Shown: piece by piece, positions 1 through 64,000 of the stretch | How positions within the stretch are numbered: the first letter of the stretch is position 1 | How the letters are laid out: each line of letters opens with the position of its first letter | DNA from: Alphaproteobacteria bacterium | GTDB taxonomy: Bacteria > Pseudomonadota > Alphaproteobacteria > GCA-2731375 | Reading direction: 5' to 3' | DNA: 64,000 nucleotides | NCBI GenBank assembly: GCA_965225945.1 | Contig: CBDDBZ010000039.1 | Coordinates: 32,001-96,000, forward strand | The notes under the pieces: model-generated | The model's input: the letters and a program-made list of their open reading frames with translations, nothing else | What the model was told of the DNA's origin: nothing | The model's database searches: none | Program-made: the position numbers and the translations under genes

Positions 1-772
1 CTCCACCGCTCTCTCGGCCGCTCTCACGGAGCATCGCCACGTGCGAGGTGGTTCAGTAGACGCACTGGTTCAAGGCCGAAACCCGGGCCGCCAGCAGCTC
101 GATCTGGGCTCGGTCGATGGCGCGATTCAGCGCCGCGCCGCCCCGGATCCTGGGCACGTCGAGATAGTGTGCCTCGCCTAGGTCGAAGAAGCCGATCACC
201 TCCTCCGGCACCAGGCTCAGGGCCCGAGGGATGTTGGCGCCGCGCCCGCCGGCATAGAGCTCCGGGTCGTCGGGTCCGACCTCGTCGGGCGCCAGCGTCG
301 GCACCCAGTGATGGGCCATGGCTGCACCCGCCGGGCGTCGCTCGCACGGCTGGCCCGCGAGCGCCCTGGGCAGCGCCGGGGCCGGCTGGCCCAAGGCCAG
401 ATGGAAGCTGTCGATCAACACCACCGTCGCGACCACGCCCGCGAGCTCCACATAGTGCTCGACCGAGAGACCGCCGGCCAGCACGCCCTGGTACCAATCG
501 CGGGTGAGCCGGCCGGGATCGGTGCGGATCGCGTGGATCGCCTCCACCGCCGGCGCCGGCAGTTCGCCCAGATGGTCGTGCTCGCCACGTTGCGCGCGGG
601 GCGAGAGCGCATCCAGCCGCCGGAGGCAGAGCTCGCAATCGACCGCGTGCCTGGTCTCCGCCGCGATTGCCACCCGCTCCGTCCCGCTCCACCAGACGCC
701 GGGGGCTTTGAGCCGATCCCAGGCGCGCCGCTGGCTCTGCACGATATCGTCGCGAACTTCGTACCCGCTCAT
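1..772 (-). CDS. AhpD-like alkylhydroperoxidase-related protein, probable selenoprotein (in-frame TGA at 53-55; frame continues off the window edge)
   Basis: ATG at 772 (MSGYEVRDD). ...QIELLAARVSALNQC-V-Y-TGA gives a CxxU motif. The frame stays open past the TGA (TTSHVAMLRESGRESGG) and a hairpin follows directly. Confidence 0.8.
21..47 (-). promoter_or_regulatory. candidate bacterial SECIS element
   Basis: After the UGA: CUCGCACG/CGUGAGAG stem (7 of 8 pairs), upper GGC/GCU stem, and a GAU apical loop starting with G about 17 nt downstream of the UGA. Confidence 0.6.
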
Positions 773-883
773 CTCGTCGTCTCCCCGCTGGGCTTCCAGA
801 ATCTTACGCCCGAGCCGAGTTGATGTCTCGCCCCGCGTCGCTAGTATCGCTCTCTCGCGGCAACGAACGAGGGGAGGGTCACC

Positions 884-2482
884 ATGGCGGCCATGATTAG
901 TCCGGTCGAACTCAAGGCCCGAATCGCGGCCGGTGCCGAGTTGGCGATCCTCGACGTCAGGGAGGAGGGCGCGCATTCTCAGGGCCACCCCTTCTATGCC
1001 GCGCCCGTACCGCTCGGCCGGCTGGAGCTGATGGTCCTCGATATGGTGCCGCGCAAGGCGACGCCGGTCGTGCTGGTCGACGACGGCACCGACCTCAGCC
1101 GGCGCGCCGCGACGCGCATGGCCGGCCTCGGCTACACCGAGGTGGCGATCCTGGAGGGCGGTGCGCCGGGCTGGGAGGCGGCGGGCTTCGAGCTCTTCAG
1201 CGGCGTCCACGTGCCGAGCAAGGCCTTCGGCGAATATGTCGAGCATCACTACGGAACGCCGCATATCGATGCCGACACGCTCAAGGCGATGATGGACGGG
1301 GCTGACGATTTCGTGATCCTCGACAGCCGCCCCTTCGACGAGTTCGCGGTCATGAGCATCCCGGGCGGGATCGACGTGCCCGGGGCGGAGCTGGCCTACC
1401 GGGTGCGCGATATCGCGCCCGATTCCCAGACCACGGTGGTGGTCAACTGCGCCGGGCGCACCCGCTCCATCATCGGCGCCCAATCGCTGATCAACGCCGG
1501 CATTCCGAACCGCGTGGTGGCGCTGGAGAACGGCACCATGGGCTGGCATCTGGCCGGCCACGCGCTGGAGCACGGCGAAAGCCGGACTTACGGATCGGTG
1601 AGCGAGGCCGCCCGGCCCGGCCTGCGGGAGAGCGTCGAACGGCTCAAGCAACGCTTCGGCGTCGAGGTCATCGATCACGCGAGGCTCGAGGCCTGGCGGG
1701 CCGAGGCGGACACCCGCTCGCTCTACCTGCTCGACGTCCGTGCGCGCGAGGACTACGAGGCCGGTCACCTGCCGGGCTCCGGCTGGGCGCCCGGCGGGCA
1801 ACTGGTGCAGGAAACCGAAACCTGGGTCGCCACGCTGGGCGGCCGAATCGTGCTGATCGACGACGCCATGGTCCGCGCGGTGCTGACCGCTTCCTGGTTG
1901 GTCCAATCGGGCTGGGGCGAGGTCGCGGTGCTCGACGCGCCCTTCGAGGGTCGGTCGCTGGAACAGGGTCCCTGGCGCCGGACGATGCCGGCCATCGCCG
2001 AGGCGGCGCATGACCAGGTCTCGCCCGAGGGCTTGCGGGCGATGCTGGAGGCGGGCGAGGCGGTGGTCGTCGATCTGGCGCCGAGCGCGGAACACGAGAT
2101 GGGCCACGTGCCGGGCGCCTGGTACGCGGTCCGAGCCCACTTCCCCACCACTTTGGCGAAACTGCCGGGCGCGGGCGCGATCGTGCTGACCTCGCCCGAC
2201 GGCATCCTCGCCCGGCTGGCCGCACCCGAGGCCTCGGAGCTGACGGCCCGAGCGGTCAAGGTGCTGGCCGGCGGCACACACGCCTGGCGCACGGCCGGAG
2301 GGGCGCTAGAGGAAGGTCTCCCCAACATGGCCGACGCGCGCAACGATGCCTGGCTCAGGCCCTATCAACAGCCGGGCGACGTGGAGGAGAGGATGCGTGC
2401 CTATCTCACCTGGGAAGGGAACCTGGTGGCGCAGATCGCCCGCGACGGCGATCACCGCTTCCGCCTGTTTCCCGAGGCCTGA
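884..2482 (+). CDS. multi-rhodanese-domain sulfurtransferase
   Basis: Repeated rhodanese motifs (LDVRE, LDSRP, LLDVR..GHLPG, VVDL..GHVPGA), active-site loop CAGRTRS, RBS ggggagg. Confidence 0.9.
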   Translation: MAAMISPVELKARIAAGAELAILDVREEGAHSQGHPFYAAPVPLGRLELMVLDMVPRKATPVVLVDDGTDLSRRAATRMAGLGYTEVAILEGGAPGWEAAGFELFSGVHVPSKAFGEYVEHHYGTPHIDADTLKAMMDGADDFVILDSRPFDEFAVMSIPGGIDVPGAELAYRVRDIAPDSQTTVVVNCAGRTRSIIGAQSLINAGIPNRVVALENGTMGWHLAGHALEHGESRTYGSVSEAARPGLRESVERLKQRFGVEVIDHARLEAWRAEADTRSLYLLDVRAREDYEAGHLPGSGWAPGGQLVQETETWVATLGGRIVLIDDAMVRAVLTASWLVQSGWGEVAVLDAPFEGRSLEQGPWRRTMPAIAEAAHDQVSPEGLRAMLEAGEAVVVDLAPSAEHEMGHVPGAWYAVRAHFPTTLAKLPGAGAIVLTSPDGILARLAAPEASELTARAVKVLAGGTHAWRTAGGALEEGLPNMADARNDAWLRPYQQPGDVEERMRAYLTWEGNLVAQIARDGDHRFRLFPEA

Positions 2483-2494
2483 GGGGCGCCCGCG

Positions 2495-3748
2495 GTGAAC
2501 GCCGAATTGGGCGAGCGCCGCGTCGCCGTCGTGGGCGCCGGGATCGTCGGCCTCGCCACCGCGCTCTATCTCCAGCGCGAGGGCTTCCGGGTCGCGCTAT
2601 TCGACAAGGGCGGGGTGGGCGAGGGCGCCTCCTACGGCAACGCCGGCGTCATGGCGGTGGGCTCGGTGCTGCCCGTCGGCATGCCGGGGATCGCCAAGCA
2701 GGTGCCGGGGATGCTGCTGGACCCGCTCGGCCCGCTCACCATTCGCTGGTCCTACCTGGCGCGGATCGCGCCCTGGCTGCTTCGGATGTTGAAGCACACC
2801 AGCCACGAGGAGGTGGTGCGAATCTCCGGCGCCATGGCCTCGCTCAACCTGTCGTCGATCGCCCATTACGAGCCGTTGCTGGAGGACGCGGGCGCCCGCG
2901 ATCTGGTCGGCCGTTCCGGCTCGCTCTCCGTCTTCACCACCGAGGCCGAGCTGACCGACGCCCAGTTCGGCATCGAGCTTCGCCGCCGCCACGGTGTCGA
3001 GTTCGAGCCGCTGGGCCCGGACGAATTGCGCCAGATGGTCCCGGCGCTGTCGCCCGATCTGGCCGGCGCGATCTTCTTGCCCGGAGCCGGCCATTGCCTG
3101 AATCCGCTGGCGCTGAGCCAGTCCTTCGCCCGTCTGCTCGAGCAGCGGGGTGGCGCCTTTCACCGGGAAGAGGTGGTGGATTTCGACATCGGGCCCGAGG
3201 GACCGAGCCATGTGGTGACCGACGCCGCGCGCCATGCCTTCGACGAGGTGGTGATCGCCGCCGGCGCCTATTCCCGCCCGCTCGCCCGCCGGCTCGGGGC
3301 CAGCGTGCCCCTGGAGACCGAGCGCGGCTATCACGTGATGCTGCCCGATCCCGGGATCGACGTCCGTCTGCCGATGCTGTTCAACGGCTTGGGTTTCGGC
3401 GTGACGCCGATGGCCGACGGCCTGCGCTGCGCCGGCACGGTGGAGTTCGCCGGGGTCTACGCCGAGCCCAATTACGCCCGGGCCGAGGCGATTCTGACCA
3501 AGGCCAAGCGGGTCCTGCCCGGGCTCCGGGACGCGGGCGTCGAGCGCTGGATGGGCCGGCGTCCCTCGCTGCCGGATTCGCTGCCCGTGATCGCCCGCTC
3601 GCCGCGTTTCCGCAACGTCTACCTCGCTTTCGGACACGGCCACCTGGGCCTGACCCAGGCGGCGGTCACGGGACGGATGATCGCCGATATGATGACGGGG
3701 CGTTCGCCGGCAGTCGATCCATCGCCCTTCCGCGCCGACCGTTTTTGA
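2495..3748 (+). CDS. FAD-dependent oxidoreductase, D-amino acid dehydrogenase (DadA-like) family
   Basis: GAGIVG, ASYGNAG, ERGYH, WMGRRPSLPDSLPVI and GHGHLGLT motifs. Confidence 0.9.
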   Translation: MNAELGERRVAVVGAGIVGLATALYLQREGFRVALFDKGGVGEGASYGNAGVMAVGSVLPVGMPGIAKQVPGMLLDPLGPLTIRWSYLARIAPWLLRMLKHTSHEEVVRISGAMASLNLSSIAHYEPLLEDAGARDLVGRSGSLSVFTTEAELTDAQFGIELRRRHGVEFEPLGPDELRQMVPALSPDLAGAIFLPGAGHCLNPLALSQSFARLLEQRGGAFHREEVVDFDIGPEGPSHVVTDAARHAFDEVVIAAGAYSRPLARRLGASVPLETERGYHVMLPDPGIDVRLPMLFNGLGFGVTPMADGLRCAGTVEFAGVYAEPNYARAEAILTKAKRVLPGLRDAGVERWMGRRPSLPDSLPVIARSPRFRNVYLAFGHGHLGLTQAAVTGRMIADMMTGRSPAVDPSPFRADRF

Positions 3749-3752
3749 ACGC

Positions 3753-3974
3753 CTATGGAACTTCGTCGCGGTCCGTCAGGGCCTCGGCCAGGGCTTCCTC
3801 CAGCTCCGCCAGCTCGTCGGGCTCCAGCTCGTCGAAGGGTGCCTGTTCGGTCAGCCGGTAGTGCCCACCGAACCAGCGGGCGAGATCGGCGTCGGCGCAA
3901 CGGCGCGAGCAGAAGGGGTGGTAGCGCTGCACCACATCGCGACCGCAAATCGCACAAGTCTTCTTCGCCGTCAT
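3753..3974 (-). CDS. yacG: DNA gyrase inhibitor YacG
   Basis: CAICG...PFCSRRCADADLARW zinc motif; conserved position after rng. Confidence 0.9.
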   Translation of the reverse strand: MTAKKTCAICGRDVVQRYHPFCSRRCADADLARWFGGHYRLTEQAPFDELEPDELAELEEALAEALTDRDEVP

Positions 3975-5374
3975 GGCGAGCCTCCGGCTTCGAGGCGCCA
4001 AGTCTCGCGCGCCAGCCCGATTTCCGCCACCAGTTCGATTGAGCGCCCGAGGCGCTGCCCGAGCGCGACCGCCACGCTATCGGAATCGGGGATCGCGGCG
4101 ATCACCTCGGGGACCGCGACCAGCCGCAATGTTGTCGAAGCGTATGTCGCGCCGGGTTCGGGCCTCGATACCTCGCGTAGCATCCGCGCGGCCAGGGCAC
4201 GGGCGGTGAGGTCCGGGGTTCCCGGTTGCAGCAGCATTTCGGCCAGCGAGGGCCGGTTGCGCGCGCGGGCGATCTCCACCAGGCCGAGGGGCGAGAAGCC
4301 GCCGTGGCGAGTCGGTGTTGGATCCTCGGCCCGCGCGGCATCGAAGGCGGCGATGACGGCGTCGCGGTCGGCGCGGGAATCGAGCTTCAGGAAATCCACC
4401 ACGATCAGGCCACCGATGGCCCTGAGACGGAGTTGACAGGCGATCTCCACCGCCGCCTCCAGGTCGACCCGGCGCGCGGTCCGCCCCCGCCCGCCCTCGG
4501 CCCCGTCGGTCCCGCTGTCGACGTCGATCGCAACCAACGCCCGGGTCGGCTCGATGATGAGCCGTCCGCCCGACGGCAGCGCCACCTCCGGCGCCAGCGC
4601 CGCCAGAATCGCGGCCTCGATGTCGTGCGCTTCGAACAGCGCTTGCCGCGCGGCGTGATGGCGCAGCCCATCGAGCGCGTCCGGCCGGTGGCGAGTGCAC
4701 CAGGCTCGCGCCCGGGCAAGTGCGTCGAGATCGTCGATGACGATATCCACCGGCCCGTCCGCCATCTCGCGCAGCACGCGGCGGACCACGTCGTCGTCGA
4801 GATCGAGCGCCATCGGCGCGCTGCCCGACTCGGCGCGGGCCACGATGTCGCGCCAGAAGCCCGCGAGATCCTCGGCCTCGGCGGCGAGCGCGGCGTCCTT
4901 GGCACCCTCGGCGCGGGAGCGAACGACGAAGGCGAAACCGTGCGCCGCCATCGCTGCCCCGGCCCAGGCTTCGAGTCGGCGGCGTTCCCCTGCGTCACGG
5001 AGACGCGGCGATAGGCGCACGGCATCGGCGAACGGCGCCAGCACCAAGCGGTGGCCGACCAGCGTTGCCGCCGTCGTCAGGCGCGCGCCCTTCTCGGCAC
5101 TGGGCGGCCGCGTGACCTGGACGAGCACGGCCGCGCCCTCCGCCGGTCGTCGCCCGTGGCCGAGCGGCAGGAAACCGTCCGGGCCCCCGCCCAATTCGAC
5201 GAAGGCGGCGGAGAGCGAGGGCACGACACGGCGCACCCGGCCGAGATGAAGCGCGCCGACCACGAAGCGTTCGCCCAGAGGATGGATCTCGATCTCGAGC
5301 AGACGGCCGGCGCCGTGCCGCGCCACCCGGGTCTCGATCGGCCCGACCTCGATCCTGATCTCCGCCTCGCTCAC
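3971..5374 (-). CDS. ribonuclease E/G family protein
   Basis: S1 region (GRVRRVVPSLSAAFVELG), IEPTRALVAIDVDSG, QLRLRAIGGLIVVDF; GTG start at 5374 overlaps the maf stop. Confidence 0.88.
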   Translation of the reverse strand: MSEAEIRIEVGPIETRVARHGAGRLLEIEIHPLGERFVVGALHLGRVRRVVPSLSAAFVELGGGPDGFLPLGHGRRPAEGAAVLVQVTRPPSAEKGARLTTAATLVGHRLVLAPFADAVRLSPRLRDAGERRRLEAWAGAAMAAHGFAFVVRSRAEGAKDAALAAEAEDLAGFWRDIVARAESGSAPMALDLDDDVVRRVLREMADGPVDIVIDDLDALARARAWCTRHRPDALDGLRHHAARQALFEAHDIEAAILAALAPEVALPSGGRLIIEPTRALVAIDVDSGTDGAEGGRGRTARRVDLEAAVEIACQLRLRAIGGLIVVDFLKLDSRADRDAVIAAFDAARAEDPTPTRHGGFSPLGLVEIARARNRPSLAEMLLQPGTPDLTARALAARMLREVSRPEPGATYASTTLRLVAVPEVIAAIPDSDSVAVALGQRLGRSIELVAEIGLARETWRLEAGGSP

Positions 5375-5982
5375 GGCTGGCTCTCGCCCGTCCCGGGCGG
5401 CAGCGGATAGCCGAGCCCGCCCAAGAGATTCCAGGTCTCGGCGAGCGGCAATCCGACGACGTTGGAGTGGGAGCCGTTCAAGCTCCGGACGAACACCTCG
5501 GCCCGGCCCTGGATGGCATAGCCGCCGGCCTTGCCGCGCCATTCGCCGGAGGCGAGATACCAGGCGATCTCGCGCGGACTCAGGCGCTTGAAGCCGACCG
5601 TCGAGACCACGCGGCGCTGGCCCGCCCGGCCGTCGGGGGCGATAGCCACGACCCCGGTGATCACGCGATGGCGCCGGCCGGAGAGACGGCGCAGGCATCG
5701 CTCGGCCGTCGCCGGGTCTTCGGCCTTCGGCAATACGCGCCGGCCCATGGCGACCACGGTATCGGCCGCCAGCACAAACTCGCCGGGCCAATTCCGCGCG
5801 ACCGCCGCCGCCTTGGCGCTCGCCAGACGCTGGACCAGCGCCATCGGCGTCTCGTCGGCCTCGGGCGTCTCGTCGATTTGCGCCGCCTGGGTGGCGTCCG
5901 GGGCAAGGCCGACGCGGCGCAGAAGTTCCAGCCGCCGGGGCGAGGCCGAGGCCAGAATCAGCCGGGGCGCGCCGTGCGACGT
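5371..5982 (-). CDS. maf: Maf family nucleoside triphosphate pyrophosphatase (start codon uncertain)
   Basis: LILASASPRR, LAADTVV, GKAGGYAIQG, SNVVGLPL. No ATG/GTG/TTG upstream of the N-terminal motif; in-frame ACG at 5982 and CTG at 5961. Confidence 0.88.
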   Translation of the reverse strand, partial: TSHGAPRLILASASPRRLELLRRVGLAPDATQAAQIDETPEADETPMALVQRLASAKAAAVARNWPGEFVLAADTVVAMGRRVLPKAEDPATAERCLRRLSGRRHRVITGVVAIAPDGRAGQRRVVSTVGFKRLSPREIAWYLASGEWRGKAGGYAIQGRAEVFVRSLNGSHSNVVGLPLAETWNLLGGLGYPLPPGTGESQP

Positions 5983-6007
5983 CGCGCCGCGCGCGTCCCC
6001 GGAGGCG

Positions 6008-6226
6008 TTATTTGTAGCGATAGGTGATGCGGCCCTTGGACAGGTCGTACGGCGTCATCTCCACCAGCACCTTGTCGCCGGCGAGAACGCGGATCCGATG
6101 CTTGCGCATCTTCCCCGCCGTATGCGCCAGAACCTCGTGGCCATTTTCGAGGATCACGCGAAACATCGCGTTGGGCAGCAGCTCCTTCACCGTGCCCGGA
6201 AACTCCAACAATTCCTCTTTCGCCAT
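6008..6226 (-). CDS. infA: translation initiation factor IF-1
   Basis: [24 protein letters not shown]...[25 protein letters not shown]. Confidence 0.98.
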
Positions 6227-6338
6227 TCCGTCTCCAAGTCATGTGTATCGCCAGGGCGGGCACAAGATGCGGAGGCGGCCGGCAAAAATCAACCTGTTTG
6301 CGGCGCGACCGCGTCGCCGGATCGCTCGATCCCGCCCC

Positions 6339-6821
6339 TCAGCCTCGGCCTCGAAGCACGCAAATCAGGGTGAAGAGGCGCCGCGCGGTCTCGAAATCGA
6401 TGTCGATCTCGCCGTCGAGGCGCCGGCGAAGCACTTCCGAGCCCTCGTTGTGGAGCGCCCGGCGGCCGACGTCGATCGCCTCCACCCGCGAGGGCGTGGA
6501 GGTGAGTGCCGCGTAGTAGCCCTCGCAGACCGTGGCGTAGTCGCGGATCACCTGGCGCAGCGGCGTCAGCGACAAGAGAAACAGCCCCACATGCGCCCCC
6601 TCGCCATCGCTGACGGCGATGGCGAGGCGGTTTTCCTGCATGGCGAGGCGAACGTCGTAGGGCCCGCCCTCGTTGTCGCGCGGCCGGAAGTAGTTCTCGT
6701 GCAGCAGGTCCGCCATGGCGACGCGGCGTTCCTGCTCCAGGTGCGGCGCGCGCCGCGAGACGGAACTCTCGTCCAGGCTGATATGGGCGATCCGATAGCT
6801 GGCGGCGCTCATCGCGATCAC
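6339..6821 (-). CDS. UPF0262 family protein
   Basis: EQERRVAMADLL.EN.F and EAIDVGRRALHNEGS..L..RL...ARRLFTL; conserved hisD-UPF0262-infA synteny. Confidence 0.88.
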   Translation of the reverse strand: MIAMSAASYRIAHISLDESSVSRRAPHLEQERRVAMADLLHENYFRPRDNEGGPYDVRLAMQENRLAIAVSDGEGAHVGLFLLSLTPLRQVIRDYATVCEGYYAALTSTPSRVEAIDVGRRALHNEGSEVLRRRLDGEIDIDFETARRLFTLICVLRGRG

Positions 6822-8119
6822 ACCAGCGCGTCGAGCCGCGTGGCGACGGAGCGGGCGTGCGCGTCCAAGCCCTCGGCCTCGGCCAGGCGGACGGCGCTCG
6901 GGCCGATGGCTTTAAGGCCGGCTTCGGTGCAGGCGACGAGGCTGGAGCGCTTGAGGAAGTCCAACACCGAGAGGCCGGAGGAAAACCGGGCGCTCCGGGC
7001 CGTCGGCAGCACATGGTTGGGGCCGGCCACGTAATCGCCGATCGCCTCCGGCGTCCAACGGCCGAGGAAGATGGCGCCGGCGTTGCTCACAGCTGTCGCC
7101 AGCGCCTCCGGTTCGGCGACGGCGAGTTCCAGATGTTCGGGCGCAATTTCGTCGATCAGCGCCGGCGCCTCCGAGCTTAGATCGCCGACGAGGATGACGG
7201 CGCCGTGGCGGGCCCAGCTCTCGCCGGCGATCTCGGCGCGGGGTAGCTCGGCGAGGATGGCCTCGATTCGCGCACTCACACGCTCGGCGAAGGCCAAATC
7301 GTCGGTGATCAAGATCGCCTGCGCCGCCCGGTCGTGCTCCGCCTGCGACAGCAGGTCGAGAGCGATCCAATCGGGATCGTTGTCGCCGTCGGCCACCACC
7401 AGGATCTCCGAAGGACCGGCGATCAGGTCGATGCCGACGCGGCCGTAGACCTGACGCTTGGCCTCCGCGACCCAGGCGTTGCCGGGGCCCACGATCTTGT
7501 CCACGGGCGCGATCGTTTCGGTGCCGAAGGCGAGCGCGGCGACCGCCTGGGCGCCACCGATACGATGAATCTCCTCGACTCCGGCTAATTTGGCGGCGGC
7601 GAGCAGCAGGGGACTGCATTTGCCCCCCGGCGTCGGCACCACCATCACCCGCCTGGGCACGCCGGCGATTCGAGCCGGCAGCGCGTTCATCAACACCGAC
7701 GACGGATAGGCCGCCAAGCCGCCGGGGACGTAGAGACCGACCGAGGGGACCGGGCGCCAGCGATGGCCGAGACGGTTTCCGAGGCCGTCGTCATAGAGCT
7801 CGTCGGCGGGCAGCTGGCGGCGGTGATAGGCCTCGATTCGGCTCGCCGCCATCCGCAACGCTTCGAGCGTCGGCGCCTCGATGGAGGCGAGGGCGAGCTC
7901 GATCTCGGCCTCGGGGATCCGGCTGCCGGCGGCCCCGAGATCGACCCGCTCGAAGCGCCGGGTCAGGTCATGGACCGCCGCGTCGCCTTCCCGCCTCACC
8001 CGCTCGAGGATCTCAGCGACCTCGACCTGGAGGTCTCGAGTCTGCTCGCGCTTGGTGGCCAGCAGGGCTTTGAGCGCTGCCTCGAAGCCGGCCTCGCGCG
8101 TTGCCAGCCTATGCGGCAT
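6818..8119 (-). CDS. hisD: histidinol dehydrogenase
   Basis: [44 protein letters not shown]. Confidence 0.97.
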
Positions 8120-8771
8120 CGAGCGCCTCCTCGAAGCGCTGGACCCAACCGCCGATCCGCTGCGGTCGGGTCTTCATGGCGGCGCGATTGACGATCAGCC
8201 GCGACGTCACCTCGGCGATTCCCTCGACCTCGACCAGCCCGTTGGCGCGCAGCGTGTCGCCGGTGGCGACCAGGTCGACGATCCGCCGGCAGAGGCCGAG
8301 CGCGGGGGCCAGCTCCATGGCGCCGCTCAAGGCGATGCACTCGGCCTGCACGCCCCTGGCCGCGAAGTGAGCCCGAGTGACGCGGGGATATTTGGTGGCG
8401 ATGCGGACGTGACTCCAGGATCTGGGATCGTCGCGGGCCGCGAGGTCCCTGGGCTCGGCCACCGCCAGCCGGCAGGCGCCGATGGCGAGATCGAGGGGCG
8501 CGTAGATCTCCGGATAGTCGAACTCCATCAGGACATCTCGACCGACGACGCCGAGTTGGGCGCCGCCGAAGGCGACGAAGGTCGCAACGTCGAAACTGCG
8601 CACGCGGACGATAGAGACTTGCCGCTCGTTGCAGGCGAAGCGGAGCCGGCGCGCGTCGGGATCGTCGAAAGCCGCCTCCGGCTCCAGACCGGCGCGCCGC
8701 AGCAGCGGGCGGAGTTCCCGCAGGATGCGCCCCTTCGGGACGGCGATTACCAGGGGTTCATTCGCGCTCAA
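8109..8771 (-). CDS. hisG: ATP phosphoribosyltransferase, short form
   Basis: [39 protein letters not shown]; TTG start inferred. Confidence 0.95.
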
Positions 8772-8790
8772 CCTTCGTGCCCCCGCATCG

Positions 8791-9243
8791 CTAACCCTGG
8801 CCGTCTCCGTCCAGGGCGTGGTCGGGCCGGTTGGCGGTGGGCCAGGGGCTCCCGGTGTCGGAAAGTCGGGCGTCAAGCGAGTCGGCCTCGAGCCTGAGCC
8901 GGCCACCGCCACCGAATTCGAAGGTGACCTCGACGCCCGGCGTCGTCGCCTCGGCGGTCAACGCCAGCAGCGGGATCAGACCTGTCCGGTGTTCCTGGTC
9001 GACGCCCTGGGTCACCACCTTCCGCACCCCCTCGAAATGCAGACCGGAGCGAATTCGCATCCCCTCCGCCCCCGGCGCCGGGTCCACCACTTCCCACATG
9101 AAGCGGGAGAAGACGACGGCGAAGCGTGCCTCCTCCGAGAGGAAGGCCATGTCCGAGACCGAGGTCAGCGCGTCCTGCAGGCAGGCGGAGATCACCTCGA
9201 GATCTTCCAGGTCCTCGGCGCGCAATTTCAGCAGTTCGCTCAT
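8791..9243 (-). CDS. DUF2948 family protein
   Basis: [20 protein letters not shown]...SRFMWE; located between murA and his genes as in other alphaproteobacteria. Confidence 0.88.
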
Positions 9244-9255
9244 CGCCGGCCAAAC

Positions 9256-10536
9256 CTAGCCCGCGACCCGCTCGATCGAGGCGCCACAGGCGGCGAGCTT
9301 GGCCTCGATCCGCTCGTAGCCGCGATCGAGATGATAGACTCGGTTGACCATGGTCTCGCCCTCGGCGCCCAGCCCCGCCAGCACCAGGGAGACCGAGGCG
9401 CGAAGGTCCGTCGCCATCACCGGCGCGCCGGAAAGCCTGGACACGCCCCGGACCAGCGCCGTTCCGCCGTTGACGACGATTTCGGCGCCCATGCGGCGCA
9501 GCTCCTGCACGTGCATGAAGCGGTTTTCGAAGATCGTCTCGGTGATCGCCGCCACCCCCTCCGCCGTCGTCATCAGGGCCATGATCTGGGCCTGCATGTC
9601 GGTCGGGAATCCGGGATAAGGCTGGGTCGTCACGTCGACGCCGCTCACCCTGGCGCCGTTTCGCCAGACGTGGAGATCCTCGCCCCGCTGCTCCAGCCCG
9701 ACACCCGCGTCGAGCAACACCCCCGCCGTCGCCTCGATCAGCTCCAGGCGGCCGCCGGCGAGCGTCACGGCGCCACCGGCGACGGCGACGGCGACGGCAT
9801 AGGTCGCGGTCTCGATCCGATCGGGCAGAACATCGTGCTCGGCTTCGTGCAGCGCCTCGACGCCGTCGATCACCAAGAGATCACCGCCGATCCCCTCGAT
9901 CCTCGCCCCCATGGCGACGAGGCAGCGGGCGAGATCGGCGATCTCCGGTTCGCGCGCCGCGTTCTCCAGTACCGTCCGGCCCCGGGCCAGCACCGCCGCC
10001 ATCATCAGGTTCTCGGTGGCGCCGACCGAGACGCTGGGAAAACGAATGGTCGCGCCGAGCAGGCCTCGGGGCGCGCGGGCCTCGATATAACCGTCCTCCA
10101 GCTCGATCTCGGCGCCGAGACGGCGAAGTCCGTCGATGTGCAGGTTGACGGGGCGGCTGCCGATGGCGCAGCCGCCGGGAAGCGAGACCCGGGCCCGTCG
10201 CCAGCGCGCGAGCAGCGGTCCCAGCACCAGGACGGAGGCGCGCATCTTGCGGACGATGTCGTAGGGCGCGGTCGCGTCGGCCAGATCCCGGGTCGCCAGC
10301 GTGACCCGTTGGCCGGCCGAATCCGCGCCGCCGTTGTCGAGCGTGATGTCGACGCCGTGCCCGGCCAGCAGTCGCAACATGGTCTCGATGTCCGCGAGCC
10401 GGGGCAAATTGGCCAGACGGAGCGGCCGCTCGGTCAGCAGACCCGCCGCCAAGAGCGGTAGTGCCGCGTTCTTGGCCCCGCTGATTGGGATCCGCCCCTC
10501 GAGCGGTCGGCCACCGGTGATGCGAATGCTTTCCAT
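9256..10536 (-). CDS. murA: UDP-N-acetylglucosamine 1-carboxyvinyltransferase
   Basis: [51 protein letters not shown]. Confidence 0.98.
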
Positions 10537-10546
10537 GATCTCGCCG

Positions 10547-10582
10547 GATCGGGTTGGTGTAGAAGATCGGGTTGGTGTAGAA
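10547..10582. repeat. exact 18-bp tandem duplication just upstream of murA
   Basis: gatcgggttggtgtagaa twice. Confidence 0.9.
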
Positions 10583-10660
10583 ATCGTCGCCCGCGCCGGC
10601 TCTATACTCCCGTGGCGCGGGAAAAAGAAGGGGCGGCGGGCAATTGCCCGAAAGATGGCG

Positions 10661-11128
10661 CTATTCGCCCTCGAACGCGGCGCGGGCCAGATCCGCCAGA
10701 GCCTCCGGGGGCACGTCGCGCAGCTTTCGGGCGAGCGACCAAGCGTGGCCGAAGGGATCGCGAAGGCGGGCATAACGATCACCCCAGAACATGTCCTCGG
10801 GCGCCATGGTGCCCTCGGCGCCCGCCTCCAGCGCGGCGGCGTAGACGGCATCCACGTCCACGTCGTTCAGATGGATGGTCACCGGGCTGGGCCGTGCGGG
10901 GTCGGGTCCCCGACCGCCGAAGGTCGGATTCTCGTCGGCCAGGTAGATCGCCTGGCCGGCGATGGAGAGCTCGGCGTGCATCACCAGATCGCTTCCCGGC
11001 ACGTCGATGGCGAAGAGGGTGACCGCGCCGAAGATCCGCTCATAGAAGGCCATGGCGGCCCGCGCGCCCTTGACCGTCAGGTGGGGAACGACGGCGGCGA
11101 GCGGGCCGGTATCGGGGCTATCGTTCAT
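10661..11128 (-). CDS. VOC/glyoxalase (PhnB-like) family protein; in frame with an upstream small basic ORF starting at 11338
   Basis: [46 protein letters not shown]; RBS gggaga before ATG 11128. Confidence 0.88.
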
Positions 11129-11538
11129 GGGGGGGTCTCCCGAGCGCGAGGGGGAATCAGGCGAGACATTCGAGGGGAGGAACGTGGCGACATCGGGCTC
11201 GACCGGCACCGGCCCGTCGGCCCGGGCGCGGGACTGCGCCTTCCGCCGCGCGAGATTGGCGCGAAGTGCCACGGACTGCCTTCGCCGCCGCGCATTTGTG
11301 GCGCCCGCGCGTTCGTTTGGATCCTCGCCCCTCGTCATCGCCCGAGCATGTCCCGCCGGCCGCGCGCCGGCAAGCGGCTTCGCGCGATCAGTCGAAGTCG
11401 TGCCCAAGCGCTTCGCGGGCGGCGGCGGGCAAATGCGCCGATGGCGACATGGCTCGCACATGGAGACTAGCGCCCAGCCCGTCACCTGTCCTAAAAAGAG
11501 ACCGCGCGAGCGACAGCCATGGGGAGCTCGAGACGGCA

Positions 11539-12459
11539 ATGGCGAGCGAGAAGATGTTGGCGGGCAAGGTCGCGCTGGTGACCGGCTCCGGGCGGGGGAT
11601 CGGTCGGGACATCGCCCTAGCGATGGCCCGGCACGGCGCCCGGGTGGTGATCAACGACCTCGGCGGCACCGAAAAGGGCGAGGGCGAGGACCGCACGCCG
11701 GCCATGGAAACCGTCTCGGAGATCAAGGATCTCGGCTCCGACGCGGTCGCCAACACCGACAGCGTGACCGATTTCCAGGCCGCGGAGGGCATGGTCGGCC
11801 AAGCGGTCGACGCCTTCGGTCGGATCGACGTCGTGGTCAACAACGCCGGCATCCTGCGCGACGTCATTTTCCACCGGATGACCGAGGACGACTGGGACGC
11901 GGTCATCAACGTCCACCTCAAGGGCTCGTTCAACGTCTCCCGCGCCGCCGCCACCCGCTTCCGCGAGCAGGAGAGCGGCGCCTTCATCCACATGACCTCG
12001 ACCTCGGGCTTGATCGGCAATTTCGGCCAGGCCAACTACGCCGCGGCAAAGCTCGGCATCGCCGGCCTGTCGAAGTCGCTGGCGCTCGACATGCAGCGCT
12101 TCAACGTCCGCTCCAACTGCATCTCGCCCTTCGCCTGGAGCCGGTTGATCGGCACCATCGCGATCACCGACGAGGCCCAGGCGGCCCGCGTCGAGAAGAT
12201 CAAACAGATGACGCCGGCGAAGATCGCGCCCATCGCCGTCTTCCTGGCGAGCGAGGCGGCCCGGGACGTCAGCGGCCAGATCTTCGGCGTCCGCAACAAC
12301 GAGATCTTCCTGATGGGCCAGTCGCGCCCGCTCCGCTCGGTCCATCGCGGCGAGGGTTGGACGCCCGAGACCGTGGCCGAGCACGCGATGCCGTCGCTCG
12401 CCGCGAGCTTCTATCCGCTGGACCGCTCGCAGGACGTCTTCAGTTGGGATCCGATCTGA
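11539..12459 (+). CDS. SDR family oxidoreductase (3-hydroxyacyl-CoA dehydrogenase-like)
   Basis: TGSGRGIG, NNAGILRD, GQANYAAAK. Confidence 0.92.
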   Translation: MASEKMLAGKVALVTGSGRGIGRDIALAMARHGARVVINDLGGTEKGEGEDRTPAMETVSEIKDLGSDAVANTDSVTDFQAAEGMVGQAVDAFGRIDVVVNNAGILRDVIFHRMTEDDWDAVINVHLKGSFNVSRAAATRFREQESGAFIHMTSTSGLIGNFGQANYAAAKLGIAGLSKSLALDMQRFNVRSNCISPFAWSRLIGTIAITDEAQAARVEKIKQMTPAKIAPIAVFLASEAARDVSGQIFGVRNNEIFLMGQSRPLRSVHRGEGWTPETVAEHAMPSLAASFYPLDRSQDVFSWDPI

Positions 12460-12527
12460 GGCCGGGCTCGCCAGGCGGGCGCCGAATACCTGAAACGCAA
12501 AACTGACTTCAACCGGAGGAAAACCCC

Positions 12528-13289
12528 ATGCGACAGAACAACATCAAACGGATCTGGGCCGATGGCGGCCACGCGGTGAACGGCTGGCTCGGCATCGCCA
12601 ATTCCTTCAGCGCCGAAATGATGGCGCACGAGGACTTCGACAGCCTCACCGTCGACATGCAGCACGGCATGGTTGATTTCCAGGCCGCCGTCTCGATGCT
12701 GCAATCGATCTCGACCCGCGACGTGACGCCGCTCGCCCGCGTGCCGTGGAACGACCCGGCCGCGATCATGAAGATCCTGGACGCCGGGGCCTACGGCGTG
12801 GTCTGCCCGATGATCAACAATCGCGAGGAGTGCGAGCGCTTCGTCGGTGCCTGCCGCTACGTGCCGCGCGGCTATCGCAGCTTCGGGCCGGCGCGCGGCT
12901 TGCTCTATGGCGGTGGCGACTACGCCCAGGCGGCCAACGATACCATCATCAGCTTCGCCATGATCGAGACCGCCGAGGCGCTGGCCAAGCTGGACGAGAT
13001 CATGACCGTCGAGGAGTTGGATGCGATCTACATCGGTCCCGCCGACCTCGCCATCAGCCTCGGTCATCCGCCCGCCGGCGTGCCGGAGATCCCGGAAGTC
13101 CTCTCGGCGATCGACGACATCCTAGCCGCCGCCAAGCGCAACGACGTCGTCGCGGGCATCCATTGCGGCTCCGGCAAGATGGCCAACGAGATGTACAAAA
13201 AGGGCTTCCAGTTCTGCACGCTGATGAACGACGCGCGCCTGATGTCGTCCGGCGCCAAGACGGAGATCGCGGCGGCCCGCGCGGCCTGA
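12528..13289 (+). CDS. HpcH/HpaI aldolase family protein
   Basis: VDMQHG, LARVPWN, LDAGAYGV..PM, MIET, YIGPADL. Confidence 0.9.
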   Translation: MRQNNIKRIWADGGHAVNGWLGIANSFSAEMMAHEDFDSLTVDMQHGMVDFQAAVSMLQSISTRDVTPLARVPWNDPAAIMKILDAGAYGVVCPMINNREECERFVGACRYVPRGYRSFGPARGLLYGGGDYAQAANDTIISFAMIETAEALAKLDEIMTVEELDAIYIGPADLAISLGHPPAGVPEIPEVLSAIDDILAAAKRNDVVAGIHCGSGKMANEMYKKGFQFCTLMNDARLMSSGAKTEIAAARAA

Positions 13290-13327
13290 TCGCGATCGGC
13301 CCTGGCCATACAACCAATGGTGAGCCG

Positions 13328-14311
13328 ATGGAGAACCTGAAGCGGGTGCTGCTGCTCGGCCGAATCATGGCGGAGGGCCGCGCGCTGCTGGAGGCGCGGG
13401 ACGATATCGTTTACGAGATGCTCGTGGCACCCAGCCCGGAGGAGATCCTCGAACATGTGAGCGACGTCAATGCGATCGTCGTCCGTGGCGCGCGCATCGA
13501 TGCCGAGCTAATCGCCGCCGCGCCCCGGCTCGAGGTGGTGACCCGGCACGGCGTCGGCTACGACAGCGTCGACGTCGACCGATTGACGGCGCGCGGCATC
13601 CCGCTCGCCGTCACCGGCGCCGCCAACTCACTCTCGGTGGTGGAGCACACCTTTGCCCTGATGCTGGCGGTGGCCAAGAACCTGGCGCATCAGGACCGCG
13701 AGGTCCGGGCCGGCAACTACGACGTGCGCCACCAGGCCGGCGCGGTGGACATCGCCGGCAAGACGATCCTGGTGGTCGGCTTCGGGCGGATCGGCACCCG
13801 CATGGCCCAGCGCTGCCAGGCCTTCGACATGGTGGTGGTGGTCGCCGATCCCTTCGTGCCGCGCCGCGCGGTCGAGGACCAGGGCTATCGCTGGGTCGGC
13901 GACTTCCGCGAGGCGTTGGGGGAGGCGGACATCGTGACGCTCCACCTGCCGGGGAACCGGGACCGCTCGCTGGTCCTGGGCGCGGCCGAGATCGCGGCCA
14001 TGAAGCCGGGCGCGATCCTGGTCAACTGCGCCAGAGGCAGCCTGGTCGAGGAAGAGGCCCTGGCGGCGGCCTTGGCCGACGGGCGGCTGAAGGGGGCCGG
14101 CCTCGACGTCACCCGGGTCGAGCCGCCGGGCGACGATCATCCCTATCTGGGGCTGCCCAACGTGGTGCTGACGCCCCATACGGCCGCCGCGACACCGGAA
14201 TGCATGCAACGGATGTCGGTGACGGCGGTGCAAAACACCCTCGACGCGCTGGACGGCAAGCTCGACCCCACCATGTGCGTCAACGAGGAGGTGCTGGGCG
14301 AAGCGACATGA
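13328..14311 (+). CDS. D-2-hydroxyacid dehydrogenase (SerA-like)
   Basis: RHGVGYD, GFGRIG, NCARG, GLDV..EP, TPHTAA. Confidence 0.9.
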   Translation: MENLKRVLLLGRIMAEGRALLEARDDIVYEMLVAPSPEEILEHVSDVNAIVVRGARIDAELIAAAPRLEVVTRHGVGYDSVDVDRLTARGIPLAVTGAANSLSVVEHTFALMLAVAKNLAHQDREVRAGNYDVRHQAGAVDIAGKTILVVGFGRIGTRMAQRCQAFDMVVVVADPFVPRRAVEDQGYRWVGDFREALGEADIVTLHLPGNRDRSLVLGAAEIAAMKPGAILVNCARGSLVEEEALAAALADGRLKGAGLDVTRVEPPGDDHPYLGLPNVVLTPHTAAATPECMQRMSVTAVQNTLDALDGKLDPTMCVNEEVLGEAT

Positions 14312-14949
14312 CCGAGCTTCCTCGCCATGTCGGCCCCGACTTCGTCTGGGCGGAGTGGCGCTCGCCCGCGCGGCCGGCGCCGGCCCTCTTCCTCGACCGC
14401 GACGGGGTGATCGTCGAGGACACCGGTCACCTCCAGAGCGTCGACGAGATCCGGCTGATCCCCGGCGTCGAGCAGGTGATCGCCGAGGCCAACCGCAAGG
14501 GCATCCATGTCGTCGTCGTCACCAACCAGTCGGGCATCGGCCAGGGGCTCTTCCGCTGGCGCGATTTCGAGCTGGTGCAGAACCACATCCTGGAGCAATT
14601 GGCGGTGGCCGACGCCCATGTCGACGGCGTGCTGGCCTGTCCCTTCCACGCCCGAGGCGCGGGCCCCTACATCCATCGGGACCATCCGACCCGCAAGCCC
14701 AATCCCGGCATGCTGCTGAAGGCGGCATCGGCCCTCGGCATCGATCTCGCGGCCTCCTGGATCGTCGGCGACCGCGCCACCGACATGGCCGCCGGCCGCA
14801 ACGCCGGCATCGCCGGCGCGCTCCACGTCCTCACCGGTGCCGGCGCGGAGGAGCGGGACCTGGCGTTGGCGGAGGCGCGCGGCGACTTCGAGGTGCGGCC
14901 GGTCGACAGCGTGCTCGGTGCGCTGGAGGTGCTGGCGCGCGACTTCTGA
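14308..14949 (+). CDS. HAD IIIA phosphatase, GmhB-like
   Basis: FLDRDGVI, VTNQSGIG, CPFH, RKPNPGM, VGDRATD. Confidence 0.88.
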   Translation: MTELPRHVGPDFVWAEWRSPARPAPALFLDRDGVIVEDTGHLQSVDEIRLIPGVEQVIAEANRKGIHVVVVTNQSGIGQGLFRWRDFELVQNHILEQLAVADAHVDGVLACPFHARGAGPYIHRDHPTRKPNPGMLLKAASALGIDLAASWIVGDRATDMAAGRNAGIAGALHVLTGAGAEERDLALAEARGDFEVRPVDSVLGALEVLARDF

Positions 14950-14968
14950 CGACGGCGCTCGCCATGCG

Positions 14969-16639
14969 CTATTCGGCCGCCGCCGGGTGGGTCTTGCCGT
15001 CGGCGAGATCGCGGGCCAGCGCCGCCGGGTCGCGGGCCCCGGGATCGCCGTGGCCGCCACCGCCCGCGGTCTCGACCCTCAGCCGGTCGCCCCGGTTCAG
15101 CACCGTCTGGCACTTGGACGGCACCACTTCCTCGCGGCCGTCGGCGCGGATGACGACCGAGTAGGCGGACGCCCCGTCGCCGCCGCCGGCGAGGCCGGGG
15201 GCCTGGCTGAAATGCCGCTCGCCGCGATGCGAGAGGGTGATCCCGTCGGCCAGCATCTCGAATTCCCGGACCACCCCGAGACCGCCGCGGCGCGCCCCGA
15301 TGCCGCCCGAATCGACGCGCAGCGAATAGTTGAGCAGGCGGATCGGCGCCTCCATCTCCAGGGCTTCGGCCGGCAGGTTCATGCAGTTGGTGGCGTCGCT
15401 CTCGACCACGTCGACGCCGTCGCCCGTGGGCCCGGCGCCGGAGCCGCCGGCGATCAGGTCGCTGACGATATAGACGCCGCGGTCCGTGTCGGCGCCGCCG
15501 AAGGCGAGGACCAGCAGCGCGCCGGCGTTGGCCGCCGGCATCCGCTCGGGCGCGGCCTCGGCGAGCGCGCCGAGGATGGTGTTGGTGATGGTCTTGATCG
15601 TCGCGGACCGGGCGTTCACCGGCGCGGGCGGGCGCGGGTTGACCAGCGAGCCCTCGGGCAGGTGCAGCGAGACCGGGCGGAAGCAGCCGCCGTTGGTCGG
15701 AATCTCGGAGTCGGTGACGGCGCGGACCGCGTAATAGGCCGCCGCCGCGCTGCCCGACGGCACGCAGTTGATCGGCCCCTTGGCCTGCGAGCTGGTGCCG
15801 GTGAAGTCGAAATGGATCGCGCCGTCGCCGATCCTCGCCTCGACCTCGATGCGGAGCGGGCGGTCGAGCTCGACCCCGTCGTTGTCCATCCAGCCGACGC
15901 AGGCGTAGCGCCCCGGCGGCAAACGGGCGAGCGCCTCGCGGGTCATCGTCTCGGAGCGCCGAATCAGCTCGTCGAAGATGGCCGAGAGGTGGTTGTCACC
16001 ATGGCGTTCGGCGAGTTCGCCCAGGCGCCGCGCGCCGACGGTGCAGGCGGCGATCTGGGCGTTGAGGTCGCCCATGAAGACCTCCGGAATGCGGACGTTC
16101 AATCGCAGGATCCGAAGCAGCATCTCGTCGAACTCAGCACCCCGGCGCAGCCGCACCGGCGGGAGGCGGATGCCTTCCTGATAGATTTCGGTGGCGTTGG
16201 TCGGAACCGAGCCGGGCGCCATGCCGCCGACGTCCTGGTGGTGGGTCATCGTCGCGCTCAAGGCGATCGCCCGGCCGTCGCGCAACACCGGCATCACCAC
16301 GGTGAAGTCCGGCAGGTGGGTGCCGCCGCTATAGGGATCGTTCAGGATATAGACGTCGCCTTCGCCCATCGTCTCCACGGGAAATTCGGCAATGATGTGG
16401 CCGACCGCCGGGATCAGGGTGCCCAGATGGATCGGAATCGCGCAGGCCTGGGCCAGCGTGGTGCCGTCGGCGAGGAAGAGGCTGGCGGAGGCGTCCTGTC
16501 CCTCCTTGACGATCGGCGAGAAGGAACTGCGCAGCAGCGCGTCCTCCATCTCGTTGGCGATGCCGTCGACCTTGTGGCGGATCACCTCGACCGTGATCGG
16601 ATCGAGGGGCGCCTCGCCCGCGCCGCTTTCAGTCATCAT
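14969..16639 (-). CDS. hydantoinase B/oxoprolinase family protein
   Basis: RSSFSPIVKE, NDPYSGGTHLPD, HHQDVGG, DSGG.G..RGG, TAGGGGHGDP. Confidence 0.92.
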   Translation of the reverse strand: MMTESGAGEAPLDPITVEVIRHKVDGIANEMEDALLRSSFSPIVKEGQDASASLFLADGTTLAQACAIPIHLGTLIPAVGHIIAEFPVETMGEGDVYILNDPYSGGTHLPDFTVVMPVLRDGRAIALSATMTHHQDVGGMAPGSVPTNATEIYQEGIRLPPVRLRRGAEFDEMLLRILRLNVRIPEVFMGDLNAQIAACTVGARRLGELAERHGDNHLSAIFDELIRRSETMTREALARLPPGRYACVGWMDNDGVELDRPLRIEVEARIGDGAIHFDFTGTSSQAKGPINCVPSGSAAAAYYAVRAVTDSEIPTNGGCFRPVSLHLPEGSLVNPRPPAPVNARSATIKTITNTILGALAEAAPERMPAANAGALLVLAFGGADTDRGVYIVSDLIAGGSGAGPTGDGVDVVESDATNCMNLPAEALEMEAPIRLLNYSLRVDSGGIGARRGGLGVVREFEMLADGITLSHRGERHFSQAPGLAGGGDGASAYSVVIRADGREEVVPSKCQTVLNRGDRLRVETAGGGGHGDPGARDPAALARDLADGKTHPAAAE

Positions 16640-18701
16640 CGGACTCCTCCCGCTCCAATATCAGGTTGCCGTCGGCGTCCACGATGCCACGCCAGCCGGG
16701 CGAAACCAAGGCGGTCGTATCGGCCTGCTCGACGATCGCCGGGCCGAGAAGCGCCGCGCCCGGCGCCAGCGCCTCGCGGGAATGGATCGCCGCCTGGACC
16801 CGGCCCCAGGGCTCGGGCAACAGGATCTCCCGCGTGGTCTCGGGCCTCGCCGGGCGGGGCGCGGGGCGTTTCGCCCGCCTCGGCGTCTCCGCGCCGCCGG
16901 CGCCATGCACCGCGCGCAGGTTGACGATCCGGGCCGGCGTCCGGGCGGCATAGCCGTGGATCCGATCGTGAGCCACGAGGAAATCTCGGTAGAGATCGCC
17001 CAGCGGGTCCTCGGCCGCGAGGTCCACCCCCACCTCCAGGTGATAGCCCTGGCCGATATAGCAGACGTCGGCGAAGTGGCCGACGCGGATCGGCGCCTCG
17101 CCGAGTCCCTCACCCGCCATGAGCGCTCGGCAACGCCCATCGAGCGCGCCGTAGCCCCGGCGCAATTCCTCCAGCCCCAGCTCGCCGAGGGGGCGCGAGA
17201 AGGCGCTCGAGAGCTCCTGCTCCACCGGTGCCGCCAGGAGGCCGGCGGCCGACAGCACGCCCGGATGGCGCGGCACGACGATGCGACGAATCGCCAACTC
17301 CTCGGCCAGCGCGCAGGCGTGCAGCGGTCCGCCGCCGCCGAGCGCCACCAGCGCGAAGCCCCGGGGATCGTGACCGCGGCGGATCGAGACCAGGCGAATG
17401 CCCTCCGCCATCGCCGCGTTCAGCACCCGGTGAACGCCGAGCGCCGCCGCATCGCTGGAGATCCCCATCGGCGTCGCGATCCGCGCTTCGAGGCTCCGTT
17501 GCGCCAGATCGGGGTAAAGCCGCATCGCGCCGCCGGCGAAGCTCGCCGGGTTGAGATAGCCGAGCACGAGGGAGGCGTCGGTCACCGTCGCCTCCTCTCC
17601 GCCCTGGCCGTAGCAGGCGGGTCCCGGTTCCGCCCCGGCCGAGCGCGGCCCGACGTGTAGGCCGCCCGCCGCGTCGAGCCACGCGATGGAGCCGCCGCCG
17701 GCGCCGATCGCGTTGACGTCGATCATCGGCACGCGGATCGGAAAGCCGATGATCACCCCCTCGGCCCGGATCACCGGGCGGCCGGCTTCGACAAGCGCGA
17801 TATCGCAACTGGTGCCGCCGATGTCGACGGTGATGGCGTCCGGCGCGCCGGCCGTCTCGCCCGCCCGCTTGCCGCCCACGACGCCCGCCGCCGGGCCGGA
17901 GAGCAGCATGCGCACCGGGCGCTCGGCGGCGATCGCCGCCGAGGCGACCCCGCCCCGCGACATCATCACCTGCAAGGGCGCCGGGATCTCGGCCGCCGTC
18001 AGGCTTCGGGCCATGTCGCGGAGATAGTGGTCCAGCACCGGCTTGACGTAGCCGTCGAAGGCGGTGACCGCCGTCCGCTCGTATTCGCGATAGGCCGGGT
18101 CGACCTCCGAGGAGAGCGATATCGCCACGTCGGGATGGCGGGCGCGGACGATTTCGGCCGCGCGCCGTTCGTGGCCGTCGGCGGCGAAGGAGAAGAGGAA
18201 GACGATGGCGATCGCCTCGACGCCGTCGGCGACCAGGGCGTCGGCCGCCTCGGCCACGGCGGCCTCGTCCAGGGCCTCGATTTCGCTGCCGTCGGCGGCA
18301 ATGCGGCCGCCGATCTCCTTGCGCCGCGCGCGGGGCGCGAGGAATCCCGGCGTCTCGGGCGAGAGCGTCAGATCGTACATCCTTGTCCGCTTCTGGCGGC
18401 CGATCTCCAGCACGTCGCGAAAGCCGCGGGTGGTGAGCAGGCCGAGACGGGCGCCGCGCCGCTCCAGCACCGCGTTGGTGGCGATCGTGGTGCCGTGGAC
18501 GAAGCGGGCGACGTCGGCGGGCGCGACCTTCCACTCGGCGAGCGCGCGGCGGATTGCCTCGGCCACGCCGTCGGCGGGGTTGGCACGGGTGGTGGGCACT
18601 TTCATAACATCGACTTCCCCACCGCCCCGGCGGCAAACCAGGTCGGTGAAGGTGCCGCCGATGTCGACGGCCAGCTCGACGTTTCGCGACGTTTCCCTCA
18701 T
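16629..18701 (-). CDS. hydantoinase A/oxoprolinase family protein
   Basis: DIGGTFTD, HGTTIATNA, SGPAAG, DIGGTS, IGAGGGS, PGPACYG. Confidence 0.92.
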   Translation of the reverse strand: MRETSRNVELAVDIGGTFTDLVCRRGGGEVDVMKVPTTRANPADGVAEAIRRALAEWKVAPADVARFVHGTTIATNAVLERRGARLGLLTTRGFRDVLEIGRQKRTRMYDLTLSPETPGFLAPRARRKEIGGRIAADGSEIEALDEAAVAEAADALVADGVEAIAIVFLFSFAADGHERRAAEIVRARHPDVAISLSSEVDPAYREYERTAVTAFDGYVKPVLDHYLRDMARSLTAAEIPAPLQVMMSRGGVASAAIAAERPVRMLLSGPAAGVVGGKRAGETAGAPDAITVDIGGTSCDIALVEAGRPVIRAEGVIIGFPIRVPMIDVNAIGAGGGSIAWLDAAGGLHVGPRSAGAEPGPACYGQGGEEATVTDASLVLGYLNPASFAGGAMRLYPDLAQRSLEARIATPMGISSDAAALGVHRVLNAAMAEGIRLVSIRRGHDPRGFALVALGGGGPLHACALAEELAIRRIVVPRHPGVLSAAGLLAAPVEQELSSAFSRPLGELGLEELRRGYGALDGRCRALMAGEGLGEAPIRVGHFADVCYIGQGYHLEVGVDLAAEDPLGDLYRDFLVAHDRIHGYAARTPARIVNLRAVHGAGGAETPRRAKRPAPRPARPETTREILLPEPWGRVQAAIHSREALAPGAALLGPAIVEQADTTALVSPGWRGIVDADGNLILEREESDDD

Positions 18702-18710
18702 CGCCTCTCC

Positions 18711-19940
18711 CTAGCGCCAGAGCGCATCCCGCCAGCGGATCGCGATCCAGATACTACCGGCGATGCCGAGCGTGCAATAGACGCCGACGGCGAGCGCGAA
18801 GCCCAGCCAATCGATCAGGGCGGCGGAAGCCATCAGACCGATCGGCAGGCCGTAGACGGCGAGCATCCGCGCGCCCATCACCCTGGCCCGGAAGGCCGGC
18901 TGCGCCGTCGCCAACAGCGCCACCGACATGGCGACCAGGGCGAAGCTTTGCACCGCGCCGATGACGAACAGCAAGCCCAGCCCGGCGGCCATGGCGTCAA
19001 CCTGGCCGAAGACCAGCAATGCGACGTACCAGAGCAGGATGTTCACGACCGAGACCCGTAGCGGACGGCGGACGCGGGCCGAGATCGCCAGCGCGAGCGA
19101 GCCGGCGAGCGCGCCCGCCGCTTGCGCCGCCACCATGTGGCCGAGGCCGGTCGCGTCGACGCCGTAGACGTCGCGGGCGATAAAGGGCAGCAGGCCGTGG
19201 CTGATGGGGAAGGCCGTCAGGTTCACCAGAAAGGCGAGCCACATGAGCGCCAACAGCCGGGGCGTGTTCCAGACATAGGCCAGTCCTTCGGTAAGGTCGC
19301 GCCAGGGCGACGGCCTGGGTGCCGTCGATGGCTCGGCGCGGGGCGGCGGGAGCTTGGAGACGCCGAAGGTGAGCGCCAGGCCGAGGGCGTAGAAGGCGGC
19401 GACGAAAGCGTAGCTCGGACCCAGCCCGAAGCTGGCAAAAAGCCCGGCGCCGATAAGTGCGCCGGCGATGCGGGCGGAATCCGTCGTCGTCCGCGCCACG
19501 GCCATGGCGTTCATCAGCAGCATCGGCGGCATGGTGTCGCCGATCAGCGCGTTCCGCATCACCTGGTCCGCCGGCTTCAACAATCCCGCCATGAAGCCGA
19601 TGGCGAAGACCGATTGGACGCCCAGCAGGTCGAAGAGACCGAGCGTCATCAACCCTCCCGCCAGAACGAGGAACGCCGCGCGCAGCCCGCAGAGCATCAC
19701 GCGGCGGCCGATCCGATCGGCGATCACGCCGAACATCGGCGCCAACAGGGTGCCGAGGAACTGCAACGAGGCGAAGACGGTCAGCAGGAAGACCGAATCG
19801 GTCGCGACCAGCACATACCAGCCGAGGATCACGGTCTCCATCTCGAAGGCCCAGGCGGTCAGCAGGTCCGCCGGCCATTGGAAACGGAAGCTGCGCACCC
19901 CGAACGGGGCCGTCAGGGAGGCGCGCGCGGGCGTCGACAA
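18711..19940 (-). CDS. MFS transporter
   Basis: Multiple hydrophobic segments; motif A G.IADRIGRR; co-oriented upstream of the hydantoinase genes. Confidence 0.88.
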   Translation of the reverse strand: MSTPARASLTAPFGVRSFRFQWPADLLTAWAFEMETVILGWYVLVATDSVFLLTVFASLQFLGTLLAPMFGVIADRIGRRVMLCGLRAAFLVLAGGLMTLGLFDLLGVQSVFAIGFMAGLLKPADQVMRNALIGDTMPPMLLMNAMAVARTTTDSARIAGALIGAGLFASFGLGPSYAFVAAFYALGLALTFGVSKLPPPRAEPSTAPRPSPWRDLTEGLAYVWNTPRLLALMWLAFLVNLTAFPISHGLLPFIARDVYGVDATGLGHMVAAQAAGALAGSLALAISARVRRPLRVSVVNILLWYVALLVFGQVDAMAAGLGLLFVIGAVQSFALVAMSVALLATAQPAFRARVMGARMLAVYGLPIGLMASAALIDWLGFALAVGVYCTLGIAGSIWIAIRWRDALWR

Positions 19941-20210
19941 CTACGCAACCCTCGCTGTTGCCTTGTGGTAGGGACGCGGGTGGGTGGTGGCGAACGAAAG
20001 GGGACTTTAGCGGTCCTCGCCGCTCCGGCCCAGCCGCTCGGCGCGCCAGCGCCGTCGTTGCCGAGGCGATGATGGCGCTGTTCCGCGGCGAGCGCATCCA
20101 GGGCGCCGCCCGCTCCCCCGGCCTTCGCCCTTTCCGCGGCGCCGGCGGAGTTTGCTATAGTCCCGTTCTGGACCAGGCCCCCAGGGGCCGGAACGGTGGG
20201 AGGACCCGTC

Positions 20211-21074
20211 ATGGCGTTGTCGCTCCGCGCGCTTCACCCTTCGCTCGGCGTCGAGGTATCGGGAATCGATCTCGGCTTGCCGCTGGACGCTTCGACGCGG
20301 GCGGAAATCGTCGCCGCCTGGGAAACCCATGGCGTCCTGGTGTTCCGCGATGCCGACATCAGCGACGACGAGCATGTCGCCTTCAGCCACAATTTCGGCG
20401 AGCTGGAAGTGCTGCCCGAGCGCGACCACACCGAGGACGGGTTGCCGGAGATCTTCACCCTCTCCAACGTCGGCCCGGACGGTGAGATCCTGCCCGCGGC
20501 GAGCGAGCCGGTGACCTTCGCCTCCCTCACCTGGTTCTGGCATACCGACAGTTGCTACCGGGCGATCCCGAGCAAGGGCGCGATCCTGCACGGTCTCGAG
20601 GTGGTCGAGGGCGGTGGCGGCGAGACCCGCTTCGCCAACCTCAAGCAAGCGCTCGCCGAGATGGGGAGCGAGCTGCGGGCCCGCATCGAGGACCTGGAGG
20701 CGCGGCATAGTTTCGTCTGGATGCGCACCCACCGCGATCTGTCGCCGATGAAGCCGGAGGAAGCGGCGAGCGTGCGGCCGGTCCGCCACAAGCTGATCCG
20801 CAACCACCGCGACGGCAGCCAGTCGCTCTACATCAGCCCCGTCTACATGGAACGCATCATCGGCCGTGGGGAGAGCGAGAGCAGGGCTCTGGTCGAGGAG
20901 TTGACCGAATGGGCCACGCAAGACCGCTTCGTCTACCAGCATTCCTGGCGGCCGCACGACGTGGTGATGTGGAACAACACCTGGACCATGCATCTGGTCA
21001 TGCCTTACGACCAGGCGCGCCAGCGCCGCGTGATGCACCGCACCGCAATCGCCGGCGTCGAGGCGGTGTTGTGA
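20211..21074 (+). CDS. TauD/TfdA family Fe(II)/2-oxoglutarate dioxygenase
   Basis: WHTD, GETRFA, HSWRPHDVVMWNN..TMH, RVMHR. Confidence 0.9.
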   Translation: MALSLRALHPSLGVEVSGIDLGLPLDASTRAEIVAAWETHGVLVFRDADISDDEHVAFSHNFGELEVLPERDHTEDGLPEIFTLSNVGPDGEILPAASEPVTFASLTWFWHTDSCYRAIPSKGAILHGLEVVEGGGGETRFANLKQALAEMGSELRARIEDLEARHSFVWMRTHRDLSPMKPEEAASVRPVRHKLIRNHRDGSQSLYISPVYMERIIGRGESESRALVEELTEWATQDRFVYQHSWRPHDVVMWNNTWTMHLVMPYDQARQRRVMHRTAIAGVEAVL

Positions 21075-21910
21075 GCGCCGGGGCACTGACGGCGGCAGAG
21101 ATCAGCACCTTCGAGGCCGAAGGTTACCTGAACCTCGGCCAGTTGTTCGACGGTCGCGAAGCCGCGCTGCTGAAGCGGGAGGCGGGGCGAATCGCCTCGC
21201 CGGAGCGGGAATTGTCGGAAGCCAACCTCCGCGACGCCGAGACCGGGCACGTCTGGCGGAGCTACGCCATGGATCTCGATAGCGAGATCTTTTACCTGGC
21301 GACGCGCCTGCCGCGACTGCTGGACCGCGCCCGCGCGCTCATCGGTCCCCACATCTACCTCTGGCAGTCGCACATGAACCACAAGCCGGCGGGCAAGGGC
21401 GAGGCCTGGCAGTGGCATCAGGACTACGCCAACTGGTACCTCGACGGCATGCCGCGCGGCGGGGTACGCGACGTCGTCACCTTCATGGTGATGGTGGATG
21501 ACTGCACGCCGGAGAACGGCCCGCTAAAGCTCATCCCCGGCTCGCACTCGGGGGGGCGGGACGAGGGCTATTGGGATTCCACCTCCGCCAAGTTCGCCCA
21601 GCAGGTGATCACGCCGGCGAAACTGGAGGCGCTGATCGAGGCGAACGGCGTGGTTCAGTTGCTGGGGCCGGCCGGCACGGTGGTGATGCTCACCGGCCTC
21701 GCCATACACGCCTCCTCGGAGAACCTGTCGGATCGGCCGCGCTGCCTCGCCTATTTCGTTTACAACCGCGAGGACAACCGGCCGACCCTCGGGCCCGGGA
21801 TGAGCGGCCGGCCGCACGTCTCCAAGTATCAGATCGATCTCTCCAAGCCGGAGATCGACGACAGGGCGGACGACGCGGCGCTCAGGCGACTGGCGGGGTC
21901 GGCCGAATGA
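21071..21910 (+). CDS. phytanoyl-CoA dioxygenase (PhyH/EctD-like) family protein
   Basis: WQWHQDY, NGPLKLIPGSH, H.S..N.S..PR. Confidence 0.88.
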   Translation: MSAGALTAAEISTFEAEGYLNLGQLFDGREAALLKREAGRIASPERELSEANLRDAETGHVWRSYAMDLDSEIFYLATRLPRLLDRARALIGPHIYLWQSHMNHKPAGKGEAWQWHQDYANWYLDGMPRGGVRDVVTFMVMVDDCTPENGPLKLIPGSHSGGRDEGYWDSTSAKFAQQVITPAKLEALIEANGVVQLLGPAGTVVMLTGLAIHASSENLSDRPRCLAYFVYNREDNRPTLGPGMSGRPHVSKYQIDLSKPEIDDRADDAALRRLAGSAE

Positions 21911-22284
21911 GTGTCGGGGCCGGCGATCGAGCACTTCACCCGACCGTGACCGTCGCGACGGTCACGGTGGCGGTGCGCGGAGCGGAGCGCGACAAGACCG
22001 CCTTGACCCTCGGCATCCTCGCCTATCTCGGCGGCGGGGCCAGCGCGGTTTATCTTCCCTTCGGCGTGCTCGGCGTGCCGCTGGCCCTGATCCTCGGCGC
22101 CGTGGCGATCCGGCGGGGGAGCCGACTTCGGCAATGGCCGCCGGTCGGGGCGGCGGTCCTCGGCCTGCTGTTCTCGATGCTGTGGTTCGGGCTGATGGCG
22201 ATCGATTCCGGCGCCTTCCCCGAGCTCTTTCGCTGCGCCGCCATCGAGGCGCCCTGCGAGGCGACGGCGCCCCTCGCCGAATAA
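21907..22284 (+). CDS. small membrane protein (DUF4190-like)
   Basis: Two to three TM segments (ALTLGIL...LALILGAVA); ATG overlaps the upstream stop. Confidence 0.55.
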   Translation: MSVGAGDRALHPTVTVATVTVAVRGAERDKTALTLGILAYLGGGASAVYLPFGVLGVPLALILGAVAIRRGSRLRQWPPVGAAVLGLLFSMLWFGLMAIDSGAFPELFRCAAIEAPCEATAPLAE

Positions 22285-22391
22285 AGGCGGTGGGATTCGC
22301 ACACGGCGGCGCATGGTATAAACTCCGATCCGCGCGCGGCGATCGTCCGTGGTCGTCGCCCACCGAACAGCGAACGCGGGAGAAAGCAACG

Positions 22392-23621
22392 ATGAACGCA
22401 ATCACGCCCCCCGACGGCGCGCCGGCGCTCGCCGGCATTCGGGTTCTCGATCTGACGCAGTTCGAGGCGGGACCCTCCTGCACCGAGGCTTTGGCCTGGA
22501 TGGGCGCCGAGGTGGTGAAGCTGGAGGAGCCGAACAAGGGCGAGCCCGGGCGCTGGAGCTTCAGCGATAAGCCGAACGTCGATGCCAACTATTTCATTTA
22601 CTACAACCTCAACAAGAGAAGCATCACCTGCAACCTGAAGTCCGACGAGGGCAAGGCGCTGCTGGCCCGCCTCGTCGCCGAGGTCGACGTGGTGATCGAG
22701 AACATGGCGCCCGGCACCTTCGCCCGGCTCGGCTTCAACTACGAGCGCCTGAGCGCCATCAACCCCCGGGTGATCTTCGCCCAGATCAAGGGCTTCGCCC
22801 CCGACAGCCCGCAGGCGGACTATCTCTCCTTCGACATGATCGCGCAGGCCACCGGCGGCACCATGGCCGTCAACGGCCAGCCCGACGGACCGCCGATCCG
22901 CCCCGGCTCCACCATCGGCGATACCGGCACCGGGATGCTCTGCTGCATCGGCATTCTGGGCGCGCTGTTCCAGCGCCACGCGACGGGGCGCGGTCAGCAC
23001 ATCCAGATCGCCATGCGGGACGCGATGATGAACTACATCCGCACGCCCATGAGCAAGCAGGTCCCGCTCGAGGGCGTGCTGCCGCGCCCCGGGAACGAGG
23101 TCGTCGGCACCTCGCCGGGCGGGCTCTACGCTTGCGCGCCGGGCGGGGCGGACGACTATTGCTTCATCTTCGCCAGCCGTGCCAACGAGGCCCATTGGCA
23201 CCGCCTGGCGCGGGTCATCGGGCGGGAGGACCTGATCGAGGATCCGAGGCTCCCCGACCCCTCCGCCCGCTGGGAGCATAAGGAGGTGGTCAATGAGGCG
23301 ATCACCGCCTGGACCTCCGGGCACACCAAGGAGGAGGTGATGGCCCGAGTGGCCGGAGCGGGTGTGCCCTGCGGCGCCGTGTTCAACACCAAGGAGCTGA
23401 TGTTCGACGAGGACCTGCATGCCCGCGGCATCATGACCAAGGTCGAGCATCCCCAGCGCGGCGAGGTCAACGTCGCCGGCTGGCCCTTGAAGATGTCCGA
23501 CAGCCACGTGCCGGTGGAATGTGCGCCGCTGCTGGGCGCCGACAACGAGTCGATCTACGCTGCCTGGCTCGGCTGCACGAGGGAAGAGGTGCGCGACATG
23601 GCCGAGCGAAGGGTGATCTGA
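22392..23621 (+). CDS. class III CoA-transferase (CaiB/BaiF, formyl-CoA transferase-like)
   Basis: LDLTQFEAGP, NLNKRSI, ENMAPG, GDTGTG, APLLGADN. Confidence 0.9.
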   Translation: MNAITPPDGAPALAGIRVLDLTQFEAGPSCTEALAWMGAEVVKLEEPNKGEPGRWSFSDKPNVDANYFIYYNLNKRSITCNLKSDEGKALLARLVAEVDVVIENMAPGTFARLGFNYERLSAINPRVIFAQIKGFAPDSPQADYLSFDMIAQATGGTMAVNGQPDGPPIRPGSTIGDTGTGMLCCIGILGALFQRHATGRGQHIQIAMRDAMMNYIRTPMSKQVPLEGVLPRPGNEVVGTSPGGLYACAPGGADDYCFIFASRANEAHWHRLARVIGREDLIEDPRLPDPSARWEHKEVVNEAITAWTSGHTKEEVMARVAGAGVPCGAVFNTKELMFDEDLHARGIMTKVEHPQRGEVNVAGWPLKMSDSHVPVECAPLLGADNESIYAAWLGCTREEVRDMAERRVI

Positions 23622-23639
23622 GGGCGGCGCCCCTTAGCG

Positions 23640-24020
23640 CTACCGCGTCGGCACGCCGTAGAGATACCTCGTGTTGACCTCGGCCTCGTTGCCGTCGGGG
23701 TCCATCATGAAGAGGGCGCGGCCCTTGCCCCGTTCGCCGTAAGGGCCCCGGGTGAAGTCCCTCCCGCCCTCGAAGCGGGCGACGATCTGGTCGAAGACCT
23801 CCTCCTCGACGGTGAGCGCGAAGTGCATCGGGCCGCCGCCCCGGTGTCGCCCGGTGTGGTTGCGGAGCTGCAGCACGATGTGGCCGCGCGCCATCTGCAG
23901 GTAGGTCCGCTCGTCGTCTCGCTTGTCGATCGGGATGCCGAGGAGTTGGTGGTAGAAGGCCAGCGCCTTCTCCATGTCCCTGACCTTGAGAAAGATCTCC
24001 TCGATGCCGATGACGCTCAT
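23640..24020 (-). CDS. VOC family protein
   Basis: VRDMEKALAFY, HFAL, DPDGNEAE. Confidence 0.85.
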   Translation of the reverse strand: MSVIGIEEIFLKVRDMEKALAFYHQLLGIPIDKRDDERTYLQMARGHIVLQLRNHTGRHRGGGPMHFALTVEEEVFDQIVARFEGGRDFTRGPYGERGKGRALFMMDPDGNEAEVNTRYLYGVPTR

Positions 24021-24136
24021 GGCGCGCTCCGTTCCCTCGGGTGGTGATGGCTCGCCCCATCATACATGCGAAACGGTTTGCGCCGGGAAGGGAGTCGTGG
24101 ATTTATCGCCGGGGACCGGCGCCGGGCCCGGCCCGG

Positions 24137-25359
24137 CTATTGGGCCGCCCGGCGGGCCGCCTCGGCCTCGGCGAGTTTCTGGAAGCCGTCGCGGCTCTGC
24201 GGCAGTTTCATCCCCAGAATGCGCGAGGCGACCACGGTCCTGAGGATCTCCGCCGTACCGCCGCCGATGGTGAACATGCGGGCGTCGCGGCACATCCGCT
24301 CCAGCGGATTGTTGCGGGAATAGCCGGCGGCGCCATGAACCTGCAGGGCGGCGTTGGTGATCTCGATCGCCGCTTCCGAGGTGAATATCTTCGCCTGCGC
24401 CGCCTCCAGCGCGTCCGGAAAGCCCTCGCCGGCATTCTCGGCGGCGCGCCAGATCAGCGCGCGGCTGGCGGCGAGCTTGGTGCTCATGTCCGCCAGCATC
24501 CATTGCAAGCCCTGGAATTCGGCGATCGGGCGGCCGAACTGCTCTCGCTCGCGGGCATAATCGAGGGCCAAGAGGTAGGCCCCCTCGGCGAGCCCCAGGG
24601 CCACGGTCGCGGCGCCGACGCGCTGGCTGTTATAGGCGTTCATCAGGTCGGCGAAGCCCTTCTTCAGACCCCTCGGCGGCAGCACCAGCATCGAAGGCGG
24701 CAGCTCCATGTCCTCCAGGATCACCTCGGCCTCGGGAATGCCGCGCAGACCCATGGTCGGCTCGCGCTCGCCGATCCGCAGGCCCTCGGTTTCGCCCCTG
24801 ACGGCGATGAAGCCGCCGATCCCCTCCTCCTCGCCGGCCTCGTCGAAGACCCGGGCGAAGATCAAGTGCAGGCGCGAGACGCCGCCACCGGTGATCCAAT
24901 GCTTCTTGCCGTTCAGGACATAAGCGTTGCCACGCTTGTCGGCGCGGGTGGTCATCTCGCTGGCGGCGCTGCCGGCATCCGGCTCGGTGATGAGAATCGC
25001 CGGTTGTCGCCGGACAGCACAAGACCGGCGGCGAGCCGCTTCTGCGCCTCCGTGCCGTAGGCCATGATGGCGCTGAGGGCGCCCATGTTGGCCTCGACCG
25101 CGATCCGCCCGGTGACGCCGCAGACCTTCGCCATCTCCTCGATCACCAGGACCGCGTCCATGTAGGTGAGGCCGCCGCCACCGAGCGCCGTCGGAATGGT
25201 CATGCCGAAGAAGCCGGCCTCGCACAGCTTCTCGACGTTTTCCCAGGGGTATTGCTCGCTTCTGTCGACCTCCGAGGCGCGCGGCCGGATTTCGCCCAGG
25301 GCGAGTTCGCGGGCCTTGGCGCGCAGGCTCTCGCGCTCGGGGCTCAGACGGTCGGGCAT
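24137..25359 (-). pseudogene. acdA: 3-sulfinopropanoyl-CoA desulfinase (AcdA)-like acyl-CoA dehydrogenase homolog with a 1-nt frameshift near 25004
   Basis: N-terminal half (24952..25359) and C-terminal half (24137..) are in different frames. Adding one base in gac-aa-ccg restores GD(K/N)PAILITEPDAGSAASEMTTRAD. Also GFADLMNAYNSQRVG. Confidence 0.75.
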
Positions 25360-25405
25360 GGCGATGACTCCCTGGTCGAACCCGGAGCGAGCGCGGCGCG
25401 GGGCC

Positions 25406-25975
25406 TCAGCTCGACAAGCGGGTCAGATAGATGTTGATCTGTTCGTTGCGGGTCGGCGCATGGGCCACCAGATACTCCGCGTCCTCGGCCACGAAATAGA
25501 TCTTGGTGGTACCCGCCGAAGCGCCGTCGGCGACGATGCGATTCCAGACGTCGTCGCCCAGAATGCGCTGGGCACAATCGATTTCATAACGCTCGAACAG
25601 CTGTCGCGTGGTGGCGCCGAGCTCCACCAGTTCGCCGGTCCGGGTCGCGCGGAACACCGGATCGGGCTTACGCTCGGGAAAATCGGCGATCGATTCGATC
25701 CGCCGGTTCTTGTAGCGCGCCGCCACGGCCGAATAGATGCCGACACAGAACGGGAAGGCAAAGGCGAGAAACACCGAGAACAGCGTCAGGCCCGGCCTGA
25801 GGTCGAATTCGCGCGCGAACATGGCGAAAGGGTCCCTGTCGGTGCGGAACCAGGGCACCAGGAGCTGGCCATAGAGATTGATCAAGATGCCGACGATGGC
25901 GGCGAGAACGTAAGTCGCTCGATCGTGCAGCTTGTCGACGATCAATCGACGGATGAGCCGATAATCCATCGCCAT
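25406..25975 (-). CDS. two-TM membrane protein (NrtS-like N-terminus) with a C-terminal PAS-like unit
   Basis: IVGILINLYGQ...AFPFCVGIYSA, then FPERKPDPVFR, which resembles the cyclase repeat. Confidence 0.65.
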   Translation of the reverse strand: MAMDYRLIRRLIVDKLHDRATYVLAAIVGILINLYGQLLVPWFRTDRDPFAMFAREFDLRPGLTLFSVFLAFAFPFCVGIYSAVAARYKNRRIESIADFPERKPDPVFRATRTGELVELGATTRQLFERYEIDCAQRILGDDVWNRIVADGASAGTTKIYFVAEDAEYLVAHAPTRNEQINIYLTRLSS

Positions 25976-26105
25976 CCCTCGCAGTCCGGCGTGTCGGTCC
26001 CGTGCGAGGGACCGCGTTTGCGATGCGCCCCTCGCCCTTCCGGCACTGTCTCGACAGCCGCCGAAAGCTAGCTCATCGGCCGCGCGAAGTCGAGGCGAGC
26101 GGCGC

Positions 26106-28316
26106 TTACTTCACGGTTATCTCGGTGATGGCGCTCCAGTTTTCCGGCGGCGGTCGGGCCATGTAGCGCCAGCAGCGGTCGAGGTAGATCTGCGTCGGGC
26201 GATCGTTCGGATTGCACCCGAGGGCCTCGGTGAAGCGCTCCGCCCCCTGCCGCCATTGGCGCTGGCGATAAAGCCGCCGGCCCTCGGCGAAGGCGGCGAG
26301 CGCCTCGTCCAGGCGGGGAAAACTCGCCTCGGTGTGGTGATCGAGAATCTCATGGAGCATGATCGGCCGCTCGCGCCCCGGCACGCGGACGCGGTCGATC
26401 TCCCGGTAGCGCCAATCGGCCTTGAGGCGGGCGAGGGTATCCTCGCTCACCAGGATTCTGGTGCCGTAATACTTGTTGGCGCCCTCGATTCGGCTGGCGA
26501 CGTTCACGTGATCGCCGATCACGGTGTAGTCCATCCGCCTCGGCGAGCCGATGGTGCCGGCCACGACGGGGCCGGAGTCGATGCCGACGCCGATGACGAT
26601 TTGCTCGCCGCGCTCGGCCTGCATTCGGGCGTTGAAGTCCTTCAGTTGGACCAGCATCTCGACCGCCGTGGCGACGGCGTTGTCGGCATCCTCGGGTCCC
26701 TGGAAGGGGGCACCGAACACGGCCATGAGCGCGTCGCCGATGAACTTGTCGAGCGTGCCCCCATGCTTGAAGACGATGTCGACCATGGTGGTGAAATATC
26801 GGTTCAGAATCTCCACCATTTCCCGCGCGTCGAGCCGTTCCGAAAGGCTGGAGAACTCGCGGATGTCGGAGAAAAAGATCGCCGCTTCCTGACTGGTGCC
26901 GCGCAGCATGGCCTCCTCGTTGTCGAGCAAGCGCTCGACGACGCTGTCGGACATGAAGCGGACCATGGTCCCCTTGATCCGCTTCTCGCGGGTGATGTCC
27001 TCGAGGATCAACATGCAGCCGGCGCCACCACCCAGGGGAACCGTCGTCAGGTTGACCGAGATCGCCTCCTCGGCGCCGACGTCGAGTTCGTGGTCGAGCT
27101 CGATGCCCGAGCCGCCGGTCGCGATCGTCTCCCGTAGGCGGGAGACGATGGCCTCGTTCCCCGGCCAAAGGTTGCGAGCGGCGAGACCCTCGACCGCCCC
27201 CTGCAATCGCAGGATCGCGCGGGCCGCCGGGTTGGCCATGGTGACCTGGAGCTCGCGATCGAAGGTGACGACGCCGTTGGAGAGGTTTTCGAGAATGTTC
27301 TCGTTGAAGTTCTTGGCGTCGATCACCTCTTGTTGGGCGCGCCGCTCCTCGGTGACGTCGCGGCCGTAGAGGTTGACGTAGTCGGCCCCCGCCACCGGCG
27401 TCAGCGCGAAGACGAAGGTCCGCTCGCCGCTGTGGAATTCGGCGAAACTGTTCTCCTCGGCGGCGCCGGCGGCGATCACAACGTCGCGCAATTCCCTCGC
27501 CAGCGCCGCGCCGTCGATCAAGCCGGAAAGCCGTCGTCCGGCCTGGTTGGAGAACAGCACCTCGCCGTCGCGGTGGACGCGCAGCACCGGGTTCGGATTT
27601 TCCTCCGGGAACTTGGCGAGGTCGTGCACCTCGCGAAGCGCGCGCCGCTCCTCCGTCACGTCGCGGCCGTAGAGGTTGACGTAGTCGGCCCCCGCTACCG
27701 GCGTCAGGGCGAAGACGAAGATGCGATCGCCGGCTTCGAACTCGGCGACGCGGTTGGCGCCCTCGCCGTAGGCCTCGCTCACCTGGGCGGCGAGCGCCGG
27801 GTCGAGCACGCCCGCGTCGAGCAGCCCCGGGAGTCGCCGGCCGGCCTGGTTCGAGAACAACACCCCGCCGTCACCGGCAACGCGCAGCACCGGGTTCGGG
27901 TTCTCCTCGGGGAACTTGGCGAGATCGCGCACCTCGCGGAGCGCGCGCCGCTCCTCCGTCACGTCGCGGCCGTAGAGGTTGACGTAACCGGCGCCCTCCA
28001 CCGGCGTCAGGGCGAAGACGAAAATCCGCTCCTCGCTCTCGAATTCGGCGAAGCGGTTGGCGCCTTCGCCGTCGGCCCGGGCGACTTCCTCCCGCAGTGA
28101 TGTGGTCAACGCCTCGCCGTCGAGCAATCCCGACAGTCGCCGCGCCGCGCCGTTCGAGAACACCACCGCGCCGTCGCCGGCGACGCGCAGCACGGGGTTC
28201 GGGTTCTCCTCCGGAAAGGTGGAGAGGTCCATTCCGCTCGGCGTGGTCTTGGCCCGGCGCGCGGCGAGCCGGCTTGCGCCGCGCTCCGAAGCATCTCGGT
28301 CGGACGCGCGATTCAT
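26106..28316 (-). CDS. class III adenylate cyclase with three tandem PAS-like repeats, a PAS domain and a C-terminal TPR-like region (start may be 28232)
   Basis: FSDIREFS, DKFIGDALM, GTIGS..RMDYTVIGDHVNVASRIE; FPEENPNPVLRV three times. Confidence 0.9.
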   Translation of the reverse strand: MNRASDRDASERGASRLAARRAKTTPSGMDLSTFPEENPNPVLRVAGDGAVVFSNGAARRLSGLLDGEALTTSLREEVARADGEGANRFAEFESEERIFVFALTPVEGAGYVNLYGRDVTEERRALREVRDLAKFPEENPNPVLRVAGDGGVLFSNQAGRRLPGLLDAGVLDPALAAQVSEAYGEGANRVAEFEAGDRIFVFALTPVAGADYVNLYGRDVTEERRALREVHDLAKFPEENPNPVLRVHRDGEVLFSNQAGRRLSGLIDGAALARELRDVVIAAGAAEENSFAEFHSGERTFVFALTPVAGADYVNLYGRDVTEERRAQQEVIDAKNFNENILENLSNGVVTFDRELQVTMANPAARAILRLQGAVEGLAARNLWPGNEAIVSRLRETIATGGSGIELDHELDVGAEEAISVNLTTVPLGGGAGCMLILEDITREKRIKGTMVRFMSDSVVERLLDNEEAMLRGTSQEAAIFFSDIREFSSLSERLDAREMVEILNRYFTTMVDIVFKHGGTLDKFIGDALMAVFGAPFQGPEDADNAVATAVEMLVQLKDFNARMQAERGEQIVIGVGIDSGPVVAGTIGSPRRMDYTVIGDHVNVASRIEGANKYYGTRILVSEDTLARLKADWRYREIDRVRVPGRERPIMLHEILDHHTEASFPRLDEALAAFAEGRRLYRQRQWRQGAERFTEALGCNPNDRPTQIYLDRCWRYMARPPPENWSAITEITVK
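27340..28220 (-). repeat. intragenic tandem repeat, 3 x 303 nt (101 aa)
   Basis: Equivalent positions at 28191, 27888 and 27585; each unit runs FPEENPNPVLRV...YVNLYGRDVTEERRA. Confidence 0.92.
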
Positions 28317-28469
28317 CGCCGCCCCCCTCGGATCAGAAGCTGAATTCTCTTATACGCCCGTCGACCGACACTGGCGAGCCGTTGGCGGCCGTGGCGCACC
28401 CCTCGAGCGCCGTCTCGTCGCCGCGCGAGAAATCTGCTATGAGGCGCCGATCCATCCACAGGCGACCAC

Positions 28470-28546
28470 GCGCCCGTAGCTCAGTCGGATAGAGCACTTG
28501 ATTCCTAATCAAGGGGTCGCAGGTTCGAGTCCTGCCGGGCGCGCCA
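28470..28546 (+). tRNA. tRNA-Arg(CCT)
   Basis: GCGCCCG acceptor stem, anticodon arm cttga-ttCCTaa-tcaag, GGTTCGAGTCC T-arm, encoded CCA; 77 nt. Confidence 0.97.
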
Positions 28547-28768
28547 CCTATCGGATGTGAGAATTCGATTTCGTCACCGCCCTCGCCCGCCTGGCGGGAC
28601 CTGGGCAAGTCGTCGACGTTATCGTTATTTTCGGCCCACGCCCCGGCGCGGCAAGTGCAATCGGCTTGGCACTGGCCACCAAATGCTTGTCGATCCAGCC
28701 TCGAGGGATGCAGCATGAGCCCCCTACAAGCGAGGCAACGTCATCGTTCGCAGGAGGAAGCTATCGTG

Positions 28769-30430
28769 ATGGGAACGGAAGCGGGGATCAAAGCTTCGGA
28801 TCTCTTGGTCAGGGCGCTGGAGAACGAGGGCGTGGAGTATGTCTTCGGGGTCCCCGGCGAGGAAAATCTCGACTTTCTCGAGTCGCTCAGGACCTCGAGC
28901 ATCCGGCTGGTCTTGACCCGTCACGAGCAAGCCGCCGGCTTCATGGCAGCGACCTACGGGCGCCTGACCGGCAAGGCCGGGGTCTGCTTGGCGACCCTCG
29001 GTCCGGGCGCCACCAACTTCGTGACCGCGGCCGCCTATGCCCAGCTCGGCGCGATGCCGATGGTGATGATCACCGGCCAGAAGCCGATCAAGGTCAGCAA
29101 GCAAGGCCGTTTTCAGATCGTCGACGTCATCGCCATCATGCGCCCGGTGACCAAGCTCGCCAAACAGATCGTCGACGGCGGCACGATCCCGAGCCTGGTG
29201 CGCGAGGCGTTCCGGCTGGCCGAGGAGGAACGGCCCGGCGCGGTGCTGCTGGAACTGCCCGAGGACATCGCCGCCGAGCAGGTGGCGGACGATGCGCTGT
29301 TTCCCGCCACGACGCCCCGGCGACCGAATTGCAGCGATGCGGCGATCGACGATGCCGCGGCCATGATCCGCGCGGCCACGCGCCCGTTGCTGCTGGTCGG
29401 CGCCGGCGCCAACCGCAAGCAGATCATCGACGCGCTAGAGCTCTTCCTCGCCAAGACCGGCATCCCCTTCTTCAACACCCAGATGGGCAAGGGGGTGATC
29501 GGCGGTTTCCACCACCTCTACATCGGCACCGCGGCGCTGTCCGACGGCGATTATCTGCATTGTGCCGTGGACCGTGCCGATCTCGTCATCAACGCCGGCC
29601 ACGACGTGGTCGAGAAACCGCCCTTCTTCATGGAGCACGGCGGCAAGCAGGTGATCCATATCAACTTCAACCCGGCCCATGTCGACCAGGTGTATTTTCC
29701 GCAGCTTGAGCTGATCGGCGACGTCGCCTCCAGCTTCCACCGCCTCGCGGACAAACTGGAGCCGGTGGCGAGCCACGATTTCGACTATTTCATGGCTGTG
29801 CGCGAAGAAGTGCTGGCGCATATCGCCGAGGGCACGGACGATCCGCGCTATCCGCTGGCCCCGCAACGCATCGTCGCCGACGTTCGCGCCGTGATGCCGG
29901 ACGACGGGGTGATCGCGCTCGACAACGGCGTCTACAAGATCTGGTTTGCCCGCAATTATCTAACCCGGCAGCCGAACACGGTGCTGCTCGACAACGCGCT
30001 GGCGAGCATGGGGGCGGGCCTGCCGTCGGCGATGACGGTGGCGTTGCTGTATCGCGACCGCAAGGTGATGGCGATTTGCGGCGACGGCGGCTTCATGATG
30101 AACAGCCAAGAGCTGGAGACCGCGGTTCGTCTCGGCCTCGATCTGGTGGTGCTGATCCTGAGGGACGATGCCTATGGCATGATCCGTTGGAAGCAGGCGG
30201 CCCAGGGCCTGCCCGACTGGGGTCTCGAATACGGCAACCCCGACTTCGTCAAGTATGCCGAAAGCTACGGTGCCTCGGGCCATCGCGTCGGGGCGACAGC
30301 AGACTTGGTGCCGATACTGGAACGGTGCTTCGGGGCGGGCGGCGTCCAGGTGGTCGAGGTGCCCGTCGATTATGGCGAGAACCAGCGCGTCTTGATCGAC
30401 GAACTGGCGGCGCGCGCCTGCCGGATCTGA
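28769..30430 (+). CDS. acetolactate synthase large subunit-like TPP enzyme
   Basis: FGVPGEEN, RHEQAAGFMA, TLGPGATN, GDGGFMMNSQE. Confidence 0.92.
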   Translation: MGTEAGIKASDLLVRALENEGVEYVFGVPGEENLDFLESLRTSSIRLVLTRHEQAAGFMAATYGRLTGKAGVCLATLGPGATNFVTAAAYAQLGAMPMVMITGQKPIKVSKQGRFQIVDVIAIMRPVTKLAKQIVDGGTIPSLVREAFRLAEEERPGAVLLELPEDIAAEQVADDALFPATTPRRPNCSDAAIDDAAAMIRAATRPLLLVGAGANRKQIIDALELFLAKTGIPFFNTQMGKGVIGGFHHLYIGTAALSDGDYLHCAVDRADLVINAGHDVVEKPPFFMEHGGKQVIHINFNPAHVDQVYFPQLELIGDVASSFHRLADKLEPVASHDFDYFMAVREEVLAHIAEGTDDPRYPLAPQRIVADVRAVMPDDGVIALDNGVYKIWFARNYLTRQPNTVLLDNALASMGAGLPSAMTVALLYRDRKVMAICGDGGFMMNSQELETAVRLGLDLVVLILRDDAYGMIRWKQAAQGLPDWGLEYGNPDFVKYAESYGASGHRVGATADLVPILERCFGAGGVQVVEVPVDYGENQRVLIDELAARACRI

Positions 30431-30541
30431 TCTCCCGCAACGGCGTCCCGCGCCCCCGATGTCGGGCTCGCCGATCTCCGGGCTCGCGGCCAGGCGTGAT
30501 CGGGGTAAACTCCGCCGGCGCGACCATAGGGGGGACGGCAC

Positions 30542-30853
30542 TTGAACGAGCAGGCGAGCGACGGCGCCCAGATCCTCGATCGGCTCTACGAGGTGATCGA
30601 ATCGCGTCGGGGCGGAAACCCGAAGGAATCGCGGACGGCACGGCTTTTCGATCGGGGCCTGAACAAGATCTGCCAGAAGGTCGGCGAGGAGGCGACGGAG
30701 ACCGTGGTGGCGGCGCTGGTCGAATCGGACAAGCGCCTGGTCTCCGAGAGCGCGGACTTGATCTATCACCTGATGGTGCTGCTGGCGGCGCGCGGGATCC
30801 GGCCGGAGGCGGTCTGGGCCGAGCTCGCCGAACGCGCGTCCGAGCGGAAGTAG
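30542..30853 (+). CDS. hisE: phosphoribosyl-ATP diphosphatase
   Basis: S.TARLF..G...I.QKVGEEATE...ESADLIYHLMV. Confidence 0.95.
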   Translation: MNEQASDGAQILDRLYEVIESRRGGNPKESRTARLFDRGLNKICQKVGEEATETVVAALVESDKRLVSESADLIYHLMVLLAARGIRPEAVWAELAERASERK

Positions 30854-30870
30854 AAGCGGCGAGACAACCG

Positions 30871-31236
30871 ATGGCCTATGACGCGAGCAACGTCTTCCGC
30901 AAGATCATCGACGGCGAGATTCCGTGCCGGAAGGTCTTCGAAAACAGCCACGCGCTGGCCTTTCACGACGTCAACCCGGTCATGCCGGTCCACGTGCTGG
31001 TGATCCCCAAGGGCCGCTACGCCACGATGGTCGAATTCGCCCGCGATGCCAGCGCCGAGGAGCAGGCCGACCTGGTCCGCGCCATGGGCGAGGTCGCGCG
31101 CCTCATGGGCGTGGCGGAGAGCGGCTGCCGGCTGATCGCCAACAACGGCGCGGACGGGCGCCAGGAGGTGGGGCATCTGCACTTCCACGTCCTCGGCGGC
31201 ACGCGAATCGGCGGCCGCTTGGTCAAGCTGGATTGA
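30871..31236 (+). CDS. histidine triad (HIT) nucleotide-binding protein
   Basis: NVFRKIIDGEIP, HVLVIPK, QEVGHLHFHVLGG. Confidence 0.93.
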   Translation: MAYDASNVFRKIIDGEIPCRKVFENSHALAFHDVNPVMPVHVLVIPKGRYATMVEFARDASAEEQADLVRAMGEVARLMGVAESGCRLIANNGADGRQEVGHLHFHVLGGTRIGGRLVKLD

Positions 31237-31817
31237 GGTCGGGCACGACGCGCCAGCGGATCATGCCGCTCCTCGACGAGCCGCACGAAGGCCTGGCGCC
31301 GATCGTCGCCCGCGACAGGGTGAAGGCCATCAACAGGCTTAGAGCATGATCCGACCATATGGTGTTTTTGGGCTCCATGGAGCAGTTCGATCGCGACCGC
31401 GAGATCGCGCGTTGCTGCCTTATGGTGGTACAATAGGCCGACAACTCGCGCCATCGTCGGCATTCGGCGCCGCGGGGGATCGAATTCGGCGCCGATTGCT
31501 CATATGATCGCTTCACATTCGGTCCGATATGCGGCAGAATAATCTAACGTAAATTCGATATTCATGTGGCCACCGATGGTCGACATGGTCTCGGCCTTGG
31601 GCCCGGCCAGCGACCCCGGCGGTGATGGTTCGACATCGAACGCATGGAATCGGCCCGCCGTCGTGTGGGGGATGAATGGCGAGGCGGCCGGGAGGGGTGT
31701 CTGGACGAAGCTCGGACGCTCGGCGGCCAACGCCCGAGGCGTCGGGTCGGCTCGAAAGAGGCCGAACGGCGCGCGAAGGTGGTGACGATGAACGGCTATG
31801 CGAGGAGGGGAACAATC

Positions 31818-31982
31818 ATGGATCTCGAAACGGAACCAGTCCAGGAAGCCATCGATCGACCGACCAACGATCGGCCGACGGAACGGCCATGCCTTTGTTG
31901 TAACAAGATATTCTCCAGTGCGGGCTGGGCCAATCGGCTCTGCAACGATTGCAAGCGACGGGACGGACGGCCTTACTTCTGA
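31818..31982 (+). CDS. small Cys4 zinc-finger-like protein (54 aa)
   Basis: RPCLCCNKIFSSAGWANRLCNDCK; strong RBS gaggagggg. Confidence 0.7.
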   Translation: MDLETEPVQEAIDRPTNDRPTERPCLCCNKIFSSAGWANRLCNDCKRRDGRPYF

Positions 31983-32289
31983 GCCACGGCGCCGCGCGCT
32001 CGGACGACGGCGGGCGACGGCCTCGCCACGACACCCGATCGTTCGCGCCGGCCCCCCCTCGCGCGTGGCCCCGGTACGACATCGGAGCGCCGGGCGGTTT
32101 GTCGCGCCGTGCTTTGTTGTTGCGATATTTCCAGGGACGGCCTATATGGATCACGCCAGCATTTTGAGATACGTGGCGTATTTCGCTTCGTCACGCCGAC
32201 CAAGTCGTCATACCCCTCGGAACTTGATCAGCTGAGACCCGCCGACGCGTGTTGCGCCGGTGGCCCACGAACCTTGAAGGATATGACGA

Positions 32290-32499
32290 ATGACTATCGG
32301 AACCGTGAAATGGTTCAATGCCGTGAAAGGCTTTGGCTTCATCGCCCCGGATGGCGGCGGCAAGGACGCCTTCGTGCACATTTCGGCGCTGGAGCGCGCC
32401 GGCATTTCCGGCCTCGATGAAGGCCAGCGGGTCGACTACGAGCTGCAGCCGGGCCGCGACGGCAAATCTTCGGCGGAAAACCTGAAGATTGTCGAGTGA
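32290..32499 (+). CDS. cold-shock protein
   Basis: GTVKWFN..KGFGFI (RNP1) and AFVHIS (RNP2). Confidence 0.97.
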
Positions 32500-32517
32500 G
32501 CGGATACGACTTCGCGA

Positions 32518-32551
32518 GAAAGGGCCCGCCGCGTGCGGGCCCTTTCAATTT
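32518..32551 (+). terminator. intrinsic terminator hairpin after csp (possibly bidirectional)
   Basis: gaaagggcccgc-cgcgt-gcgggccctttc followed by aattt; lies between convergent genes. Confidence 0.8.
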
Positions 32552-32603
32552 GGCGCATCGTTCGGCCTGACGGAACCACCCGTTCCACCCCTCCTCGCAT
32601 GCA

Positions 32604-34412
32604 CTATGGCGCCACGGCGTAGAGGCGCATGCCGCTTCGGGCGCGGAAAGGGGTCTCGATCTCGGCGAGCCAAGGGGGTGGGCGGCCCTCGGCGATCGCC
32701 GCGACGAGACCGGCCGGCGCCCGGGCGCGGAGTTCGCGCGCCTCCGGGGCGCCGAGACAGACCAGCAGTAGATCGACGCCGCGCCGGCGGAAGATGGACC
32801 GCGCGGCCTCCGGCGCGGCCTCGAGGGCGTGAAGGCTGTCCATGATGCTCGCCCAGTTGCGATGGTTCGGCGTCGCGATCACCTCGTGGCGGCTACGATA
32901 AAGAATCTCGGGCGCGAAATTGACGTGGGTGATCAAACGTCGGGGGCCGGGGCCGAGGGCCGGCGTGTCCTCGAGCCAGCGCGCCGTTTCGCTCAGCGGA
33001 CAGGAGAGCCCGGCCTCGCCCGCGACCCGGGCCACGCCAGAGGGGATCAGCGCCAGACCCAGGATCGGGAAGCCCAGCAGCAACACGACCGTGGCGGCGG
33101 CGCGGGCGAGCGCGCGAAGCGTCGCCGGCAGCCCGTCGGCGCGGCGCAGGCAGGCGAGGATCAGGGCGGCGTGGGGGATCGCCAGGGCGCATTGCGCGAA
33201 GCCGCCCCAGCGTTGCTGGTAGGCCGCGAAGCCGACGAAGACGAGGCCAAGGACAGTGAGGTAGCGCCAGGCCCGCCGGCTGTCCAGTGGGCCGCGAACG
33301 GCCCGGTGAAGCGCCACCGGCAGGGCCAGCGTGGCGACACCGAGATGAAAGACGAAGAGCGGCAGGGTGGCGGAAAGGTCGCGCGCGTCGAGCATCGGCC
33401 GCATCTCGGCGATCGAGTCGATCCAGCGGCGGATCGATTCCGCCGACATCGCGGCGTAAGGTCCGTCGAGGAAGGCGGGGAAGAGCCAAGCGACGAGCCC
33501 GATGGGTAGCGCCAGGGCGAAGCTCGCCAGCAGCGCCCGCCGCCAGGCCGCCGCCGCCAGCCCCCCCATGCGGTCGAGGCTGGCGAGGATGAGAAGCCCG
33601 CCCGCCGCGCCGGCGAGAAGCGTCAGATGTGGCAACGACAGGGCGTCGTAGACCACGAGATCGAAGGTAGCGGTCCCGTGCTCGACGGCAAGCACCAACG
33701 CGGCCCCCACCGCCAGGGCCGAGGCGTGGACCGCCGCCTTCGCCACGAAGTCTCCCCGCACGACGATCCAGCCGAGGCCGAGCGCGGCGAGACCGATCCC
33801 GCTCGCGATCATCGCTTCCAGCGAGATCCAGAGGCCGAGCACCGCCGGCAGGGCGGCCAGGAGTGCAGGCCGGGGTCCCGCGTCGGCCGCCAGCATCCGC
33901 ATCGTCGCGCCGATCTGCCAAAGGAAGAGCAGCAGCAGCAAGGCGTGCTGGTCCGGACGCCCGAGCGAGGAAAGGTGGATGACGAAGAGGCCGAGGGCGA
34001 AAACGATGCCGAGATAGACCAAGCCCTGATCGTCGAAGAGCCGCCGCCCGGCCCAGAGCAGGACCATGAGGGAGAGGAGATGCAGGACCGGGCTGGCAAG
34101 GATGCCCGAGAGGTAGAGCGCCCCGGTCCGCTCGGTGAAGGGGAGGAACGCCAGCGCGCCGGCGATCAACAGCACGTCATAGGGCCGGGGCCAGTAGATG
34201 TCGTCGCCCGCCGGCGGATTGCCGCGCGCGAGGCGCCGGTCGAACCAGTCGCCGCCGGCCAGCAGGGCCTCGGCCCGAAGCAAGTGGGTGTAGCCGTCGA
34301 TGCCGACGAGACGGCCTTCCAGCACCGGTGCCCCGTCGCGGACATGGTTGGTGAGCTGCATCGCCAGCGCCAGCAACAGCGGAAAGAGCAGAATTTTGGC
34401 GTAACGACGCAT
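32604..34412 (-). CDS. polytopic membrane protein, STT3/GT-C glycosyltransferase-like
   Basis: DGYTHLLR...DWFD...G..IYWPRPYD, GRPDQHA, many TM helices, SIAEMRP. Confidence 0.6.
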   Translation of the reverse strand: MRRYAKILLFPLLLALAMQLTNHVRDGAPVLEGRLVGIDGYTHLLRAEALLAGGDWFDRRLARGNPPAGDDIYWPRPYDVLLIAGALAFLPFTERTGALYLSGILASPVLHLLSLMVLLWAGRRLFDDQGLVYLGIVFALGLFVIHLSSLGRPDQHALLLLLFLWQIGATMRMLAADAGPRPALLAALPAVLGLWISLEAMIASGIGLAALGLGWIVVRGDFVAKAAVHASALAVGAALVLAVEHGTATFDLVVYDALSLPHLTLLAGAAGGLLILASLDRMGGLAAAAWRRALLASFALALPIGLVAWLFPAFLDGPYAAMSAESIRRWIDSIAEMRPMLDARDLSATLPLFVFHLGVATLALPVALHRAVRGPLDSRRAWRYLTVLGLVFVGFAAYQQRWGGFAQCALAIPHAALILACLRRADGLPATLRALARAAATVVLLLGFPILGLALIPSGVARVAGEAGLSCPLSETARWLEDTPALGPGPRRLITHVNFAPEILYRSRHEVIATPNHRNWASIMDSLHALEAAPEAARSIFRRRGVDLLLVCLGAPEARELRARAPAGLVAAIAEGRPPPWLAEIETPFRARSGMRLYAVAP

Positions 34413-34435
34413 CGCGCGCGGGGCCCGGCCGGCCG

Positions 34436-35935
34436 CTACCAGACCCCGATGAGATAGCCCCGCTGGCGCGAGGTGGCGGTGCGCCGCGCGATCTCCGCGT
34501 CCGACAGCGTGACCCGGGTACGGCGCGCGCGGAGCCAGGCAAAGAGCCGTTCGTGCAGCTCGGCCAGAACCGCCACTGCTGCCGGATCCGAGCCGAGGTC
34601 GTGCAGTTCCTCCGGGTCCTCCTGAAGATCGAAGAGCTGGGGGCGGAAGCCCTGGTAGTGGCAATACTTCCAGCGCGCGGTGCGGACCATGAAGGCCCGC
34701 GCGTCGGCCGGCGCCAGGTCCAGCGTCAGGCGGGCGCGGCGCAGCGAATAGTCCGCCTCGCTGATCGCCGCCTCGCCCCCCATCGCTTCGAGGAAGGTCG
34801 GCAGCAGATCGATAACCTCCACGAGGCGGGCATCGACGGTGCCGCGCGTCGCCTCGGCGGCAGGGCCGGGGTCGACCAGGATTAGTGGTATCCGCGCCAC
34901 GGGCTCGTGAAAGAGTTCCTTTTCGCCCAGCCAATGGTCGCCCAGATAGTCGCCGTGGTCGGAGGTGAAGACGATCATCGTGTCGTCCAGCCGCCCGGCC
35001 CGCGCCAGGAACGCCGTCAACCGGCCGATGTGGTCGTCGATTTGCTTCACCAGCCCCATGTAGGTGGGGATGACGTGGTGGCGGACCTCCTCGGACTGGA
35101 AGGCGCGGCTGTCGTCGTGCGCCATGAAGGCTGCGTGGACGGGGTGGGGCGCCTCCCGCTCCCTCGGGTGGCGGTTGGCGGCGAGGACCTGGTTGGCGCC
35201 GTACATGTCGTTATAAGGGGCGGGCGCGATATAGGGCCAGTGCGGCTTGATGTAGGAGAGATGCAGGCACCAGGGCGCCGCGCCCGCCTCCTCGATGAAG
35301 GCCATCGCGCGATCTGTCATGTAGGCGGTCTCGGAGTGTTCCTCGGCAACCCGGGCCGCCAGGCGCGCGTTTCGCAGGTGCCAGCCGCTCAGGATTTCGC
35401 CCGCCGGGCCCAGGGCGGCGTTGGCGGCGGTGTGCCAGGGGTTTTCGCCTTGGTAGCCTTGCTCTCGAAGATAGCGGTTGTAGGCGAGGTCGGGATCGGC
35501 GATTTGCTCGGGGTGCAGGCCGTCGTCGCGCTCGTAGGCTTCGAAGCCGCACTCGGCGATTCCACGGCCTACGGCCGACTCGGCCTCGAGCGCGAGCCTG
35601 GCCAGCCCCTCGAGGTCGGGGACCATGTGGGTCTTGCCGACCAGCGCCACGCGCAGGCCCAGTGGGCGCAAATAGTCCCCCATCGTCCACTCGTCGACCC
35701 GGAGCGGGATGTTGTTCCAGTTGGAGCCGTGGCTGAACATGTAGCGCCCGGTATAGAACGACATGCGCGAGGGCCCGCAGACCGGTGACTGGCAATAGGC
35801 CCGGGAGAAGCGGACGCCGCGCGCCGCCAGCGCGTCGATATGGGGTGTCTCCAGGTGCGGGTGTCCCTCGCAGCCGAGATAGTCGGCGCGGAGCTGATCG
35901 CACATGATGAAGAGGATGTTTCGAACCGCGCCCAT
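34436..35935 (-). CDS. sulfatase/phosphonate monoester hydrolase family protein
   Basis: ILFIMCDQLRAD, CGPSR (CxPxR), KPHWP, TSDHGDYLGDH. Confidence 0.9.
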   Translation of the reverse strand: MGAVRNILFIMCDQLRADYLGCEGHPHLETPHIDALAARGVRFSRAYCQSPVCGPSRMSFYTGRYMFSHGSNWNNIPLRVDEWTMGDYLRPLGLRVALVGKTHMVPDLEGLARLALEAESAVGRGIAECGFEAYERDDGLHPEQIADPDLAYNRYLREQGYQGENPWHTAANAALGPAGEILSGWHLRNARLAARVAEEHSETAYMTDRAMAFIEEAGAAPWCLHLSYIKPHWPYIAPAPYNDMYGANQVLAANRHPREREAPHPVHAAFMAHDDSRAFQSEEVRHHVIPTYMGLVKQIDDHIGRLTAFLARAGRLDDTMIVFTSDHGDYLGDHWLGEKELFHEPVARIPLILVDPGPAAEATRGTVDARLVEVIDLLPTFLEAMGGEAAISEADYSLRRARLTLDLAPADARAFMVRTARWKYCHYQGFRPQLFDLQEDPEELHDLGSDPAAVAVLAELHERLFAWLRARRTRVTLSDAEIARRTATSRQRGYLIGVW

Positions 35936-36178
35936 GCACAGCGCCTCGTTGGGGCGGACCCACTGGCCCAGCCGGTGGACTATAGTGAGCGCCCGAGGGC
36001 CGGGCAAAGACCCAGGGACTTCGGCAGGGAAACGTTAACATGGTGACGGCGGGCATATATCGACGATCGAGGCGCGCGCAGAAGAATCACCGCCGAGCTT
36101 CCGGGCTGCGCGTTGACGCAACCGCCCTTGGACTATTATACCATCGAGCCCATGAACGGACCCATCGGCCACACGAGT

Positions 36179-36293
36179 CGTCGTCGCGAGCGAAGCGTGG
36201 CGATCCAGGGCCGCGCGCCCAGCGCTTCGAGATTTTGGCGCGACTTCGACGCCTACTGGATCGCCACACTCGCTTCGGTCGTTCGCGATGACG
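36179..36293. repeat. palindromic intergenic repeat (REP/RPE-like)
   Basis: Arms cgtcgtcgcgagcgaagcgtggcgatccag and ctggatcgccac...ttcgcgatgacg form an imperfect inverted repeat. Confidence 0.65.
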
Positions 36294-37342
36294 CCGAGAA
36301 GCGGGGAAGTCGATGAGTCATTTCGCAAGCTCGCCGGTATTAGGCCAAGTGCTTGGTCTGGCTGTGTGAACACCTGCCCAGCTTAGACGGCACGTTGGTT
36401 GCCCGCGCCCGCGAGCTACCGGCCCAGACAGGTTGCGTTGAAGCTCCGGAAGCGGGATTGGTGTCGTGGGACCGAGCGACACACAGGGTGGTGACGATCT
36501 AATTGGTTTGTTGCCGTTATTGCTTGCACTAGGGGCTGTATCCCACGATACTACAATTATCATACGACAAATGATCGAGACAAGGCGGCGGCGATTTTCT
36601 GCATTAACAGTCTAAAGGAGTTATGAATATGGCCCTCTATGATAAATCAGTGAGGGACTTAATGAGGGAAGATTTAGTGGAGAGTTTGAACTTGGATGGT
36701 GGTCGAAATTTTTATCGCCGGCAACTCATAAGTTGGTTTGGGGAACACTACCCGAAGGTAAAACAGGGAACTATAACTGCGCATCTTATTAGGTTGACGA
36801 CTAATGCGCCAAGTAGGACGCATTATCACGCGAAGCCAGGGGAAGATGACGTATTCTATCAGATCGACAGAGGCCGCTTTCGGCTATATGACGCGGATAC
36901 AGATCCCGAACCGATTAATACGACTGCCACTGCCTCTATCGCTGGAGAAACCGCGACAGAAAGTGAGCCAGAACCGGACGAAACAACAGACGGCAATGAA
37001 TTTGCATATGAGCGTGATTTACAAAACTTCCTTTCAAGAAATCTCAATTTACTCGAACCCGGCCTGAGACTATACGAAGACGAAGGCGTTACCGGGACTG
37101 AATTTCCTGTTGGTGGGCGTTTTGTCGATATTTTGGCGAAAGACGATCGGAGCCGGCTTGTAGTTATAGAACTTAAGGTTTCGCGTGGTTACGATAGGGT
37201 GGTGGGTCAAATTTTGCGTTACATATCGTGGATACAAAAAAACCAAGCCGAAGAAGGGCAAGAAGTTCGTGGAATTATCATTGCCAGGGAAATTACCGAG
37301 GATTTAATCCTTGCATGCGAAAACATACCGTTTATCGACTTA

Positions 37343-38512
37343 TACCAATCGGCATTAATCAGAACTCATGCGCCCATTTACGCCGCCCGATGGACGTGAT
37401 GTTCCATGGTTGATCGATGAGCTTGTTCCAGGCTTCGCAGCAGGAGGTGATGATCTGCTCGTCGGATTGGAAGACCAAGTTGGACAGCCAGTTGTCGCGC
37501 ATGAACTGCCAGATGTTTTCGGTCGGATTGAGCTCCGGCGAGCGTGGTGGCAGGGGCAGGAGGGTAACGTTGGCGGGGATCTTCAGCTTGTCCGTGGTGT
37601 GCCAACCCGCCTGATCGAGGAGCAGGAGGGCATGCGCGCGCGCGCCTACCCGGGAGGAGATCTCCTCCAGATGCAGCTGCATGGCCTGGGTGTCGCAGTG
37701 GGGGAGCACGAGGGCGGCGCCGACGCCGCGTTCGGGACAGATGGCGCCGAAGATATAGGCTGATTTGGTGCGCTGGTCATGCGGTGCGCGGGGCCGGGTT
37801 CCGCGCCGCGCCCAGCGCCGAGTGATCTTGTTCTTCTGGCCGACACGGGCTTCGTCCTGCCACCAGATTTCTATCTCGGTGCCGTCGGGCAGGCGCCGGC
37901 GGGCTTGTGCCACCAGCTCGGGGATTTTTTTTAAAATCCTCGATGACGCCCTCCTCCTGGGCATGGTGGCGCGGACGCGCCGTCATCTTCGTGAAGCCCG
38001 TCGCCTTCAATTCCCGGCTCACCGTGGTCTCGTCGAGCGAGATCGCGAACATATCCCGGATCCAGCCCGCCAGATCCTTCAGCCGCCAGCGCACCACGCC
38101 GTCGACCGCCGGGTTCGGCCCCGCATCGACGCGTGCCCCCAGCGCCTGGCGTTGTGCATCGTCGAGCTTCGCCACCGCACCGGGCGCCTTGCGATCGATC
38201 AAGCCGTCCGGGCCCTCGGCGTTGAAATGCAACACCCAATCTCGGATCACCTGAAGCCCCACGTGGCCGGTCCGTGCCGCATCCGTCCGCCGCCCACCGT
38301 CATAGATCACCGCGAGAGCCAAGAGCCGGCGGCTCTGGCCGGCATCCTTGGAAAGCTTCGCCAAGCGACGCAGCTCCGCCGCATCGAAATCCTCTCGTAA
38401 CCCGATCGCCGCTCCCATGGTGAACCTCCTCAACTCCGAATCACCGGAATTGAGTCAGAAATCATCCACCATGGGAATCCTCAAAGTGAGTCTCCCTCAA
38501 GGCCAATTGGTA
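37343..38512 (-). mobile_element. IS630-family insertion sequence, copy 1
   Basis: Ends taccaatcggc / gccaattggta; TA (TTA) duplicated on both flanks. Confidence 0.92.
37359..38418 (-). CDS. IS630 transposase (orfA/orfB joined at a TTTT-A8 slippery site near 37925-37936)
   Basis: HTH orfA (...DFKK) and DDE orfB (WQDEARVG, LDQAGWH, SPELNPTE). Confidence 0.88.
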
Positions 38513-38602
38513 TTATATGAGTATCAACTGTCCATCTCTTTAAAAAAATTGCGCCGAGATTGCTAGACGATTATAGCTTGATTTTCCCGGCAATGGCTCG
38601 TT

Positions 38603-38640
38603 GTTTAAAATAGTGCGCTAGGTTTAAAATAGTGCGCTAG
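38603..38640. repeat. exact 19-bp tandem duplication
   Basis: gtttaaaatagtgcgctag twice. Confidence 0.9.
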
Positions 38641-38901
38641 AGATATAAAACGGCATAGATTTGTCTTTAAACTTTCGCCGCCTGCAAACCCTATGGTCAA
38701 AATTTTCGTGTTTCGGTTCTCTAAATATTGTACTAATTGTCAATCGGCCAAACCTGCGACCGCGCCAGGGCGTTTTTCCCGATTTTTTCCCGACGCGACA
38801 CAACCGCCAACACGGCGCGAAATTGGTCGGCTAAATGCGAGATCGCGCTCGATCTGCTTACACGCGACGCCGCCGGAACCCGAGCCGGCCCACAGCCCCC
38901 C

Positions 38902-40050
38902 TCAAGCTTGTTGTACGGCCTGGGCGGCCTCCAGCGCGGCGATCTCATCGGCGCCGAAGCCCCAGTCCGACAAGCTTTCGCGGGTGTTGTCGCCGGGGCC
39001 GGCCGGCGGGCGCTGGACCTCGGGCTTGGTGCGGGAGAAGCGCGGCGTGGGCGCCGGTTGCAACACGCCCTCGACCTCGATGAAGCTTTGCCGCGCCTGG
39101 TTGTGGGCATGCTCGCCGACCTCGGCGAAGTTCAGCACCGGGGCGAAGCAGATGTCCGAGCCCTCCATGATTTCGCACCACTCGTCGCGCGTCTTGGACT
39201 TGAAGATCTCGGCCATGCGCGTCTTCATGGCGGGCCAACTGGCGCGGTCCATCTGTTCGGGTAGGTCCTCGTTGTCGAGCCCGGTCTTCTCCAGCAGTTC
39301 GCGATAAAACTTGCGCTCGATCGAGCCGATGGAGACGTATTTTCCGTCCTTGGTTTCATAGGTGTTGTAGAAGTGCGCGCCGGTGTCGACGATGTTGCTG
39401 CCGCGTTCCGGCGACCAGAAGCCCGAGGCTTGCCAGCCATAGGCGGAGGTGGCGAGATAGGCTGCCCCCTCGGTCATCGCGCAGTCGATCACCTGGCCCT
39501 CGCCGGACTGGCGCGTCTCCAACAGCGCGGCGACGACGCCGAAGGCGAGGAACATGCCGCCGCCGCCGAAATCACCCACCAGATTCAACGGCGGCGTCGG
39601 CGGCCCGCCGCTCTGGCCGATCGCATCCAGCGTGCCGGAGAGCGCGATGTAGTTGATGTCGTGGCCGGCGGCGTGCGCCACCGTGCCGTCTTGACCGAAG
39701 CCGGTCATACGGCCGTAGACGAGCCTGGGATTGCGCTCGAGGCAGACCTCGGGGCCGAGACCGAGACGCTCGGTGACGCCGGGGCGGAAGCCCTCGATCA
39801 GGGCGTCGGCGTTCTCGACCAGGCGCAGCACCGTCGCCACGCCCTCGGGGTTCTTCAGGTCGACGGCGATCGACCGCCGGCTGCGGTTCAGGACAGCGAA
39901 GCGCCGCTCGGTGGCGACGCCCAGATCGGCCTCGGCGGTGCGGTCGATCCGCAACACCTCGGCCCCCATGTCCGCCAGCAACATGGCGCAGAACGGCCCG
40001 GGGCCGATGCCGGCGAGCTCGATGATCTTGAGTCCCTCGAGTGGTCCCAT
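38902..40050 (-). CDS. CaiB/BaiF family, alpha-methylacyl-CoA racemase-like
   Basis: AGIGPGPF, EGFRPGV.ERLGLGP, AGHDINYIA, NLVGDFGGG. Confidence 0.92.
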   Translation of the reverse strand: MGPLEGLKIIELAGIGPGPFCAMLLADMGAEVLRIDRTAEADLGVATERRFAVLNRSRRSIAVDLKNPEGVATVLRLVENADALIEGFRPGVTERLGLGPEVCLERNPRLVYGRMTGFGQDGTVAHAAGHDINYIALSGTLDAIGQSGGPPTPPLNLVGDFGGGGMFLAFGVVAALLETRQSGEGQVIDCAMTEGAAYLATSAYGWQASGFWSPERGSNIVDTGAHFYNTYETKDGKYVSIGSIERKFYRELLEKTGLDNEDLPEQMDRASWPAMKTRMAEIFKSKTRDEWCEIMEGSDICFAPVLNFAEVGEHAHNQARQSFIEVEGVLQPAPTPRFSRTKPEVQRPPAGPGDNTRESLSDWGFGADEIAALEAAQAVQQA

Positions 40051-40192
40051 GAGGTGGCCTCGCTCCTCCTCCGATTATCGGCAGGCGGCACGATAGCGCA
40101 TGGCTTCGCCGTTCCAAAATCCGCGGTCGGGGAATCGCGTTTGGGCGCCGGCTCGTGTAAGGAAGCGCGAAGCCGAAGCCCGGAACGCCGCC

Positions 40193-40537
40193 ATGCCGCC
40201 CCGATTCAATCCCTTGAAACTCAATAAGCTGCAGCTCCGCACCCTTGTCGTGCTGCAGGAGTTGGCGCGCCATCCGGAGACCTCGACGACCAACGAGGCG
40301 AGTGGCGAGGTCCTCATCACCATGCTGCCGCGCCCGCACGGCAATCACATCCACGTCGGCCGGCGGATCGTCATGACCAAGGATGCGAGCGGCCTGTGGA
40401 ACGAGGCGGTCTGGCGGGCGCTGGAGCGCAAGGGCCTGGTGAGCCAGGAGTATCCGGTGGCGATCCGCCTGAAACCCGAGGCCGTGGCCTACGAGACCCG
40501 GATGGCCGAGGCTATATTCCTCGGCGCCGACCATTGA
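40193..40537 (+). CDS. conserved hypothetical protein
   Basis: MPPRFNPLKLNKLQLRTL...PHGNHIHVG...GL.NEAVW.ALERKGL; host-like codon usage. Confidence 0.7.
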   Translation: MPPRFNPLKLNKLQLRTLVVLQELARHPETSTTNEASGEVLITMLPRPHGNHIHVGRRIVMTKDASGLWNEAVWRALERKGLVSQEYPVAIRLKPEAVAYETRMAEAIFLGADH

Positions 40538-40592
40538 CGCCGTTCGCCATGATTCGCGCACAGCCAAACGCCGGCGGGAAAATCGACAGCGC

Positions 40593-41444
40593 ATGACCGA
40601 TAGCAACGAAGCCAAGCCTCGGATCTCCTTCCAGGGAGATTGGGGCGCCTATTCACACCTCGCCTGTCGCGAGGCGGCACCGGATTACGCGCCCCTGCCG
40701 GCCGAGAGCTTCGAGGAGGCCTTCGCCGCCTGCTCCGAGGGCCGCGCGGCGCGGGCGATGATCCCGATCGAGAATTCCGTCGCCGGCCGGGTGGCCGACA
40801 TCCACCACCTGCTGCCCAACTCCGACCTGTTCTTGATCGGCGAGCATTTCCAGCGGGTCCACCACCACCTCCTCGCCCTCAAGGCAGCGACGCTGGAGAG
40901 CATCCGGGAAGTGCACAGCCACATTCACGCCCTTTCCCAGTGCCGTAAGCTGATCCGCGAGCTGGGGGTGAAGCCGATTCAGCATGGCGACACGGCGGGC
41001 GCCTGCCGCATGGTGGCGGAGCGTGGCGACTCGACGATCGCGGCGCTCGGCTCCAGCCTCGCGGCCGAGACCCATGGCCTGAAGAGCTTGCGCGACGGCG
41101 TCGAGGACCACGACAACAACATCACCCGCTTCCTCGTCATGGCGCGGGAGCGGATCGTGCCGCACCCCAAGGACGGGCCGGTGATGACCAGCTTCATCTT
41201 CGCCGTCAACAGCGTGCCGGCGGCGCTCTACAAGGCGCTCGGCGGCTTCGCCACCAACGGCGTCAACATCACCAAGCTGGAGAGTTACATGCTCGAGGGC
41301 AGCTTCGAGCAGGCCCAATTCTACGCCGACATCGAGGGCCATCCCGACGATCCCGCGGTCGAGCGAGCGCTCGGCGAGCTCAATTTCTTCTGCAAGACGA
41401 TGAAACTGCTGGGCACCTATCCGCGCAACCCCTTCAGGGGCTGA
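40593..41444 (+). CDS. pheA: prephenate dehydratase
   Basis: FQG..GAYSH, PIENS, SHIHALSQC, NITRF, ACT domain with TKLES. Confidence 0.95.
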   Translation: MTDSNEAKPRISFQGDWGAYSHLACREAAPDYAPLPAESFEEAFAACSEGRAARAMIPIENSVAGRVADIHHLLPNSDLFLIGEHFQRVHHHLLALKAATLESIREVHSHIHALSQCRKLIRELGVKPIQHGDTAGACRMVAERGDSTIAALGSSLAAETHGLKSLRDGVEDHDNNITRFLVMARERIVPHPKDGPVMTSFIFAVNSVPAALYKALGGFATNGVNITKLESYMLEGSFEQAQFYADIEGHPDDPAVERALGELNFFCKTMKLLGTYPRNPFRG

Positions 41445-42336
41445 GTCCCACGTGAAGACGTCCTTCGCTTCGCGTCACGTGTACTTCGCCACATTCTCGA
41501 AACCGCGATAATGCGGCCCGGGTCAGCTTGGGGCGGCTTGGGGCGTATTTCCAAGCCTGGCCCATGTTTAGCAGCCCGTTGAAAAAGGCGCCATTGACCG
41601 GGTTTCACTCCATGGCGAAGCATATCGCGGCGAAGGCGGTTTCGCCGTCCTCCGAGAAGGCCCGGCCGGTGACGGCAGGACCTTCTGGTTTTCGGGACGG
41701 GGCGAGTGGTGGGTGAGCGCGGGACCCGGCGGTGATCCCTGGATTTCGGCGTACGGGCGCTGCATTCGAGCCCCGCGACATGGCAAGGTGACGCCCGATC
41801 CGGCCCGTTCGCGGGCGAAAACGACGAGTCGGCGGCGGTATATCTTAAATTCGGAATATGAAGGTATCGATCAAAGCATTGAAATGAATTGGCTTTCTCG
41901 AGCCGCGTGCGGCCGGTGGGATTTCGTTCTGCAAATTCTTCGATTTTTCCATTTTATATCCAATATACCGTATTTGCAGTACTATTAATAAATGATCGAT
42001 TCTCTCACCCCCGCGATGCGCGCAATAGGGGTCAGCGGAAATGGGTGCCCCTTGATTGCTATACAAAATACAAGACTTGACCCCCGGCTTAGCGGGCGGC
42101 GGGCCGAGGTGGACTCGGACGACGCGCTGGCCGCCTCCATCGGCGATCTTGCACCGAGCCAGTTGGCCTGATCATCGATTTGCGACGACTATGGGGTTCC
42201 GGGGCGAAAGCCTGCCCGGGCACGACGAAGTCAAGATCACTGGTGCCGACCCGGCGCCGGCAACGGGGACGTGGACGCCTCGTAGGCGACAAGCCTGCAA
42301 ACCGCGCGGCACGGCACCGTCGCGACGTCCTCGATG

Positions 42337-43977
42337 CTAGCCGGAGCGTGACTCGTCGGTGACGTAGCCGTCCTCGAGATCAAGCTGGAAGGACGCGGGA
42401 TCGCGCCTGGCCGGATCGCCGTAACCACCGCCGCCCGGCGTCGCCATACTGACCGTATCGCCGTGCTGCAGCACGTACTGGCGCTTGGGATCGACCTTGG
42501 CGCCGTTGATCCTGAGCTCACCGGTGGCGCCTTCCTCGCCGCCCTTGATCCCGAAGGCCGGAATGACGGTGCGTTCCGCCAGGAAGGAAACCGCGATCGG
42601 GCTTTCGGATCGGCTTTCGAAGAAGATCTCCTGGCCGAGCCCGCCGCGATGCTGGCCTGGTCCGCCGGAATCCGTGCGCAGACGCTTGTGTCGGAACCTG
42701 AGCGGCGCGATCTGCTCCGACAGCTCGATCGAGGTCGAGGACACATTGCTCGGCCAACTAAGGCAATTGGCGCCGTCGCGACGGTGACTGGCACCCATGC
42801 CGCCGTTGTAAAAGAACATGTTGGCGTATGGCTTGCCGGCTTCGTTCACGCCGGATTGATTCATCCCCCACATCGGCGAGCCGCAGGCCGCCATGACCCG
42901 TTCCGGCACCACCCCGCCAAGGCAGCCGAATACGAGGACCGGCAGATAATGACCGATCAGCATGCGCGAGCCGCCAGGGGCCGGGAACACCGGATTGACG
43001 ATGCAGCCGTCGGGCCCGTGGACGGTAATCGGTAGGAAGGCGCCTTCGTTGTTCGGCAGATTGGGGCTGGTACAGCACTTCACCCCATAGACGGTCAGCG
43101 CATAAGTGTAGCACATCGCCACGTTGATCGCCCGGTCGACCTGCGGATCGGTGCCGGTATAGTCGATGTCGATCGAGTCGCCGGCCACGGTCAGCGTCAT
43201 CTCCAGGCGAATGGGCTTGTCCATCACCCCGTCGGTGTCGAGCCCGCTGCGATAGACCCCGTCCGGCAGCTCGGCGATGGCGGCGCGCATGGCCCGCTCC
43301 GAGCGGCCCTGGATTTCGCTGGCCAGGGGCGTGAGATCCTCGAGCTGGTAGGCTCGCATCAGGGCCAGCAAGCGCTGTTCCATGAGATCCAGGGCCACCA
43401 CCTGGGCCCAAAGGTCACCCATCGTCTGGTCGGGGGTCCGCACGTTCTTGCGCAGGAGCTTGACCAGGCTCTCGTCGGTCCGGCCCGCCGCCTGAAATTT
43501 CATGATCGGGATCTGGAAGCCCTCTTCGAACACCTCGCGCGGCTCGGGCGAGCGGATCTTGCCGCCGATATCCGGCGCGTGCGCCGTACTCGCCGAGAAC
43601 CCGATCAGCCTGTCCTCGACGAAGATCGGCTTGGCCACGGTGATGTCGGGCAGATGCCCGGTGCCCTGAAAAATGTCGTTGGTGATCAGCACATCGCCGG
43701 ACGCCAGGGTCTCCGGCGGGTAGGCCTCGATGAAATGCTTGACCGTCGCCGGGAGGGTGCCGATGAAGGAGGGGATGCTGCGCGTCGCCTGCACCAGCGA
43801 TCGGCCCTCGGCGTCGGTGATGATGCAGGAAAAGTCGTGCGACTCACGCACCAGCGTCGAGAACGACGTACGGATCAGGGCCGCGGCGGCCTCGTCGACG
43901 GCACAGATCAGCCGCGTCCACAAGATTTTGAGCGTGACCGAATCGAACCGGGATCGCATGGCTATCATCGCATTCAC
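42337..43977 (-). CDS. hydantoinase B/oxoprolinase family protein (second copy)
   Basis: RTSFSTLVRES.DF, GTGHLPD, HAPDIGG, TPGGGGYGDP. Confidence 0.9.
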   Translation of the reverse strand: MNAMIAMRSRFDSVTLKILWTRLICAVDEAAAALIRTSFSTLVRESHDFSCIITDAEGRSLVQATRSIPSFIGTLPATVKHFIEAYPPETLASGDVLITNDIFQGTGHLPDITVAKPIFVEDRLIGFSASTAHAPDIGGKIRSPEPREVFEEGFQIPIMKFQAAGRTDESLVKLLRKNVRTPDQTMGDLWAQVVALDLMEQRLLALMRAYQLEDLTPLASEIQGRSERAMRAAIAELPDGVYRSGLDTDGVMDKPIRLEMTLTVAGDSIDIDYTGTDPQVDRAINVAMCYTYALTVYGVKCCTSPNLPNNEGAFLPITVHGPDGCIVNPVFPAPGGSRMLIGHYLPVLVFGCLGGVVPERVMAACGSPMWGMNQSGVNEAGKPYANMFFYNGGMGASHRRDGANCLSWPSNVSSTSIELSEQIAPLRFRHKRLRTDSGGPGQHRGGLGQEIFFESRSESPIAVSFLAERTVIPAFGIKGGEEGATGELRINGAKVDPKRQYVLQHGDTVSMATPGGGGYGDPARRDPASFQLDLEDGYVTDESRSG

Positions 43978-44154
43978 TCTACTTCCGCCGCTGGCGCCTC
44001 CCAGGGCAATCGCGTGAACGCGATTGCCCTGGATTCTTCTTGTTCCCTCACACGCCGGGCGCGCGCAATCGGGCGCTCGGGCGCTGCTCGCATGGGCTCG
44101 CGGGGCCTCAATGGCCCATTCGCGGCGGTCGACGCAGGTTCAAGGCCGTGTCCA

Positions 44155-46263
44155 TCACTTCTGGCGATTGCCCTGTGGCGCCTCCGAAGGCAGGGTGACG
44201 ACGATGCTGCCATCCGGCAGGATATGGCAGACCGCGCCCGGACCCACGATCAGCGTCGACTCGTTCTCCTCGAACACGGCCGGGCCCTCGACGACCGTCC
44301 CCGCCGGCATCAGGTAGCGATCGTAAATCGTGCTCTCGAGCATGCCGCCGGCTTCGGCGAAATAGACCTGACGGCTACCCTTGAAGGCGTCGCGCCCCGT
44401 GCCGGCGGGGCCCGCGAAGCCGATCTCGGCCAGGTCCACCGGCGCCGAGACCGAGACCCTGAGATTGATAATCTGAATGGCCACATCGGGCGGCGTGCGC
44501 GAGAACAGCTGGCGGTAGAGCGTCTCGAATGCCGCGGTGAGGGCGGGCTCGAAATCGGCGCCGTAAGGTCCCTCGGACAAGGGAACGGCGATCTCCGAGC
44601 CCTGGCCGACATACCGCATGTCGGCGAGCCGGCGCACGCCGAGCGCCGTAAGATCCGCGCCGGTGTCGGCCAGCACGGCCCGCGCATCCGCTTCGAGCTT
44701 TTGGTAGAGCGCTTCGAAAGCTGGCCAGTCGAGCGCATCGAGCCGCTGCACCATGGAGGCGACGCGGTCGATACGAGCCGGCGCCATCAAGAGCCCGATG
44801 GTAGAGCCGACGCCCGCCGCCGGCGGGCAGACCAGCGTGCGCAGGTTCAGCTTGGCCGCGACGTGATAGGCGTGCACCGGTCCGGCGCCACCGGTCGCCA
44901 GCATGGCATGGCCGCGCGGCTCACGGCCGCGTTCGGTGATGTGCACGCGGGCGGCACTCGCCATGTTCTCGTTGACCACGTCGTGCACACCCCAGGCTGT
45001 CTCGAGCGGCGTGAGACCGGTCGCGGCGCTGAGATTTTCGATGGCGCGCTCGGCCGCGCCCTGGTCGATCGTCATGCCGCCGCCGAGAAAGAAATCGGCG
45101 TTGAGATAGCCCAACAGCAGGTCGGCGTCGGTTACCGTCGGGGCGCCACCGCCGCGGCCATAGCAGGCAGGGCCCGGCTCGGCCCCGGAGCTTTCGGGTC
45201 CGACCTTGAGCAGACCGAGTTCGTCGACATAGGCAATCGAGCCGCCGCCGGCACCGATCTCAATCAACTCGATGCTGGAAATCTTGATCGGTAAGCCGCT
45301 GCCTTCCATGAAACGCTTGGCGCGTGCCGCTTCGAAATTGTAGGCGATCAGCGGCTCACCACCATCGACGAGACTGAGCTTGGCGGTGGTCCCGCCCATG
45401 TCGAAGGCGAGCAACTCATCTTCACCGATTTTGCGGCCGAAATAGGCGGCGGCAAGAGCGCCGGCGGCCGGCCCCGATTCGAGCAGGTGGACCGGGCTGC
45501 GCTTGGCTTCCTCGATATGAGTGAGGCCGCCATTGGACAGCATCAGAAAGAATTGGCTTTCGATGCCGAGCCCGTGGATTTCGCCGGCAAGTCGGTCGAG
45601 GTAGCTGCGCGCCAGAGGTTTGACATAGGCGTTCGCGACGGCGGTCGAGGCGCGCTCATACTCGCGGATCTCGGGCGCGACGTCACAGGACGCCGTGAGC
45701 AGGAGATCGGGGTATCTAGCCGCGATGCTCTCGAGCGCCGCGTGTTCGTGAATCGGATTGGCGTAGGCATGCAGGAACACGACGGCGATCGAGGTCACGC
45801 CATTCGCAACCAGATCGTCGACCTCGCGCATTAGCGCTACCCGGTCGAGTGCAACCTCTATGTCACCGGCCGGCGCCATACGTTCCGGCACCTCGCGGCG
45901 CAGTCGCCGCGGTACCAGCGGAGTCGGTGTCTCTATGAAAATGTCGTAGAGTTCGTATTTGCGCTCCCGCTGGATCTCGAGCACGTCGCGAAAGCCGTCT
46001 GTCGTGATCAACGCCGTCTTCGCGCCTTTGCGCTCGATCATCGCGTTGGTGAAGAGTGTGGTCGCGTGCACGATGCGGCCAATGGTTCGAGGTTCGATCG
46101 ATTCGCGTGCCAACAGGGACTTGATGCCGACGATCACACCGCGTGCGGGGTCGTCGGGCGTGGTCGATTCCTTAGCGATGAAGATCCGTCCCAACGCCGG
46201 ATCGTGGACGACGAGGTCCGTGAAGGTACCGCCGATGTCGATGCCTAACGAAAGAGCGGTCAA
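44155..46263 (-). CDS. hydantoinase A/oxoprolinase family protein (second copy)
   Basis: GIDIGGTFTD, HATT..TNA, ESGPAAG, DMGGTT, PGPACYG; TTG start with ggaga RBS. Confidence 0.9.
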   Translation of the reverse strand: MTALSLGIDIGGTFTDLVVHDPALGRIFIAKESTTPDDPARGVIVGIKSLLARESIEPRTIGRIVHATTLFTNAMIERKGAKTALITTDGFRDVLEIQRERKYELYDIFIETPTPLVPRRLRREVPERMAPAGDIEVALDRVALMREVDDLVANGVTSIAVVFLHAYANPIHEHAALESIAARYPDLLLTASCDVAPEIREYERASTAVANAYVKPLARSYLDRLAGEIHGLGIESQFFLMLSNGGLTHIEEAKRSPVHLLESGPAAGALAAAYFGRKIGEDELLAFDMGGTTAKLSLVDGGEPLIAYNFEAARAKRFMEGSGLPIKISSIELIEIGAGGGSIAYVDELGLLKVGPESSGAEPGPACYGRGGGAPTVTDADLLLGYLNADFFLGGGMTIDQGAAERAIENLSAATGLTPLETAWGVHDVVNENMASAARVHITERGREPRGHAMLATGGAGPVHAYHVAAKLNLRTLVCPPAAGVGSTIGLLMAPARIDRVASMVQRLDALDWPAFEALYQKLEADARAVLADTGADLTALGVRRLADMRYVGQGSEIAVPLSEGPYGADFEPALTAAFETLYRQLFSRTPPDVAIQIINLRVSVSAPVDLAEIGFAGPAGTGRDAFKGSRQVYFAEAGGMLESTIYDRYLMPAGTVVEGPAVFEENESTLIVGPGAVCHILPDGSIVVTLPSEAPQGNRQK

Positions 46264-46308
46264 ATACCTGTCTCCACGACGGATCAAAACTCGATTGCGC
46301 CAGCAAAG

Positions 46309-46363
46309 CCGTGGTTCCTGAAAACCTCGTCTGTCGCGGAAGTCCTGGCCTTTCTAGCCTCGG
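46309..46363 (+). repeat. 55-bp dispersed repeat, IS-end-like (other copies at 62085 and 62135)
   Basis: 49 of 55 nt identical to 62135-62189. Confidence 0.8.
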
Positions 46364-46399
46364 ACGCCTCCTCCTCGGCTCAGTGACCCCGGTCACTAT

Positions 46400-46529
46400 A
46401 GGGCGCGCGGGCGGCCGCGGCCAGGTTGGGCAGATAGGCTGCCGCGCTGGCGCCCTCGAGCGCCTCCTCGACGACCTCGCGACCTGGCGTGCCGGGATCG
46501 AAGGTCAGGACCAAGGTTTCCGCCGCCAT
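46400..46529 (-). pseudogene. truncated N-terminal gene fragment (2-hydroxyacid dehydrogenase-like)
   Basis: RBS gaggtgg plus MAAETLVLTFDPGTPGREVVEEALEGASAAAYLPNL, ending close to the repeat; family call is from memory. Confidence 0.4.
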
Positions 46530-46763
46530 GCCCACCTCGCTCGAAAGGACTCGCGACGCGCCGCGAGCGGCCCCTGCCGTTTCGAATTCGCAAAGCTCGA
46601 AGCTTTGAAGCCTGCCAAGAGAACCATCGGGCAATCCGCGACCGCTTTCCAATCCGCCGCGACGGCGCGATACTCGACCCGACGACGTCAACGACAGAGT
46701 GCGGGTCTCGGGTCGGCGAGGCTGCGCTTGACAAGGGTCCGGGACGCCACGGGAGGGTGGGAC

Positions 46764-47747
46764 ATGATGCTAACGCAAGAGATCGCCAAAAAGATGTACC
46801 TCGATATGTGGCGGATTCGCCTGTTCGAAGAGGAAGCCAACCGCCAGACCTCTCTGGGCTCGGTGCAGGGCGCGCTGCACATGTACTGCGGCGAGGAGGG
46901 CGTGGCGGTCGGCGTCTGCAGCCAGCTCAGGGACGACGACTACATCACCGGCACCCATCGCAGCCACGGCCACTGCCTGGCCAAGGGGACCTCGATGGAC
47001 GCCATGATGGCCGAGCTCTTCGGCAAGGCAACGGGCAGTTGCTCGGGCAAGGGCGGCTCGATGCACATCGCCGACCTCTCGCTCAACATCCTCGGCGCCA
47101 ACGGCATCGTCGCCGGCGGCCTGGGCCCGGCAACCGGCGCCGGACTCGCCAGCAAGATCCGCGGCACCGATCAGGTCTCGGTCTGTTTCTTCGGCGATGG
47201 TGCCGCCGCCCGCGGCCCCTTCCACGAGGCCATTTTGATGGGCTCGCTCTGGAAGCTGCCGGTGCTCTATGTCTGCGAGAACAATCAGTACCAGCAATGG
47301 GTGCCGCGCAAGAATGTCGCCGTCGTCGACTCGGTGGCCGACATGGCGCCTTCCTATTCGATCCCCGGCGTATCGGTCGACGGGCAGAACATCATCGAAG
47401 TCTACGAGGCCGCTGGCGAGGCCATCGAGCGGGCCCGTCGTGGCGACGGCCCGACCCTGATCGAGGCCCGGACCTACCGCTTTTTCGGCCACAGCCTCGG
47501 CGACCGCGAGGAATACCGCAGCCGCGAGGAAGTCGAGGACTGGCGCGAGAACCGCGACCCGATCAAGCTGTTCCGCGCCCATATGGCGGAGCGCCAATGG
47601 CTCGGCGAGAGGGAAGCGGAGGAGATCGAGGCGGCGGCCAAGGCGGAGGTCACGGCTTCCGTCGGCTTTGCCGAGGAGAGCCCCTATCCCACTCCGGACG
47701 CGGCACTGACCGACGTCCTAGCGAGCACCGAGGGAGCCCGGCCATGA
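46764..47747 (+). CDS. TPP-dependent 2-oxoacid/acetoin dehydrogenase E1 alpha
   Basis: THRSHGH, GKGGSMH, FFGDGA, ENNQY, TYRFFGHS. Confidence 0.93.
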   Translation: MMLTQEIAKKMYLDMWRIRLFEEEANRQTSLGSVQGALHMYCGEEGVAVGVCSQLRDDDYITGTHRSHGHCLAKGTSMDAMMAELFGKATGSCSGKGGSMHIADLSLNILGANGIVAGGLGPATGAGLASKIRGTDQVSVCFFGDGAAARGPFHEAILMGSLWKLPVLYVCENNQYQQWVPRKNVAVVDSVADMAPSYSIPGVSVDGQNIIEVYEAAGEAIERARRGDGPTLIEARTYRFFGHSLGDREEYRSREEVEDWRENRDPIKLFRAHMAERQWLGEREAEEIEAAAKAEVTASVGFAEESPYPTPDAALTDVLASTEGARP

Positions 47748-48715
47748 GGACGATCAGCTTCCGCGACGCGTTGCGCGAGGCCCTGCACGAGGAGATGGCG
47801 CGCGACGACGAGGTCTTCGTCATCGGCGAGGACGTAATCATGCATGGCGGCCCCTACGCCGTTACCGAAGGGATCAACGAGCGCTTCCCCGGCCGCATCT
47901 TCGAGACCCCGATCGCTGAAGCCGGCATTGTCGGCATCGGCGTCGGCGCGGCGATGGCCGGGATGCGGCCGGTGGTCGAGCTGATGTATCTCGACTTCGT
48001 CACCTGCGCCATGGACGAGGTGGTCAACCAGGCCGCCAAGATGCGCTACATGACCGGCGGCCAGGCCAGCGTGCCGCTCACCATTCGGCTGCCCTGCGGC
48101 CACGGCCGCCTGCTGGCTGCGCAGCATTCGCAGATCATGGAGTCCTGGTTCATGCACGTCCCCGGCCTGCAGGTCGTGGTGCCGACGACGCCCAGGGACG
48201 TCAAGGGCCTGTTCAAGTCGGCCGTGCGCTCCCCCGACCCGGTCCTGTTCTTCGAATACAAGCGCATCTACACCGTCGAGGGCGAAGTGCCGGAGGACGA
48301 CTACACCATTCCTTTCGGCCAGGCCGATATCAAGCGCGAGGGCGAGGACGTCACCGTCGTCGCCATCGGCCCGATGGTGCACAAGGCGCTCGAGGCCGGG
48401 ATCCTGCTCGAGGACGACGGCTACGACATCGAGGTGGTCGATCCCAGGACGCTGTCGCCGCTCGACACGGCGACGATCTGCGAGTCCGTCAGTCGCACCG
48501 GCCGCGTTGTCATCTGCGAAGAGGATTCGAGCTTCGCCGGCAGCGGCGCCGAGATCGCCGCCATGATCGCCGACAAGTGCTTCTCGGACCTGAAGGCGCC
48601 GGTCAAGCGGGTCGGCCTGCCGCACGTGCCGATGCCGTTCAGCGCCGGCCTCGTCGAGCATGTCATCCCGGACGTGCCACAGATCGTCGCGGCGGTGCGC
48701 GGCGTCATGGCTTAG
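47744..48715 (+). CDS. 2-oxoacid/acetoin dehydrogenase E1 beta
   Basis: GEDV, TPIAEAGI, AAQHSQ, EVVDPRTL.PLD. Confidence 0.93.
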   Translation: MRTISFRDALREALHEEMARDDEVFVIGEDVIMHGGPYAVTEGINERFPGRIFETPIAEAGIVGIGVGAAMAGMRPVVELMYLDFVTCAMDEVVNQAAKMRYMTGGQASVPLTIRLPCGHGRLLAAQHSQIMESWFMHVPGLQVVVPTTPRDVKGLFKSAVRSPDPVLFFEYKRIYTVEGEVPEDDYTIPFGQADIKREGEDVTVVAIGPMVHKALEAGILLEDDGYDIEVVDPRTLSPLDTATICESVSRTGRVVICEEDSSFAGSGAEIAAMIADKCFSDLKAPVKRVGLPHVPMPFSAGLVEHVIPDVPQIVAAVRGVMA

Positions 48716-48732
48716 GGCCCGGGAGACGATAG

Positions 48733-49878
48733 ATGGCAGTGCAGTTTCGTCTGGCCGCGCTGGGCCACACCATGGAGAAGGGCCGGATCGTCGAGTGGTT
48801 CGTGGCCGAAGGCGCCACGGTGAAGGAGGGCGAGCCGCTCCTGGCGGTGGAAACCGACAAGGCCACGGTCGACGTCGATTCGCCGGTCGAGGGCGTGATC
48901 TTGCGCCTCGTCGGCGAGGTCGACGTGGAATACCCCGTCGGCACCACGCTGGCCTGGATCGGCGACGCCGGCGAGGAGATCCCGGACGCGCCGGAGGCAC
49001 CGGCGCCCGCGCCGGCGAGCGCCCCGGCCAACCGCGTGACGCCGGTCGCCCGCCGCCTGGCCGAACGCCACGGCATCGACGCCGACGGGCTCCAGGGCAC
49101 CGGACCCGACGGTCGGGTCACCAAGGAGGACGTGCAGCGCGCCATCGAATCCGGCGCGCCGGCGGTCGCGAACGACACGAGCGGGGACGGCATCGCGCGC
49201 GCGCCCCTGACCGGCATCCGTCGCACCGCGGCGGAGCGGCTCTCCGCCAGTTGGCGCGAGACGCCGCAGGTGACCGAGGGGATCGAGGTCGACTTCACCG
49301 ACTGCCTGGCGCTCAGAGCCGAGAAGATGCCGGTATGGCGCGAAGCCTACGGCGTCGAGCCGACCATCAACGATGTCGTCCTGCAGGCCGCGACCGAGGC
49401 GCTCAAGGCCCACATGGCGCTCAACGCCGCCTATGTCGACGGCGCCATAGTGCAATATCCGGAGATCAACCTGGGGGTCGCCGTCGAGGTCGAGGACGGC
49501 CTGATCGTGCCGGTGATCCATGGCGCCGGCGAGATCAACATCGGCGAGCTCGCCGAGGCCGTCATCGGCATTGCCGAGCGCGCCCGCGCGGGCAAGCTCG
49601 GACTGGCCGAACTCGAAGGCGGCACCTTTACGGTCACCAACCTCGGCGGCCTCGGCATCGACTGGTTCACACCGGTCTTGAACCCGCCCCAGTGCGCCAT
49701 TCTGGGCATCGGACGGGTGCGCCGGGTACCGGCGGTGGTCGACGATGGGATCGCCGTGCGCGAGCATGCCAATCTGGTGCTGACCTTCGACCACCGCGTC
49801 GTCGATGGTGCCCCTTGCGCGCGCTATCTCGCTCACCTGAAGGCGCTGATCGAGAGCCCGGCGGCCTGGCTGGCCTAG
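48733..49878 (+). CDS. dihydrolipoamide acyltransferase E2
   Basis: Lipoyl motif VETDKA, E3-binding GTGPDGRVTKED, catalytic DHRVVDG. Confidence 0.93.
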   Translation: MAVQFRLAALGHTMEKGRIVEWFVAEGATVKEGEPLLAVETDKATVDVDSPVEGVILRLVGEVDVEYPVGTTLAWIGDAGEEIPDAPEAPAPAPASAPANRVTPVARRLAERHGIDADGLQGTGPDGRVTKEDVQRAIESGAPAVANDTSGDGIARAPLTGIRRTAAERLSASWRETPQVTEGIEVDFTDCLALRAEKMPVWREAYGVEPTINDVVLQAATEALKAHMALNAAYVDGAIVQYPEINLGVAVEVEDGLIVPVIHGAGEINIGELAEAVIGIAERARAGKLGLAELEGGTFTVTNLGGLGIDWFTPVLNPPQCAILGIGRVRRVPAVVDDGIAVREHANLVLTFDHRVVDGAPCARYLAHLKALIESPAAWLA

Positions 49879-49912
49879 CCGGACGAGACGCAGGTCCGCC
49901 ATTGGATCCGCC

Positions 49913-50098
49913 ATGATCGCGATTTCCGGTCATTGCCTGGCGTCGTTCGAGCCGGTCCGCGACGCCTTGGCCGCCATTCTGCGTGACGCCTATGTGATCG
50001 GCGAGGCCGTTGCCGTCAGGGTCGATGGTGAGTTGGTGATCTGTCACGACCCTGAACTCTGGGACAACTGGAAACCCTCCCCACATTTCTACGCCTGA
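49913..50098 (+). pseudogene. N-terminal fragment of a beta-lactamase-fold serine hydrolase/esterase
   Basis: ISGHC..SFEPVRDA...IGEAVAVRVDGELV resembles EstA-type N-termini, then similarity and GC content drop abruptly near 50040. Confidence 0.5.
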
Positions 50099-50183
50099 AC
50101 AGTGCCGGACTTATTCATTTGCCATCGCTTCGAATACACGCCAAAGCTTAACGCCGTGTATTTCCAGGGAGAGCAATCCCTTT

Positions 50184-51208
50184 GGCTCAATTCGTGAATT
50201 GTATGCATTAGTGATAGAGTGCCTGGAACGTCAGGAGGTTGGGTTATGGACGGCAAGGGTTTCCAGGTGTGGCTTTCGGCGGCGCGCGGGCTGACGCGCG
50301 CGCAGCGGCGCGAGGCGCTCGCGGTGCTGTCGGGCCGGAGCGAGGGCGAGGCATCGAAGGCCGCGATCGAGCTTGGTGTGGACGAGGCCCGGCGCTGTCC
50401 GCACTGCGCGAGCGAAGGGGCGGTTTCGCGCGGTATGGCGCGGGGTCTGCGGCGCTACCAGTGCAAGGGCTGCGGCAGGACCTTCAACGCGCTGAGCGGT
50501 ACGCCGCTGTCGGGCTTGCACCACAAGGAACGCTGGCTGTCGTTCGGGGCGTCGCTGGCGAAGGGGGAGACGGTGAAGGCGTCGGCGGCGCGCTGCGACG
50601 TGGCGGTGAGCACGGCGTTCCGCTGGCGTCACCGGTTTCTGGCGGCGGCGCGGAGCGATTCGGAGGTGCTCAAGGGGATCGTGGAAGCGGACGAGACCTA
50701 CGTCCTGGAGAGCCGGAAGGGCGCGCGCGGGCTGGGGCGCAAGGCACGGCGGCGGGGCGGCAAGGCGAAGAAGCGCGGCCTCTCGCGCGAGCAGGTACCG
50801 GTTCTCATGGCGGCGGACCGGAGCGGAACGACGGTCAGCGCGGTGCTGCCCAGGGTCGATGCGGCGGCGCTCACGGCTGCCCTCGACCCGGTGGTCGCGA
50901 AGGACGCCCTGCTGGTCTCCGACGGCGGCGCGAGCTACCCACCGTGCGCCGCCGCGCTCGGGGTGAGCCACGAAGCACTCAACCGCTCGATGGGGGAACG
51001 GGTTCGGGGCGATCTGCATGTGCAGACGGTGAACAGCCGCCACAGCCGGTTGAAGGACTTCCTGCGTCCCCGCCGCGGCATCGCCACCCGCTATCTGGAC
51101 AACTACCTGAGCTGGTTCCACCTCGTCGGCCTCGCCCCCGGCGCCAATGACCGAGCCTGCCTCGCCGCCGCCGTAACAAGGTGACGCATACAATTCACGA
51201 ATTGAGCC
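50184..51208 (+). mobile_element. IS1595-family insertion sequence (1025 bp)
   Basis: Perfect 23-bp IRs ggctcaattcgtgaattgtatgc; 8-bp TSD atcccttt at 50176-50183 and 51209-51216. Confidence 0.96.
50246..51184 (+). CDS. IS1595 transposase
   Basis: CPHC...RYQCKGC Zn ribbon, AFRWRHRFL, VEADETY, SDG, HVQTVN, GIATRYLDNYL.W. Confidence 0.95.
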   Translation: MDGKGFQVWLSAARGLTRAQRREALAVLSGRSEGEASKAAIELGVDEARRCPHCASEGAVSRGMARGLRRYQCKGCGRTFNALSGTPLSGLHHKERWLSFGASLAKGETVKASAARCDVAVSTAFRWRHRFLAAARSDSEVLKGIVEADETYVLESRKGARGLGRKARRRGGKAKKRGLSREQVPVLMAADRSGTTVSAVLPRVDAAALTAALDPVVAKDALLVSDGGASYPPCAAALGVSHEALNRSMGERVRGDLHVQTVNSRHSRLKDFLRPRRGIATRYLDNYLSWFHLVGLAPGANDRACLAAAVTR

Positions 51209-51612
51209 ATCCCTTTTGCACCATCGGCAGCGTCCCGAGCCTCTCTTTGACCTCGTTCTCGCTGGTGGCCTCAACCACAATGACGCCACCTGTGCCGTCC
51301 GTGCGGTTGTAAATTTCTCTGATAAAATCCTCAGCCATTAGCTTGAGCGCCTGCTTCCCTTCTGATTCCAACAGGTCATCCGTTAGCTGAGGACGAGTTT
51401 GGGCTACGCGTCGCTATCACGAAGAATCTCATCAACTCTCTCCTTTCGAAGGGCGACACTGAGGCAAAATCACGCCATCTTCCGACCGACGTTACCCGAC
51501 TACGTCAGCGGCCACGACCGCTACCCATCGCCGTTGTATCCTTTCCGACACGACAAGAGTGTAGCGGTGCCCCCGAGCCCTCGGAACAGCAGATCGGACG
51601 GAATATGCCGAT

Positions 51613-51652
51613 GCATTAGAGGTCAGGGGTTCGATTCCCCTCGGCTCCACCA
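51613..51652 (+). other. 3' half of tRNA-Ala, probable att-site remnant
   Basis: aggtcaggggttcgattcccctcggctccacca (T-arm, acceptor 3' strand, CCA); no matching 5' half or D-arm upstream. Confidence 0.75.
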
Positions 51653-52954
51653 CCCCCGCCGCAGCGAACGCGGGTTGTTTGGCGTCTCCGGAAATTCCCA
51701 CGATAATTCAGCAGGTTGCGCCGTATGAGTGCGCCAAATTGAGGCAGAGAGACCTCAGTGACGGCCGAATATCGACCGAAACTGAAGACCGTCTCCGCCG
51801 GCCGACTTTCATGACCCCAGTTTTGCGTGATGGTCGACGCCAAGCGGTCAATCGAAGCCCAGCAGACGGCGCTGGTCGCCCCACATTGGCGGCAATGAAA
51901 CTAGACGCTTGAGCCTGGATACATTCAGCTCGATGGGCTGGCAGCCGACCAAGATCGCGGAGACGATATCGGGCGCCCGATAGGCCAGCGCCAAAATCTT
52001 CCCGACGTCGCCGCGATCGGCGCCATGATGTCGTGCGAGGTTCGTGACGGAGTTGGCCTTGCCGGACATCAGCTCATCCCTCCAGAGACGCGCCGTTGCC
52101 AGGAGGGAGACCATCTCGGCATCGGGAGGAGCCGACTCCATACTCTCGCCGGTGAGTATGACCTTCGCCTCGACACCGCGCCGACGGACCTGGGTCGAGA
52201 CCGTCATCTCGGCCGTAACGGGATGCAGTTCAATGCTTTCGTCCAACGCATTGCCAAGCAACCGCTTGGCCAATGCCTGACGGTCGACGATGATCTCGAG
52301 GGCATCGGTATCGACACCGACACGCCGGACCCAGGCGATTTCTCGATGCAGCCCTGGCTCGCGATCGCCCATGGCCAATCGATCCGCCAGGGCCACCGCC
52401 GCACCGGCCATCGATTTCAGGTCGACGGTGCCGAGGCTTTCGAGATCCAGCGTCTTCATCACCCGTATGGGATCGCGCAGGAACTCGGCCAGGCCGCGAA
52501 GAATGGCAGCTTCGATGGTCTCGGCTCGTAGTCGCCAAAGATCTTCGTTCGGCACAGGCGCGTCGTCGGATTGCCGCGACACATAGTATCGATATCGCCG
52601 ATCTCCCTTTTGGGCATGCGTCGGAGACATCAGCCTCCCTCGAGGATCGAACAAGCGCCCCTTGAAGAGATGCCGAGAGGGTTGATTTCTCGCGTGGTGC
52701 CGCCGCGCCGAGTTGCCGCGGAACTGTTCCTGCGCCGCCTCCCAGGTGGCCCGATCAACGATGGCCTCATGCAGGCCCGGGTAGATTTCCCTCTTGTGCC
52801 GGATCTCTCCGACGTAGATCGGGTTCTGCAGCAGCTTATGGTGTTAGCGGTGGTTCCAGGGTGCGCTTATATGGTGCTCTTTTTGAGCGGTCGGTGGCGG
52901 TTGGCTGACGGGATGCTTTTGGGCTTGGCTGATTTTGTTTCGCGCTGTGGCTAT

Positions 52955-53851
52955 TCAGTCGAGGGGCCGGTCATCGATCTGGAGCGGTTCGCCGGCGCGG
53001 TCGCGCATGAGCATGTCGTTCCAGTCCAGGCCGTCGAGGGCAGGGCGCAGGCGGACGACCCTGCTGTCGTTTCGGATGAGCCGTGCCGCGGCGTCATCGC
53101 CCTGGCGGGTGGCGTCGTAGGCGCAGAAGATCCGGCCGGGGTTCCAGGCCTCGATCCATTCGGGGAGGCTTGCGGTGGCGCCGCCGGTTGAGACCACGGC
53201 GCATCCCTTGCGCCCGGCCGGGACGAGGTGGAGGGAGAGGACCGACAGGGCGTCGATTGCGTTCTTGGCGAGGATGACGGAGTTCGGCCAGTCGGGTTCC
53301 CACGACATCCAGAAGCCGCCGCGCGCGGCGGCGCCGGTCGGCGCGAGGCGGCGTGGCGCCGCGGCAGGGACGATCTCGGCGCCGAGAGCCTCGCCGGCCG
53401 CGTTTCGGCGGACGAACACGGCGTTGCCGTGGCGGTCGGCGTAGAGCAAGCCGAGGTCGCGGCACAGGGCGACGAGCACATCCGCGAGGCCGCGCTGCTC
53501 GACGAGGTAGCTCTGGATGGCGGGCCAGTGGCGGTCCGGGCACGGCGGCTTCGGGTGGCGATCGGCCGGGAACCGGTCACGGCACGGCAGTTCCGAGAAG
53601 AAGCCGAGGGCCTCGGGCACGGTGCACCGGCAGGCATGGATTACCAGGTCGATCGCTCCGCCCCCGCCCTCGCCGCGCAGATGTTCGTAGAACATAAAGC
53701 CGTTGATGCTGACGACGGATCCGGGACGCCTCCAGCGCGCGGCATCGGTGGGATCGCGGCGGTAGCCGAGGCGGCGGACGACGTCTTCGAGGGGATAGCC
53801 TCGCAGGGCCTCGGCCCGCACCCGCCGGTCCCAGAGGCGGGGACCATCCAT
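52955..53851 (-). CDS. DUF3991/Toprim-like protein inside IS21 (catalytic acidic residues appear degenerate)
   Basis: GGGGAIDLV.H, YLVEQRGL...LYADRHGNAVF, KNAIDALS, AYDAT..G, DWND. Confidence 0.7.
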   Translation of the reverse strand: MDGPRLWDRRVRAEALRGYPLEDVVRRLGYRRDPTDAARWRRPGSVVSINGFMFYEHLRGEGGGGAIDLVIHACRCTVPEALGFFSELPCRDRFPADRHPKPPCPDRHWPAIQSYLVEQRGLADVLVALCRDLGLLYADRHGNAVFVRRNAAGEALGAEIVPAAAPRRLAPTGAAARGGFWMSWEPDWPNSVILAKNAIDALSVLSLHLVPAGRKGCAVVSTGGATASLPEWIEAWNPGRIFCAYDATRQGDDAAARLIRNDSRVVRLRPALDGLDWNDMLMRDRAGEPLQIDDRPLD

Positions 53852-53853
53852 GG

Positions 53854-54642
53854 CTACGCCGGCGGCGGTTCCCCGCGGTCCTGCGCGCCGGCCTTGCCGG
53901 CTCGCCGCCGGCGGCGCTCGGCGCTGCGCTGCTTCTGGCGTTCCTCGGCCTCCTTGCGGCGCCAGGACTCGCCGTCGATGGCGATGATCTCGGCGTTGTG
54001 GACGAGGCGGTCGACCAGGGCGACGAGGCAGGCGGCGTTGGGGAAGGCCTCACCCCACTCGGCGAAGGGCCGGTTGGTGGTGATTATGGTGGAGTTCTGC
54101 TGGCTGCGGCTGGAGACGATGTTGAACAGCAGATCGGCATGGCGGTTGCTGTAGGACAGGTATCCGACCTCGTCGATCACCAGCAGGTGCTGGCGGGCGT
54201 AGAAGCGCAGCCTGCGCTGAAGCAGGGTGTCGCTGTCGAGGGCGGCGAGCTCGCCGAGCATGCTGGCCGCGGTGGCGAAGCGCACGGTGTGGCCCTCGAG
54301 GACGGCGCGGTGGGCGATATTGGCGGCGATGGTCGACTTGCCGACGCCGTTTGGGCCGACCAGGACGACGTTGGCGGCCTCGTTGAGGAACTCGAGGCTC
54401 ATGAGATCCTCGACGGCCATGCGGTCGCAGCGGCGCGGCCATGCCCAGTCGAAGTCGGCGAGCGGCTTGAACTGTCCGAGGCGGGCGTCGCCGAGGCGGC
54501 GCTTGAGGCTGCGGCTTCGCCGTTCCTCCTCTTCCCAGGCGACCAGCGCAGCGGGCCAGTCATGCCCGGCGACCTCGCCCCAGTGGGCGGCGAGGCCGTG
54601 CAGGCCGAGCGCCCGGGCACGGCCCATGAGGGTATCGTTCAT
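53854..54642 (-). CDS. istB: IS21 helper AAA+ ATPase
   Basis: [42 protein letters not shown]. Confidence 0.95.
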
Positions 54643-56144
54643 TGCTCGCTGTCCTCCTCGGGTTCGCCGGCCAGCCCGTCGTATCCGACGAGGTCGTGAT
54701 CGCGGACAGTGATGTCGCGCACTCTCGGATCGCCGGGCAGTTCGACGGGGATGGGCGGGGGTTGGTGCCGCAGCTCGCGCCGCCGGGTCAGGCTCAGGCG
54801 CACGGCGTTGGGATGGGGAACGTCCCGCTTCAGGGCCTCGTCGATGGCCGCCTCGAGCTCGGCGGCGCCGTAGGCGTCGAGGAGGCGCAACAGGGCGGCG
54901 ACGGTGGCGCCTATATAGCCGCCGCGCTGGGCGGCCTCGGCGAGCAGGCGCTCGCTGTTGGGCGCGGCCTGGACCAGCCGGTCCTGGCCGCGAAGGCGGC
55001 GGGCATGGCTCTTGCGCCTGACCAGCTCGGCGATGTGCTCGGGGTTCTCGATGCGGGCCGCCTTGTCGAAGCTGCGCGGATGGCTGGCGATGACGTCCAC
55101 ACCGTCGAGGATGCGCACCTCGTCGAGCGTCGCGACCACGACGAGGGTGCGCCGCACATGGGTGTGCGGCACGCTGTAATCGTTGAGATCGAAGCGGGCG
55201 TAGGGGGTCTTGCCGATGGCGACCTCGACCCGGTCGTGGTCGGGGAAGGGATCGCCGGGCAGCGCGATGAGAGAGCCGCGTTCCCGCTCGAAGGCCTCGC
55301 GCACGGTGATCGAGCGGTCTTCGGGCCAGGGGCGGTCGGCGGCGATGCCGTGGCACCAGGCCAGGGCCTGGGCGTTGAGATCGTCGATATCGCGCCACCG
55401 GCGGGCGGCGAAGAAGCTGGTCCGGACATAGCGAATCGCCCGCTCCACGCGCCCCTTCTCGTTGCCGCGCGCGACCGCGACGGGCTTGGGCAGGAAGTGG
55501 TAGTGGCCGGCGAGGTCGAGGATCCGGGGATTGAACCGGATGGCGGCGCCGCGGCGCTCCAGCACGACGCTCTTCAGGTTGTCGTACCAGAGCTCGCGGG
55601 GCACGCCCTGCCACGCCTCGAAGGCTTCGACATGGCCGCGCAGGAAGTTGCTCATCCCGGCGTCGAGGTAGAAGCGCAGGAAGATCCGCCGCGAGTAGCT
55701 GAGAACCATCACGAAGCCCATCAGGCGGCGCTCCGCGCGGCCGATCGTCACCTTGCCGAAGTGTCCCCAGTCGACCTGGGCCTGCTCGCCGGGAAGGGTC
55801 TTGAGGCGCAGATAGGCCTCGGCCACGGGCCTGGGCCTGAAGTGGCTGAGCAGATGACGGAAGTGGTCGCCGCCGCCCGGATAGCCGCGTTCGCGCACCA
55901 TCTGGTAGAGCCGGCTGGCGGGCAGCGTCGGCCAGGATGCCAGCGTCTCGGCGATGAACGGCACGTATGGATCGATCATCGACGGCCTGGGCGACCTCGC
56001 GTCCCGGGGCTCGCCGGCCGCGGTGAGGAGGCGCTCGACGGTGTAGCGATGCACGCCGAGCTGGCGTGTGATCGTGCCGACCGTCCACTTCTCGACGTGA
56101 TACAGGCGCAGGATCTCCGCGCGGGTCTCCTTGTCGATGGTCAT
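54639..56144 (-). CDS. istA: IS21 transposase
   Basis: [34 protein letters not shown]. Confidence 0.95.
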
Positions 56145-56581
56145 CTCACCCCCTTTCCCGTCGGGCGCAGCCCCGGATAGACCGCCTGCCCGCAGAACCG
56201 GCCGCAGCGATCGCAGCGGAAGACCCTGGCGGGCCGCTCGTGCCCGAAGGGCCGTGTTCCGGGACGCCCTGCCGGCGTCCGCACCACAACAGGACGCCGC
56301 CGCGCGGCGGTCAAAGGGTGATGCGTCACTTCCTGCCCGCGGCGCCGATTCACCGGCGTCCGGCGCCGTCGGCGTTCGCGATAGCGCCGCTGGCGCTCAG
56401 CATGCTTGTGACGGCCCCGCCGGCTGTTCTGGTAGCGCTGCCCGGCATGGCGCTGCGATCGCCGGCGCACCCGATCGCTGCAGCTCCGTGAACAGTAGAT
56501 GTTGCCGTGGTCGCAGTGCCGGCAGAGAACCACCTGTTGATGGCACGAGGCGCAGTTGAACAGGCGGGCGGTGTTCTTCAT
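56141..56581 (-). CDS. Cys-rich, basic accessory protein upstream of istA
   Basis: CASC...[15 protein letters not shown]...RYQ...HAERQRRYR...CDRCG; stop overlaps the istA start. Confidence 0.75.
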
Positions 56582-57681
56582 CGCGCAGCCGATGAGAACG
56601 GGGTGGACCCACGCCCAAACCCGCACGATACTGCGCATATGGGTCGTGCCTTGCATGGCTCGGGGGGTGCGGTGCCGGTCGTTGCCAGCAAGCAAACGGG
56701 GCCGGCGCCGCATCGTTCTCAGCGGCCCGAGTGTACTCCCGCGGCTCCCCTTGTCAGGTCCGCGGAACCGCCGCCGCCAGCCAGCCAAAACAGGAATCGA
56801 GACGCCCGCCCGCGGTGGATAAGCAGCCCGCCGCCGCCAGACTCTTGGCGGTCGCTGCGGCGGGCTACTTACCCACCGCTGCGCCGAGCCAACTCCCGCC
56901 TGCAAACCACGCAGCTACAGCGCCACGATGCCCGATGTCGCTGAAATCACCATCTAAGCGCGGTTTTTCATCGCCACCGACATATGGAGATGGCCCGACG
57001 TGAACGGCGCGTACCCCGGCCGCTTCTGATTGTTGGGACCGCGCGCCTTGGTGCGAAGTCCCATCCGATCCGCCGCCTCGTGGACTTTGTCCACCGTGCC
57101 CAGTTCGAGATAGAGCCGGAACAGGGTTCGGACGGTTTCCGCCTCTTGCTCGTTGACGATGAGCTTCCGATCCGCGGCGTCGTAGCCGAGCGGCACGAGG
57201 CCCCCCATCCACATGCCCTTCTTTTTCGAGGCGGCGATCTTGTCGCGGATCCGCTCGGCAGTGACCTCGCGCTCGAACTGGGCGAAGGACAGCAGCACGT
57301 TCAGGGTCAACCGCCCCATCGAGGTCGTGGTGTTGAACTGCTGGGTGACCGAGACGAACGACACCTCGTGGCGCTCGAAGACATCGACCAGCTTGGCGAA
57401 GTCGGTGAGCGAACGACTGAGGCGGTCCACCTTGTAGGTGACGATGATCTGGATCTTGCCGTCCTCGATGTCCTTTAGCAGGCGTCGGAGCCCCGGCCGC
57501 TCCATGTTGCCGCCGCTGAACCCGCCATCGTCGTAACGGGTCGGACTTGCATGCCACCCCTCGCCAACTTGGCTGGCGATGAAGGCGGCGCAGGCTTCGC
57601 GCTGGGCATCGAGCGAGTTGAAGTCCTGGTCCAACCCCTCCTCGGTCGACTTGCGGGTGTAGACGGCGCAGCGGAGCCGTC

Positions 57682-58140
57682 TCATGGCTTACCCCTCGTC
57701 ACGAGGCCGAAGAAGCGGGGTCCGGACCACTTGGCACCCGTGATCGCGCGGGCCACGGCGGTGAGGGAGGGATAGGTACAGCCCTGCCAGAGGAAGCCCC
57801 CATCGACGGCGTCGACCACATGGTTTCGTCCGTTCCACTCTCGAACCAAGCGGCTGCCGACGGATACGGAAGCGGTGTTGGGCGTCCGTGACCGAGCGTC
57901 GCTTTCGTTGCTGAGCCTCGCGCCGTCTCTCAGCCGGCGCCGGGCCACGGCGGACAAGCCGCCATGGCACTCGGCCTGCATCTCATAGGCGACCGCGAGG
58001 ATGATGAGGCGGCGGCTCATGCCTTTCAGAACGCTACGGTCGAAGAGCTGTTGCCATCGCTCGATCAGCTCGTCTCGAGGGAGATCGGCGAGTTGCTCGA
58101 TCTCCCCCTTCAGATCGCCATGCTTCTTTCGATCCGACAT
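57682..58140 (-). CDS. DUF2924 domain protein
   Basis: EL..RW, AYEMQ...GGLS, GSRLVREWNG, SLTAVARAITGAKWSGPRFFGL. Confidence 0.9.
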   Translation of the reverse strand: MSDRKKHGDLKGEIEQLADLPRDELIERWQQLFDRSVLKGMSRRLIILAVAYEMQAECHGGLSAVARRRLRDGARLSNESDARSRTPNTASVSVGSRLVREWNGRNHVVDAVDGGFLWQGCTYPSLTAVARAITGAKWSGPRFFGLVTRGKP

Positions 58141-58152
58141 GTTGGCGACCCG

Positions 58153-58665
58153 TCAGCTACCCTCGACGATGCGGTAGATGCGTCCACGGATCTCGTCGGC
58201 TTCGGACGTGATGGTAAGGCCCAGCTTCTTCTTGAGCGCGCCACTGATCGCGCCGCGGATCGAATGGGCCTGCCAGCCGGTCACTTCCATCGCCTCGACG
58301 ATACTCCCACCTTCGGGTCGCGACAGCAGGGTGACGAGTTGGTCGCGCTTGGTTTGTCGGCAGGGAGCACCATCCCTCGTCTCCGCATGGCGATCGTCCG
58401 ACTTGACGTCAAGGCCGATCGCCCGCCGACCATCGTCGGTCAGGGCGAGCATCAATCGCTCGCGGTCTTTGCTCTCGCGCCAAATCTCGGCGCCACCGAC
58501 CGCCGCCCGCTCCTCGACGACTCCCGCCTTGAGCATTCGATTGAGCGTGCGACGTATAGTTTCGGGTGTCACTTTCAACTTGGCCGGCACCGGGAGGACG
58601 GCGCCATTGGCGCGCCGCGCGGCGGCGGACAGGATGACGAGCTGAGTATCGTTTAGCTTGGTCAT
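58153..58665 (-). CDS. DUF3489 domain protein
   Basis: KLNDTQLVILSAAA, TKRDQLVTLL.RPEG, TGWQAHSIRGAISGALKKKLGL, RIYRI. Confidence 0.9.
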   Translation of the reverse strand: MTKLNDTQLVILSAAARRANGAVLPVPAKLKVTPETIRRTLNRMLKAGVVEERAAVGGAEIWRESKDRERLMLALTDDGRRAIGLDVKSDDRHAETRDGAPCRQTKRDQLVTLLSRPEGGSIVEAMEVTGWQAHSIRGAISGALKKKLGLTITSEADEIRGRIYRIVEGS

Positions 58666-58790
58666 GGGTGGTCTCCATCGTCTCGGGCGTCGCGGCAATC
58701 GCGATGCTCCCACCACCCAGAGCCCCGCCGACAGTCCGGCCGGGCCTCGCGGCCCGGGTCATTCGCCGGGGCGCGTCAATGCACAGCAAT

Positions 58791-59131
58791 GCTTGCCTTG
58801 GCGGGGAAGTCCAGTCGTTTCAGAGGGTTTCCTTGTCCCGACTTTGGCCTTGATCAGCGGCCGTATTGGCGATGACGGAGATCGCGGCGGAAAGCGTGGT
58901 AATGTCCCGAGCCGTCGCCTCCAGGCACCGCGCACTCCCGACAAGGCTCTCCCGCGGCCGCCTGGCGTCCTGGCCCTCGACAGCGATCTCGTGCGCCTCT
59001 TCGAGGCGCTCGGTTAGGAGCGCAAAGAGCTGATGGATAAGATCCCGATTGTCGTCGTCCAAGGCAGCCCTCCCCTTCGGCAACACCAAACAGGGCTTGC
59101 CGGGCGGGTGAAGTCCAGGACTTTCAGAGGG
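58791..59131 (-). promoter_or_regulatory. two 37-bp direct repeats (58791-58827 and 59095-59131), each upstream of a gene
   Basis: gcttgcc-N8-gaagtccag-N3-tttcagaggg in both copies. Confidence 0.65.
58820..59062 (-). CDS. small hypothetical protein
   Basis: DDDNRDLIHQLFALLTERLEEAHEIAVEGQ; TTG start with a ggggaggg RBS. Confidence 0.65.
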   Translation of the reverse strand: MDDDNRDLIHQLFALLTERLEEAHEIAVEGQDARRPRESLVGSARCLEATARDITTLSAAISVIANTAADQGQSRDKETL

Positions 59132-59182
59132 ACGTCACCAAGATCGGCTCGGGCAAGGTTGGATCCATCGTCGCTCGCTCTC

Positions 59183-59611
59183 TCATGACAGATCTTCTAG
59201 TCTCGCTTGGACTTCTTGCGCGTACTTCTCCCATTCCGCCATCGGCATTGTCTCAGGCGCGATAATGTAACCAGCCGGTTGATCCGGCTCTTGTGGCCCG
59301 TATTTCTTCAGAAGCCTGTGCACTTCGTCGTGCGCTCGGACATCACCCTTGAGAGCGAGATCGCGGAGCGTGAGAATCACGAGTTCAAACGTGGTGCGGC
59401 GGCCAGACCTGCCACCTTCGTTGACGCGATGGACCTCAGAGGCAATCTTCTCGACGATGCCTTTTCGACCCTCGGCTCCCTTCGGCCTTCCTTTGCGGTG
59501 GCCCGACCGCCCGGGTTTGAAGCGCGAGTGTTTGGGCGGGTTTCCGTAGCCAACCTTTTCATCATTTCCATTCTCCTCGGCTTCAGGTTTCCGATCATCC
59601 GTATTCGACAT
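59183..59611 (-). CDS. DUF5681 domain protein
   Basis: VGYGNPPKHSRFKPGRSGHRKGRPKG...ALKGD.RA. Confidence 0.85.
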   Translation of the reverse strand: MSNTDDRKPEAEENGNDEKVGYGNPPKHSRFKPGRSGHRKGRPKGAEGRKGIVEKIASEVHRVNEGGRSGRRTTFELVILTLRDLALKGDVRAHDEVHRLLKKYGPQEPDQPAGYIIAPETMPMAEWEKYAQEVQARLEDLS

Positions 59612-59622
59612 CGGTGATCCTC

Positions 59623-60102
59623 CTAATATGATTCCAGTCGGGCGCGGGCCTCATCTGTCAAACCGTCATGCTCTCCGGGCCATGGCGGCGGGCCATGCAT
59701 CGCGAACATCTCCATCCACTTGTCCCAATCCCAGCAGCGCGGCACGACCAGTACTCCGCCCAGGGGCATCGGTTTCGGGGGAGGTGGGCTGATCTCGTAC
59801 GTCTCGCATAACCGAATGAAACGGAGGGCGGCGCCAAGGTACTTTTCATTGATGGCCCGCCCGACGAGCTTGCGGGTGCTCGCCTCGAATAGCGTCAGCT
59901 GTCGCACCGTGCCGGAAACCCTGACAGTGACGGGTTCTTCGAGGACTTTCCCGATGTCGATGGACTCCGGCTTCACCTTCCTGGGACGGCCGAGCTCGTT
60001 CCCACTCTTCCTAGGCTTGAACTGGTGTTCCTTCGGCGGCTTGCGATAGCCCACCCGGTAATCACCGTCGTCGGAACCCCCATTGTCGTTGCTCGTGCTC
60101 AT
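59623..60102 (-). CDS. DUF5681 domain protein (second paralog)
   Basis: YRVGYRKPPKEHQFKPRKSGNELGRPRK. Confidence 0.82.
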   Translation of the reverse strand: MSTSNDNGGSDDGDYRVGYRKPPKEHQFKPRKSGNELGRPRKVKPESIDIGKVLEEPVTVRVSGTVRQLTLFEASTRKLVGRAINEKYLGAALRFIRLCETYEISPPPPKPMPLGGVLVVPRCWDWDKWMEMFAMHGPPPWPGEHDGLTDEARARLESY

Positions 60103-60120
60103 GATCCTTCTCCCTGAACA

Positions 60121-60234
60121 GTTACGGTAGGAATGCGCATTGCTGCGCACCCCCCGCGGTTACGGTAGGAATGCGCATTGCTGCGCACCCCCCGCGGTTA
60201 CGGTAGGAATGCGCATTGCTGCGCACCCCCCGCG
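60121..60234 (-). repeat. 3 x 38-bp exact tandem repeat equal to group II intron domain VI plus 3' terminus
   Basis: gttacggtaggaatgcgcattgctgcgcaccccccgcg at 60121, 60159 and 60197. Confidence 0.95.
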
Positions 60235-62084
60235 CAGATCCGGACGTGGTCGTTGAACCATCCGGCTCCTACCTCGGGTGCTTGACGGCAAACCGCTGGT
60301 CCGGCCATGGGTGGCGGATGGAGGCGCGTGGCCACAGGATTTCGGTCATGCGCTCCAGTCGCTTCCAACTAAATCGGGCTCGCTGGGACCGGCGGCGTAG
60401 CGCCCGCATCCACCGGCGTTGCAGCCTGCGGAGGAACGCACGGATGAACCGGCCTGACCCTGGGACGGCAAAGTAGTTGAGCCAGCCATTGCAGACTCGC
60501 CCCAGCCACCTACCAACTTCCCAGATGTCGTGGTGCCAGCGCTTGCGGAGCACCTCGTCGATGCGCGCCAGGGTCCTGTTGACCCGTTTGGCGACCGGTT
60601 TGCGACCAAGCCGAAAGCGTCCTCTCAGGGTCGTCGTGCAATAGTGCGTGAGGCCCAGAAAGTCGAAAGTCTCCGGCTTGCCCACCCCGCGCTGGCGCCG
60701 GTTCAAATCCGCGAACCGGCCAAACTCCACGAGGCGGGTCTTGTCCTGGTGGAGGCTGAGACCGAACCGGGCCAGCCTCTCCCGAACGTCGCGGAGGTAC
60801 CGCTCCGCATCCCGCTTGTGTTGGAACCCGACAACGATATCGTCAGCGTAACGGACGATGATCGCTTCGCCATCCGGGACGTTCGGGCGCCATTTCTTGT
60901 GGAACCACAAGTCGAGCACGTAATGCAGGAACACGTTCGCCAAGACGGGGGAGACTATTGCCCCCTGCGGCGTGCCCATACCCGTATCTGCCCATGACCC
61001 ACTCTCTATGACGCCGGCGTTCAGCCATTTCCGGATCAGACGGATGACCCGCCTGTCTCCGATGCGGTGCTCTAGGAACGTGATCAACCAATCCCGCGGG
61101 ATCGTGTCGAAGTACGCCCGGAGGTCTGCATCGACTATCCAGCTGACCTTGCGCCGTTCTATCCCGAAGGCCAGGGCATCGAGCGCATCGTGCGCCCCCC
61201 GCCCCGGTCGGAACCCGTAGCTGAAGCCAAGAAACACCACCTCGTAGATCGGTGTCAGGATCACATCCACAACCGCCTTCTGGACGACCTTGTCCTCCAG
61301 CGCCGCGATCCCGAGCGGTCGTGTCCCCCCGTCCGGCTTGGGTATCTCTACCCGCCGAACCGGCGGCGCCCGGTACGCTCCCCCTCTGTGCAGGCGCCGG
61401 TGCAGGTCGAGCAGGCGCTCATCCAGACCCTCGCCGTACATGTCCCACGTAACGCCGTCGACACCGGCTGCTGCGTCCTTCTTCAATGCGAAGTAGGCCG
61501 CACCGAGCGCGTCCGGCGTAATGTGGTGGAAGAGCGCAGTGAGACGTTCCTTCGGGTTTCTCTCTGCAGCTTTCCGTATCCGGGCCGCCGCCTGTGGCAC
61601 GCTTACCCGACACTGTGTTCGGCGCGTGCTTTGGCAATCCGGATTCCCCTTGGTTGAGGCCCTTTCCTCCGGCGACTCCGCAGAAGCTCGCGCTCCCTTG
61701 TTCGCCGCCCTCACAGGTCGTACGGCCTCATCCGACTTCTTCAAACCGTTCATCATAGGCTTCGGTTTTCTCCATTCCCTACGCGGCCCCTTTACGACAA
61801 CCGGGGCAGTTTGAAGACCTCCCAGGGTCCCAACAGAAGGCGTGCGAACGTGCATGGGTTCTCTGACACCGCGGGGCTCGCCGACATCTCACCAAAACGA
61901 CGCCTGCGATATTGCCTTCGACCGATCTGAAAGCCTCGGCACCCCGGACCATCGCTTTTACGGTGCTCAATAGCCCTGCCCATCCATGCCGCTACCGACG
62001 CTTCGCCTGCCCCCTCACGGGAGCCAACGCACGGCTCGCGGAGAAACGTGGTTCGGTTACTCCTTCGTTCCGGGGGACTTGCAC
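60197..62084 (-). mobile_element. group II intron (bacterial class E/F-like), 5' end apparently missing
   Basis: DV gAGCcggatg...cacgtccggatc follows the ORF stop; DVI has a bulged A and an AAC end; DI-like motifs (aggtgcaagtcc, gctattgagc); no GUGYG start found. Confidence 0.88.
60269..61756 (-). CDS. ltrA: group II intron reverse transcriptase/maturase, no En domain
   Basis: AAGVDG, IPKPDG..RPLGI, SYGFRPGR..HDAL, GTPQG..SP.LAN..LH, RYADD, FDFLG, GWLNYF. Confidence 0.95.
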   Translation of the reverse strand: MMNGLKKSDEAVRPVRAANKGARASAESPEERASTKGNPDCQSTRRTQCRVSVPQAAARIRKAAERNPKERLTALFHHITPDALGAAYFALKKDAAAGVDGVTWDMYGEGLDERLLDLHRRLHRGGAYRAPPVRRVEIPKPDGGTRPLGIAALEDKVVQKAVVDVILTPIYEVVFLGFSYGFRPGRGAHDALDALAFGIERRKVSWIVDADLRAYFDTIPRDWLITFLEHRIGDRRVIRLIRKWLNAGVIESGSWADTGMGTPQGAIVSPVLANVFLHYVLDLWFHKKWRPNVPDGEAIIVRYADDIVVGFQHKRDAERYLRDVRERLARFGLSLHQDKTRLVEFGRFADLNRRQRGVGKPETFDFLGLTHYCTTTLRGRFRLGRKPVAKRVNRTLARIDEVLRKRWHHDIWEVGRWLGRVCNGWLNYFAVPGSGRFIRAFLRRLQRRWMRALRRRSQRARFSWKRLERMTEILWPRASIRHPWPDQRFAVKHPR

Positions 62085-62189
62085 CTGTCGTTCCTCAAAA
62101 CCTCGTCGGCCGCGGAAATCCTGGCATTTCAGCCCCGTGGTTCCTGAAAATCTCGTCTGTTGCGGAAGTCCCGGCGTTTTTGGCCTCGG
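62085..62189 (+). repeat. tandem pair of roughly 50-bp IS-end-like repeats
   Basis: ctgtcgttcctcaaaacctcg... at 62085 and ccgtggttcctgaaaatctcg... at 62135. Confidence 0.8.
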
Positions 62190-62306
62190 CTGGATGGTGT
62201 CCCCAACATGCACACGATCGTCGTTCGTCCTCTCCATTCAACGCTTCGCGATGCCTTCTGTTCGGATGATCGCGGTCGGCCTCCACGGATATACGCCGTG
62301 GTTGTA

Positions 62307-62525
62307 GGGTGGTGGTGCAGGGAGGCACTAGCGAACTCGTCTCTGTCGTCGCCGGGGCAATTTCCCTGTTATGCAGGGAATTTACAGGGAAATTCGCCGG
62401 ATTCGGCCGAAATTCGACCGCCTTCTCGGTCTAACCATCTGATATTGTTGGATAAAATCTGTAAATTCCCTACTCAACGGAACAGGGAATTTAAACGGCG
62501 TATCAGCGAAATAGCAGGGAATTCG
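62307..62525. repeat. cluster of CAGGGAA/TTCCCT direct and inverted motifs after a degenerate tRNA-end-like sequence; probable recombinase att-associated region
   Basis: ttccctgttatgcagggaatttacagggaa; aattccctactcaacggaacagggaatt; gcagggaattc. Confidence 0.55.
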
Positions 62526-62742
62526 AAGTGACCCGTTTGCCAGGCCGAGCCGATTCCTTCGATGCCGTGGCGCCATGTTTGGGTCGCCAGTCGGTTTGCA
62601 TCTGCTGACCGGCGAGACACACCCGCAGAAGTTCGCGAACATGCTGAACGCGTTGACCGATGGCCGTCGAACGCCGGCCATGATCGTCGCGCGGAAGGCG
62701 TAGGGACACGCGCTTCCGCCGGTCAGCCGGCAGTCTGGTGGC

Positions 62743-63022
62743 TCAGCTGGCGGCCTCGACCACGACCCGTCCACGACCACGGCGCACAGTGTATCGACCG
62801 CGTGGGAGGCTCTTGATAGTCCGGTCCTCGATCAGGCCCATCACCGCCTCAGCGATAGATTTCGCAGTCTTGTCGGTCGGGGGAGCCTTGGTGGCCGCAG
62901 GGCGCGATCTATGCCACTCGACAAATGCCTTGGTGCCGAGATCATCTCCGATGGACTTGCGCAAGGCGCTCAACTTACGGACTTCCATCTTGGTGAGGTT
63001 GGACTCGTCGAGGCTGGGCTTA
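62743..63022 (-). pseudogene. small hypothetical gene probably interrupted near its 5' end by IS630 copy 2
   Basis: The frame KPSLDESNLTKMEVRKLSALRKSIGD...RGRYTVRRGRG runs open up to the IS end. Confidence 0.5.
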
Positions 63023-64000
63023 TACCAATCGGCATTAATCAGAACTTATGCGCCCATTTACGCCGCCCGATGGACGTGATGTTCCATGGTTGATCGATGA
63101 GCTTGTTCCAGGCTTCGCAGCAGGAGGTGATGATCTGCTCGTCGGATTGGAAGACCAAGTTGGACAGCCAGTTGTCGCGCATGAACTGCCAGATGTTTTC
63201 GGTCGGATTGAGCTCCGGCGAGCGTGGTGGCAGGGGCAGGAGGGTAACGTTGGCGGGGATCTTCAGCTTGTCCGTGGTGTGCCAACCCGCCTGATCGAGG
63301 AGCAGGAGGGCATGCGCGCGCGCGCCTACCCGGGAGGAGATCTCCTCCAGATGCAGCTGCATGGCCTGGGTGTCGCAGTGGGGGAGCACGAGGGCGGCGC
63401 CGACGCCGCGTTCGGGACAGATGGCGCCGAAGATATAGGCTGATTTGGTGCGCTGGTCATGCGGTGCGCGGGGCCGGGTTCCGCGCCGCGCCCAGCGCCG
63501 AGTGATCTTGTTCTTCTGGCCGACACGGGCTTCGTCCTGCCACCAGATTTCTATCTCGGTGCCGTCGGGCAGGCGCCGGCGGGCTTGTGCCACCAGCTCG
63601 GGGAATTTTTTTTAAAATCCTCGATGACGCCCTCCTCCTGGGCATGGTGGCGCGGACGCGCCGTCATCTTCGTGAAGCCCATCGCCTTCAATTCCCGGCT
63701 CACCGTGGTCTCGTCGAGCGAGATCGCGAACATATCCCGGATCCAGCCCGCCAGATCCTTCAGCCGCCAGCGCACCACGCCGTCGACCGCCGGGTTCGGC
63801 CCCGCATCGACGCGTGCCCCCAGCGCCTGGCGTTGTGCATCGTCGAGCTTCGCCACCGCACCGGGCGCCTTGCGATCGATCAAGCCGTCCGGGCCCTCGG
63901 CGTTGAAATGCAACACCCAATCTCGGATCACCTGAAGCCCCACGTGGCCGGTCCGTGCCGCATCCGTCCGCCGCCCACCGTCATAGATCACCGCGAGAGC
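63023..64000 (-). mobile_element. IS630-family insertion sequence, copy 2 (runs off the window)
   Basis: Near-identical to 37343 onward; same ctta flank. Confidence 0.93.

Follow-up and report, generated by a model that had tools for sequence, protein, structure and literature searches.

Tandem domain VI units of a group II intron as probable scars of repeated retrohoming into its own domain V/domain VI junction

A 64,000-nucleotide stretch of alphaproteobacterial DNA (the window) carries three exact tandem copies of a 38-nt unit. Read on the minus strand, this unit comprises domain VI (DVI) and the 3' terminus of a group II intron. We consider it probable (about 0.8) that a mobile group II intron without an endonuclease domain retrohomed into itself and so built up a nest, of which this array represents the 3' half. 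Two types of junction (DVI to DVI, and domain V to the intron 5' end), a match between EBS1 and IBS1 that is accompanied by covariation, and exact insertion of the intron between domains V and VI of foreign introns were all observed, and each extra DVI unit would record one insertion.

In the model that we propose, the EBS1 loop (CAGAUC) would pair with an IBS1, either GAUCUG or GGUCUG, with which the 5' exon ends, this 6-nt pairing being the main element of target recognition. The last part of domain V (DV) and the first base of the following linker form this same hexamer, in the intron itself and in related introns, so that every resident copy carries a target exactly at its DV/DVI junction. 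Each self-insertion would place a new block of domains I to V (D1-D5) to the left of that junction and a new DVI to its right, and repeated self-insertion would yield (D1-D5)n(DVI)n, with the innermost intron alone remaining intact. The DVI/DVI junction GTAAC/CGCGG would then join the intron 3' end to the 3' exon of the self-site, and the junction of DV with GTGCG would join the 5' exon to the intron 5' end. At the window locus, the left-hand D1-D5 blocks would have been lost except for one, which lacks 30 nt at its 5' end and is fused to a transposase fragment, and the three DVI units would be left as a scar.

The array and the intron copy in the window

Tandem Repeats Finder describes window positions 60121-60234 as a repeat of period 38 with 3.0 copies, 100% matches, zero indels and a score of 228, and a repeat search found 60121-60158, 60159-60196 and 60197-60234 to be all 100% identical, as an earlier note on this DNA had claimed. 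Three exact tandem 38-mers cannot be a product of chance. The repeat can be extended on neither side, since the unit's last base does not recur just before the array, nor its first base just after it, and the phase of the unit is therefore fixed rather than arbitrary. Read on the minus strand, the unit begins directly after GATCTG (60240-60235) and ends in GTAAC. Unit 1 (60197..60234, minus strand) is contiguous with DV and is the sole unit in a normal ribozyme context, as RF00029 aligns end to end over DV and this unit at 60270-60197 of the minus strand, although its 35.4 bits (E 1.3e-4) fall short of the gathering score of 40. The DV hairpin, with its 2-nt bulge, occupies 60236..60269 (minus strand) according to this alignment and its fold, while DVI folds into a hairpin with an unpaired UA, the A of which stands at -8 relative to the 3' end of the unit. 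Units 2 (60159..60196) and 3 (60121..60158), on the same strand, are exact copies: the first of these follows the GTAAC/CGCGG junction and the last base of the second marks the outermost 3' terminus of the intron. Two results show that the intron truly ends with GTAAC: the flanks of independent intron copies diverge immediately after it, and an intron-less allele (see below) joins at 60120. The earlier note was right to read the unit as DVI plus 3' splice site, running from the DV/DVI linker to the intron terminus; for DV and DVI the structure is convincing, with an alignment score under the curated cut-off. A search of the array for promoters and terminators returned 0 sites.

The GATCTG at 60235..60240 (minus strand) comprises the last bases of the 3' strand of DV and the first base of J5/6; it is an internal copy of IBS1 and the candidate self-homing site. 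That the linker carries the intron's own IBS1 is the proposed cause that had escaped the earlier note.

Upstream of DV, an RT/maturase ORF (60269..61855, minus strand; 528 aa as listed) matches Pfam RVT_1 (1.7e-36) and TIGR04416 (347.2 bits for a cut-off of 300, residues 117-489), with GIIM at 21.6 bits, under its cut-off of 23. Matches to PDB entries begin at residue 90-127, and the true start of the RT is probably internal, since RT homology begins near residue 90-117. The TAG stop codon of this intron-encoded protein (60271-60269) overlaps the base of the DV hairpin, and the protein differs from the reference copy by 2 amino acids. No endonuclease (En/HNH) domain was detected in the intron RT. 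The domain I region (61857..62081, minus strand) is aligned by Rfam group-II-D1D4-6 (RF02005; 163.7 bits, E 2.2e-47, gathering score 49, full model 1-225), and the EBS1 sequence CAGATC (61924..61929, minus strand) sits in a hairpin loop within this alignment. The first retained intron bases lie at 62082..62085 (minus strand), position 62085 being nt 31 of the 1881-nt D1-D5 unit; accordingly, BLAST with the reference unit aligned C39:92235-94085 to nt 31-1881 with 99.9% identity. Full intron copies start with GTGCGCC and end with GTAAC, with flanks that diverge exactly there (boundaries 5' GUGYG ... AY 3'), and what the window copy lacks is the first 30 intron nucleotides, GTGCG 5' splice site included. 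In their place stands a fragment of an IS630-type (DDE_3) transposase (62086..62305, minus strand, with an upper limit near 62305 judged by eye), fused to the truncated intron at a GGT that is common to both. Window positions 62260-62083 are 99% identical to C39:534322-534499, and this paralog continues into an ORF with a Pfam DDE_3 match (3.4e-18). Deprived of its 5' splice site and of the initial 30 nt of domain I, the window copy should not splice, and it appears to be a dead remnant.

The 3' exon (59623..60120, minus strand) consists of an 18-nt leader and a DUF5681 gene (Pfam DUF5681, 1.2e-10) with its ATG at 60102, which agrees with the distance of about 18 nt given in the earlier note; a purine-rich stretch in the leader is a possible ribosome-binding site. 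That note had also seen in the array three candidate branch points and 3' splice sites. One could then imagine a functional array that tunes DUF5681 expression as in C.te.I1 of Clostridium tetani, considering that the start codon follows three intact DVI units of the same strand at a distance of 18 nt and that repeated DV/DVI sets are described as specifying alternative 3' splice sites (PMC4424553). We regard this as extremely improbable: the truncation makes the notion of usable sites inapplicable to the window copy, the same arrays stand in unrelated flanks elsewhere, and all three sites would lead to the same downstream ORF.

The locus is polymorphic for the presence of the intron. In a contig of run X18, a sequence ending in GGTCTG is joined directly to window base 60120, which corresponds to an intron-less allele with a canonical IBS1, and flank contigs of runs X14 and X16 lead from the unique flank into DVI unit 3. 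Together with the many near-identical copies in the genome, the empty site is an indirect sign that the intron may splice and be retromobile. In four of the 19 runs found, k-mers of the intron were about 60-500 times deeper than those of the unique flank; the contigs of these four runs break at the array, and among the pieces listed none spans it. A search of the window for the missing 5' exon, using the 17-nt motif of the X18 empty-site contig, gave 0 matches at up to 2 mismatches, and a search for an orthologous locus with the 3' flank (window 59200-60120) gave zero matches in four relatives (G001, G002, G041 and G042).

Tandem arrays at other loci of the same genome

The earlier note had suggested comparing other copies of the intron in the genome. 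This comparison found the intron at 11 loci of the window's genome (G000), six of which carry DVI arrays of 2, 3, 3, 4, 5 and 6 units with 17 DVI/DVI junctions, these copy numbers coming from one assembly, as the 38-nt period is beyond what Logan contigs (k=31) can resolve. Tandem D1-D5 arrays with an 1881-nt unit occur at five loci, where DV is joined directly to the intron 5' end in 8 junctions that show 100% identity, and 8 of the 11 loci display at least one of the two junction types.

These D1-D5 arrays bear on another origin put forward in the earlier note, namely reiterative copying, in which the RT would copy DVI, halt at the stable DV and start again from the intron 3' end, so that several DVI units would be made in one event. 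The coincidence of the unit boundaries with a domain boundary and the intron terminus counts for it, as does the known ability of group II RTs to switch templates. However, it predicts neither the tandem D1-D5 units nor their junctions with the intron 5' end, and it leaves unexplained both the exact IBS1/3'-exon boundary and the use of the same position in foreign introns, which makes it hardly credible.

Replication slippage or unequal crossing-over on a 38-nt minisatellite that coincides with DVI by chance is very unlikely as the origin of the arrays, even if a 38-nt tandem can expand or contract once two units are present and the arrays range from 2 to 6 copies across loci. The unit ends show no flanking microhomology, the phase of the unit is identical at 6 loci, and its ends coincide with retrohoming junctions, all of which supports the rejection of random slippage in the earlier note; slippage may still have altered copy numbers secondarily.

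Retrohoming into the intron's own junction predicts equal numbers of D1-D5 and DVI units. At C38:555991-562657 (C38b), three full D1-D5 units and a fourth cut by the contig end (at least 3.46) are followed by four DVI units, which fits this prediction, but C38b is the sole fitting locus and is the one that the contig end truncates. Fully assembled loci with either count above one have 1 D1-D5 versus 3 DVI, 1 plus a partial unit versus 5, 1 plus a partial unit versus 6, a partial unit versus 3, and 2 versus 1: since the numbers are never equal, the simple model always needs a second step. D1-D5 units may have been lost by recombination between the 1.9-kb direct repeats or by an IS-linked deletion, or the imbalance may come from an incomplete cDNA resolved on an identical resident copy, which would add DVI only. 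Partial D1-D5 units are the 5'-most, outermost ones in 3/3 loci (C33, C38a and the window), which fits damage to old outer copies. More than two nesting levels were reached at C38b and at C38a, whose 6 DVI units form the largest such array.

The last of these routes can be set up as an account of its own, in which DVI units are added at integration without D1-D5. After reverse splicing into the self-site, the cDNA begun at the intron 3' end would cover DVI and a portion of D1-D5 before it aborts; the 5' exon being an identical intron copy, this incomplete cDNA would anneal to it and be resolved precisely, with a gain of one DVI and zero D1-D5. It is a refinement of the self-retrohoming model that explains the DVI excess, and it comes near the serial 5'-truncated insertions that the earlier note had offered, a proposal that was close in its serial insertions, here as retrohoming into the intron's own DV/DVI junction, and whose truncation the array does not require. 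Target-primed cDNA synthesis begins at the group II intron 3' end, and this established order counts for DVI-only additions, together with the excess of DVI units at 4 of the 5 fully assembled array loci and with a homology that is present by construction. Recombination between 1.9-kb repeats after a full-length insertion would nevertheless give the same product, the imbalance at C37 is the opposite one (2 D1-D5 versus 1 DVI), and no inner partial D1-D5 unit, as expected from imprecise resolution, was seen at the array loci. We consider that DVI-only additions are possible but rather unlikely to be the main route.

One might also suspect that repeats were created or mis-counted by the assembler, considering that three arrays (C31, C35 and C38b) stop at contig ends, that self-nests are found in this one assembly only and that their copy numbers come from the assembly alone. 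This is barely plausible, because the flanks of six DVI arrays and of five D1-D5 arrays are clean and unique, because variants inside the arrays (in C33 a unit of 36 nt, in C38a one with a first-base C>T change) argue against assembler stutter, and because both junction types are exactly those of the heterologous nests that 4 other genomes and a metagenome contig contain. Three 1.9-kb units with 100% identity are resolved in the assembly, suggesting that long reads were used.

Going further, self-homing into the DV/DVI linker might be a self-renewing safe haven, in which each insertion would recreate one intact target, runaway arrays would be longer than those assembled, and DVI-only units would keep a tally of abortive retrohoming attempts resolved on an identical resident copy. 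That three arrays break contigs and that intron k-mers exceed the flank so strongly in depth are the points cited for this reading, which we put forward tentatively and hold to be doubtful.

Target choice and nests in foreign introns

The EBS1 loop CAGAUC is perfectly complementary to GAUCUG, and the 5' exons at independent sites of G000 all end in GG(G/A)TCTG, whether these sites lie outside introns (C20, C31 and C34+) or in DV of two other introns (C34- and C24/C37); the intron's own linker reads GGATCTG. A second genome has five sites with a 5' exon ending in GATCTG or GAGCTG. In support of the EBS1 assignment, the loop and the last 6 nt of the 5' exon covary between lineages, with 6/6 base pairs in 17 of 24 distinct pairs and 15 of 19 distinct loops, while shuffled pairings of exons and loops averaged 2.2 and never exceeded 8, with 0/2000 shuffles reaching 17. 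Few of the 8685 GATCTG/GGTCTG hexamers of the genome are occupied, showing that IBS1 alone is insufficient for target choice, and we assume that selection against genic insertions, or a cis-preference, also takes part. The +1 base is a C at the self-site and a T at most natural sites, a difference that counts against the self-homing model.

Targeting of a stem-loop (a terminator or attC) with a short IBS1 behind it, in the manner of class C (IIC) introns, was considered and rejected: the region 5' of the insertion showed no consistent hairpin in 9 non-intron sites (z-scores from -1.4 to +2.0), and IBS1 is 6 nt long. IIC introns typically carry a CGC triad in DV, and the triad of this intron is AGC. 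Its nearest RTs in the PDB are IIC (7uim, 1.4e-46), in a database that holds none of classes D, E and F; likewise, Pfam, NCBIfam and PDB matches do not separate these three classes.

The earlier note had also proposed scanning for tandem DVI units beyond this genome, and such scans brought heterologous nests to light, with self-arrays in G000 only. In the heterologous nests, the DV of the host directly precedes the intron 5' end and the DVI of the host directly follows the intron's own DVI. They were found in five genomes (C34- of G000, G029, G002, G299 and G324) and in a metagenome contig (L106), and at least 4 different host DV or DVI sequences indicate several nesting events. By comparison, full-length array matches in a 41-genome scan came from G000 only, self-nests being absent from the 40 other relatives, and a 401-genome scan that scored two candidates per genome saw none in the 400 other genomes of the class. 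G041, with 30 copies, and G424, with 37, contain no self-nests either and have the internal site in common with G000. That self-nests are confined to this one genome counts against the model. Nor did domain I show a substitution private to G000 to which self-homing might be due: domain I position 208, the only consistent difference between G000 and G041, is common to G002 and G029. At 79 loci of other genomes, Tandem Repeats Finder detected no arrays of DVI-like units beside DV. A degenerate DVI/DVI pattern, run against metagenomes, returned two stretches, the heterologous nest L106 and a chance match (L105).

Significance and comparison with known nested introns

An exact minisatellite is traced here to a probable cause that is specific and testable, a retroelement with its target sequence inside itself. 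The target is the part of DV that pairs with the catalytic-triad strand, together with the linker. Related introns can hardly mutate that DV sequence, so it may be a durable target, as with homing elements that choose conserved sites, and this could explain why, in five genomes, several foreign introns are occupied at one and the same position. Unit counts in these natural arrays could distinguish full-length, incomplete and recombined products of retrohoming, and the arrays also lend themselves to a simple plasmid assay of cDNA resolution at a homologous target by introns that lack an endonuclease domain. Annotators should take tandem DVI units and tandem D1-D5 units for nests, not for assembly errors; one intron-finding pipeline is described as discarding sequences with multiple intron copies early, and another as unable to detect the outer intron of a nest.

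Several systems share part of this arrangement, as far as the passages cited here describe them. In C.te.I1 of C. tetani (PMC4424553) and B.c.I4 of Bacillus cereus (PMC1865049), as here, one D1-D4 is followed by multiple 3' domain sets or by a 3' end of unusual form; the repeated set of C.te.I1 comprises both DV and DVI, with intervening ORFs, and serves functional alternative splicing, and B.c.I4 has an extra 56-nt 3' segment that is not a repeated DVI. In contrast to both, DVI alone is repeated here, in exact and adjacent units, in a copy that is probably non-functional. The twintrons described in Thermosynechococcus elongatus (PMC2882425) and Trichodesmium (Pfreundt & Hess 2015, PMC4649490) have a single nesting level, with the inner intron in DIV/ORF or in host domain I, respectively, and are not presented as DV/DVI insertions, self-nested or arrayed; the authors discuss spread through a harmless target. 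The lycophyte mitochondrial cox1i1149g2 (Zumkeller et al. 2020, PMC7049729) does have a group II intron inside its own copy, but its description is of a single event at internal position 652, with a degenerate, unspliced 'zombie' inner copy and no iteration or arrays.

The closest likeness is to the nested group II intron arrays of the archaeon Methanosarcina acetivorans (Dai & Zimmerly 2003), described as up to five deep and without host coding exons, where repeated homing is balanced by deletions via homologous recombination and the intron is a perpetual homing site (Zimmerly & Semper 2015, PMC4424553; Mohr et al. 2010, PMC2882425). As here, introns lie inside introns over more than two levels and the halves of the host abut the exact inner termini, and, judging by the unequal unit numbers of G000, copies may be lost by homologous recombination in this bacterium (an alphaproteobacterial MAG) too. 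The M. acetivorans homing sites are, by the title of that paper, within the ORFs of related introns, whereas the present intron homes to the DV/DVI linker and is invader and host at once, with two homogeneous tandem arrays and DVI-only scars as the product. The earlier note knew of no description of such an array, which holds for DVI-only tandem arrays in the literature searched, where supplements may list twintron insertion positions, but not for nested arrays as such, given those of M. acetivorans. Altogether, nested homing balanced by recombination is known from M. acetivorans, and the present intron varies it in three new ways: by its target site, by nesting in itself and by leaving scars of DVI alone.

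A group II intron with a repeated domain VI

The tandem array at 60121-60234 has a period of 38 nt, 3.0 copies and 100% identity, and since the flanking bases on both sides break the repeat, the phase of the unit is not in doubt. On the minus strand, GATCTG (60240-60235) precedes the unit, which terminates in GTAAC. Four findings together assign it to a group II intron: a domain I region (62081-61857, minus strand; Rfam, 163.7 bits), a domain V plus domain VI (DV+DVI) region (60270-60197, minus strand; Rfam full-model alignment, 35.4 bits, E 1.3e-4, below the gathering score of 40), a predicted fold in which DV is standard and the DVI hairpin leaves an A unpaired 8 nt before the unit's end, and, between the two regions, a reverse transcriptase (RT) ORF of 528 codons (61855-60269, minus strand) that matches RVT_1 and, weakly, GIIM and lies above the NCBIfam TIGR04416 cut-off (347 bits vs 300). 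Domain searches of this ORF reported no endonuclease domain. The unit is thus DVI plus the intron 3' end in three exact copies, as the earlier note had described it, and the DUF5681 gene starts 18 nt downstream of the array, the distance that had been estimated. The nearest solved RTs belong to class IIC, but with AGC as its DV triad and no hairpin-type target the intron does not fit this class.

The downstream cluster (56954-60102, minus strand, thus on the intron strand) encodes two DUF5681 proteins, DUF3489 (weak HTH match), DUF2924 and a serine recombinase with a Resolvase N-terminal domain, and resembles an integrative mobile element. No promoter-like or terminator-like sites were found in 59900-60500.

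The window copy has a single unit of domains I-V (D1-D5, 1881 nt when complete), comprising nt 31-1881; its first 30 nt are absent and with them the 5' splice site. The truncated unit is joined at a shared GGT to a fragment of a transposase-type element, whose paralog (contig C39, 534322 onwards, 99%) runs on into a DDE_3 transposase ORF. This fusion of a DDE_3 (IS630-type) fragment to intron nt 31 (region 61992-62305, minus strand) yields a chimeric 81-codon ORF (62237-61992) that begins at the transposase start and extends into the intron, and 63039-64000 (minus strand) contains a further DDE_3 ORF, which has HTH domains. The RT ORF is intact, with 2 amino acid differences from the reference copy. 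The three DVI units do provide the three candidate branch points and 3' splice sites counted in the earlier note, but with neither a 5' splice site nor the beginning of domain I, this copy should not splice, and the branch points are most likely unused. The locus is polymorphic in public sequencing runs: one flank contig (run X18) joins ...GGTCTG straight to base 60120, and flank contigs from X14 and X16 enter DVI at the same locus.

Intron copies across the genome and the origin of the array

The comparison with other copies that the earlier note had proposed was made by mapping a 1881-nt reference D1-D5 unit (GTGCGCC...GGATCTG) together with the 38-nt DVI unit over the 39 contigs of the window's genome (loci are named by contig, with suffixes for distinct loci), which revealed the intron at 11 loci. 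C20, C24 and C34+ carry one D1-D5 and one DVI unit each, C34- one and three, and C37 two and one. Partial D1-D5 units precede a full one at C33 (nt 845-1881; five DVI units) and C38a (nt 1101-1881; six). C38b has three full D1-D5 units plus one cut by the contig end and four DVI units; C31 has two full units plus one cut by the contig end, DVI not being countable there; C35 has two DVI units, its D1-D5 units being uncountable at a contig end; and the window copy on C39 has its single D1-D5 unit (nt 31-1881) and three DVI units. DVI arrays therefore occur at 6 loci, with 17 DVI/DVI junctions, and tandem D1-D5 units at 5 loci. In the latter, the linker ...GGATCTG abuts the 5' end GTGCG directly, with no intervening DVI, and all 8 such DV/5'-end junctions are 100% identical. 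Partial D1-D5 units always occupy the outermost (5'-most) position.

These genome-wide D1-D5 arrays and DV/5'-end junctions change the reading of the array, and the reiterative RT copying proposed in the earlier note, which also considered serial 5'-truncated insertions, is not supported. We instead consider, with a probability of about four in five, that the window array is the 3' scar of self-nested retrohoming, that is, of the intron inserting into its own copy. The intron would retrohome into its own IBS1 (the motif pairing with the EBS1 loop of domain I, normally the final hexamer of the 5' exon) directly before DVI, which would create the 5' junction DV-CTG/GTGCG and the 3' junction GTAAC/CGCGG, and iteration would give (D1-D5)n(DVI)n. 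Immediately ahead of DVI, the intron itself reads GGATCTG and so offers a perfect IBS1; self-retrohoming predicts exactly both observed junction types.

At fully assembled loci, D1-D5 and DVI counts are never equal once either exceeds 1, so that a second process is needed. Candidates are recombination of the 1.9-kb direct repeats with one another, as PMC4424553 describes for M. acetivorans; IS-linked deletion, suggested by the window's junction; incomplete cDNA resolved on an identical resident copy, adding DVI only; and slippage inside the 38-nt array. Our confidence in any route of D1-D5 loss is lower than in the origin itself.

Two outermost units stood out. At C31:260175-260177, a T replaces the G at intron position 1 (GGGTCTG/TTGCGCC), a change expected to prevent the outer intron from splicing at its 5' end. 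At C38:143958-146452 (minus strand), unit nt 821-1116 and 1101-1881 lie ~1.4 kb apart with a 16-nt overlap, and the gap looks like an insertion into the outermost copy.

Unit numbers are assembly-based, the public runs being seen as k=31 contigs; that two DVI arrays contain internal sequence variants and that three identical 1.9-kb units were resolved speaks against an artefact, without proving the counts. Summed contig depth over window 59700-60700, intron vs unique flank, was ~60x (X1) and 250-500x (X14, X16, X18), and the assembly contains about 17 D1-D5 units; the excess could come from copies missing from the assembly, from further carriers in the samples or from RNA.

Target site and insertion into other introns

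The 5' exons of independent copies in this genome all end in GG(G/A)TCTG, at three non-intron sites (C20, C31, C34+) and in the DV of two other introns (C34-; C24/C37), and 5 sites occupied by a 99.3%-identical intron in another MAG have 5' exons ending in GATCTG or GAGCTG. A domain I hairpin loop, CAGATC (61929-61924), is the complement of GATCTG. To test whether it serves as EBS1, the corresponding loop was compared with the final 6 nt of the 5' exon at 79 loci of other genomes and 5 further regions: 6/6 base pairs formed in 17 of 24 distinct exon-loop pairs and in 15 of 19 distinct loops; shuffled pairings averaged 2.2, never exceeded 8, and in 0 of 2000 shuffles reached 17. Since the genome contains 8685 GATCTG/GGTCTG hexamers and no common hairpin was found at the non-intron insertion sites, the strong bias toward intron linkers must stem from selection, cis-preference or unrecognised contacts.

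At C34-, the intron with three DVI units lies between DV and DVI of a different intron, and the order host DV, intron, host DVI recurs in four other genomes (G029, G002, G299 (= OZ220465) and G324) and in metagenome contig L106. At least four distinct host DV or DVI sequences are involved, so that several independent insertion events are represented.

In G299 (loci L031-L033 and L108), the host DV/DVI linker contains a full-length relative (82-84% identical) and after it, in head-to-tail order, derivatives of ~730 nt that lack the ORF and retain unit nt 1-551, the last ~143 nt and DVI (L033: TRF period 730, 2.2 copies); insertion at the host-DV/resident-intron junction would give this order. 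A second lineage, Z, present in the window's genome at C24:80700-81036 and C33:304405-304672 (both minus strand; RF02005, 168.9 and 142.3 bits), begins 6 nt inside the host intron's DVI (TGCGGG/GTGCGCCGG), and pairing of its putative EBS1 loop with GCGGG is possible, pointing to a further intron that homes into DVI of introns. Domain I of the C33 copy contains a 32-nt insert consisting of the 3' half plus the 5' half of the 38-nt unit.

Occurrence in other genomes and comparison with known introns

Self-nests were found in 1 of 41 relatives and, with only 2 candidates scored per genome, in 1 of 401 genomes of the class, in each case the window's own genome. None was detected in two other MAGs with this intron lineage, G041 (~30 copies, including 2 heterologous nests) and G424 (37 copies), whose copy numbers amount to strong proliferation by the standards of bacterial group II introns, and no domain I change private to the window's genome was found. 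Mesorhizobium sp. contig L096 (3781-7606) carries one related intron as two full-length copies, head to tail (period 1913, 99%), followed by an N run; the 5' flank of the second copy mismatches its EBS1, and the tandem is probably a scaffolding artefact of short-read assembly.

Our search of full article texts returned no description of a DV/DVI-linker homing site, of homogeneous D1-D5 and DVI arrays or of DVI-only scars. The earlier note's statement that it knew of no account of such an array therefore stands, within that literature, for DVI-only arrays, but not for intron nesting. Single-level twintrons occur in T. elongatus (PMC2882425) and Trichodesmium (PMC4649490), one self-insertion in lycophyte mitochondria (PMC7049729), and repeated DV/DVI sets used for alternative splicing in C. 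tetani (PMC4424553). In M. acetivorans, group II introns nest through repeated site-specific homing into other introns, reaching up to five levels that are pared by homologous recombination, with a perpetual homing site (PMC4424553, PMC2882425). Repeated homing into introns and nesting are thus shared with M. acetivorans, while the DV/DVI-linker homing site, the homogeneous arrays and the DVI-only scars are, relative to these accounts, what is new here.
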